The notes beneath the pieces were generated by a model that was given only the letters and a program-made list of their open reading frames with translations, made no database searches and was not told the DNA's origin. From the NCBI GenBank assembly GCA_046563655.1, contig CM102290.1, positions 1 through 64,000 of the forward strand: 64,000 nucleotides of DNA, in the 5' to 3' direction. The DNA is from Yuukianura sp. NJ FZ-2021. Lineage: Eukaryota. The position numbers and the translations under genes are program-made. Below, in pieces: positions 1 through 64,000 of this stretch (position 1 is its first letter; the number at the start of each line of letters is the position of its first letter).

Positions 1-12600: not shown

Positions 12601-15513
12601 TCGGCAGGTTAGGATTCAAATTCAACAAAAACCCTCGAGATCGGCAGGTTAGGATTCAAATTCAACAAAAACCCTCGAGATCGGCAGGTTAGGATTCAAA
12701 TTCAACAAAAACCCTCGAGATCGGCAGGTTAGGATTCAAATTCAACAAAAACCCTCGAGATCGGCAGGTTAGGATTCAAATTCAACAAAAACCCTCGAGA
12801 TCGGCAGGTTAGGATTCAAATTCAACAAAAACCCTCGAGATCGGCAGGTTAGGATTCAAATTCAACAAAAACCCTCGAGATCGGCAGGTTAGGATTCAAA
12901 TTCAACAAAAACCCTCGAGATCGGCAGGTTAGGATTCAAATTCAACAAAAACCCTCGAGATCGGCAGGTTAGGATTCAAATTCAACAAAAACCCTCGAGA
13001 TCGGCAGGTTAGGATTCAAATTCAACAAAAACCCTCGAGATCGGCAGGTTAGGATTCAAATTCAACAAAAACCCTCGAGATCGGCAGGTTAGGATTCAAA
13101 TTCAACAAAAACCCTCGAGATCGGCAGGTTAGGATTCAAATTCAACAAAAACCCTCGAGATCGGCAGGTTAGGATTCAAATTCAACAAAAACCCTCGAGA
13201 TCGGCAGGTTAGGATTCAAATTCAACAAAAACCCTCGAGATCGGCAGGTTAGGATTCAAATTCAACAAAAACCCTCGAGATCGGCAGGTTAGGATTCAAA
13301 TTCAACAAAAACCCTCGAGATCGGCAGGTTAGGATTCAAATTCAACAAAAACCCTCGAGATCGGCAGGTTAGGATTCAAATTCAACAAAAACCCTCGAGA
13401 TCGGCAGGTTAGGATTCAAATTCAACAAAAACCCTCGAGATCGGCAGGTTAGGATTCAAATTCAACAAAAACCCTCGAGATCGGCAGGTTAGGATTCAAA
13501 TTCAACAAAAACCCTCGAGATCGGCAGGTTAGGATTCAAATTCAACAAAAACCCTCGAGATCGGCAGGTTAGGATTCAAATTCAACAAAAACCCTCGAGA
13601 TCGGCAGGTTAGGATTCAAATTCAACAAAAACCCTCGAGATCGGCAGGTTAGGATTCAAATTCAACAAAAACCCTCGAGATCGGCAGGTTAGGATTCAAA
13701 TTCAACAAAAACCCTCGAGATCGGCAGGTTAGGATTCAAATTCAACAAAAACCCTCGAGATCGGCAGGTTAGGATTCAAATTCAACAAAAACCCTCGAGA
13801 TCGGCAGGTTAGGATTCAAATTCAACAAAAACCCTCGAGATCGGCAGGTTAGGATTCAAATTCAACAAAAACCCTCGAGATCGGCAGGTTAGGATTCAAA
13901 TTCAACAAAAACCCTCGAGATCGGCAGGTTAGGATTCAAATTCAACAAAAACCCTCGAGATCGGCAGGTTAGGATTCAAATTCAACAAAAACCCTCGAGA
14001 TCGGCAGGTTAGGATTCAAATTCAACAAAAACCCTCGAGATCGGCAGGTTAGGATTCAAATTCAACAAAAACCCTCGAGATCGGCAGGTTAGGATTCAAA
14101 TTCAACAAAAACCCTCGAGATCGGCAGGTTAGGATTCAAATTCAACAAAAACCCTCGAGATCGGCAGGTTAGGATTCAAATTCAACAAAAACCCTCGAGA
14201 TCGGCAGGTTAGGATTCAAATTCAACAAAAACCCTCGAGATCGGCAGGTTAGGATTCAAATTCAACAAAAACCCTCGAGATCGGCAGGTTAGGATTCAAA
14301 TTCAACAAAAACCCTCGAGATCGGCAGGTTAGGATTCAAATTCAACAAAAACCCTCGAGATCGGCAGGTTAGGATTCAAATTCAACAAAAACCCTCGAGA
14401 TCGGCAGGTTAGGATTCAAATTCAACAAAAACCCTCGAGATCGGCAGGTTAGGATTCAAATTCAACAAAAACCCTCGAGATCGGCAGGTTAGGATTCAAA
14501 TTCAACAAAAACCCTCGAGATCGGCAGGTTAGGATTCAAATTCAACAAAAACCCTCGAGATCGGCAGGTTAGGATTCAAATTCAACAAAAACCCTCGAGA
14601 TCGGCAGGTTAGGATTCAAATTCAACAAAAACCCTCGAGATCGGCAGGTTAGGATTCAAATTCAACAAAAACCCTCGAGATCGGCAGGTTAGGATTCAAA
14701 TTCAACAAAAACCCTCGAGATCGGCAGGTTAGGATTCAAATTCAACAAAAACCCTCGAGATCGGCAGGTTAGGATTCAAATTCAACAAAAACCCTCGAGA
14801 TCGGCAGGTTAGGATTCAAATTCAACAAAAACCCTCGAGATCGGCAGGTTAGGATTCAAATTCAACAAAAACCCTCGAGATCGGCAGGTTAGGATTCAAA
14901 TTCAACAAAAACCCTCGAGATCGGCAGGTTAGGATTCAAATTCAACAAAAACCCTCGAGATCGGCAGGTTAGGATTCAAATTCAACAAAAACCCTCGAGA
15001 TCGGCAGGTTAGGATTCAAATTCAACAAAAACCCTCGAGATCGGCAGGTTAGGATTCAAATTCAACAAAAACCCTCGAGATCGGCAGGTTAGGATTCAAA
15101 TTCAACAAAAACCCTCGAGATCGGCAGGTTAGGATTCAAATTCAACAAAAACCCTCGAGATCGGCAGGTTAGGATTCAAATTCAACAAAAACCCTCGAGA
15201 TCGGCAGGTTAGGATTCAAATTCAACAAAAACCCTCGAGATCGGCAGGTTAGGATTCAAATTCAACAAAAACCCTCGAGATCGGCAGGTTAGGATTCAAA
15301 TTCAACAAAAACCCTCGAGATCGGCAGGTTAGGATTCAAATTCAACAAAAACCCTCGAGATCGGCAGGTTAGGATTCAAATTCAACAAAAACCCTCGAGA
15401 TCGGCAGGTTAGGATTCAAATTCAACAAAAACCCTCGAGATCGGCAGGTTAGGATTCAAATTCAACAAAAACCCTCGAGATCGGCAGGTTAGGATTCAAA
15501 TTCAACAAAAACC
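645..15513. repeat. Subtelomeric 40-bp satellite, ~370 copies (TTCAAATTCAACAAAAACCCTCGAGATCGGCAGGTTAGGA)
   Basis: Exact 40-bp period; each unit has an XhoI site and AGGTTAGG; A>C variant (AGGC) cluster ~5420-7190. Confidence 0.98.
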
Positions 15514-15530
15514 TTTATAGAGCTTTTGGA

Positions 15531-16690
15531 CATATCTCAAACCCCCGACAACGAAAGGTGTAATGCAAAATTTTCTAAAATGTCAAACACCAGCAAACTG
15601 CTGGCAATGGCCTTCCTAATGCAGAATCTTGAAAATATAATACTGCATCGACATTCTGAAAAAAAAACGTGAACTTGTGAAAAAATTGAACTTTGAACAA
15701 ATGAACGTGAGAAAAAATTGACTGAGAAAATAACGAAGGTGGCAGAATAAACTGAACTTTGAAAACAAGGGACTGTGGAAAAAAGATTAATATGGTAAAG
15801 TAAATTGAACTTTGAAAAAAAATGAAGGTGTCAGAATAAACTGAACTTTCAACAAAATGACTGTCGGGAAAAAAAGGAGTTGTGAACATAAAATGAACTT
15901 TGTAAAAAAAATGACGGTGGAGAAAAAGTGATTGTGGGAAAATGATTAAGGTGGGGATATAAAATGAATTTTGAAAAAAAAATGACTGTGGAAAAAAAAT
16001 GAATATGGGAAAATATAATGGACTCTGAAAAAAAATGACTATTGGAAAAAATGAACGTGGGGAAAAAATGACGGTGAGAAAATAAATTGAACTTTGAAAT
16101 AAAACTCAACGTCGGAAGAAATTAAAGATGACACAGTAAAATGAACTTCGAAAAAAAAATGACTGTGGGAAAAAAATGACGGTGGGGAAAAATGATTGTG
16201 TGAAAATGATGAAGGTGGGGATATCAAATGAACTTTGAAAAAAAAATGACTGTGGGAAAAAAATGAAGGTGGTGAAAAAATGACGGTGGGAAAATAAATT
16301 GAATTTTGAAATAAAAATCAACGTCGGAAGAAAATGAAGGTGGGAGAATAAAGTGCAATTTGAAAAAAAATGACTGTGGAACAAAAAAATGAATATGGGA
16401 AAATATAATGAACTTTGAAAAAAAAATGACCATTCGAAAAAATGATGGTGGGGAGAAAATTACGGTGGGAAAATAAATTGAACTTTGAAATAAAAATCAA
16501 CGTCGGAAGAAAATGAACTATGGGAAAAAAATGAATGTGGGAAAACAAAATGAACTTTGAAAGAAAAACGAGTGTGGGAAAATACTGAGCGTGGGAAACT
16601 AAAATGAACTCTGAAAAAAAATGAACTTTTAAAAACATGACCGTGGGAAAAAGTACTTTGAAAACAATTGAACTTAGAACAAAAAATTAA
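15531..16690 (+). repeat. Conserved ~130-bp array flank followed by degenerate A-rich repeats (AAAATGAACTTTGAAAAAAAATGACTGTGGG-like); body of a dispersed array-carrying element
   Basis: 15531-15660 aligns by eye with the reverse complement of 54902-55030, and both continue into the same A-rich repeat type. Confidence 0.8.
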
Positions 16691-16898
16691 TTTAATTATT
16701 AATTTTCTATTTTTTAGCCTCCTTCCCCCCATGCCCCACCTTCCCCGGGCCCCCCTACCCCCCAAACAAACAACACGGGGGGTAGGAGAGCCCGGACCAT
16801 AGCTTTGGCGTCTACAAATACCCACACCGCTGGGTGGACTCGAACCACCTTCCTGCATAATGCTAAACAGGCGCTCTATACCTGTAAGCTACTATGCC
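16686..16898 (-). ncRNA. tRNA(Ala)-like-headed Pol III unit (SINE head / pseudo-tRNA) with downstream GC hairpin and T6 terminator
   Basis: Minus strand: A box TAGCTTACAGGTATAGAGC, TTAGCAT anticodon-loop-like sequence, T arm GGTGG-TTCGAGT-CCACC (16833-16849); acceptor stem does not pair; hairpin 16745-16795; first T-run at 16681-16686. Confidence 0.6.
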
Positions 16899-17134
16899 AA
16901 CACTGAGAGAATAGGAATCAAAACTTGTATTTATGTTGTGTTTTTTTGCCAAAAAATCATGTTTTTTGCAAAAAAAAACTCCAAAATCCACCGATAGGCG
17001 AGATTTTGGTGTCAAAATCGATACTATTTTAAATTTCCGATCTTTTGACACCAAATTCGGCCATCTCCGAAACGTTTTTCCGACGAAAAAAGCGTTTTTT
17101 TCACAATAGCGTTAAGACAATAGAGCTAAACGTC

Positions 17135-17945
17135 ATCTTAAAATTCTGGAATACGTAATACGGCAAAGAACTAATCAATTACTAGTCGAGATAACGTATT
17201 CCAGAATTTTAATTTGCATAGTTACTGAATAATTAAGCAAAAACTGAATTTGAGGACAATAGGCGCTAATTAGCTTAATTATGCAAATTAAAATTCTGGA
17301 ATACGTCATTTGGCAAAGAACTAATCGATTACAAGCTGATATAACACATTTCAGGATTTTAAATCGATTACTTTAGGCGTAATCAGCAATCGTAGAAATC
17401 GCAAGTACTGGCGATCAAGATTTTGGTTCAATAGTGAAAAATGAAGCTAATTAAGCACTTTAAAACTCCGGAATACGTTATATGGGAAAGAACTAATGAA
17501 TTACAAGTCGATTTAACACATTTCAGGATTTTAAATCGATTACTCTACGAGTAATCTGCAATCGCAGACATCGCAGGTACATGCGATCGTGAGTTTGGCA
17601 CAAAAGTGAAAATTAAAGCTAATTAAGCATTTTAAAACTCTGGAATACGTTATACGGCAAAGAACCAATCGATTACAAGCTGACATAACACATTTCAGGA
17701 TTTTAAATCGATTACTTAAGGTGTAATCAGCAATCGTAGTTATCGCAAGTAGCTGCGACCATAGTTTTGGTACAATAGTAGAAATTAAGCTAATTACGCA
17801 TGTTAAAACTCCGGAATACGTTGCAGAGCAAAGAACTAATCGATTACAAGCTGTGACAACACATTTTAGAGTTTTAAATCGATTACTTTAGGCGTAATCT
17901 GCAATCGCAGACATCGCAAGTACTTGCGATGACTATTATGACACA
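17135..17945. repeat. Degenerate ~170-bp tandem repeat (~5 copies)
   Basis: GGAATACGT..GGCAAAGAACTAATCGATTACAAG-like block recurs at ~17150, 17300, 17470, 17640, 17810. Confidence 0.8.
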
Positions 17946-18110
17946 TTTCAGAGGATTAGCCCTCCGCATTCACAAAAAAAGAAGTTGTGGAGGAAGTTTT
18001 GTCCACTCGTCGGTCCGCACCAGGAATTGAGATTCACATAAATACTGCAGAGGATTAAGATCCAACTCCTCCAAGGGGTAAATCCAACTCCTCTCGCTCT
18101 CATATAAAAT
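17946..18110 (+). promoter_or_regulatory. Promoter module of the MBT gene with TATA box (CATATAAAA ~18101-18109)
   Basis: Upstream of the 5' UTR exon; blocks are colinear with 23855-23990. Confidence 0.5.
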
Positions 18111-18343
18111 GGAAGTCAAGCCAAAATCACTTCATTCTACAGCCACAAGAACAAAAAACGAGAATCTAAAGTTGTTTAATTAAGGGTCGTACTAAGATTA
18201 ATTGAGTTCCGGTTAATCTTAAAGCATCACAACTACATCGCTTCAGGTAAACCCATTGTTTGTATCTAACTGGATAGTCAAAGTGCTTCCATGTTAGTCA
18301 TTATTTGAATGTTTGTTTACTAATGTGTTGCTGGTTAGTGACA

Positions 18344-21300
18344 ATGAGCGGTGTTCCCTGTGAGGGGAGTGGAGTGACGAATGTTACATCTGATGGACAT
18401 GGCCACTACGTTGTCTTCCATCATCCGCACCAAGATCAAGTGACAGTGGACGCTGGTCAGATGCACCTCAACACACAACTGCAATCTAATCCTCCACCCA
18501 TCAACGAAACAGTGGTGGGTTCCGCTAAAGTCAACTACGCAACACTCTCCTCCGTTCCCAATTTCCAGCAAATGAACAACATTTACATGGAGGGGTTGTC
18601 TGGCAACTTGGACGCTGCATCAGGAACAGTAGTTGTGGGCTCGGATAACCAATTGTACAACATTCAAAACAACGGAGACACTCTGCTCTTCTGCCCCTCC
18701 ACTCCAGACCATGGACCTCTCAATCTCATGCCGCTTATTGACACGACCAATCCCGGCACTGCTCCAGCCCAAATTCATGTTAGTCTCCTCTCATCACAAT
18801 TAATTTTTAGCCTAAGTGGGAATTCATTCTGGATTTCTTTTCCGTAGTTTCCAGTGGGGGAGGTTATGGGTGGGAACGACGTCTACGAACTGATTGCTCT
18901 TCCCTCTGATTCCTCAATCACCTCATTCAGCGACCAACCAATCCTCAACCTGGCAAGTGGAGGAAACTACGGACAAATCCTTCCGATTTCTCAGCAACAG
19001 GATACGAACACCCAGTACGTGTTCAGTGTACAGGATGAGCATGGAATGGCCACTGTGAGTACTGTTGGAGGAGTCTTACAGCATCCTGTCCCTCTCTCTG
19101 TTGTGGACAGCTCCTCCATTCTCACGTTCGTCCCAGCCTCAACAGTCACTACAATTGTTAGTCCAAATTATAATTCGGTTCTTTTATCAACTTCAATAAT
19201 TTTACTACCATATTTTTTTCAGGCACCATCCGTTGTTTCACAAATTGACACGGTCACTCCTTCGGCACAGCAAGCAAAGGCCCAACGTACTTATATAACC
19301 GTTGTGGATGATTTCAGCGATCTAATTAAAACTGAAGAGACTGGAAGCGGGAACAGGACGTGGGGATTTGTTGATGAGGAGCAGGACGGACTTAGTTTCA
19401 GTGTGGAATCACAACCTCACGCTGAGGAAGAAGGTGCCTCACAGTTTGAAGGTGGGGATGGTGAAGATTCCAAGGACTCTGTGGAGATCATCGAACAGGA
19501 AACTGTTGGTGCTTCCAGTGAAAATGGAGGTGGACTTAGTTCAGTCAAAAGCAGCCTCTATGACCAGATCCAGTCAGCATTCCACGGGATAGACGGAAAT
19601 CCAGTGGAGCAGAGCATCCGAGTCATGGTGGATGGGCAGTACTACGAAGAAATAAGTGTGAGGCACTCAGCTGACACTCTTCTTCCCACTATCCCAACAA
19701 ATATTGGATTCAACTTTGATTCAACGACGGTCAGTTCATATTTAAAAGAAACAGTATTTCCATCAACAACTTTTAATTTTTTTGTACTTGTACAGATAAA
19801 GAAGATTTCGTTTCCAGTTTCCACTTCTTTTCAAAATAGAACTCGTCTCCCCCAGTTGAAAATTGGAGGAATTCTGTCCAAAGGTCCCACTCAACTCCGC
19901 CCAAAGTCTCTGCCGTCTCTGTCGAAAAGACCAGTAAGTCTCTGGATTATGTTCAACTTTCTTAACTTGAACTCTTTTCTTGTTAATTTTCCAGCCTCAA
20001 TCAGTCCTTTCCACTGGTCCGAAGAATCTGAGTGATTTCACAACCATTACTTTGAGGAATAGCATGGAGGAGGCAACTTTGGAACTTCCTCCAGCTCCTG
20101 TTCACGTGGAAAAACCGAAACTTGTTTCGACGCCCCCGAACAATCGACCGCCGGTTCGCCTTCCAGGAATTCCTCTTGTGGATTGGGTCAACGGAGTTGG
20201 GAAATTCCCTGGGCTGCCTGGAAAGGTAACCCACCAAAAATAGAATTAATTGTTCCAAGTCATTTCACTTTTCCTCTTGTTTTCATTTTAGATTTGTGTG
20301 GATGAAACTTCTGGAATGATGGAGGTGGTTGATTTTAATGCTGCAGAGCATCAACGCCGAGTGAGAGTTCCTCTATCGGCAGTCAAGGAGCAACCGAAGG
20401 CTGTGAGGAAGTTCGAGTACAGCAAAATCAAACCAGTCTCAACCAGCATCCTACCGAAACCAACACTTCCCACTAAGGAATCCGCCAATCCAAAGCCCGA
20501 CATTCCATCTAACGATTCTTCGGAACAACCGAACGCCCGGGAGAGTGAAAAGGAGCAAAGTTCCGAACCATGCGTTACGTCAAAGAAGGAGGAGAGTGTG
20601 GACGTCACTTTTTGTGTCACTTGTGGAACATTGGCAACCAAGGACGTGGAATTCAGTGGAAAAAGATGCAGAAAATGTCTCCAAGTTGAGGAGGAAGAAA
20701 CCGCTGAGCCTGAAGAGGAGTCTCCAGCTACCAAGTTTAAAATTCCCAAGGGAATCACAATCACAAAAACATCAAAACGACAAAGTTCCACCAATGTTTC
20801 TTCTCCTGAATCTTCCAAACCCAGAAGGCTCCTCAGACTCAAACAAGATCCAGAAACAGAAACTGTTCCTAAGTCTACGGATGGAGATGGGAAGAAGTCA
20901 TTGACTTTGCCAGTGCTCAAACTTGAGCCTCCTTTGGATTCAGTTGGAATCACAGTCACTCCCATTTTCCAGACGCCTGGTGCCGAAATGAAAGGAGAGG
21001 GAGATGAACCTTGTTCCAGCAAGTCAGTTGGGGTGGGTACCCTTGGAAAACGGCGCAAGTACCACCGTCGATCCTTGATTGAGCAGAAGAAGATGAAGAA
21101 GAAAGGAATGGACAAAGGGCCAGTGCGGAAGAGAACTCTGGAGAAAGTGCTGAGCACGAAGACGAAGCATGCGAAGAAAAGTCTCCTGGGATCTGGCTCT
21201 TCTCTGAGTGATCCCAAGTCGCCTGGACCAGCTGAAGTGACGGATTCAGACAAAGAGAAAACTGGACATGAGTCGAGCGGGGAAGTTTCGGCCGAACCGA

Positions 21301-21898
21301 AGCTATGTGCTCCACTAATTGAATTCAACTGGCCCAAGTATTTGCAGGAAACAAACTCCAAGTCAGCTCCATCCAGATTCTTCCGCCAACCAGCCTTTCC
21401 TCGTCCAAATCCCTTCAAGTAACTTTATTTTCCAACAACTAAACTAACTAAACATACTACTTTGCTAATCTTGTATTTTTAAGGATCGGGATGATGCTGG
21501 AAGCAGTGGATCCTCAACATCAAAGCCTCTTCTGTGTTGCCAACATTGTGGATGTGCAGGGCTATCGTATTCGTCTCCACCTCACTGGCTACTCGGAAAT
21601 CTTTGACTTTTGGGTGAATGCAGACTCTTATGACATTTTCCCCTCGGGATGGTAAGTTTTTTCATTTCTATTTTGGTTTTAGTCTCTTAATGTTGTTGTT
21701 TGATTGTTAAGGTGTGGAGACAACAATCACCCACTTGAACCACCACCCACCTACGACAACTTTAGTTGGGACAAATACTTGAAGGAGGAAGGTGTGGTGG
21801 GAGCAGATCCCTGGACATCTGACCAGGAGCCTAGGCCAATCTTTCTTTTTGAAAATAAAATCCAAACAGCAACAGACTTCAATCAATTCGAACCGTAA
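18344..21898 (+). CDS. l(3)mbt: L(3)mbt-like MBT-domain protein, multi-exon, apparently 3'-truncated after ~1.3 MBT repeats
   Basis: CxxC..CxxC finger; spliced MBT repeat FNWPKYLQETNSKSAP..FKIGMMLEAVDP..FCVANIVDVQGYRIRLHLTGYS..DFWVNADSYDIFPSGWC..HPLEPP, then FSWDKYL and stop; no SAM domain seen. Confidence 0.7.
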
Positions 21899-22091
21899 TT
21901 AACTAAAAAATTGTTTTTTTCTTTGGATGATAAAGCATCGTTAGTTTCACAAATTAGTACTCGTATTCGCTTTTAATACATGGGAGGGTAGGAGATCCAA
22001 TGCTGGGAAGCTGAATTTTTATTTACAGAGTAAATAGTAAGTACTACGTAAATTACCAGAGACGATCCAGGTTGTTTGTCGTTTGAAAGTA

Positions 22092-23591
22092 TCAATCCAA
22101 TTTGTGATCACCGGATCCAAGAGTGTTGAGTGGTGAAGTTTTGAGTTTGAGTGTTGACTGTTCTCCTTTGCTCACATGACTGTTTGTCAAGTAGTTGTGG
22201 AGAGAGATCTCTAGCTGCTGGATTCCATCCGTGAAGTGGGAGAGGATGATGAAGAGGAGAGTGCAGAAGATGACCCAGCAGAAAGCATACCAGTTCGTAA
22301 ATGTGACATAAATAGTCCAGAATGTCCACAGAGTCCAAGCCCACAGCACAAAGTACATGGCGTTCCAGGGCTCGTCACGCACTGGGAACGAAGACAGTTT
22401 CCGCTCCATCGCCGGAGCGCAGTAGAATTTCTCGAGTGTTGCTTCCTTTTCTTCCCAGCGCTTCTCACACCAAGTCTTGAGTCCTTCCTCGTCACTTGGC
22501 AAAGTGGACAGATCGTGTCTGCGTCAAGTGAGAAAAATGAAAAGTAAATTAAATGTTTGGATGGAACTTAGGTTTCTTGTCTCACCGTTTGATCAAAAAA
22601 TGAACTTCTTCTGGAATTTTTCCTTGGATAACTTCCGCTCCGCTCTGCGGGAGAGTTTTTGGATAAGCGATCGTCATGTCATACACTGCATTGATTTGAC
22701 AATCTGAAAATGAAGAGCGAGTTGAAAAGTGTAATAACAAGAGACAAGAAGCTGAAAGTGAAAGCATGTTCTTTACTTTGTTTCATTCTGGAGACTAGAA
22801 ATGTGAATCCAGTTGTTCGAGGATGTAGAACGTATTCATATGGACGAAGACATTGCTTCGCTGCGAATGCGTTGCTCTTTGTCTTGGTGTCATCGCAAAG
22901 ATCAGTTCCTTCCGGAAAAATGAGGATCTACAAAGAAGAGGAAAGTTGAATGGTTGTAAAGAAAAGAAGTAAGGTGACAGTAAGAGTTTTTGTGACCTGG
23001 TAGTTGTAGCCCAACTCCTTGAAGTAGTCCAAGGATCTTCCCAGGAGACGTTGATCTTTATCCCAATTGCGATGAATGTACAGAAATCCAGCCAGTTGGA
23101 GACCCCACCCAATTCCTGGAATTTCTTTGACTCCAGACTTGAGAACGAATTTACACCTGGAACAGGAGAATAGGAATGAATTGTTGATATGTCAATCATA
23201 AATATAAAGTAGTTGGTGACCTGTGTCGTGGCGGTTTGGTTGCGTGGAGCAGTGCAGCCCAGAGGAAGAACCAGTCGAGACGATTGCGATGATTCATGAC
23301 TAGGATGGCCCCTTCAGAGGGATCGAGATGTACACACGACAAGCCAGCAGTACTTCCAGCATCGCCTGCCAATCATAAAAATCAAGATAAAAGTGATAAA
23401 TTTGATGGAAGTTGGAAAATACTTACTGCAGGATACATTTCCCAGCAGGCCAGCACAATGTCAGTACACTTCCGAAACCATCTTCGACTGATGACGAGGA
23501 GTGGGACGAGCGGGCAGTAGACGAAGAAGACACTCCACAGGATGCTGGCGTACCAAAGGACAACAAACAGTAGACCACGCACCTTTGTCAT
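22092..23591 (-). pseudogene. LCLAT1: Lysocardiolipin acyltransferase 1-like, full length but frameshifted in exon 2 as assembled
   Basis: NHRNRLDW (HxxxxD), FVLK, IFPEGTD, VLHPRTTGF, YDMTIAYP motifs across 6 exons; frame change near 23328 (VYI/LDPSEG). Confidence 0.75.
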
Positions 23592-23768
23592 TGCTCCACT
23601 CACTGACCTTTGACCAATCCAAACTTAACTCACTTTTCATTATCCAACTAATTAACCAACCACAATTAATCAACCTCACTCCCTTAATTAATTGATTTCG
23701 TCTTCGTCTATGCTTTCTGATTCTGTGTTTTTTTTTTTTGGTTTTAACTTTTAAAATCTTTTTGAAGA

Positions 23769-23875
23769 ATTCAAAAGATTTGGCGGACTTTTGTCTCAAG
23801 CACAAAGCAGCGTTGTGTCTAATGCTGAGATAAGCATGTCTGCACTTTCCTTGTTTTCAGAGTATTATAGCCTCC
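23769..23875. promoter_or_regulatory. E2F/CHR-like site plus bipartite motif GTGTCTAATGCTGAGATAA-N18-TGTTTTCAGAG (copy 1)
   Basis: Identical 19-mer at 23815, 35416, 43470; upstream of LCLAT1. Confidence 0.6.
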
Positions 23876-24340
23876 AACTATCAAATTGTGGAGGAATTCT
23901 TGTTAGCCTTTCGGTCCGCACTCGGGAAAAGAAATGTTATAAATAGAGCCAAAGGAGTAGGATCTTACTCCTCTCGTGTTCATATAAAAGGAAAAGAAAC
24001 CAAATTGACAAGACTCAAGTGGCCTCCACTCCTGTTCTCACACCGAGGTCAACTCCAGAGGTCAAGTAAACATCAAAATTCAAAATAAACAAACACAAAG
24101 ACTCCCTGCTAACTGAAACACTCCTCACTACAACTTCCACGTCAATTCACTTCACAAATTAAACTTAACTTTCTGGTTTATCATTAATCTTAACTTCCTA
24201 GGTACATCAAGTACTTTCATCCTCCCACTAAATCAATATGAAAATAGTATTGTCTCTGTCTTAACCTAAGTAATGTTAACATAATTGAAATGTGTTCAGC
24301 CAGTAATTAGGTGATATAAAACCAACGTTTGTGTGTCATA

Positions 24341-25736
24341 TTAATTTCCACGGAGTTTGAAGCTTATTCCAACTTTGTCCTCCACTTGTTGCCCTGTTGA
24401 AGACAGGCTTTGTCATAAAAGAAGATAAACAATTAGATGGTGGTTGTTTGAGTGACGAAGGTCATGCCCTTACTGTGACTGTCGTTGGAGGCATGGAGGC
24501 TGCGATGTGGAGCCACCTCAGCGCTTGTTCTTTGTTGCCCAGAGCATGGAAGCACTTGGCCATGTACAGTCGATTGTCCATGAGAGGCTTGAGGGATTCT
24601 GACTTGACAAAATAAGTCATGGCTTCCTCGGGAGTGGAAGATGGTGGGGCGGAAAACAAAGTGGAAGCCACCTTCCGTTCGATCCACGACAGCATAGAAA
24701 CCTGTTTCCAACAATCACATTCTCAATTCTTGTCCAAAGTGACTTTAGTTGTATTGAATTGTTACCTCGAGACAGAAGCGTCCGAGCAAGTAGTAGGAAG
24801 TGGAGTCGGTAGGATCCAGACGAATTGCTCGATCCACATGCTCCTTGAAAACGTAGCCACTTTGGATCTTTTCCTTCACCCCAAGGAATTGTGATCTCGA
24901 ACCACAAAGAATTGCAAACCTATGAAATCCAAATGAAGGACTTTGGACAGGGGTAATGGATCCTAATAAATAAGTGTAGTACCATTTGTGACAACTGGCA
25001 GAGTCATCATTCAGTCCCACTGCCTTTTCCGCATACTTGAAACCTAAACAAAGTAAAGAAGTGGTTAGAGGTTAAGGCTTCCGTTTTAAAAGTGGAAAGT
25101 GACCTTTGCTGATTAATTCCTGGAATGCAGGTTATTATAAATTCCTTGATTTCCTTCAGCTTCTGCAAGCGACGCTTCGAAATTAGTACTTTTCGCTAAT
25201 CGCCACCAAAAGTCACAGCAATTCTGAAACTGAACAAGGACCAATTTAAAGGGAAGGTGAAAGTAAATGATTTTCCAGATGTAACGCTTTACCTGGTATT
25301 CATCTGCTTTTTCCTGGAGAATCCTATAAGCTCGCTGTTGCTCCTCCACCGATCCATCCAGAAGTCTATCAATTTTGGGAAAGAAAAGCGACTGGCTGCT
25401 GGCACCTTCCGGTTCCTCGTCCTCCTCATCTGCAGTAAGGTATTCGTCGTCATCTGCGATGCTCCTGCTTGGTTTGGGTTGAGCAGATGGAGTGTGAGCG
25501 GATGTAGTGGATGAAGATCCTACAACTTGTTTGAGTCTCTCTACCTCCACTTCCAGCACTTCCACTTGACGAATCAGCCTCCTGAACAGAATGTGTTGAG
25601 CATGGAATCGGTGGAACATGTACAGTAGCCCACCACCCCAATTCCAACGACTCCTAAAACCAGAAACGAAACATTAGCACTTCATTCCGTCCAGTTACCA
25701 ACAAACTCCACCTCCAATGTCCATGTACCCAGACAT
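24341..25736 (-). CDS. RMDN: Regulator of microtubule dynamics (RMDN/FAM82) TPR-like protein; both ends uncertain
   Basis: Spliced DFWWRLAKS, SASCHKW, EKIQSGYVFKEHVDRAIRLDPTDSTSYYLLGRFCLE, LSWIERKVASTLFSAPPSSTPEEA, NRLYMAKC. Confidence 0.8.
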
Positions 25737-25980
25737 GCACAGAGGCTCCTTCGATCCACTATTCCCCGACCAAATTCTGCACTTGCGCCCAACGCCATTG
25801 TCCAAGTCCCTTCGTTCCCAAGTCTGCAACGACAATAAAACGTTTTAGAAGGGAAAAGTAGGTGGGTGACTTGAGAAATACTTAGCAAAATCCGGAGTCT
25901 TTGGCGCCAACTTCAAACCGAGTCCCGTCAACTGGTCCTTCAGTCATCCCCTCATCATCTTCTCTATTCTTTGTCACTGT

Positions 25981-28900
25981 GGTCAAATTTGTAAAATGAG
26001 AAATTTTAACTAAAGGTGTCTTCATACTGGCCAAAATTCGTAAAATGAGAAATTTTCACTAAAGGTGTCTTCATTCTGGCCAAAATTTGTAAAATGAGAA
26101 ATTTTCACTAAAGGTGTCTTCATACTGGCCAAAAATTTGTAAAATGAGACATTTTAAGAAAAGGTGTCTTCATACTGGCCAAAATTAGTAAAATAAGAAA
26201 TTTTCATTACAGGTGTCTTCATACTGGCCATACTTTGTAAAATGAGAAATTATAAGTAAAGGTGTCTTCATACTGGCCAAAATTCGTAAAATGAGAAATT
26301 TTCACAACAGGTGTCATCATACTAGCCTAACTTTGTAAAATGAGAAATTTTCACTACAGGTGTCTTCATACTGGCCCAAAATTTGTGAAAAGAGACATTT
26401 TAAGAAAAGGTGTGTTCATACTGGCCAAAATTTGTAAAATGAGAAATTTTTATTAAAGGTGTCTTCATACTGGCCAAAATTTGTAAAATGAGAAATTTTC
26501 ACTGAAGGTGTCCTCATACTGGCCAAAATTTGTAAAATGTAAAATTTTCACTGAAGGTGTGTTCATGCTGGCCAGAATTTGTAAAATGAGAAATTTTCAT
26601 TGAAGGTGTCTTCATACTAGCCAAAATTTGTAAATTGAAAAATTTTCACTACATGTGTCTTCATACTGGCCAAAATTTGTAAAATGAAAAATTTTTACTA
26701 CAGGTGTCTTCATACTGGCCAAAATTTGTAAAATGAGAAATTTTAAGTAAAGGTGTCTTCATACTGGCCAAAATTTGTAAAATCAGAAATTCTAAGAGAA
26801 AGTGTCTTCATACCGGCCAAAATTAGTTAAGAAATTTTCACTACAGGTGTCTTCATACTAGCCATACTTTGTAAAATGAGAAATTTTAAGAAAGGGTGTC
26901 TTCATACTGGTCAAAATTTTTAAAATGAAAAATTTTCACTACAGGTGTCTTCATACTGGCCAAAATTTGTAAAATGAGAAATTTTAAGTAAAGGTGTCTT
27001 CATACTGGCCAAAATTTGTAAAATGAGAAATTTTAAGAAAGGGTGTCTTCATACTGGTCAAAATTTTTAAAATGAAAAATTTTCACTACAGGTGTCTTCA
27101 TACTGGCCAAAATTTGTAAAATGAGAAATTTCCACTGAAGGTGTCTTCATACTAGCCAAAAATTGTAAATTGAAAAGTTTCACTACAGGTGTCTTCATAC
27201 TGGCCAAAATTTGTAAACTGAGAAATTTTAAGAAAGGGTGTCTTCATACTGGTCAAAATTTTTAAAATGAAAAATTTTCACTACAGGTGTCTTCATACTG
27301 GCCAAAATTTGTAAAATGAGAAATTTTAAGAGAAAGTGTCTTCATACCGGCCAAAATTAGTTAAGAAATTTTCACTACAGGTGTCTTCAAACTGGCCCAA
27401 AATTTGTGAAATGAGACATTTTAAGAAAAGGTGTCTTCATACTGGCCAAAAGTTGTAAAATGAGAAATTTTTATTAAAGGTGTCTTCATACTGGCCAAAA
27501 TTTGTAAAATGAGAAATTTTCACTAATGGTGTCTTCATACTGGCCAAAATTTGTAAAATGAGAAATTTTCACTGAAGTTGTCCTCATACTGGCCAAAATT
27601 TGTAAAATGTAAAATTTTCACTGAAGGTGTCTTCATGCTGGCCAGAATTTGTAAACTGAGAAATTTTCATTGAAGGTGGCTCCGTACTAGCCAAAATTTG
27701 TAAATTGAAAAATTTTCACTATATGTGTCTCCATACTGGCCAAAATTTGTAAAATGAGAAATTTTCACAACAGGTGTCATCATACTAGCCAAACTTTGTA
27801 AAATGAGAAATTTTCACTAAAGGTGTCTTCATACTGGCCAAAAATTTGTAAAATGAGACATTTTAAGAAAAGGTGTCTTCATACTGGCCAAAAGTTGTAA
27901 AATGAGAAATTTTTATTAAAGGTGTCTTCATACTGGCCAAAATTCGTAAAATGAGAAATTTTCACTAAAGGTGTCTTCATACTGGCCAAAATTTGTAAAA
28001 TGAGAAATTTTCACTAAAGGTGTCTTCATACTGGCCAAAAATTTGTAAAATGAGACATGTTAAGAAAAGGTGTCTTCATACTGGCCAAAATTAGTAAAAT
28101 AAGAAATTTTCACTACAGGTGTCTTCATACTGGCCATACTTTGTAAAATAAGAAATTATAAGTAAAGGTGTCTTCATACTGGCCAAAATTCGTAAAATGA
28201 GAAATTTTCACAACAGGTGTCATCATACTAGCCTAACTTTGTAAAATGAGAAATTTTCACTACAGGTGTCTTCATACTGGCCCAAAATTTGTGAAAAGAG
28301 ACATTTTAAGAAAAGGTGTCTTCATACTGGCCAAAATTTGTAAAATGAGAAATTTTTATTAAAGGTGTCTTCATACTGGCCAAAATTTGTAAAATGAGAA
28401 ATTTTCAGTAATGGTGTCTTCATACTGGCCAAAATTTGTAAAATGAGAAATTTTCACTGAAGGTGTCCTCATACTGGCCAAAATTTGTAAAATGTAAAAT
28501 TTTCACTGAAGGTGTGTTCATGCTGGCCAGAATTTGTAAAATGAGAAATTTTCATTGAAGGTGTCTTCATACTAGCCAAAATTTGTAAATTGAAAAATTT
28601 TCACTACATGTGTCTTCATACTGGCCAAAATTTGTAAAATGAGAAATTTTCACAACAGGTGTCATCATACTAGCCAAACTTTGCAAAATGAGAAATTTTA
28701 AGTAAAGGTGTGTTCATACTGGCCAAAATTTGTAAAATCAGAAATTCTAAGAGAAAGTGTCTTCATACCGGCCAAAATTAGTTAAGAAATTTTCACTACA
28801 GGTGTCTTCATACTGGCCATACTTTGTAAAATGAGAAATTTTAAGAAAGGGTGTCTTCATACTGGTCAAAATTTTTAAAATGAAAAATTTTCACTACAGG

Positions 28901-31900
28901 TGTCTTCATACTGGCCAAAATTTGTAAAATGAGAAATTTTCACTGAAGGTGTCCTCATACTGGCCAAAATTTGTAAAATGTAAAATTTTCACTGAAGGTG
29001 TGTTCATGCTGGCCAGAATTTGTAAAATGAGAAATTTTCATTGAAGGTGTCTTCATACTAGCCAAAATTTGTAAATTGAAAAATTTTCACTACATGTGTC
29101 TTCATACTGGCCAAAATTTGTAAAATGAGAAATTTTCACAACAGGTGTCATCATACTAGCCAAACTTTGCAAAATGAGAAATTTTAAGTAAAGGTGTGTT
29201 CATACTGGCCAAAATTTGTAAAATCAGAAATTCTAAGAGAAAGTGTCTTCATACCGGCCAAAATTAGTTAAGAAATTTTCACTACAGGTGTCTTCATACT
29301 GGCCATACTTTGTAAAATGAGAAATTTTAAGAAAGGGTGTCTTCATACTGGTCAAAATTTTTAAAATGAAAAATTTTCACTACAGGTGTCTTCATACTGG
29401 CCAAAATTTGTAAAATGAGAAATTTTCACTGAAGGTGTCCTCATACTGGCCAAAATTTGTAAAATGTAAAATTTTCACTGAAGGTGTGTTCATGCTGGCC
29501 AGAATTTGTAAAATGAGAAATTTTCATTGAAGGTGTCTTCATACTAGCCAAAATTTGTAAATTGAAAAATTTTCACTACATGTGTCTTCATACTGGCCAA
29601 AATTTGTAAAATGAGAAATTTTCACAACAGATGTCATCATACTAGCCAAACTTTGCAAAATGAGAAATTTTAAGTAAAGGTGTGTTCATACTGGCCAAAA
29701 TTTGTAAAATCAGAAATTCTAAGAGAAAGTGTCTTCATACCGGCCAAAATTAGTTAAGAAATTTTCACTACAGGTGTCTTCATACTGGCCATACTTTGTA
29801 AAATGAGAAATTTTAAGAAAGGGTGTCTTCATACTGGTCAAAATTTTTAAAATGAAAAATTTTCACTACAGGTGTCTTCATACTGGCCAAAATTTGTAAA
29901 ATGAGAAATTTTAAGTAAAGGTGTCTTCATACTGGCCAAAATTTGTAAAATGAGAAATTTTAAGAAAGGGTGTCTTCATACTGGTCAAAATTTTTAAAAT
30001 GAAAAATTTTCACTACAGGTGTCTTCATACTGGCCAAAATTTGTAAAATGAGAAATTTCCACTGAAGGTGTCTTCATACTAGCCAAAAATTGTAAATTGA
30101 AAAGTTTCACTACAGGTGTCTTCATACTGGCCAAAATTTGTAAACTGAGAAATTTTAAGAAAGGGTGTCTTCATACTGGTCAAAATTTTTAAAATGAAAA
30201 ATTTTCACTACAGGTGTCTTCATACTGGCCAAAATTTGTAAAATGAGAAATTTTAAGAGAAAGTGTCTTCATACCGGCCAAAATTAGTTAAGAAATTTTC
30301 ACTACAGGTGTCTTCAAACTGGCCCAAAATTTGTGAAATGAGACATTTTAAGAAAAGGTGTCTTCATACTGGCCAAAAGTTGTAAAATGAGAAATTTTTA
30401 TTAAAGGTGTCTTCATACTGGCCAAAATTTGTAAAATGAGAAATTTTCACTAATGGTGTCTTCATACTGGCCAAAATTTGTAAAATGAGAAATTTTCACT
30501 GAAGTTGTCCTCATACTGGCCAAAATTTGTAAAATGTAAAATTTTCACTGAAGGTGTCTTCATGCTGGCCAGAATTTGTAAACTGAGAAATTTTCATTGA
30601 AGGTGGCTCCGTACTAGCCAAAATTTGTAAATTGAAAAATTTTCACTATATGTGTCTCCATACTGGCCAAAATTTGTAAAATGAGAAATTTTCACAACAG
30701 GTGTCATCATACTAGCCAAACTTTGTAAAATGAGAAATTTTCACTAAAGGTGTCTTCATACTGGCCAAAAATTTGTAAAATGAGACATTTTAAGAAAAGG
30801 TGTCTTCATACTGGCCAAAAGTTGTAAAATGAGAAATTTTTATTAAAGGTGTCTTCATACTGGCCAAAATTCGTAAAATGAGAAATTTTCACTAAAGGTG
30901 TCTTCATACTGGCCAAAATTTGTAAAATGAGAAATTTTCACTAAAGGTGTCTTCATACTGGCCAAAAATTTGTAAAATGAGACATGTTAAGAAAAGGTGT
31001 CTTCATACTGGCCAAAATTAGTAAAATAAGAAATTTTCACTACAGGTGTCTTCATACTGGCCATACTTTGTAAAATAAGAAATTATAAGTAAAGGTGTCT
31101 TCATACTGGCCAAATTTCGTAAAATGAGAAATTTTCACAACAGGTGTCATCATACTAGCCTAACTTTGTAAAATGAGAAATTTTCACTACAGGTGTCTTC
31201 ATACTGGCCCAAAATTTGTGAAAAGAGACATTTTAAGAAAAGGTGTCTTCATACTGGCCAAAATTTGTAAAATGAGAAATTTTTATTAAAGGTGTCTTCA
31301 TACTGGCCAAAATTTGTAAAATGAGAAATTTTCAGTAATGGTGTCTTCATACTGGCCAAAATTTGTAAAATGAGAAATTTTCACTGAAGGTGTCCTCATA
31401 CTGGCCAAAATTTGTAAAATGTAAAATTTTCACTGAAGGTGTGTTCATGCTGGCCAGAATTTGTAAAATGAGAAATTTTCATTGAAGGTGTCTTCATACT
31501 AGCCAAAATTTGTAAATTGAAAAATTTTCACTACATGTGTCTTCATACTGGCCAAAATTTGTAAAATGAGAAATTTTCACAACAGGTGTCATCATACTAG
31601 CCAAACTTTGCAAAATGAGAAATTTTAAGTAAAGGTGTGTTCATACTGGCCAAAATTTGTAAAATCAGAAATTCTAAGAGAAAGTGTCTTCATACCGGCC
31701 AAAATTAGTTAAGAAATTTTCACTACAGGTGTCTTCATACTGGCCATACTTTGTAAAATGAGAAATTTTAAGAAAGGGTGTCTTCATACTGGTCAAAATT
31801 TTTAAAATGAAAAATTTTCACTACAGGTGTCTTCATACTGGCCAAAATTTGTAAAATGAGAAATTTTCACTGAAGGTGTCCTCATACTGGCCAAAATTTG

Positions 31901-33900
31901 TAAAATGTAAAATTTTCACTGAAGGTGTGTTCATGCTGGCCAGAATTTGTAAAATGAGAAATTTTCATTGAAGGTGTCTTCATACTAGCCAAAATTTGTA
32001 AATTGAAAAATTTTCACTACATGTGTCTTCATACTGGCCAAAATTTGTAAAATGAGAAATTTTCACAACAGGTGTCATCATACTAGCCAAACTTTGCAAA
32101 TTGAGAAATTTTAAGTAAAGGTGTGTTCATACTGGCCAAAATTTGTAAAATCAGAAATTCTAAGAGAAAGTGTCTTCATACCGGCCAAAATTAGTTAAGA
32201 AATTTTCACTACAGGTGTCTTCATACTGGCCATACTTTGTAAAATGAGAAATTTTAAGAAAGGGTGTCTTCATACTGGTCAAAATTTTTAAAATGAAAAA
32301 TTTTCACTACAGGTGTCTTCATACTGGCCAAAATTTGTAAAATGAGAAATTTTAAGTAAAGGTGTCTTCATACTGGCCAAAATTTGTAAAATGAGAAATT
32401 TTAAGAAAGGGTGTCTTCATACTGGTCAAAATTTTTAAAATGAAAAATTTTCACTACAGGTGTCTTCATACTGGCCAAAATTTGTAAAATGAGAAATTTC
32501 CACTGAAGGTGTCTTCATACTAGCCAAAAATTGTAAATTGAAAAGTTTCACTACAGGTGTCTTCATACTGGCCAAAATTTGTAAACTGAGAAATTTTAAG
32601 AAAGGGTGTCTTCATACTGGTCAAAATTTTTAAAATGAAAAATTTTCACTACAGGTGTCTTCATACTGGCCAAAATTTGTAAAATGAGAAATTTTAAGAG
32701 AAAGTGTCTTCATACCGGCCAAAATTAGTTAAGAAATTTTCACTACAGGTGTCTTCAAACTGGCCCAAAATTTGTGAAATGAGACATTTTAAGAAAAGGT
32801 GTCTTCATACTGGCCAAAAGTTGTCAAAATGAAAAATTTTAAGTAATGGTATCTTCATACTGGCCAAAATTTGTAAAATGAAAAATTTTAAGTAATGGTA
32901 TCTTCATACTGGCCAAAATTTGTAAAATGAGAAATTTTCACTGAAGTTGTCCTCATACTGGCCAAAATTTGTAAAATGTAAAATTTTCACTGAAGGTGTC
33001 TTCATGCTGGCCAGAATTTGTAAACTGAGAAATTTTCATTGAAGGTGGCTCCGTACTAGCCAAAATTTGTAAATTGAAAAATTTTCACTATATGTGTCTC
33101 CATACTGGCCAAAATTTGTAAAATGAGAAATTTTCACAACAGGTGTCATCATACTAGCCAAACTTTGTAAAATGAGAAATTTTCACTAAAGGTGTCTTCA
33201 TACTGGCCAAAAATTTGTAAAATGAGACATTTTAAGAAAAGGTGTCTTCATACTGGCCAAAAGTTGTAAAATGAGAAATTTTTATTAAAGGTGTCTTCAT
33301 ACTGGCCAAAATTTGTAAAATGAGAAATTTTCACTAATGGTGTCTTCATACTGGCCAAAATTTGTAAAATGAGAAATTTTCACTGAAGTTGTCCTCATAC
33401 TGGCCAAAATTTGTAAAATGTAAAATTTTCACTGAAGGTGTCTTCATGCTGGCCAGAATTTGTAAACTGAGAAATTTTCATTGAAGGTGGCTCCGTACTA
33501 GCCAAAATTTGTAAATTGAAAAATTTTCACTATATGTGTCTCCATACTGGCCAAAATTTGTAAAATGAGAAATTTTCACAACAGGTGTCATCATACTAGC
33601 CAAACTTTGTAAAATGAGAAATTTTAAGTAAAGGTGTCTTCATACTGGCCAAAATTTGTAAAATGAGAAATTTTAAGAGAAAGTGTCTTCATACCGGCCA
33701 AAATTAGTTAAGAAATTTTCACTACAGGTGTCTTCATACTGGCCATACTTTGTAAAATGAGAAATTTTAAGAAAAGGTGTCTTCATACTGGTCAAAATTT
33801 TTAAAATGAAAAATTTTCACTACAGGTGTCTTCATACTGGCCAAAATTTTTAAAATGAAAAATTTTCACTACAGGTGTCTTCATACTGGCCAAAATTTGT
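25981..33900. repeat. 49-bp satellite (GGCCAAAATTTGTAAAATGAGAAATTTTCACTAAAGGTGTCTTCATACT) with higher-order repeats
   Basis: ~160 diverged monomers; variant markers recur at 486 bp and 2927 bp spacing. Confidence 0.95.
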
Positions 33901-34478
33901 CACACGTAAATAAAACCTATAATTAAAAACTCAGTCATCTTCAAGCAACATATCAATCTCAAAATTTCAGTTGTTTCACAATCCAATAGTCGTCAAAACC
34001 GCATGAGGACCCATTGAACTGAAACGATTTTTGGATTACTTTACTCACGGTAGGCTGAAATCGGTTTTTTCAGAGGATTAGTCTTACAAGAAGGTTGATT
34101 AAGGGCAGACCGTATAGTATTGTAATATGGAAAAATCTTTTATTTCCTCTATTCCTTTTTGAGTTGAAAAAATGTTCAAGTTGTAGCGATTCAGAAAAAT
34201 CAAGCGAAATGACTCTGTGACTACGTGACTTGATTAATTAGGCGTTTAGAATGTTATAACTGGTTGAGAAAGTTAATCGGAGTTGAAATCAAACTTAAGG
34301 GTACATTCTATATTCTTTGACTTTACTCTAACCAGAGATTGACAAACTCACAGCTGTGAATATTACTGGTTCAATTTCAATTTGTTAATCATGCAATTTT
34401 AACGTCCCAATCCCAATTAGTTAATTTCTGTACTCTGTGGTTAGAGAGAATTTAGTTTGAAGTGTCAAAGGCCATCGT

Positions 34479-35230
34479 ATGCTGAAGGTAGGATTGGACA
34501 CAATGCAAATCACAAAAGTTAAAAGTGGTAACTTTTTAAATGGATTTGTTTAATTTGTGTAATGTAGAATGAATTCCAGTCAATTACAAAGACTCAGTTT
34601 AGGAATTAGAAGAAGACTAATCACAAAACCGTTGCTGGTCAAAGGTCAATCGAGGTCAAATGGCATCCAGTCCCACCAAGAGTCCGTCTGAACAAGCAGA
34701 ACCCAAGAGTGAGCCAGACGTTATTTTCGAGAGTATCAATGAAAAGGGGATCACCACACTCAATCGACCGAAGGCTCTCAACTCCCTCAATTTGTCAATG
34801 GCCAGGAAGATTTATCCACAACTCAGGGCCTGCGAATCGTCTCAACGGATGGTCATCATCAAAGGAAACGGTAACTAATTAACTTTAGACTAATTGAAAC
34901 TAATTAGTTAAAACTGATTGATTGATTGATTGAAATTCATAGGAGGAAAAGCGTTTTGTGCTGGAGGAGACGTTCGAGCTGTGACAGAGTCAGCTGTGGC
35001 CAAGGGCTCTCTGTACAAAGACTTCTTCCGGGAAGAGTATAAAGTGAATGCGCCCATCGTGACACTCCATATTCCATACATCGCCCTGATTGACGGAATA
35101 ACAATGGGTATCAACATACATAATATAATATAATAATAAAAATTTATTAATTTATAATATTTGAATTTGACTTTTAGGTGTTGCATGGGACCTACCGAAT
35201 GGTGACTGAGAAAAGACTAGGGGGAACTAA
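34479..35230 (+). pseudogene. HIBCH: 3-hydroxyisobutyryl-CoA hydrolase, 5' fragment only
   Basis: ITTLNRPKALNSLNLSM, GGKAFCAGGDVR, FFREEY, PYIALIDGITMG, HGTYRMVTEK, then homology stops. Confidence 0.85.
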
Positions 35231-35368
35231 TTGATTGGGATACTTTTGACTCAACTGTCGGACGAAGCGAAAGGCTAAGGGGTGTCTGTCGACTGCAATG
35301 ACTTTGACATGAGGAGTGGACTTGAGTTTAACTTAACTTATTATTTTGTTTTGATTTTGACTTTTGAA

Positions 35369-35541
35369 AATTTGAAAAGATTTCCCGCACTTTGTGTCAA
35401 GTTCAAATGGCAGTAGTGTCTAATGCTGAGATAACCTTGTCCGCAGTTCTGTTGTTTTCAGAGGATTAGCCTCCACGTTGACTTGGATTGGAATTGAGGG
35501 CTTCTTGAACTTGAGACAGAGTGCGGGAAATCATTTTGAAA
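35369..35541. promoter_or_regulatory. Divergent promoter: bipartite motif (35416-35470) flanked by E2F-type TTTCCCGC sites in both orientations
   Basis: TTTCCCGCAC at 35381; GTGCGGGAAATCATTTTGAAA at 35521-35541. Confidence 0.6.
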
Positions 35542-35964
35542 TAAGAAAATAAATGTCAAATTCAAAAAGTAAAAAGTGTTGGTGGTGCTCGGTGCTTCGT
35601 GTTGTTGTGGACTGTCTTTTGTTCATCATTTGAGTCCTGTCATTCGTCCGGCGGGTATCTCTATTCCACAAATCAAGTCATTAACTAGTCAACGTCTGTA
35701 GAAGGCCTAGTCAACTCTTGTCTCCTGCTTTGATATCCAATTCTGGTCTCTCAAACGCACAGGAAGCAGCGTAGGTAAAGACACATTGGCCTCCTCGGTG
35801 ACCAAAAAGTGGCCACTCTTCCTCATCTCATCGTCGTCTGTTCCTTAGAGTGTCGCTGTCTCTCACCAACTACCTTCTTCTTCAGTAAGCACACATCCTT
35901 TATCATGACAATTATGAACCAATTAACATGTTCTTTGTGTTATCTTAGTCGAGTCTTCGCGTTC

Positions 35965-37711
35965 ATGTCCAGTGTGGCCTCCTAGCCTGTTGTCTCTCCG
36001 CCAGCCAAGAAACGACAGTTGTCGAGTGGAGTGGAAGGATCAGCAGGAAGTGGTGCGGGTGCCCCTTCGCAGCAGTACTACTCGTTCACTGACTCTACTC
36101 AAATGGACACACAAGTCAATGGGGATGGCAATGGGCTTTTGAGGGAAACAGTTAAGGTCAGCATTCCACTCGTTCTCTCTTGTACCTCATCCCATTTTTC
36201 ATTTAGTATTTCAAACTGTTTGTTCCTTTAGGTTTCTGGAGACATGATTCCTGAGCCAATTGAGTCGTTTAGCAAAATGGAACTAAGAGATTCGATTATG
36301 AAGAACTTGGAGAAGATGGGATATAAGGAACCCACACCAACTCAGCAGTACGTCTATCCAATGCTCGCCTCCAATCGGGACGTCATAGTTTGTGCCCAAA
36401 CAGGACTAGGAAAAAGCGTAAGGCTAAGGCAAAACCAGTGATGAGTAGGAACACGTACTGAGTTGTGTTGTTTTTTTATTTCAGTGTGCCTTTCTTCTTG
36501 TTATTTTAAATGAACTCATGTTGCGGGAAAAAATTACGCCAGCCCTGACGATGCCAGCTCAACCAGAGGCAGTCATTCTTGTTCCTACTCGTGATCTTGC
36601 TCTACAAATCCAAAGAGAGAGCAACCTCTTTGCAAACGAATCAATGGTTAAAACACAAGTCATCCATAGCCAAGGACTGTGTTTCGCACAACGCAACCAG
36701 CTAAAGGTGAACATAAACATACACGATTTGAAAACGGATTCTTTTGGCATACTTTTTTTATTACTTTCAACTTTTTTATTGATAGACTGGTTGCAACGTT
36801 CTCGTCGCCACACCAGACAGAATGTTGCAATTTCTGAATGACGGTCACCTCGTAGTCCACTGCGTGGAATTCTTTATTTTGGACGAAGTTGACCGGATGT
36901 TTGAAATGGGACTGATGGGTGACGTCAACAAAGTCGTCGAGAAGTTACCTCCTAAGGTAAAGGATATGAGAAAAAGTTTTCAAGTTTTGTAATAATTCAA
37001 AAAAAAAATTTTTAGAACCATCGTACTTCCGGAATATTCACTGCAACTTTCCGTCAAGAAATTCAAGATTCTGCCAAGAACATTCTCAACAATTACATTT
37101 TTGTCACAGTTGGAACTACGGAAGGGGCTTGCAAAGTAGTGGAACCAGTTTTGGGACAGGTAGATCCGAAGGAAATTAGTTGGTTTCCCATGACCCCTGA
37201 AGCGGCTATGCCACGTCGTCGACCATGTCGTCAGAATATCGGAAGCTCTGAAGTAGCCATGGCAACATTATCTCATAACCTCGGAGCTATGTCTCTTGGT
37301 CATGCGCTGGTCGACGAGGGAGGTTCTGCTGAAAATGCCACTTCTAAGAGCATTTTGATTGTTTCCAAAAGTTCTTCATCTTCAGAGGCTGAAGATGATG
37401 AGGAAGAACAAGATGATCCGCGAGGTGTCTTGCCTGACGATACGAGGATGAGGAACTGGAAACTAGAGCAGATGCTCCGGGACAAAGACCCTAGGGTTAA
37501 GCGTGTACCTAAAGAAAATTTCACGTCAGACGCATGGCTGCGCTTTGATGTGTTGTCCCTTGATGGCAGGGAAATATTGTCTGCCGCCTGCCGGCGCTGC
37601 TATACAGTACACGCACTCAATAATACGGGAACCACAACAAGGTTACTTCATCATAAATGTCCAGCTGAGGACGAAAATAACAATCAGCGCCGCCCCCGTC
37701 GCCGTAATTAG
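35965..37711 (+). CDS. Vasa-like DEAD-box N-terminal (RecA1) domain fused in frame to a BED-type zinc finger; TAG at codon 7, next ATG at 36103
   Basis: Q motif GYKEPTPTQ, AQTGLGKS, PTRDLALQI, ATPDR, LDEVDRM, FTATF, YIFVTVG in phase-0 exons; same frame continues to SDAWLRF..CRRC..TGTTTRLLHHKC; no helicase C domain. Confidence 0.7.
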
Positions 37712-38139
37712 TGTTGTGGCTTTTACCACATTATATTAAAATATTCAGATGTACCACGTAGGTTTTTAGAACAAGCGTCTACTTCTCGCCTTAGGATATA
37801 AGTAGCGTCTCAACGATTACAAAAAAAGCAACACAAGTCATAGTTTCTAAGTCAACCAACTAACACATAGTCACAACTTTACTTCAAGACAATCAATCTC
37901 AATTTCAGTTTCACTTTTCAAGATTAGGTTTGAACTAATAATAAATAAATCAGTACCATTTAAATTCATCTTCACGCTCTCCCAATTGATCATTTGCAAC
38001 AAGACGCAACAATTAGCTTCCAGTTCCATTCCATCACTTCTCCTTCCGCCAAATCTGTACTTCTGTTATCTTTAACAAAGTATGTACTTTCCCAGTACTT
38101 TTTGTGGTACTTGAGTATCCTGCTAGTTTCCTGAATTTA

Positions 38140-38440
38140 TTCGGTACTTTATGTTTTTGCCCGTGTCTGTCTGTCTGTTCGTCCGTCCGCCTGTCTGTCT
38201 ACTAGCATTAATAACTCTGGAACCGCTGGACCGATTTTCAATCTATCTGCACAGATGAACTTGACAAGGTCTGGGGGTGAACAATCGTTGCCCAGTTTGA
38301 CCGGAAGTTGTCCAGGTCCAGGTCCGGGTCAAAGGTCAAGGTCAAATGCATTTTTGACGGAAATTGGGGAAATGATCCCTACAAGGTTAGGTTAGGTGAA
38401 ACCTGAAGCTAGATCAACTATTTTTCGAAGGTTAAGGTAA
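38140..38440 (+). mobile_element. Helentron-associated/DINE-1-like non-autonomous element fragment
   Basis: (GTCT/GTCC)n microsatellite followed by AACCGCTGGACCGATTTTCA core; internal GGTTAGGTTAGG. Confidence 0.5.
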
Positions 38441-38621
38441 GCAACATCACAATTAAAGTTAAGTAAAAGTAGTTGACTGGAATCCAGTCATTCTGTCATC
38501 AATTGATTTCATAGTTTGCACATTTCTTTCTCCAGATCCACACTCCAAGGACGAACGTTTGATTGGACTTCCAGCCTGGAAGTTCCAGGCGCATCGTCCT
38601 TTCTTCTTAAAATTGACGTTG

Positions 38622-39531
38622 CGATGCGATGTGGAAATATGCGGATGTGGCCATTAGACATCGCATACTTTTTTTCAACAGAATTTGGAACTGCCTCACC
38701 CTCACCTACTTCCTGAAGAAGAATGCAAGGAAGGTAAGGCACCAAAATGAACCAAATCCAAACACATTGTTTAATTGACTGCTCTTTTTCCATTGTTTTT
38801 AGATTACTGAGCATCAAGCAGTCAAGTCTGAGGAGATTCCATTGTCGCCTTTATCCAAACACAGGCTGTCAGCTGTTCGGAGGAAAGTACTTGCACTGGA
38901 TGTGGACGAAACACTTCATCCATTCTCATCACGTTGCAGTTCAAAAGTACTGTCTGGAACTGTCATCCCCATCTTTTAGTTTTAATTTTCATTCATAAGT
39001 GAGTTTTAATTGTCATCTCCATCAATCTCTACTTTGTTTAGGGAAAGCGTTAAGCCAGAGACACCTCCTGACTTTATACTCAAAGTGACGATTGAGGACA
39101 CCCAGTTCGGTTTTTCGTCCACAAACGACCACACGTCGACTACTTCCTGGATGTCGTAAGTTTTAATGCATAGACTAGACAACATGCATGATAACAAATG
39201 ACGAATTCCTTTGCGTAGGTTTCCAAATGGTTGGAGTTGGTCATGTTCACTACCTCAATGGACATCTACTGTGCAGGTATGTTTATTCAAAATCAAAGTC
39301 GGATTTAGAGTGGTATTTGTAAGTAGGATAAAGTTAATTAAGGTGTGAATTTGAAAACAGGAGTTGGGGATGAAGTGGACAAGGGGAGGAGGATGCTGGA
39401 GACGAGATACCACCAACAACACTGTACTCTTGACTTGTGTTTTTACACGAAGGATCTGTCCAACATTTCCCATGACCTCAGCTCCATATTTATTCTGGAC
39501 AACTCACCAGGAGCCTATGGCTCTTACCCGG
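38622..39531 (+). pseudogene. CTDNEP1: CTD nuclear envelope phosphatase 1 (Dullard) pseudogene
   Basis: [60 protein letters not shown]; at least two frameshifts, 3' end missing. Confidence 0.85.
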
Positions 39532-39723
39532 GTAACTTAACCTCAACAGCTGATTGAATCCAAATGATTTTTGAATTGGTTCTGTTTTTACAGGGTAGAG
39601 AATAGGGTACGAAGGGATGAACCAGAGGAGAAGAGGAGGTCAATTGCAACTAAACCAGCGTAAGTGAAGTGGCCATCATAAGATTAAGTTCAATTAGGAA
39701 TTGATTGTTTTCTTTTTGTAACT

Positions 39724-40575
39724 CTGCTCCTCCACCCACTTTTAAAAGTTCCAATGGAGCCAGTGGTGTAGAGTGGACCCAATTCTGCCTACAACTTTCG
39801 GATTTTGACCTAGATTGTGAAGCATCTGAGAACAAATTTCCAAGAAGGGGAGGACTCTCCGTTGTCAGTAGACGGAATCCTGGATGAAACCAATCAGCTG
39901 GATGTGAGGAACAAGTTAGAGCCGTAAGTTGACCATCAAGTCAATACTCTGCTATTCAAGTTTCTAAAACTTGTCATTCTTTTCCAGTGGCTTGTCCAGG
40001 AAGCCTTTCCGAATAATTCGAAGATCGAGCGTGAACTGAAGAGGACAAGTACATTTCCCAGCCGCAACTGCGATATCGGGAGAAGAAGTCACTGCTTAGA
40101 CTCCTCATACTGCACGACGTGAAGGGCCTCAGTGGAATTTTCAGTGAACATGTACTGGAATCTGTGCCTCATGCAGAACGAGTTCTAAAAGTGAGTCCAC
40201 TCTTACTAAAATGAAAATTGAAGTAGTCGTAATTCAAGTAAAAACCTAAGTAATTGAATTTCGTGTTTGGTTAGGCACTGGATTCTGAGATAATCACAAT
40301 CACAAGGCAGGACAAGAAGAAAGTGTTGTTTTTTTGAGACAAGACTGTTCGTCTGAAGATGGACGGAATTTCAGAAGTTATGTCGCAGTGTGGCAGTTGA
40401 TGGGATCGATGACATCAAAATGGAAGAGTACTTGGAGAAACAGGGAATTCGGTCCATGGAGGGTCAAGGGATGAAGAAATCAAATCCCAAACTTAGAAAA
40501 CCAGCCAAGAAGAAAGTCATGAGGAAGATCAAGGACAACGAACACATCGCAAGTGAACTCAAACACTATGAGTGA
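39724..40575 (+). pseudogene. GTF2E2: TFIIE beta subunit pseudogene (5'-truncated)
   Basis: ILT*IVKHL..PLSVDGILDETNQLD, WLVQEAFPNNSKI, KKSLLRLL..HDVKGL, QDKKKVLFF*, EEYLEKQGIRSM, DNEHI; stops and frameshifts. Confidence 0.85.
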
Positions 40576-40884
40576 TTCACAGTAATTAGTTACTCATCGC
40601 GCGATAAATAATTCGCAATTTAATCTTAATTACGCAACTAATTGCTTTTAGCATAATTACACAACCTTGCCATGATTTATAGCTGAGCTAGCATAAGGTA
40701 TAGTTTTACTTTTAAGGTAAATACTACCGTATTTCATATTTAGGTGAAGTAATGCTGTTGACTAATTGATTGTGGGTTATCCTAACCTTTATCCATTTAT
40801 GCCTTGGAATTAATAAGATAAAAGTACAATTTAGTTTCATAGGCTACCGAACAGTAGTAGTAATGTGGATTACATACGAATTTG

Positions 40885-42850
40885 TTAGTCACTAACTATT
40901 TCTACTGCAACGAGATCCTCTTCGCTCCCTCTTTTCGTCACTCCCTTCTTCTTTTTCTTGAGGTTTTTCCTTCCCTTGGATTTGGACTTCAAAGTGTCCA
41001 CAACCGCCACTTCGTCCTCCTTCCCCTTGAACTTTGAGAGGAGGTGGAGTTCCTCGAGTGGCATTCGAATGAGCAGTTCATTTTGAGTCATGAGGTCCAG
41101 CACTTCGTGCATGAGATGAGGAAAGTACAGGATTCCATCCAACACACGACGGGAGTGTGATTGTGTCGCTTGTGAGATGAAGACGAAGGTTGTGAAGGAG
41201 GACAGGGTGGTGGAGTAGTTGTTGTTGATGGGATGAGTTGACTAGAAGTGGAGGCCGTAGTACTGGACACATCACAATGTTTGGTGGGACTTGACTTTTT
41301 GGTTTTCGTCACTTGTGCATAGATTGGTGGGACGATGGGGTCCAGAGACGGAGGAAGGGATGGTGGCTGAGCTAGTTGTGCGGCTGATGTTAGGAATGCG
41401 GGTGAAATGGGTGGAGGGACTGGTGGCAGGGGAGAGTTTCCCTCTCGTCTCTCTACTTCTGAAATCACAAAAATTACAAGTATTATTTTGGTGTTTGAAG
41501 GACGAATGTTGTGTAGTTACCTTGCCAGTGCCTAGAGTCATCTCCAGGAATCCGCATGTAGTTCCCCTCTCCTTCTATGGCAGCATACATTTCCTCTGTA
41601 CAATGATGAAGTCAATGTCAAATGACAACTTTGTTGAGGGAGAGTAAATGGTTGTTACCCGAGTCGTCTGAGACAGTCACGTAGTGTGGGTCACCCTGTC
41701 TGGAGTTCTGTTGAGGTCCTCGTCCACTCAACTCCGTGTACCCGCGAGAATCTTGAGAATCACCCGAGAAGTTCACTTGGTTATCCTGCAAGTGAAAACA
41801 TTGGTTAGGAACAGTGTCCCATGCCTTTCCATAATGAAGTCCCTACATTTGTACTGTTTTGAGTCCCTTGAGCTCCCACCATTCGTCTCCACTGCCCACT
41901 TCCACTCCTCCGAGGGGGAATAGGGCGATCCTCTTCTTCCGCTGGAGGGAAGTCCAAGGAATTGTGCACAATGTGTTGGGCTGTAGGTGGAACACGACTA
42001 CTTCCGCTTGTGCTTGGCTCAGCATCCTTTCCTTCCGTTGCTCCATGAGTGTGTTCCTCTGTTTCTGTCCCTCTCCAAGACTTGAGAGTGGGCTTGACCG
42101 TGTATGACCTGGAATTAGAGTTAGAGTGAGTGATGTGTTCAAGTAGCCTTACTCAGTAGACCCTTACTTGGCAGTTGTTTTTCGAAGGCAGCACTCATTC
42201 AACACGAATTTCACAAGCACAATGACCCCAATCACGACCGGAAGGCGAAGTGTAATGAAGAGGGGCAACAAGCCTTTAACAGCTCCTCCCGAATCCTATG
42301 TCCACTGTTCCAAACAAACAAAGTTATTTAATTTTCCACAAATGAAAAGTACATTGTTGGAAATGTTGGCTTACTTGAGGATTGAGGAGTAGTTGTTGGT
42401 CCGAGAGAGAGGCGGGAGTTGTTCCAGTCTGTCTATCAGTCTGTCTGGGAGTGCTGGACCAGATATGCAAAGAGACTGTAGGCCACTGTCCACTCCACAA
42501 TCAAATTAGTCTTCTGCCCAAAGTACTCCAAGCAGTGTCCACCATCCCACTTCCCAAATTCCGGTCCCCACCAATCGTCACAGTCAAAGGAGAGAAGGAA
42601 AGTTTGGTTGGAGGTGGTCCAGACTCTGAGTGACGATGGATCCAATCATTCCATGCAACTTGGTTGCGTTTTCCTCCAGCAGTTCCTCCTGTCTCTTGGA
42701 AACTGAGTCTGGAAGTGGAGTTCCCACTTTGACTTTGTTTCCAGTGGGCATGATGGAGGGGGCAGAGGGAAGAGAGTACTCTGGCAACTGGAATCCCTCT
42801 GGAAGTTCCGTACTTTTAGGATTTGTGTGGTACAAGTCTGTTCCTTTCCT
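40885..42850 (-). pseudogene. Degraded intron-containing gene fragment: GPS-like motif, transmembrane helix, Pro/Ser-rich tail
   Basis: CDDWWGPEFGKWDGGHC..SLFAYLV, hydrophobic LLPLFITLRLPVVIGVIVLVKFVL, PLPPVPPP; stops and frame changes. Confidence 0.35.
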
Positions 42851-42859
42851 ACAGTATTT

Positions 42860-43270
42860 GACTTAAGTCCAGAAAGTGGAAGTGTGTGAGAGTGAGAGTC
42901 TTCCCACTTCCCTTGTCTCCGTAGATCTCCGTCACTTTGAGCTCAATTCCTCCTCCTACGATGTTGTCCAGAGCCTCACTGAACGTAATGATTGGAGTGA
43001 GACATGCTTCTGCGTCCAGCAGGTCCCCAAATGACTCCATTCTGAGTCCACCTCCTCTGTCCATTCCAGGCACTGCGATTCAAATCAAAGTGACTAATTC
43101 ATGTCAACCCTACCTCCCTTGACCATTGACCTTCACCTAACCAATTCCACATGCTAAATGACAAAAGGCGCTATTCAAATGAAATAAATGCCAAATGGTT
43201 CTCACCTTGTGTCTTTAGGCGATGAGTTGGTGAAGGCGATATTCCACCAACTCCACGATCGTCCTTCAAA
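42860..43270 (-). pseudogene. RAD51C: RAD51C/spn-D-like 5' fragment ending just after Walker A
   Basis: IITFSEALDNIVGGGIELKVTEIYGDKGSGKT. Confidence 0.7.
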
Positions 43271-43404
43271 CTCTCCACTCCAAACAATACCAGATGACCT
43301 CTTGATTAACCAACTAATTACTTACAGGAAACCAAAAATTAAATTACTTTATAAACACTTATTTATAGAGATTAAAACTGGTTCTTCTTGTGTCTTGCTT
43401 TTAA

Positions 43405-43524
43405 TTTCAAAATGATTTCCCGCACTTTTGTGTCCTAATTCTCGGAAAAAAGAGAAAGGGCAGATAGGAGTGTCTAATGCTGAGATAACCAAATCACCCG
43501 CTTCCTTTGTTTTCAGAGGATTAG
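43405..43524. promoter_or_regulatory. Divergent promoter (RAD51C-like / myotrophin): E2F-CHR site plus bipartite motif (copy 3)
   Basis: TTTCAAAATGATTTCCCGCAC 43405-43425; GTGTCTAATGCTGAGATAA 43470; TGTTTTCAGAGGATTAG 43508. Confidence 0.6.
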
Positions 43525-43684
43525 AGGATATGTCATGTAAAACAAGTATTTTTTATGATTGAGTTTATGGAACTTGAGTGGGAAACAAGTGAGAGAAAGG
43601 TGCCGTTTGTGAATAGTAAATATTTTGGTTGACCTCTGACCTCACTGTATCTTTCCATCGGATTGTGGAAGGAGGGAGAGTGGA

Positions 43685-44253
43685 ATGAGTGAGCTCGTGT
43701 GGGGCATCAAGAACGGAGACTTGGACGAAGTGAGGAAGGTGGTGGAGGGCAAGGTAAGGGTCACGACCTCAAACAGGAACAGTCTCAATTTGAGTCTTTG
43801 CAGGGCGTGGATCTGAACGAATCCATCGATGGGCGACCACCGCTGCTCTACGGTAACGTCAACTCAACTTGTGTTCTTTTCATTTCGTACATTGTATGAA
43901 CTGTTGCAGCAGCGGACTTTGGACACAAGGAAGTGGTGGCTTACCTCATCTCCAAAGGAGCCAACGTGAACGTGAGTACGAGTCCCCCTCCCTTGACCCA
44001 CTTTGACTCTGACCTTTGTTCCTAGGCCATTGACAAGCACGGGATCACTCCTCTCCTCGCAGCCATCTGGGAAGGGCATGTGGACTGTGTCAAGGCCCTA
44101 CTCGCAAACGTGAGTCAAACGTTTAAGCAACAACTATACCCAAACTAATCCTTTCCAATGTTTCAGGGAGCATCCAAAAGAGGAACAACGCCGGACGGAT
44201 CCACATACTTTGAAGCAGCACAGACTCAAGAAATGCGAACCCTCCTCCAATGA
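43685..44253 (+). CDS. MTPN: Myotrophin (ankyrin repeat), 5 exons, intact
   Basis: Spliced [73 protein letters not shown]. Confidence 0.95.
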
Positions 44254-44490
44254 CCTCACAAGGTCACACTCACCTCCGCCCTATTCCTACATCAACCTAA
44301 TTACTCTTCATAGTTGTAACAAATAGACTATTCACTCTACTCCTAGTCCTTTGTCATTACTTTTCTAACTTGTAAAGTCATTTCACCACAAAGTAGGAAC
44401 AAGTGTGCACTTTTATTTGGAAAGTGAGAATGATTAGTTGGTCCTGGCTCTGGGCCAGCTCTGTCGTGTCACGCTGCCTTCTTGTCCATT

Positions 44491-45044
44491 CTAGGGCTTG
44501 TGAGCTGGTGCAGGGGCTGCGGGTGGGGCTGGTGGAGCTCCGTCCGGTCGAATGTCTGGATACTCCAGCGTCACTCCGGCTTCACACTGGACACAAAGAG
44601 ACATGAGTGAAATGAAAGTGAAGTTGAAGTGGGGACTTACCTCGAAGAGGGGGCAACAGGAGGGGAAGTCTGCCGTTTTGTTCGTTTTGTCTGACAGTTT
44701 GCACTTGGGGTTTGGCTTCGGAAGGGGGCCACAATCCTCGACCAGTTCCCACAAACGACCTTGTTGGGCGATGCACGTGGACTTGCCACAGAATGGCTTC
44801 AGTTCCCAAGTGGCTCCTGGCTCGAACGTGGCGCATCGCGTGGAGGCGAAGCAGGTTCCAGGGAAATCTAAGAACAGAACCCACTCCAGTCACTGCCCAA
44901 CTAATCCTCCTTGTCCCACTTACCTCTGAGCACATCGGCCGGAATAAGGCGTTGGTACACATTGGACTTGTCCTCCTTGTCTTTGGCCTCTTGCGACCAC
45001 GTCACCACCACCAATGTCGCCATCAAACACACAACCACCTTCAT
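44491..45044 (-). CDS. Secreted single von Willebrand factor type C (SVWC) domain protein, 3 exons
   Basis: Signal peptide MKVVVCLMATLVVVTWS; RLIPADVLRDFPGTCFASTRC..WELKPFCGKSTC..EDCGPLP..FPSCCPLFEC; TATAAAA at 45113-45119. Confidence 0.85.
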
Positions 45045-45581
45045 GTTGACTACAATGAAACTGTGGACGGGTCCTAGGGAAAAGTGAGTGGTGGACTGAG
45101 GCCCCTTGGTCCTTTTATACTCTCTCTTCAACTTCCCACCTAGACCCACCCCCACCACAATCAAAAGGTGCTCCACGGCCCAGCACCACGGTTTCTCCAC
45201 CACTCTCTCCGCCCCCCACCCCATCCAGCCCCACTCCCTCTCCTTCCTCCGGACATCCTTCCCTCACTCATGTCCAACTTAATTGAGCAACAGGATTTGG
45301 AAACACTCCCATGGACACTCGGAATGAAGATCAACTTGACATGGTTGGAAATTGGGCAAGAGGGGACACTGTTGCGCAGTCCAGTGGAGTGCCCCACTTT
45401 CACTCCATGCTCCCTTTCCCACCAATCACTCATCCACTCCCCTTCCGAGTGAAAGTGAAAGGGAAGAGACATCGTCACAGGTCACAACCTCCGTCCCACC
45501 CTCACTTGGGCCATTCACTCGTTTCTCCTCGGCAATTCCTCAAACCTCGTCACTCAGCTTTCTCTTATCTTTTATTCCTAC

Positions 45582-46766
45582 TTATTTTAAGCCTTGACCT
45601 CCTCCGTCCTTTGACTCCTCCGTCCCTTGGTCCTTTGACTCCTCCGTCCCTTGGTCCTTTGACTTCTCCGCTCCTTCGTCCTTCCGTTCAAAGGGGTCCT
45701 CGTCCTTAAGAGCATGCATGATGCGGAACGTGAGGTTGAGTCTCTCTCCCTTCGTCCCTGGCTCCTTTGGCACCTTAACAAATCCACATGAGTTAGTGGG
45801 ACGGAACAGGAAAGTGGGTCAGAGAGCGGAAAGGCCTTTCCTGTCCCACAATCCTCACTCTCCAAGTGGATGGAACAACAAACACTTAGGAACTGACCAT
45901 TCAAAACATCATTCCAACTCAGGTTGAGATCAAGTGGAAAATGAAAGGGGGGATTACTTCCTAATCAATTAGTTGTTGATTACCTGGTGGAGCCAGTCAG
46001 TTTGTGTGGCTCCTTCCATGATGAGGAGACTTCCGGGGAAGAGGGGGAATCGAATGAAGTTGGTGGAGTGGAGTCCTTTCCGCTTCATCTCAAAAGTACG
46101 CAGAGCCCCTAAACCAACAACCACTCTTAGCACTTTGTTCCTTTCCAAGGAGTGACCTTGACTTACCGAGTGAGACTGATGCGATGGGAGGGTTGGAGCC
46201 AAGGGCAGGGTGGATGTCTGCGTGCCAAGCGTTAGAGTCATGCCCTGTGCGGTACAAGTTGAGAGAGCAGGAGTTGAATTCATAGTTGACCAATTGAACC
46301 AACCTAAGTGGAAGGAACAGAGGTCAAACATTTATCAAGTACTTTCTCACTTCCAACTGACCGGTGGAGGAGATCCAGAATCTCGGGAGTCCAGTCTTCG
46401 CATTTGTTCATCACGAGGCCTGTGTGAGCGTACTCGCATGGACCAAGCCAAGAGATGAGGCGGGGAACGTGGCGCCAAGTGCCAAAGGACGTGAGGATCT
46501 GCTTCTGGTGCCACTTGACTGACTTGCGCAGACTCTTGAACATTTTCTGGAAAGAGATTAGAGTTAGGATAAGAAAGAGTGAGAGTGAAGAGGAGTGTTA
46601 CCATGTTGCCATCTTCGGAGAGGAAGTGGGGCCAGTAGCGGAGGACGGAGAATCCATTTGGAGTTTCACTGAGACACAGTTCTCCTCCCTCCTGCACAAA
46701 CCAGTCAGGGACATTGACACAGGGGGCAGAGTTTGGTGTGATGAGGTCAGACAGGAGAACAGGCGC
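45582..46766 (-). CDS. ALKBH3: ALKBH3-like 2OG-Fe(II) dioxygenase domain (C-terminal module of the PRPF39 fusion)
   Basis: VPRLISWLG, FNSCSLNLYRTGHDSNAWHAD, IASVSLGALRTF, GSLLIMEGATQTDWLHQVPKE, RLNLTFR; all introns GT-AG and phase-compatible. Confidence 0.9.
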
Positions 46767-46839
46767 CTAAAACACATCAAACCACAATTTCATTCGTTCA
46801 ATGTCAAAGGTTAATTTTGTGCGTTGTTGCCAGACTCAC

Positions 46840-49800
46840 CTCGAGACGCAGTTTTTTGGCGAGTGGAAGTCCGTCTGGATCCAGTGAGTTTGCGTAGAAG
46901 GACCCTCTGGGTGGGATGATGTAGAGAGGATTGTTGCGTTTCCGTTGTTTGAGAAGTTCCAAGTCCTCTGGCGTGTCCTTGACAGTTTGTGGGTAGCCCT
47001 TGGCCTCGATGGCTTCGTAGTCCTTGTGTGCGAGGTTGTCTGCCAAGCGAACATCGGGATGGTTCCCACCATAGCCGTAGTTGGGGTGGAGGAACTCGTG
47101 AACTGGAGGGACAGCACCATAAGGAACACTCGGCCCCACGTCAGTCTCACCCACACCCACCACAGACTCAGTGGGAGGGGATTCTTCGTCCAGCGACTCA
47201 AAGAGGATTCTGGATCCTGTCTCAGGAAGTCGAGGAGTGGTGGGAACTGGAAAGGGCTCCAGACTCTTGTCACTCACTTCCCTCCGCTCTCCTCCCACTC
47301 CACTCTCAAAGTCACTCCACCTCTTCGTCTCCTCCTCCTCTTGACGCACAGTTCCCTCCAACTCATACATGTCGTCCACAGCATCTCGATACCTAAAACA
47401 CACAACAATTAAACTCTCAACTGGACATGAACCTCTAACTCACTTGTCCAGTTGACCGTGTTCCTGGAGGAAGTGGACTCTCTTCCTCAAAAAGACCAAT
47501 TTGTGCTTCCTGCTCAGTTTGTCTGCTCTAGCTGCCAACTCCAGAGCGGCATATGCTCCCTTCCTGTCTTGAGGAAATCGGTGGTAACACATCTCATACA
47601 CTTGGGCGTACAGGCGGTGGTTCCCACTGTCCTTCTTAAGGGCTCTCCGCAGAACCTGAAGTCCCTTCTCCGCCAGTCCCATCTCCTGAAACACACAATT
47701 TACACTTCTCACTTCACTCTTCCACAAATTTCAAGGTTGACACAGTTTTTTTGAGTTGAGACAGTTTTTTTTTGAGTTGAGTGAAATAAAAACGTGAATT
47801 ACTGAATGGAGAGTGGCGTACCTTGAAGAGGAAGCGAGCGTATTTCATGGAAACAAGAGAGAAGGCGTCCTTGGATGTGGAAGTAGACAGAAGTTGTTCG
47901 TAGAGCTCCACCACTCGCTCCACCTTCCCTCTCCGCCGTTCCAGATCCACCATTTGGAGTTTGGCCTCCAGGAAAGACGGATGCCACTCCAGCACATGAT
48001 TCAGCAACTCACAAGCTCCATCTACATTCCCTGCATCAAACACAACAATAATTGTTATTATGACTTTTATTATTAAGTAATTATTACTTTTGTCATCTCA
48101 AGTCCACCAATGAAATACTTACCAATGTCCTCCTCGAATCCCGCCCACTGCACACGAATCATGGGTTTGAGTGGGCAGTGGAGGGAGGCTCTTGTGTACA
48201 CGTCTCTCACGACTCGATGCCACCGCAATCGAGGCACACCGAAGGCAGGCACTCGCATCAACCCTACAAAACTTCCATCTGACCCACCCAACCCACCCAA
48301 TTCTTTGTCTGACTTGGCTTTTCCATTGTGCCCCTCCACGTGTCCACTCACTCCGTCCACTTCCCACTCCACTCCTCTCAACAGACTCTCAACCACTCCG
48401 CGGAGGATAGTCTCCTCCTCCTCCTCCGCCTCCTCCACTAAAGTCACCATCCGATTCACTGTCCACTCCACTCCACTCACAATCTCCTCCTCCTCCGCCG
48501 TCTCAGCACACCCAATCCCCACTCCCACTTCACTCCCCTGCACATGCGCACTCCCCTCCACCTCCGGATGACTCCGATGAAACTTCTCCAAGTAACGCCC
48601 GTACTTGACCCAGAATCGCTCATAGTTCGCACAGGCTACGAGACAACGCTCAAAGAGAAGGACGATTCGGTCGTGGTTTCCCTCCGACATCTCAAAGTTG
48701 AGGTACTGTTCCCAGTTCCAGAGCTGTGCTTTGTCCAGTGGCTTCACATGGAAGTACGGTCGTTTGATCTGGAAGGAACAACATTCAAAGTACTTTGTAA
48801 GTCAAATAGAGTCAAGTGAACTGACCTTGTCCTCAAAGTCCCACCGTTTGTCTGCCTCCTGTGCAGTTGCAGAGTGGACTTTCCTCAGTTTGTCCAGCAC
48901 TCTCTCCTTCACAAAGTCCATCAACTTGTCTTCTGGCTTCTTTGTCTTTCTAATCTCCCCTGGCTCAATGTCTGGCTCTGCTTTGTAACGCAAACCCAAC
49001 ACTCTGCATCCCTTCTTCCGCAGACTCTCGTAGTCTTCATGACACAAAATGTCACGCGGATGGTAGTCACGAATGAGCACTCCGCAACTGGAAACACAAA
49101 CAACGTTAAATCCACTCTGAGGAAACACTAAAGTTAAAGTGTCTTACTTGTCCCAGTGTCGGTTGTAGAGGCGGGTGGGAACTTGGAGGAGTTGCTTGTA
49201 CAGCACAAACACGTTCCTTGTCTTGCCCAAACTCATTTCCCACTGGATGAACGATTCCCAAAGAGTGTCTGATCGGAACCCCATCCCACACCTCCGTAGT
49301 CCCAACTCATACTGCCTAACAAAACAAATTAAATGAGTGACCAATCAATGGAACATTGTGGTTTTTGACTTTGTTCAAAGTGTTGTCTTACTGCCTCATC
49401 AGCATTTCAAAGTCCTTGTGATGAGTGTGAATCTCTGCGAAGAGATGGAGGTGGGACATCCACAGATCAACTGACAATGGATTAAACTCCAGTCCTCTCT
49501 CCAGGATCCTCAGAGCCCTGTGTCCAAAACTAACATGTCAACTACTCAACAACTTTCAACCATTATGGCCACACCTGTCAAAACAAACTTCTCAAAATCT
49601 TTATTTTAACATCTTCAAAATTCCTCAACGAAGTTCTGAAAAAGTTCTCAAAAGTGGCAAAAAAGCAATTCGAAAATCATAAAAACAACTAAATAACAAT
49701 AAAAGATTTGTTTGTGTTATTGGAAAAATAGTTAAGGTAACCTTAAATTTCGTCCCTAAACGCCAGTGTTGCTGGATGGATAAAATATTTCTTCCACCTA

Positions 49801-52399
49801 CAGCAAAATACGTGCAAGTATCCACTTATATCCATTTTATCCAGCCATTTCTTCCGGATAAAACCGGATGAAATATTTTATCCACCAGATATCCACTGGA
49901 CGAAACGTCAAAAAAGTGAATATCCAGCAACACTGCTAAACACTGCTTTAGTGCAATCATATCCGCCATATTCGTAACCATTCAACGGTTACCGGCTTAC
50001 CGTGCGTAGCATATTCTTAAGTTACGTCTTAATCCAGCCCGATCAATACATGAAGGCACAAAAATGACGTTAATATGAAAGAAACAGGTTTTAAAATTTG
50101 AACTGAATGCTTCACTTCACCGTTTTGAAATTAAAATTAACAAATTGTAAAAAACTAACAAAAAATCAGGAAATTTGTAGCCAAATTGAATTTTTTGACC
50201 CAAATATCCTGTTTATGTGACTTTCGTTAAAAAAAGAGGGAAAAAGTAGTGATGCAACGAGTACGGAGTTGCGAAGTACAATTACTGGCGGGTACAGACG
50301 ACTTCTCTACCCGCGAGTAGCATTACTCGCGCGAGTAATCGCGAGTACAACATGGTCAAACTGAATGCGCACTCACGTGTATATAACGACAGTTTGTCGA
50401 CACGTTCCAATCCCTTTAAAGTTAAGAATCAATAACAAAGGCCATTTCTAGGCTAATGTGAGTATGCTGAACACGATTCTGAAAGAATTTTTCAAAAAAA
50501 CCCAACCTAACCTAACCTAAGCTAACCTAAAATCAGGAAACCGAAAAAAAGACAGTTTTTGAAAAATTCTTTCAGAATCGTGTTCAGCATACTCAAATTA
50601 GCCTAGAAACCGATTTTCATGCAATTCGGAGAAAAAAATTTTTTTTCAAAATTTTGAAAAAAAAAATTCCGAAATTTTTTAGAGCGAAATTGACTGTTAT
50701 GCTAAACTGCCTAGAACAAAGAGGGATGAGGATCCTATTAAGACTTGGGCACAAATTCATTCTTCTTTTTCCACACTCAGCGTCGCTGCAAAAAAATTTC
50801 TGTCAGCGCCAGCGAGCTCAATTAGCAGTGAAAGGTTATTCTCAGAGAAAGGAACAATCTACGAAGACAAAAGGAATCGACTTCTGCCTATTCGTGGAGA
50901 AACCTTAGCTTTTTTGCATAACAATTAAGGATTTTGAAGAAAATTGAAAAATAAAGTTGCTGTTGGTTTAAAGCAAGTACTTTCCTGGTACTCGTTGAAT
51001 TTTTTGCGAGTGCGAAGTACTGGAGTTGCGAAGTACGAGTATTAGCGATTACTCGTACTCGCATCTACTCGCACGAAGTAACGACGTAGTACTTCGTACC
51101 CGTTGCATCACTAGGAAAAAGCATTTCTATAATGAAAAAAGTTTTTAAAACTTTGTAAAGATTTTAAAACTTATTAAAGACAAATAAGTGACCGAAAAGA
51201 TTCGTAAGATTTATGTTTGTTTTCGCAGGTCTGACCTGATTATGACACTGACCTGTGCAAGTAGTTGTGTCCTTTCTCAACGTCACTGTATCTCTTCCAG
51301 TAGGCAAAGCAGTAGGGGAACAAAGGCAGAAAGGCACTGTACACTCTCCGAATTTCCTCCAAAACACCCTGTTACAAAAAACACTCATTTCAACCAAATC
51401 CAATTCTATAAATAAGAAGTATTTGATTGTTTGAGAGAGTACCGTGGATTCTGCAAAAGTGATGAGGAATGACCATCGGTTGAAGTCATATGGATTCACT
51501 TGGACATAGTCCCAGTACGTAGTGAGGTTGGGCTGTTGCAGAGTGGACGGTCCAGTGACGGTGGAGGAAGGAATGACTTCGAGTGGAAGTGGGTCATACA
51601 CCGCCTCCTCCTCAGACCCACCCGCCTTGTCCAGCGCCTTCTTCCTCAATTCATACGCTCGTTTCGCCCGCTGTGCTCGACGCGCAATGTCCACAATGGA
51701 AGGACTTGACTCGGACACTTCGGAGGGAACAGTTGGCAAACTGAACTGGAGGGGTTCGTTTCCATAGGGATCCGAAGACACAGAGTAGACGTACTGCGTC
51801 GGGTAGTTCTTGTAGAACTCTGCAATGGACTCTGATACTGAATCCACCTCCGTCTCTCCACTCTCCATAGCAACACATCTCTCTTCCGCATCACTTGATG
51901 CTCTGACCTCATTCGGTTCATTGGACGGACGTGCAATGCCCAGACTTTCATAGAACTTGGCTGTTTCCGGGTCATCTTTTTCCTGTGGCTTCTGTGGTTT
52001 CGGTGACTCTGGTCTGTCGTCCACAATGTCATTTCCACGTAAGGGCTTCCCCTTCGCACCACCAATCTGCCTCACAAGTTCTGCCACACTCACATCCGTG
52101 TCAGCTGTTTCAGTGGCCACTTCATGTCCAGCAGGAGTTTCGTTTTCAGCGTTCTCAGTGTCCCTGTCTCCCGAGCTCTCTTCTTCTGTCTTCTTGACAT
52201 CAGTCTCTTCTGTCTGTTTGGAGAGGGCAGAGGCAGAGATGGCGTATCCGTAGTTGGGGGCCAGGATTAAACCGCACTCTCTGCTTCTTGCATCCACAGT
52301 GCTCAAGAGTCCACTCTCCTGCGATGGCTGCACAAAGGACTCTGACAAGTGGACCACTCCTTGGACAGCGAGCAATGGTTTAGCCTTCCGTTTCCCCAT
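46840..52399 (-). CDS. PRPF39: Pre-mRNA processing factor 39 (HAT repeats) with long acidic N-terminus; splices into the ALKBH3-like exons
   Basis: [89 protein letters not shown]. Confidence 0.92.
49764..49935. mobile_element. hAT-type MITE in PRPF39 intron
   Basis: TIR CAGTGTTGCTGGAT/ATCCAGCAACACTG; 8-bp TSD CTAAACGC/CTAAACAC. Confidence 0.85.
50247..51113 (+). mobile_element. Non-autonomous hAT transposon with transposase dimerisation-domain remnant
   Basis: TIR TAGTGATGCAACG..CGTTGCATCACTA; perfect [36 protein letters not shown] at ~50780-50928. Confidence 0.9.
50445..50609. repeat. ~50-bp inverted repeat enclosing interstitial (AACCT)~5
   Basis: TTTCTAGGCTAAT..GAATTTTTCAAAAA and its reverse complement flank AACCTAACCTAACCTAAGCTAACCTAA. 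Confidence 0.8.
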
Positions 52400-53755
52400 C
52401 ACCACCTAAACATAAAGAACCAAAGTTAGTACCAAAGGACTCAGCACTAAAAAGTTAACTACCTCTACTTACTTTCACAGGTTAATCAACACGAATTTGA
52501 CACGAACTGTTAATGGGTCATCTTAAATCAGCAGTCAACACAACAACACAACTGATTCACTTTAAAATTGTACTGTACCCGAATGAGGGGCTGGCTAAAC
52601 GACGGTTCTCGGATTCCTCAGATTTGTATGAGGGGTTCACCCTCTCAATCCGTCGACTAACAGCGAACGTTTAGTAAAAAAAATGTAGCAAACGTAGTCA
52701 TCAAAGGTAGGAAAAGAACTTACAATAAAAAAAAACGTTTTTGGCAGTGTTTCTGGGTTCTTAAACATCCAGTGGCTTCATTGCCACTTCCACTGGATAT
52801 CCAGTGGAAGAAATGGCTTCCTACTGGACGGTGGATGGAAGAAATCCGCTGAGTTTAAAAACTCAGCGCGGATTTCAAATAAGTAAAAATTTAATACTAT
52901 GAAATACTTTAATTAACTATTTAACCCGCTTTTCCCTAGGTGGTTTTGTTATTTGAACCTACGTTAGTGCAATTTGTAACTGCTTTTGTAGTGTTTCTCA
53001 TTTCTCTTAACCTAACCTTTACTTTAAAAATTTAAAAATTCCAATTTTTCCTAGTGTAGCAACATCTTTATTTTAAAAATTTTAAAATTCCATTTTTTCA
53101 AGTGTAGAACCTACTTTACTTGAAAAATTTATTAATTCCAATTTTTCCAAGTGTAAAGCCACCTTTACTTTAAAAATTCAAATTTTTCCGACTGTAGCAA
53201 CACCTTTACCTTAAAAATTGTAAAATTCCAACTGTCCACGGGTGTAGAACCACCTTTACTTTAAAAATTTAAAAATTCCATTTTTCCCAAGTGTAGAGCA
53301 ACCTTTAGTTTAAAAATTCCAATTTTTCCGACTTAGCCACACCTTTACTTTAAAATTCCAATTTTTCCGACTGTAGCCACATCTTTTCTTTAAAAATTTA
53401 AAAATTTGAATTTTTCCGAGTGTAGAACCACCCTTACTTTAAAAATTTAAAAATTCCATTTTTTCCGTGTAGAGTCACCTTTACTTTAAAAATTCCAATT
53501 TTTCCAAATGTAGCAACATCTTTACTTTAGAAATTTTGAAATTCCAGCTTTTCAGAATATAAGACCATCCTTACTTTAAAAATATTAAAATCCCAATTTT
53601 TTTGAGTGTAGCAACACTTTACTTTAAAAATTAAAAACTCCCAATTTTTCCGAGTCTAGCAATACCTTTACTTTAAAAATTTACGAAATTCCAATTTTTT
53701 CGAGTGTGGCAAGACCTTTACTTTAAAAATTTAAAAAATTCCAATTTTTCCGAGT

Positions 53756-56009
53756 CTTTTATTATTTTTTTTTATTTATTTGTTACTCTCCCTGCGGGCC
53801 CAAAGCCCATGGAAAAGGAGTTCGATTTGAATTCTAATAACATGAGAGTTGTTCCTATAACTACAGTGAGAAATGGTACTGTGCGTTAAGTTGTTAAAAA
53901 TGGTTAGATTAAGTTGAGACCAAAGATGAGGGTGTAGTGGTGACGTCATTTTCGTTGTCTCTTCTCCCTAAATTTTTATTTGGCTTCGGCTAGCTTGACT
54001 TTCAATAAGGACTGGTTTATGCTGGTTAGTGATTCATCGTTGATGGAACCGTATAATGTGGCAATTTCGGTCTTGAAAGCATCTCGGCTTTGCGATGCAG
54101 CTGACTTCAGCGCATCAAGCTTGAGAATTTCTGAGGCAATTCCTCTGTCAGCGGGAGTGTTAGGTTTTCTTGTCACTAGGGTGAACGCAAAGATGCTTAT
54201 ATGCTGATCTGGTGACAATTGGTAATTAGTTTTCGAGTGACAAGAATTTGGATGCAGAATTTGCTGATCTATGCTGGAAGCGGATACTCCTTTTGATGAC
54301 TTCTTTTTCCTTTTTCGCATGAAAATCTTGTCATTTGGGCCTTCATGTGTGGGTTTATTTTCCTGGGACCGTTCACTGGGGTCACAAGGGTCAAAGGCCT
54401 CCAACACGTCCGTAGGAAGGGTTGGAATGTGACCTTGTAGTAAGAGCGAGGTGAGCTCGGCCTCCCTCGGTTGTAAAGTGATATCATTATTGGAAGAATG
54501 AGGGAAAATGACGGACGTTGATGTACTTGGCTCATCGGACGGGAAACTGGACGGTGCAGGTTGCATTTTCGTATTCAGGTGTGAGTTAGAAATGGAGCTA
54601 TTTCTTTCAATTGCGAGGGACGTTTTCGAAATTTTTTTTTTGACTTACTCCGGAGTCTGTCTTGGGGTAAGAGGTCATCTGAGATGCCTATGCTAGATCC
54701 TTTCAAAAGGTGACATTGTCGGAAAATTTTGGAATAGTAATTCTGGGTTCCTAGTGACATTTTTATTTCAAAGTTCATTTTATTTTCCCACCTTAATTTT
54801 CTTTCCAAAATCATTATTTTCTCACAGTCATTTTTTTTTTGCAAAGTTAATTTTTTCTTCAAAGTTCAATTTTTTTCCAAGTTCATGTTTTAAAAACATG
54901 TTCAGAATCTCCATGCAGTATTATATTTTCATGATTCTGCGTTAGAAAGGCGATTGCCAAGTGTTTGCCTGTTTTTGACATTTTTGAAAATTTTGCATTA
55001 CAAAGTCCGTTGGCAGGGTTTTGAGATCTGCTAGGGCGATTTCCCGGGGTTATCGCCATATCTGTTGTAGATCTGCGAGGGCGATTTCCCGGGGTTATCG
55101 CCATATCTGTTGCCGATCTGCGAGGGCGATTTCCCGGGGTTATCGCCATATTTGTTGCCGATCTGCGAGGGCGATTTCCCGGGGTTATCGCCATATTTGT
55201 TGCCGATCTGCGAGGGCGATTTCCCGGGGTTATCGCCATATCTGTTGCCGATCTGCGAGGGCGATTTCCCGGGGTTATCGCCATATCTGTTGCCGATCTG
55301 CAAGGGCGATTTCCCGGGGTTATCGCCATATCTGTTGCCGATCTGCAAGGGCGATTTCCCGGGGTTATCGCCATATCTGTTGCCGATCTGCGAGGGCGAT
55401 TTCCCGGGGTTATCGCCATATCTTTTGCCGATCTGCGAGGGCGATTTCCCGGGGTTATCGCCATATCTGTTGCCGATCTGCGAGGGCGATTTCCCGGGGT
55501 TATCGCCATATCTGTTGCCGATTTGCGCGGGCGATTTCCCGGGGTTATCGCCATATCTGTTGTCGATCTGCGCGGGCGATTTCCCGGGGTTATCGCCATA
55601 TCTGTTTTTTATCAAATGCACGTACACGAATAACTGTTACTTTCACTTTCAGCTGTAGTTGAATTCAATCAGAAATTGATTTCGTGGAAAGCTGATGTAG
55701 TGAGAGACCGTGGAAGACAATGTTGAGATGCTTTTCATTTATGGGCGTGTTATTGCCCCGCGGAAGCGGCAATTCAAGAATTTTTGAAAATTTGAGTTCG
55801 AAAATAATTTTTAGATTGGTAAACTGTGCTAGGTCAGCGGCAGAGAATTCGTATGTTCCAATTAGACTTATTAGACTTTCTAAACAAAATGTAGCAACTT
55901 CCATCGCAGGATTTAATAGCTACAATAGTTTGGTGAGAATAGAGGCTGAAGGAGAGGAACTCGGTGACAAGTCTGTACTGGGTGACGTGTCAAATCGAAC
56001 TCCTTTTCC
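53756..56009 (-). mobile_element. ORF1-only non-LTR-like element (degenerate), A-rich tail
   Basis: L1/L2-type ORF1 RRM motifs HLNIVFHGL..IRVRAFD and KIFRQCHLLKGSSIGISDDL; 3' GGGC..GCCC stem then TAAATAAAAAAAAATAATAAAA; TTTTCCGAGT at both flanks; no RT. Confidence 0.6.
55026..55605. repeat. 45-bp tandem array (~13 copies) of an element inserted at ~54760-55605
   Basis: Unit GCGATTTCCCGGGGTTATCGCCATATCTGTTGCCGATCTGCGAGG. Confidence 0.95.
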
Positions 56010-57353
56010 GAGTTTAGCAACACCTTTACTATAAAAATTGAAAAATTCGAATTTTTCCAAGTATAGAACCAGCTTTACTTTAAAAATTTAATAATTCCAT
56101 TTTTCCAAGTGTAGAGCCACCGTTACTTTAAAAATTCCAATTTTTCCGACTTAGCCACACCTTTACTTTAAAAATCCCAATGCTTTTGAGTCTAGCAACA
56201 CCTTTACTTTAAAAATTTAAAAATTCTAATTTTCTTGAGTGTAGCAACACTTTTACTTTAAAAATTAAAAAATCCAGATTTTTTCGAGTGTAGCAACTCC
56301 TTTAATTTAAAAATTTAAAAATTCTAATTTTCTTGAGTGTAGCAACACCTTTACTTTAAAAATTTAAAAATTCTAATTTTCTTGAGTGTAGCAATACTTT
56401 TACTTGAAAAATTAATAAATCCCAATTTTTTCGAGTGTAGCAACACCTTTACTATAAAAATTTAAAAATTCTAAATTTCTTGAGTGTAGCAACACTTTTA
56501 CTTTAGCAAGTAAAAAATCCCAGTTTTTCCGGGTCTAGCAATACCTATACTTTAAAAATTTGAAAAATTCCAATTTTTTCGAGTGCAGCAACACCTTTAC
56601 TTTAAAAATTTAAAAATCCCATTTTTTCCAAGTGTAGAAGCACCTTTACTTTAAAAATTAAAAAATTCCAATTTTTCCGAGTCTAGCAACACCTTTACTT
56701 TAAAAATTAAAAAATTTTTATTTTTCCGATTTTTACCACACCTTTACTTAAAAAATTCCAATTTTTCTGAAAGATTTTATCCATAAAAAGAGTTTATCAT
56801 TTTTTTAGTTTTTAAAGATTTTAAAGTCCTAAAAAGGATTTATCCTAATTTTCAGGTCCATACTCTTATTAAAAAATCCGAACTGCCAATGCCAGGTGAA
56901 AGTTGTACTAATGCATCACTGTAATATTTATTTTAAAAAATGTAAGAACTGAGAACTGTATTTTTAAACATTAAAATATCGGTGGTTTGAGCGACAGATG
57001 TTTTTGAAAAGGGGTACTCACCCCTCATGCAAATCCGAGGAGTGCGATATCCGACGATTAGCCAGACCCACCAAGATTGGAATTTGAAAATAGACTTCCC
57101 TCTTCGCGGTTGGAACAAACGAGATCATTACACATTGCAACTTCAAGGAATATTTCCACGTAAAGGTAAGAAGCTTACACAGTTAAGCCTTACCTCAACC
57201 AACAGTTGTTACTCCTTCATTTTCACTTTTTATTGTTCGGAAAGTAAGTCAGAGTTGTTTGGAGCAGTTGATGTGGATTGGGCAGTTGTAAAGGGAATCC
57301 ACTGAATCTGGACAAACCGACAGTCACTTCCACTCAAGTAGAGAGGTCAGAGA

Positions 57354-60300
57354 ATGATCATCGACAACACGGAACTACTTCGTCTCTGGCTCACCATCCA
57401 GCTCCGCAAGTTGTAAGTTATCTCTCCAATAGTCACTAAGTAATCCAGTCTCTGTGAGGGGTGTACTTGTACAAATCCATTAGTGAACGTTTCAATATGG
57501 TCAGTTGACGTCATTCAACTGGGTCCAGTTGTCGTGATGTTAATTTGTCTATCGAATGTCTATGAGAAAACATTGTGTCATTGAGCTGAGTGTGATTGTG
57601 TTGTTTTGGTAGGTGTGATGCAGATCCATCGGCCCTGAGTAAGTACGTCATTGCTCTTATACGGAAGGATAAGCCAGACAATGAGTTGCGGCAGGGGATG
57701 ATAGATCAGCTGGACGTCTTTCTGCAGCATCGTAAGTTCGGCCAAGGGTGGAGTTGGTTAGGCAGAGTTTAATTGAGTTTGTATTGTTACAGAAACAATT
57801 CCGTTCGTGGATCGCCTGTTCCAGTGCCTCAGCAGGCGAGAGTACATGGAGATTGAGGAGCCGAGTGATGGGACAGTGTACATGATGAACCAGGGCAAGA
57901 AACTCGTTCCTTACCATGAACTTCCGAACCCCTTCGACACCACTGGTTCTTCCTCTTCGAGTCACGAGACACAAGAACGGAGAGAGGGCGATGTGGACAC
58001 GTCCACCACTTCAGAGTCAGTGCTGGACACTTCCTTGGAGTCCAGAGTCACACCGACGGACAGCGACGGTCTCAATTCCACGATGGAGTCCACGGATTCA
58101 AATGAAAGTGTCATTCTAGCCTCTGACCCCAGTTTCAGAGTCGTCAAGGGGACGAGAGGAACGAGTAATGGAGGCTCAGCTCGCAAAGTGGTTAGTTGAT
58201 CCTACTTTTGATATCCTGAACTTGATATGCTAATAAGTGTATTTTGATAGGAGGACAAAGACAGACTGGGCCGTCGAAAGTCCAGAAGTCCTCGGAGAAA
58301 CAGATCCAGAGAGAGTGCGAGGCGTTCCTGGAGTCCCAAGGAGTATCATCCCAGATCAGTTCGGAGTCGTGGAGGAGTGAAGCGATCCCCAGGCAGAAAG
58401 AGCGATAGAGACACTTACAGTCGCAGGTGAGACTACTCCTCTCTTACACTTTTAGAGAAGGAACAAGCGTAACATAAATTTCGTTCTTTTGTTTAGACGG
58501 ACGTCAAGGAATCGTTCCTCTTCTCCATACACGCGTTCCCGCTCTCCGCGCTACTCGAGTAGTCGAAGTGGAGGGAGCGGAAGTTTGTACGAACCAAAGC
58601 GGATTCGGTCTCCCATCAAGCGAGACCGATCTCCCGTCCGATTCTCCAGACCCGACGGTATGGAAACGAAAAGCAGTTCAGGTGGAAGTTCTGCCGACCA
58701 AACAGGCCGAATTGACAAGGCAGTGGCTGCGAGTAAGAGGTTCCTTCGTTGTCCCTCCTCTGCCTCCTCCTGTGTCGGATCTCCACTCACTTCTTCATGT
58801 CCATCTAATCCCCACTTTGTCTCTTTCAGATGTCGAAGAGTACAGCTCCAGTGGAAATCGATGCAAGGATTTTGACGGTCTGTTTCAAATCTCATTCCGT
58901 CTTAGTTTTTTTTTCTTTGACAAACAACCAAACAACATTTTTTTAAAGAATTTTTGCAATTTTTACAAAATGTGAAATTTTGTCCAATTTTTGAACAGAG
59001 CGCGGTCTGTGCATGCGTGGAGAGCTGTGTCCCTATGACCATGGAAACAACCCCGTCGTACTCCAGGACGTTGGCGTGAGTGGGATGAAGAGAGGTGTGC
59101 TGGAGACGGAAGTGGACCACTCCTTGGCATACCGAGCAGAACCTCCGGACTTTGGTCTCCTCCGACCCAATCGTCCTATCATGAGTGAGTGTGTCTCTTC
59201 CTAAATACGTCCATATGTTTGCTAATGGTTTTTTAAATGTTTTTGTAGACTCCTTGGAGGAGGAGATGCAGAGTGGAGGCCCCATGGTGTGGGGAGCAAT
59301 GCCCCCCTTCCACCCAGGACCAGGTCAGTCTACAACCCAACAATAATTGGTTAGAACCACTCAACTGTTGAATGTTTGGATTGCAGGGCCGAGGATGCGT
59401 GGTGGGTTGATGCTGCGTCCTCCGATGTTTCCGATCCCGTCGCGAGAACTGATCAACATCCCCGTCCACGGTCCGCCGCAGATGCTGGAGGAGGAGATGG
59501 GGTTTGGACCAATGCATCATCACATGGGACTCATGTTTCCACAGCGACATGCTCTCCGAGGGAGAGGGAGAGGGCGTGGAGGGATGTTCGACCACTCCCG
59601 CCTCGGAGGGAAGGCCAAAGTGTACACAAACTGTTCACTCGAAGTCAAAAGGATCCCTCCCGCCCAGAACACGATCTCCGACCTCAACGCCCACTTTGTC
59701 CACTTTGGCAAAATCGTCAACATCCAAATCAACTTTGAAGACGACCCTGAAGCAGCTCTCATCACTTTTTCTTCACCAGCAGAGGCCTACGCTGCCTACA
59801 AGTCCACGGAAGCAGTTCTCAACAACAGATTCATCCGCGTCTTTTGGCACAACAAGGAAAAGGTACATCACATTAATTTATTTGTATTTCATTTATATTT
59901 TATTATTATTAGAGTAAGTGAAAGTTGATGTTGTTTTTGATTAGGAAAATGAAGAGACTGAGGAGTTTCCTGGCAGAGTGCCTGCGAAGAGTCGTTTGGG
60001 TGTTGGTGAGAAGACAGAGGAAGGGAAGGAGGAGGGGGTCCTTGGCTCTGGGGGTCTCAACATCACAAAACCCCTCTTCCCTCCGCATGTCCAGAAGAGA
60101 GACGTTTGGCAGGACAAAGTTCAGGTCACTGTCACAAAAAACGTTGACATTGAGACTGTGGATTCACAAAGTGGTTTTTGCTTAGGCTGTGGAGGCGATC
60201 AAGAAGTCGCAGGAGCAGTTGGCTGCCCAGGAGCAGCTCAAGCGTGCAAACGAGGAGAAGAAGCGAGAGACGCTCAAGTTGATGCATGATTTGCAGAAGA

Positions 60301-61490
60301 AGAAGCAAGTGATGCTGAGTGAGCAGATTGAGCAGCAGAAGAAGTTGATCCGGAAGCTGGAGACGAATCGAAGTATGAAACCAGAAGAAAAGGAGGAGTT
60401 GATGAAACTGATCAAGACGCTGCAAGAGAGCATCGAGACAATCAAGCGGGGCATGGAGGTGGGGCAGCAGCCTCTGCGTCCCACCAAGGCCCCTCCATTT
60501 CTCCACCACCAACCCACCACAGCCCCTTTGCAGCAACATGCCAAAGAGGTTCGTTTCTTTAAGTCTTACATCTCAGATATTTCACTTTTCACTCAAAAAC
60601 GAAAACAACTGAAAACTTCGTGCAATGAAATAATCCTTTTCAGTTTCTTTATTTCACTGATAAGCTTAAATATTTTAACGAAATATTTCAATTTCTTTCA
60701 CCTTTATTCAATTTGTTTTTCAGTGAAAAATGAAAAACGCATAGGTGACATCAGTAATTTCACTTTTTTTTTCTCCATTGTTCAGTTTATTGCATTTATT
60801 TCAGTTTTTTGAGTGAAACGAGAAAATCTTTCAAGACTGAAATTATTTGATGATTGTTGTGTTTTTTTAGCCTGTTCGTGAGGTTCTGGACGCTGAGCTG
60901 GACTTGTACAACAGTGAGGTAGAGGGAGGTGACACAGTGGCGTTGCAGCAGAAGGTGGCAGAGTTAAGGTCTCAGGCTTACTCCAGCGCCTTGCAGCCCT
61001 TCAGAGGTGGGCGTGGCGGTGGGAGTCGTGGGAAGATGCGAGGAGGAAGGTGGGTCCACTCCTAACTATTTCTTATTAGGAAGTGTAATAATAACTGTTT
61101 CCCTTTGAGTGCAGTGTGTCTCGTACAGTGGATCGCAGACCCACCACAATCCTCATCACTGGTTTCCCAGCCACGATCCTGCCTGAACTCATGGCTCACT
61201 TTGCGGTAACTCTGGTCCTACTTTGTATTGGGAGGATTAATACTAAAGTGTTTGTGTCTTTGTAGCAATATGGCCTCGTTCCGTACCACAAGCCGAACTA
61301 CTCTGGGCCCTCCTTGACCATGACGTATGAAAACAGGAAGTGTGCGGAGGCTGCGTACTGCAAAGGCAGAGTGTACAAGGACCATGTGCTGGACATCAAG
61401 TGGGTCACCCAGCCGGAACAGGCAAAGGACGCTCTGGACACGGAATCCAGGGAAGACACGGAGTCCTCCAGGGACGACATGGACATGTAG
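57354..61490 (+). CDS. RBM26: RNA-binding protein 26/27 (swm-like): PWI, RS-rich, CCCH, RRM, coiled coil
   Basis: CDADPSALSKYVIAL, RCKDFDERGLCMRGELCPYDHG, LNAHFVHFGKIVNIQI..AVLNNRFIRVFWH, EVLDAELDLY, VDRRPT. Confidence 0.92.
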
Positions 61491-62426
61491 CCCCTGCCTC
61501 CACCCCTTAAGTCCCCCACTCATCCACTTACTATCCAGCATACTTTGAGCCAATACTCAAGGACCCCCCTCCCTTGGACATGTGCCACTTGTACTCTATG
61601 TCATAGGTAGTTTAGTACCTACTTAATTAGTGGACATGGGAGTGGATTGTTGTGATACCTCTTGTACCCACTCCCCACCGCATGCGAGCCCATGGCTTCC
61701 GATTCCATTTTGTTCTGTACATAACATAGCCTCTATCTTTGGAATCACCCTTTCTAGACTATTTTTAGACATTTTAACCATCTATCATTCACTAAATATT
61801 ATTCACAATGTCAACAACATTTTTAAAAATTCATTAAGCCACAATGGAAGTTTAACAAATGGGTGGCTAAAAAACTGAAAAGAGGCAACAACCAAATATC
61901 TCGGCAAGTACAAAATCACTAATTAAATGGACTTTTGTGCACCGTTCATCCAACAATTTCTTTTGCGAGCAACTGGATGTGAACGTGAAGTGATCGTGTG
62001 GTTGGGAAAAATGAAGGCAAAATAGAGACGCTATATTGTTCCAAGAGTCAAATAACTTAGGTTAGGTTAGGTATAACAAAAATTTAATTAGCAAAACTAA
62101 TAAATTAACTAAAATAAAGCTCAAACAATTAACGTCCTTCTTTAGAGATTTATTTTAATTAAAAACCGTCAACTTACAACTGGTTCTTTATTACTAACTT
62201 AATTATGCTAAGTTTCTATTTTTTGAAAGTGTCCATATGCGAAGGCTAGAAAGGCTGAAGAGAAAGTCCCTCTTTGTTGTATGAGGGGAGATCGACTGCT
62301 TTTCTATGAGGGGAGATCGACTGCTTTTCAACACAAATTTCCGCAAGCTTTTTTTAAAAAACACAGCACAAAAGCTTGCAGAAAATGTCACTATGTAACA
62401 TTTTCTACATGCTTTTTCCTTGCAGA

Positions 62427-64000
62427 AAAATTGTGCCGTCGAAATTGAGGCGTTGAAATTGTGCCGTCGAAATTGAGGCGTTGAAATTGTGCCGTTGAAA
62501 TTGAGGCGTTGAAATTGTGCTGTTGAAATTGAGGCGTTGAAATTGTGCTGTTGAAATTGAGGCGTTGAAATTGTGCTGTCGAAATTGAGGCGTTGAAATT
62601 GTGCCGTCGAAATTGAGCCGCTGTAATAATTCCAGATGCCACATGCGCACTCCGTTTAAATGGAATGGAAAAACATTCAGGGCCGTATGTTTATCGACTT
62701 TGGGCCACTCTGTTGAATAAATTTGAACACAGCTTATCAATTATACTACATATTTGGATTACTGGTTCCGTTAATTAGTTAATACTTTTACTGAATTAAT
62801 CATCCTTTCATTAGAAAACATTTTTTACCTGCTAAAATTGATATTAGAATAGGAAACAAAGATAATTAAATGATTAAATCAAATTATATAATTAATATTA
62901 ATATATATAATATGCAAACACTAATGCCAATTATGTGATATATAAGTATATGTTTAGCGAAATTATGTTTTCGTTGTTTCGTCCTTAATGATTATGTATC
63001 TTTTATTCAACTTTTCTGAAAAAGAAAGTAATTGGATAAGTATAAGTTATATAATATAATAATTAGAGATACACTCATATAAAACATATAATTAGTATTG
63101 ATGTATGCATATTAATTCTATAATCTGATTTAGTCGTCTATTAGCTTTTGTTTCTTATGTTTCATAACAGTTTTAATTAGTAATCAAAATGCTTTTTTAC
63201 TAAGAATATTACTAATTTAGTAAAAAGAATAACTAATTAACGATTCATAAACCATAGATCCGTTTAAGTGTTTGAAATGGTGAATTGAGTTAATCAAATT
63301 GGTCCAACAGATGGGCCGAATCTTGGTAGCACACGGCCCTGAATGTTTCTGTATTCCCAAACAGGGAGGACACATGCGCAGTCCGTCCTTAAAGAAGAAC
63401 AATACACAAAGAGTCCTGTGCCACCCAGTTTTTGCCTTTGTAAGAAATAACTTCCGAACTAATTATAAAATGCAATGCACATGCGTACATTACCAGGTTT
63501 GTTATTCATTTCTTCATCAGAAGAATAAATAAATAAATTAAATAAATGATTATACAATTTTATTTATTATATCCATCGCTCACTATATGATTTTATTATG
63601 AACTATTATTATTATTATTATCTATTATCATTATTATATTATTATTCATATATAGTATTATTATCATTATTATTATATGATATAACATATTACATATACA
63701 TAATATAATATATATACGTTATATTATATACATATTTATTATTTATTATTTTTATAATTAATTAGCAAAACTGGTAATGTGCATTTCATTTTGTAACTTC
63801 TGATGTTATTTCATGCAAAGGCGAAAACTCAGTGGCGCACGACTCTTTGTCTTTTGGTATTCCCTAAGAGCCTACTGCGCATGTGGCATCTGGAATTATT
63901 ACAGCGGCTCAATTTCGACGGCACAATTTCAACGCCTCAATTTCGACAGCACAATTTCAACGCCTCAATTTCAACAGCACAATTTCAACGCCTCAATTTC
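62427..64000. mobile_element. Foldback/MULE-like structure: inverted arms with 28-bp (14+14) tandem subrepeats, runs off the window end
   Basis: GAAATTGTGCCGTC/GAAATTGAGGCGTT array + CCGCTGTAATAATTCCAGATGCCACATGCGCA (to 62649), inverted at 63876-64000. Confidence 0.65.

Follow-up and report, generated by a model that had tools for sequence, protein, structure and literature searches.

The gene at positions 52399..45582 on the minus strand of the window (the whole 64-kb stretch of Yuukianura sp. DNA that was analysed) is predicted to encode a product of roughly 1,360 residues, in which a complete PRPF39 scaffold is followed by a conserved linker, some 160 residues long, and then by an entire Fe(II)/2-oxoglutarate dioxygenase domain of the ALKBH3 type. 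The placing of PRPF39 and ALKBH3 in one in-frame gene is strongly supported by the sequence and by its relatives. The full reading, i.e., that this is a single fused gene, that the fusion is old, and that it would bring a dioxygenase acting on N1-methyladenine (m1A) and N3-methylcytosine (m3C) to the U1 snRNP, is in our judgement probably correct.

The gene model has 14 exons, all joined by GT-AG introns, and translation of the spliced frame gave 4,083 nt, or 1,360 codons, with zero internal stops. Exon 1 (51443..52399, donor GTACTC) opens with the ATG at 52399 and carries an acidic N-terminal region and the onset of HAT_PRP39_N, to which its Pfam match is weak; this N-terminus of the gene aligned with residues 19-65 of the Eurytemora protein P0163 and residues 7-100 of the barnacle protein P0155 (see below). 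The PRPF39 N-terminal HAT-repeat domain (PF23240), detected by Pfam in exons 3-4, extends over exon 2 (51253..51368, matched by tblastn to residues 429-468 of P0163), exon 3 (49392..49517, E 5.8e-5) and exon 4 (49148..49315, E 1.1e-15, 58.6 bits against a cut-off of 27.7). The acceptor of exon 3 was taken at 49518, which preserves the spacing seen in the homologues; one lying 12 nt upstream (49530) is in frame, but disrupts that spacing and was rejected. Exon 5 (48826..49087) encodes a helical linker joining the HAT domains, and the C-terminal HAT-repeat domain (PF23241) follows in exon 6 (48123..48768, E 1.5e-37, 129.2 bits against a cut-off of 33) and exon 7 (47822..48030). The final HAT repeats lie in exon 8 (47444..47685), where the window aligns to the related proteins P0001 and P0004. 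Exon 6 also contains an acidic low-complexity insert, which relatives share.

The PRPF39-homologous part ends in exon 9 (46840..47392), which goes on into the linker with its conserved blocks YGYG...EYE.LE..GYP and YI.PP and terminates with ...KKLRLE. Beyond a 73-nt intron (46767..46839), exon 10 (46602..46766) starts with GCG CCT and supplies the opening strands of the ALKBH3 core (..VNVPDWF..GGELCLSE..), which continues in exon 11 (46362..46546). Exon 12 (46167..46303, PF13532 E 2.9e-6) holds the 2OG-binding motif NLYR and the HxD iron ligands, exon 13 (45984..46108, PF13532 E 4.3e-4) the second iron-binding histidine, and exon 14 (45582..45773) the RLNLTFR motif at 45743..45723, followed by a repetitive acidic/basic tail and the TAA at 45584..45582. 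An AATAAA was read directly in the sequence at 45571..45576 on the same strand, 6 nt past the stop codon, and is likely to serve the fused gene as its poly(A) signal. Searching the 64-kb window by tblastn with fused proteins gave no homologous copy besides this locus. Nothing reached the gathering score in an Rfam scan of the window, nor did the copepod spliced leader match anywhere in it with up to 3 mismatches allowed. The 1,735-nt intron 2 contains, on the plus strand at 50683..50928, a remnant of a hAT transposase C-terminal dimerisation domain (PF05699, E 7e-15), a passenger that lies outside the encoded protein.

At the junction of the two parts, exon 9 ends with ...CTG CGT CTC GAG|GTGAGT at 46840 in phase 0, and the frame resumes at 46766 behind TTTTAG|GCG. 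The sequence-only reading, which had proposed an in-frame PRPF39-ALKBH3 fusion on the basis of this phase-0 exon end and the 73-nt intron behind it, was borne out in both details. It had further claimed four compatible introns down to the TAA at 45582; these were found as GT-AG introns of 55, 58, 58 and 210 nt, and exons 10-14 form an open stretch of 804 nt, or 267 codons, with no stop inside. In a BLASTP comparison with the Tigriopus protein P0159, a single segment covering residues 5-1319 spanned the junction (1093|1094), and was gap-free there. The other named fused proteins likewise aligned collinearly with the window over the entire span, so that the frame across the junction is not a matter of chance. 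A phase-0 intron of 67 nt sits at the identical codon boundary in the related locus L019 (...ELE|GTTTGT, AG|GCT), whereas at L002 and L033 the junction is crossed with no intron at all. Taken together with the single stop-free frame of the window and the uninterrupted reading frames of relatives, these comparisons uphold the proposed fusion, and we infer that the 46840>46766 splice is made in Yuukianura sp.

The same region would be read differently if PRPF39 and ALKBH3 were two adjacent, independent genes, the first ending in or just after exon 9, the second having its own promoter, and the fusion being a product of read-through or of gene prediction. Such an arrangement would agree with human and mouse, in which the two are separate genes, and with the in-frame stop (TGA, 46806..46804) within the 73-nt intron, whose position the earlier reading had given correctly as 46804. 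It is, however, hard to reconcile with exon 10, which begins merely 73 nt from exon 9 and has no in-frame ATG ahead of its last codon. By way of P0004, exon 10 was aligned to residues 27-58 of human ALKBH3, which are structured in the crystallised chain; P0002, which begins at a first ATG, matches that chain only from residue 59. Since exon 10 lacks a start codon yet belongs to the folded core of ALKBH3, a coding exon upstream is needed. The conservation of the linker also speaks against separate genes, as do fused frames with no junction intron (L002, L033, L014) and fused frames on mRNAs capped by a spliced leader. For the relatives, the two-gene arrangement is already contradicted, and for the window we regard it as highly improbable.

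A milder variant, compatible with the single fused gene, is that the locus yields, besides the fused protein, an isoform with PRPF39 alone, either by retention of the 73-nt intron, which would add 11 codons before the TGA, or by alternative polyadenylation. The nearness of that stop to the donor would suit this variant, as would P0001, whose reading frame runs into the equivalent intron and ends 12 codons in. The spliced-leader-capped L022, whose frame breaks off within the AlkB domain, is suggestive of incompletely spliced transcripts in a copepod. On the other hand, the 73-nt intron contains no AATAAA, and stops within introns are the rule and prove nothing. A second product of this kind appears unlikely.

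The evidence from relatives returns the argument to the single fused gene. P0004, a protein of 811 aa with HAT_PRP39_C and PF13532, is encoded by one continuous ORF on L002. When ten long ORFs were tested, eight (L003, L005, L008, L009, L011, L014, L015 and L016) were found to run uninterrupted through HAT_N, HAT_C and 2OG-FeII_Oxy_2, with lengths of 1,437-1,608 aa. The calanoid copepod spliced leader, the sequence of which has been published (PMC4664967, Table 1), was found at 4 of 34 loci; L003, L008 and L011 start with 32 nt that correspond to its 3′ part, and because of this they can be taken as mature mRNAs. PF13532 is listed together with a PRP39 HAT family for 35 of the 41 database matches. 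Six of these are named entries from five crustacean species, all of them RefSeq models: Pollicipes pollicipes “pre-mRNA-processing factor 39-like” (P0006, P0154), Amphibalanus amphitrite LOC122382017 (P0155), Tigriopus californicus LOC131886822 (P0159), Eurytemora carolleeae LOC111700016 (P0163) and Lepeophtheirus salmonis “PRPF39” (P0171). They have the same order of HAT_PRP39_N, HAT_PRP39_C and 2OG-FeII_Oxy_2 and align collinearly to the window protein, with AlkB domains that are 53-63% identical to its own, but their names are silent on the AlkB domain. Two further proteins, P0002 and P0003, were considered as stand-alone ALKBH3 and rejected: each is an ORF call started at its first ATG, and P0003 runs on across introns.

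All fused proteins, the window's among them, grouped by their AlkB domains into one clade of 20 rows with an SH-aLRT of 99. The window also carries the linker pattern of this clade (YGYG...EYE.LE..GY; YI.PP; ..PC[VI]NVP[ED]W), with both domains in one frame. As one AlkB clade spans copepods, barnacles and the lineage of the window, the fusion is, by this phylogeny, an old one. Over 222 codons compared between the window and L001, pN was 0.064 and pS 0.77; synonymous sites are saturated, and the two values are therefore given in place of a dN/dS ratio. They indicate strong purifying selection on the AlkB exons.

The type of the dioxygenase was determined from profile and structural matches. Single AlkB exons of the window scored 28.1 and 21.0 bits against PF13532, below the gathering cut-off of 31.2 because they are short, and P0004, which is 60% identical to the window domain, scored 102.9 bits. 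The best solved match of P0004 was human ALKBH3 (PDB 2IUW, 8JNR, 8JNK, 9NCZ) with E 4.6e-39, and P0002, 90% identical to the window domain, matched human ALKBH3 structures with E 3.9e-37. For these two proteins, ALKBH3 chains were hit at E values of about 4e-37 to 5e-39 versus about 1e-18 to 1e-19 for ALKBH2 chains, by which the domain is assigned to the ALKBH3 and not the ALKBH2 type.

The Fe(II) triad in the window is made up of WHAD (H at 46224..46222, D at 46218..46216) and the histidine of DWLHQ (45989..45987), which align, by way of P0004 and P0002, to WHSD and DWQHR of human ALKBH3. The 2OG-binding RLNLTFR (RxxxxxR) and NLYR (N.Y motif) are present as well, and the earlier statement that WHAD, WLHQ and RLNLTFR are intact holds for all three. 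Human ALKBH3, a protein of about 286 residues, shares HxD...H, RxxxxxR and NLYR with the window domain, and the two are also linked by a structural match in the Atlas (TM 0.73 by target). It is, however, a stand-alone enzyme with spliceosome-linked partners that are non-covalent, whereas the window domain forms the C-terminus of a splicing factor. The window domain has its catalytic residues intact, as do 24 of 30 rows of the fused family, and all named copepods keep every catalytic and 2OG-binding residue. In the remaining six rows HxD is degenerate: the barnacles have WHTH and WHVH, P0005 WTSE, P0007 WSSH, P0010 WHWE and P0013 WCSL. As the iron ligands are lost in these rows, both barnacles among them, catalysis is not what maintains the fusion everywhere.

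On the PRPF39 side, P0004 aligned to residues 406-634 of mouse PRPF39 (6G70) with E 9.6e-20, and both HAT-repeat domains are common to the window protein and metazoan PRPF39, with yeast Prp39/Prp42 of the U1 snRNP as further relatives. The window protein differs from mouse PRPF39 in its long acidic N-terminal extension, in the insert in the HAT C-terminal domain, and in the conserved linker and whole ALKBH3 domain that are added after that domain; the mouse protein is described as having some 60 disordered residues past this point and then ending (PMC6582350). PRPF39 is reported to be a homodimer that is required for splicing and that, where a 5′ splice site is weak, recruits the U1 snRNP to it (PMC6582350, PMC9808567). 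Homodimerisation and binding of the U1 snRNP (U1C), both described for mouse and human PRPF39, are assumed by homology for the window protein.

These properties suggest how the fused protein might work. Its PRPF39 part, a U1-bound homodimer in mammals, would bring the dioxygenase to nascent transcripts, into the complex that recognises the 5′ splice site. There the enzyme could demethylate N1-methyladenine and N3-methylcytosine oxidatively, whether in single-stranded pre-mRNA, at the 5′ end of U1 snRNA or in exposed non-template DNA. Both modifications block Watson-Crick pairing, and the recognition of the 5′ splice site by U1 depends on such pairing. ALKBH3 repairs single-stranded DNA too, so the substrate need not be RNA. 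In the lineages in which HxD has decayed (barnacles, P0005, P0007, P0010, P0013), the domain has probably been kept as a non-catalytic nucleic-acid-binding module.

The physiological RNA substrates of ALKBH3 and its recruitment are debated. Removal of m1A/m3C by a U1-tethered enzyme would fit data from human cells, in which, according to a preprint, ALKBH3-ASCC goes to nuclear speckles via the spliceosome-associated E3 ligase RNF113A upon RNA alkylation (bioRxiv 10.1101/2020.08.28.271874). The RNF113A-ASCC-ALKBH3 response likewise connects ALKBH3 to spliceosome-associated machinery and nuclear speckles, but it relies on ubiquitin signalling and on the ASCC helicase complex, and damage has to induce it, whereas in the protein predicted from the window a U1 snRNP factor carries the ALKBH3 domain covalently and constitutively.

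The fusion could also be real and serve something other than U1-tethered RNA repair: its AlkB domain might be a non-catalytic nucleic-acid-binding module of PRPF39, or might repair single-stranded DNA at transcribed loci with PRPF39 as its nuclear or chromatin carrier. The six rows with degenerate HxD, in which domain and fusion are nevertheless kept, point in this direction, and the same preprint describes human ALKBH3-ASCC as a DNA repair complex recruited via RNA damage. Against this, all catalytic and 2OG-binding residues are kept in the window's lineage and the named copepods, and the domain is under the strong purifying selection expected of an active enzyme. We consider such a role somewhat unlikely, and retain the U1-placed m1A/m3C dioxygenase as the preferred reading.

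Other fusions of an ALKBH3-like domain to a nucleic-acid-handling module exist, namely TrmK-AlkB, exonuclease-AlkB (P0023) and AlkB-OTU-CCCH (P0060), but their partners and lineages are unlike those of the PRPF39 fusion, and none includes a spliceosome component. The sequence-only reading had known of no description of the PRPF39-ALKBH3 architecture. This stands for print, where full-text searches of the literature found no published description of the fusion, and where the words AlkB, arthropod, crustacea and fused are absent from a paper on PRPF39 evolution (PMC6582350); it needs qualification for the databases, in which fused models from five crustacean species, produced by automated RefSeq annotation, stand without comment. 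The fusion is real and conserved, and the papers searched do not describe it.

Conserved gene fusions are among the best predictors of functional partnership, and here both halves belong to well-studied families, so that their union points ALKBH3 to the U1 snRNP and to 5′ splice-site recognition. That strong purifying selection has maintained it in copepods as well as in barnacles, which are among the most abundant marine animals, suggests that the link between ALKBH3 and the spliceosome is direct. A bolder proposal, which we put forward tentatively and at less than even weight, is that in a large group of crustaceans, comprising copepods, barnacles and the window's lineage, an active enzyme for removing m1A and m3C has become a built-in component of the U1 snRNP, that the repair or erasure of these methyl groups on nascent pre-mRNA or U1 snRNA is integral to 5′ splice-site recognition there, and that the human ALKBH3-spliceosome tie reflects an ancient direct partnership, for which the fusion would serve as a “Rosetta stone”. 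If so, these animals would offer a natural system for genetic tests of co-transcriptional RNA repair. The fusion is amenable to tests in culturable species, e.g., Tigriopus, and the lineages that lack the iron ligands and retain the domain form a natural separation-of-function series.

The splice sites were read directly on the minus strand between 45582 and 52399, guided by tblastn of related proteins, and the resulting model has 14 exons from the ATG at 52399 to the TAA at 45582 (4,083 nt, 1,360 codons), with no internal stops and with every intron GT-AG. The features from which the sequence-only reading had proposed an in-frame fusion of PRPF39 to an ALKBH3-type domain were all present: exon 9 ends at 46840 (...KKLRLE) with a consensus GTGAGT donor in phase 0, a 73-nt intron (46839..46767) closes with TTTTAG, and from the start of exon 10 at 46766 the frame is kept through four further phase-compatible GT-AG introns of 55, 58, 58 and 210 nt to the TAA (45584..45582), leaving exons 10–14 an unbroken reading frame of 804 nt (267 codons, no internal stops). 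As claimed, the residues that bind iron (WHAD, with the His of DWLHQ) and 2-oxoglutarate (RLNLTFR) proved intact, and retention of the 73-nt intron would indeed bring in a stop, TGA at 46806..46804. The TAA is followed, 6 nt on, by an AATAAA (45576..45571). Pfam placed HAT_PRP39_N on exons 3–4, HAT_PRP39_C on exons 6–7 and 2OG-FeII_Oxy_2 (PF13532, the AlkB domain) on exons 12–13, the last scoring below the gathering cut-off when exons 12 and 13 were taken singly because they are short. A single conserved gene codes for PRPF39, for a linker and for an ALKBH3 domain whose active site is complete, and the fused structure, as read from the DNA, is very probably correct. Intron 2 (1,735 nt) carries on the plus strand a remnant of a hAT transposase C-terminal dimerisation domain (50683-50928; PF05699, E 7e-15).

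The possibility that exon 10 begins a separate gene was considered and is very unlikely. It has no in-frame ATG ahead of its final codon, it lies only 73 nt from exon 9, and it codes for folded core, matching, via the relative P0004, residues 27-58, a structured part of the crystallised human ALKBH3 chain. The ORF call P0002 starts from the first available ATG, which is the start of exon 11, and aligns only from residue 59 of that chain, so a product begun there would miss part of the folded core.

Related proteins repeat this arrangement. P0001, found with the tail exon as query, corresponds to the C-terminal half of a PRPF39 (57% identical); after its final ...KRLKLE it runs on for 12 codons into apparently the same intron, and P0004, found with exon 11, is a single ORF of 811 residues with HAT_PRP39_C and PF13532, its residue 502 aligning to the window exactly from 46766. 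An exhaustive HMMER search with P0004 led to the long fused representatives P0005 (1,540 aa), P0006 (943), P0007 (1,723) and P0010 (1,235); these four, P0004 and the partial P0008 made up the 6 of 22 scanned proteins in which a PRP39 HAT family and PF13532 occur together. The sequence-only reading had suggested looking for this architecture across arthropods, and a search restricted by length, for which the query was the AlkB region of P0006, recovered it in 35 of 41 proteins, including six named RefSeq/UniRef rows from five crustaceans (Pollicipes pollicipes, Amphibalanus amphitrite, Tigriopus californicus, Eurytemora carolleeae and Lepeophtheirus salmonis). That search relies on shared words, and the missing of other named taxa is therefore no evidence of absence. 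The architecture is thus already in automated annotation, uncommented, and none of the six model names mentions the AlkB domain. No description of a PRPF39–ALKBH3 fusion was found in full-text searches of the main text of openly available papers; the earlier statement that none was known holds for these papers and fails for the RefSeq/UniRef models. Two other ALKBH3-like fusions were met: P0023 (1,150 aa), with a 3′-5′ exonuclease (PF01612) and AlkB, and P0060 (746 aa), with AlkB, an OTU protease and CCCH zinc fingers.

The junction was then followed in DNA and transcripts of relatives, metagenome contigs scanned with an alignment of AlkB regions yielding 34 loci. Among 10 long ORFs scanned with Pfam, eight (L003, L005, L008, L009, L011, L014, L015 and L016; 1,437-1,608 residues) hold HAT_PRP39_N, HAT_PRP39_C and 2OG-FeII_Oxy_2 uninterrupted; L002, which holds the ORF of P0004, has HAT_C and 2OG, and L022 stops within the AlkB domain. 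A calanoid copepod spliced leader of 46 nt has been published (PMC4664967, Table 1), and a pattern search found its 3′ part in 4 of the 34 loci, always at the extreme 5′ end, as a match of 32 nt (L003:1-32, L008:1-32, L011:2-33 and L022:1-32). By its sequence the leader marks these four as trans-spliced mRNAs of calanoid origin, so that L003, L008 and L011 are mature messages for the complete fused protein; at its 3′ end L008 has, in addition, a short run of A. In contigs lacking the leader the frames are uninterrupted, whether these are cDNA or intron-poor genomic DNA. In the genomic contig L019, from another relative, a phase-0 intron of 67 nt (...ELE|GTTTGT to AG|GCT) sits at the codon boundary where the window has its own, and the same 16 residues separate it from the [VI]NVP[ED]W motif. 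In L002 and L033 the frame runs through the junction uninterrupted by any intron. BLASTP alignments of the window model with P0004, Tigriopus P0159 and Eurytemora P0163 are ungapped where they pass the junction, and the P0159 match is one segment (residues 5-1319). In L001, the closest relative with DNA, an apparent extra intron of about 80 nt (L001:73-152; tblastn segments 1-72 and 153-224) falls inside the window's exon 10, and intron positions of the fused gene therefore appear to vary between near relatives.

A tree of 138 AlkB domains (IQ-TREE quick search, LG+G4) was built after removal of the PRPF39-only P0031 and P0088 and of all rows matching the window domain in BLASTP over fewer than 150 residues. 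The fused family formed one group of 20 rows (SH-aLRT 99), 19 labelled as fused and the fragment P0025, a topology that fits a single origin of the fusion. The window clusters with P0002 and P0004 and stands separate from both the copepods and the barnacles; identity of its AlkB domain to the copepod proteins is 59-63%, and to the barnacle proteins 53-55%.

On sequence comparison the AlkB domain is of ALKBH3 type, being closer to ALKBH3 structures (E about 4e-37 to 5e-39) than to ALKBH2 (about 1e-18 to 1e-19). The window keeps HxD...H and RxxxxxR intact, as do 24 of 30 fused-family rows, all named copepods among them. The HxD is degenerate in the two barnacles P0006 and P0155 (WHTH, WHVH), P0005 (WTSE), P0007 (WSSH, second His lost too), P0010 (WHWE) and P0013 (WCSL); domain and fusion are kept nonetheless, which suggests pseudo-enzyme lineages in which the fusion outlives catalysis. 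Across 222 aligned AlkB-exon codons, differences between the window and L001 affect 6.4% of non-synonymous and 77% of synonymous sites (the latter saturated), which indicates strong purifying selection.

ALKBH3 acts on single-stranded DNA and RNA, from which it removes m1A and m3C. PRPF39, as two papers describe it, acts as a homodimer with U1 snRNP and helps weak 5′ splice sites to be used (PMC6582350, PMC9808567), and a preprint states that upon RNA alkylation in human cells the spliceosome-associated ligase RNF113A brings ALKBH3-ASCC to nuclear speckles (bioRxiv 10.1101/2020.08.28.271874). Through the fusion, each PRPF39 dimer would bring two dealkylase domains to the complex that recognises the 5′ splice site, where m1A or m3C would otherwise block base pairing of U1 snRNA with pre-mRNA. 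The chances of this mechanism we put a little short of even, the main alternative being that the AlkB domain has a non-catalytic binding role or repairs DNA at transcribed loci. The gene is a conserved "Rosetta stone" fusion and makes an ALKBH3–spliceosome link directly testable.

Conserved blocks, ..VPP/APTWE.., YGYG, ..EYE.LE..GY.., YI.PP and ..PC[VI]NVP[ED]W, mark the linker that joins the HAT domain to the AlkB core; they are common to the window, P0004 and the copepod proteins and in part to P0005. The short blocks YGYG, ..EYE.LE..GY.. and YI.PP (in the window within 46840-47140, exon 9, minus strand) match no Pfam family and could be docking motifs. At the N-terminus, the fused ORF of one relative (L016:83-4906) has an additional SAP domain (PF02037, E 9.3e-11) and the Lepeophtheirus model P0171 an extra PF05485 in its precomputed Pfam column, so this region seems to acquire more nucleic-acid-binding modules in some lineages. 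The C-terminal tail at the end of exon 14 (45600-45700, minus strand) is a near-perfect repeat of ..EESKDQGT.. units; relatives have different tails and lack this repeat.

A tandem or interspersed repeat is suggested immediately 5′ of the gene (52900-53530), where the peptide words ..FKVKV.. and ..TFTLKI.. recur in short ORFs of both strands. Other genes in the window are represented by an ORF fragment matching Acyltransf_C (22092-22523, minus strand, E 1.3e-10) and one with a weak match to the DEAD helicase family (36449-36841, plus strand, E 9.8e-4).
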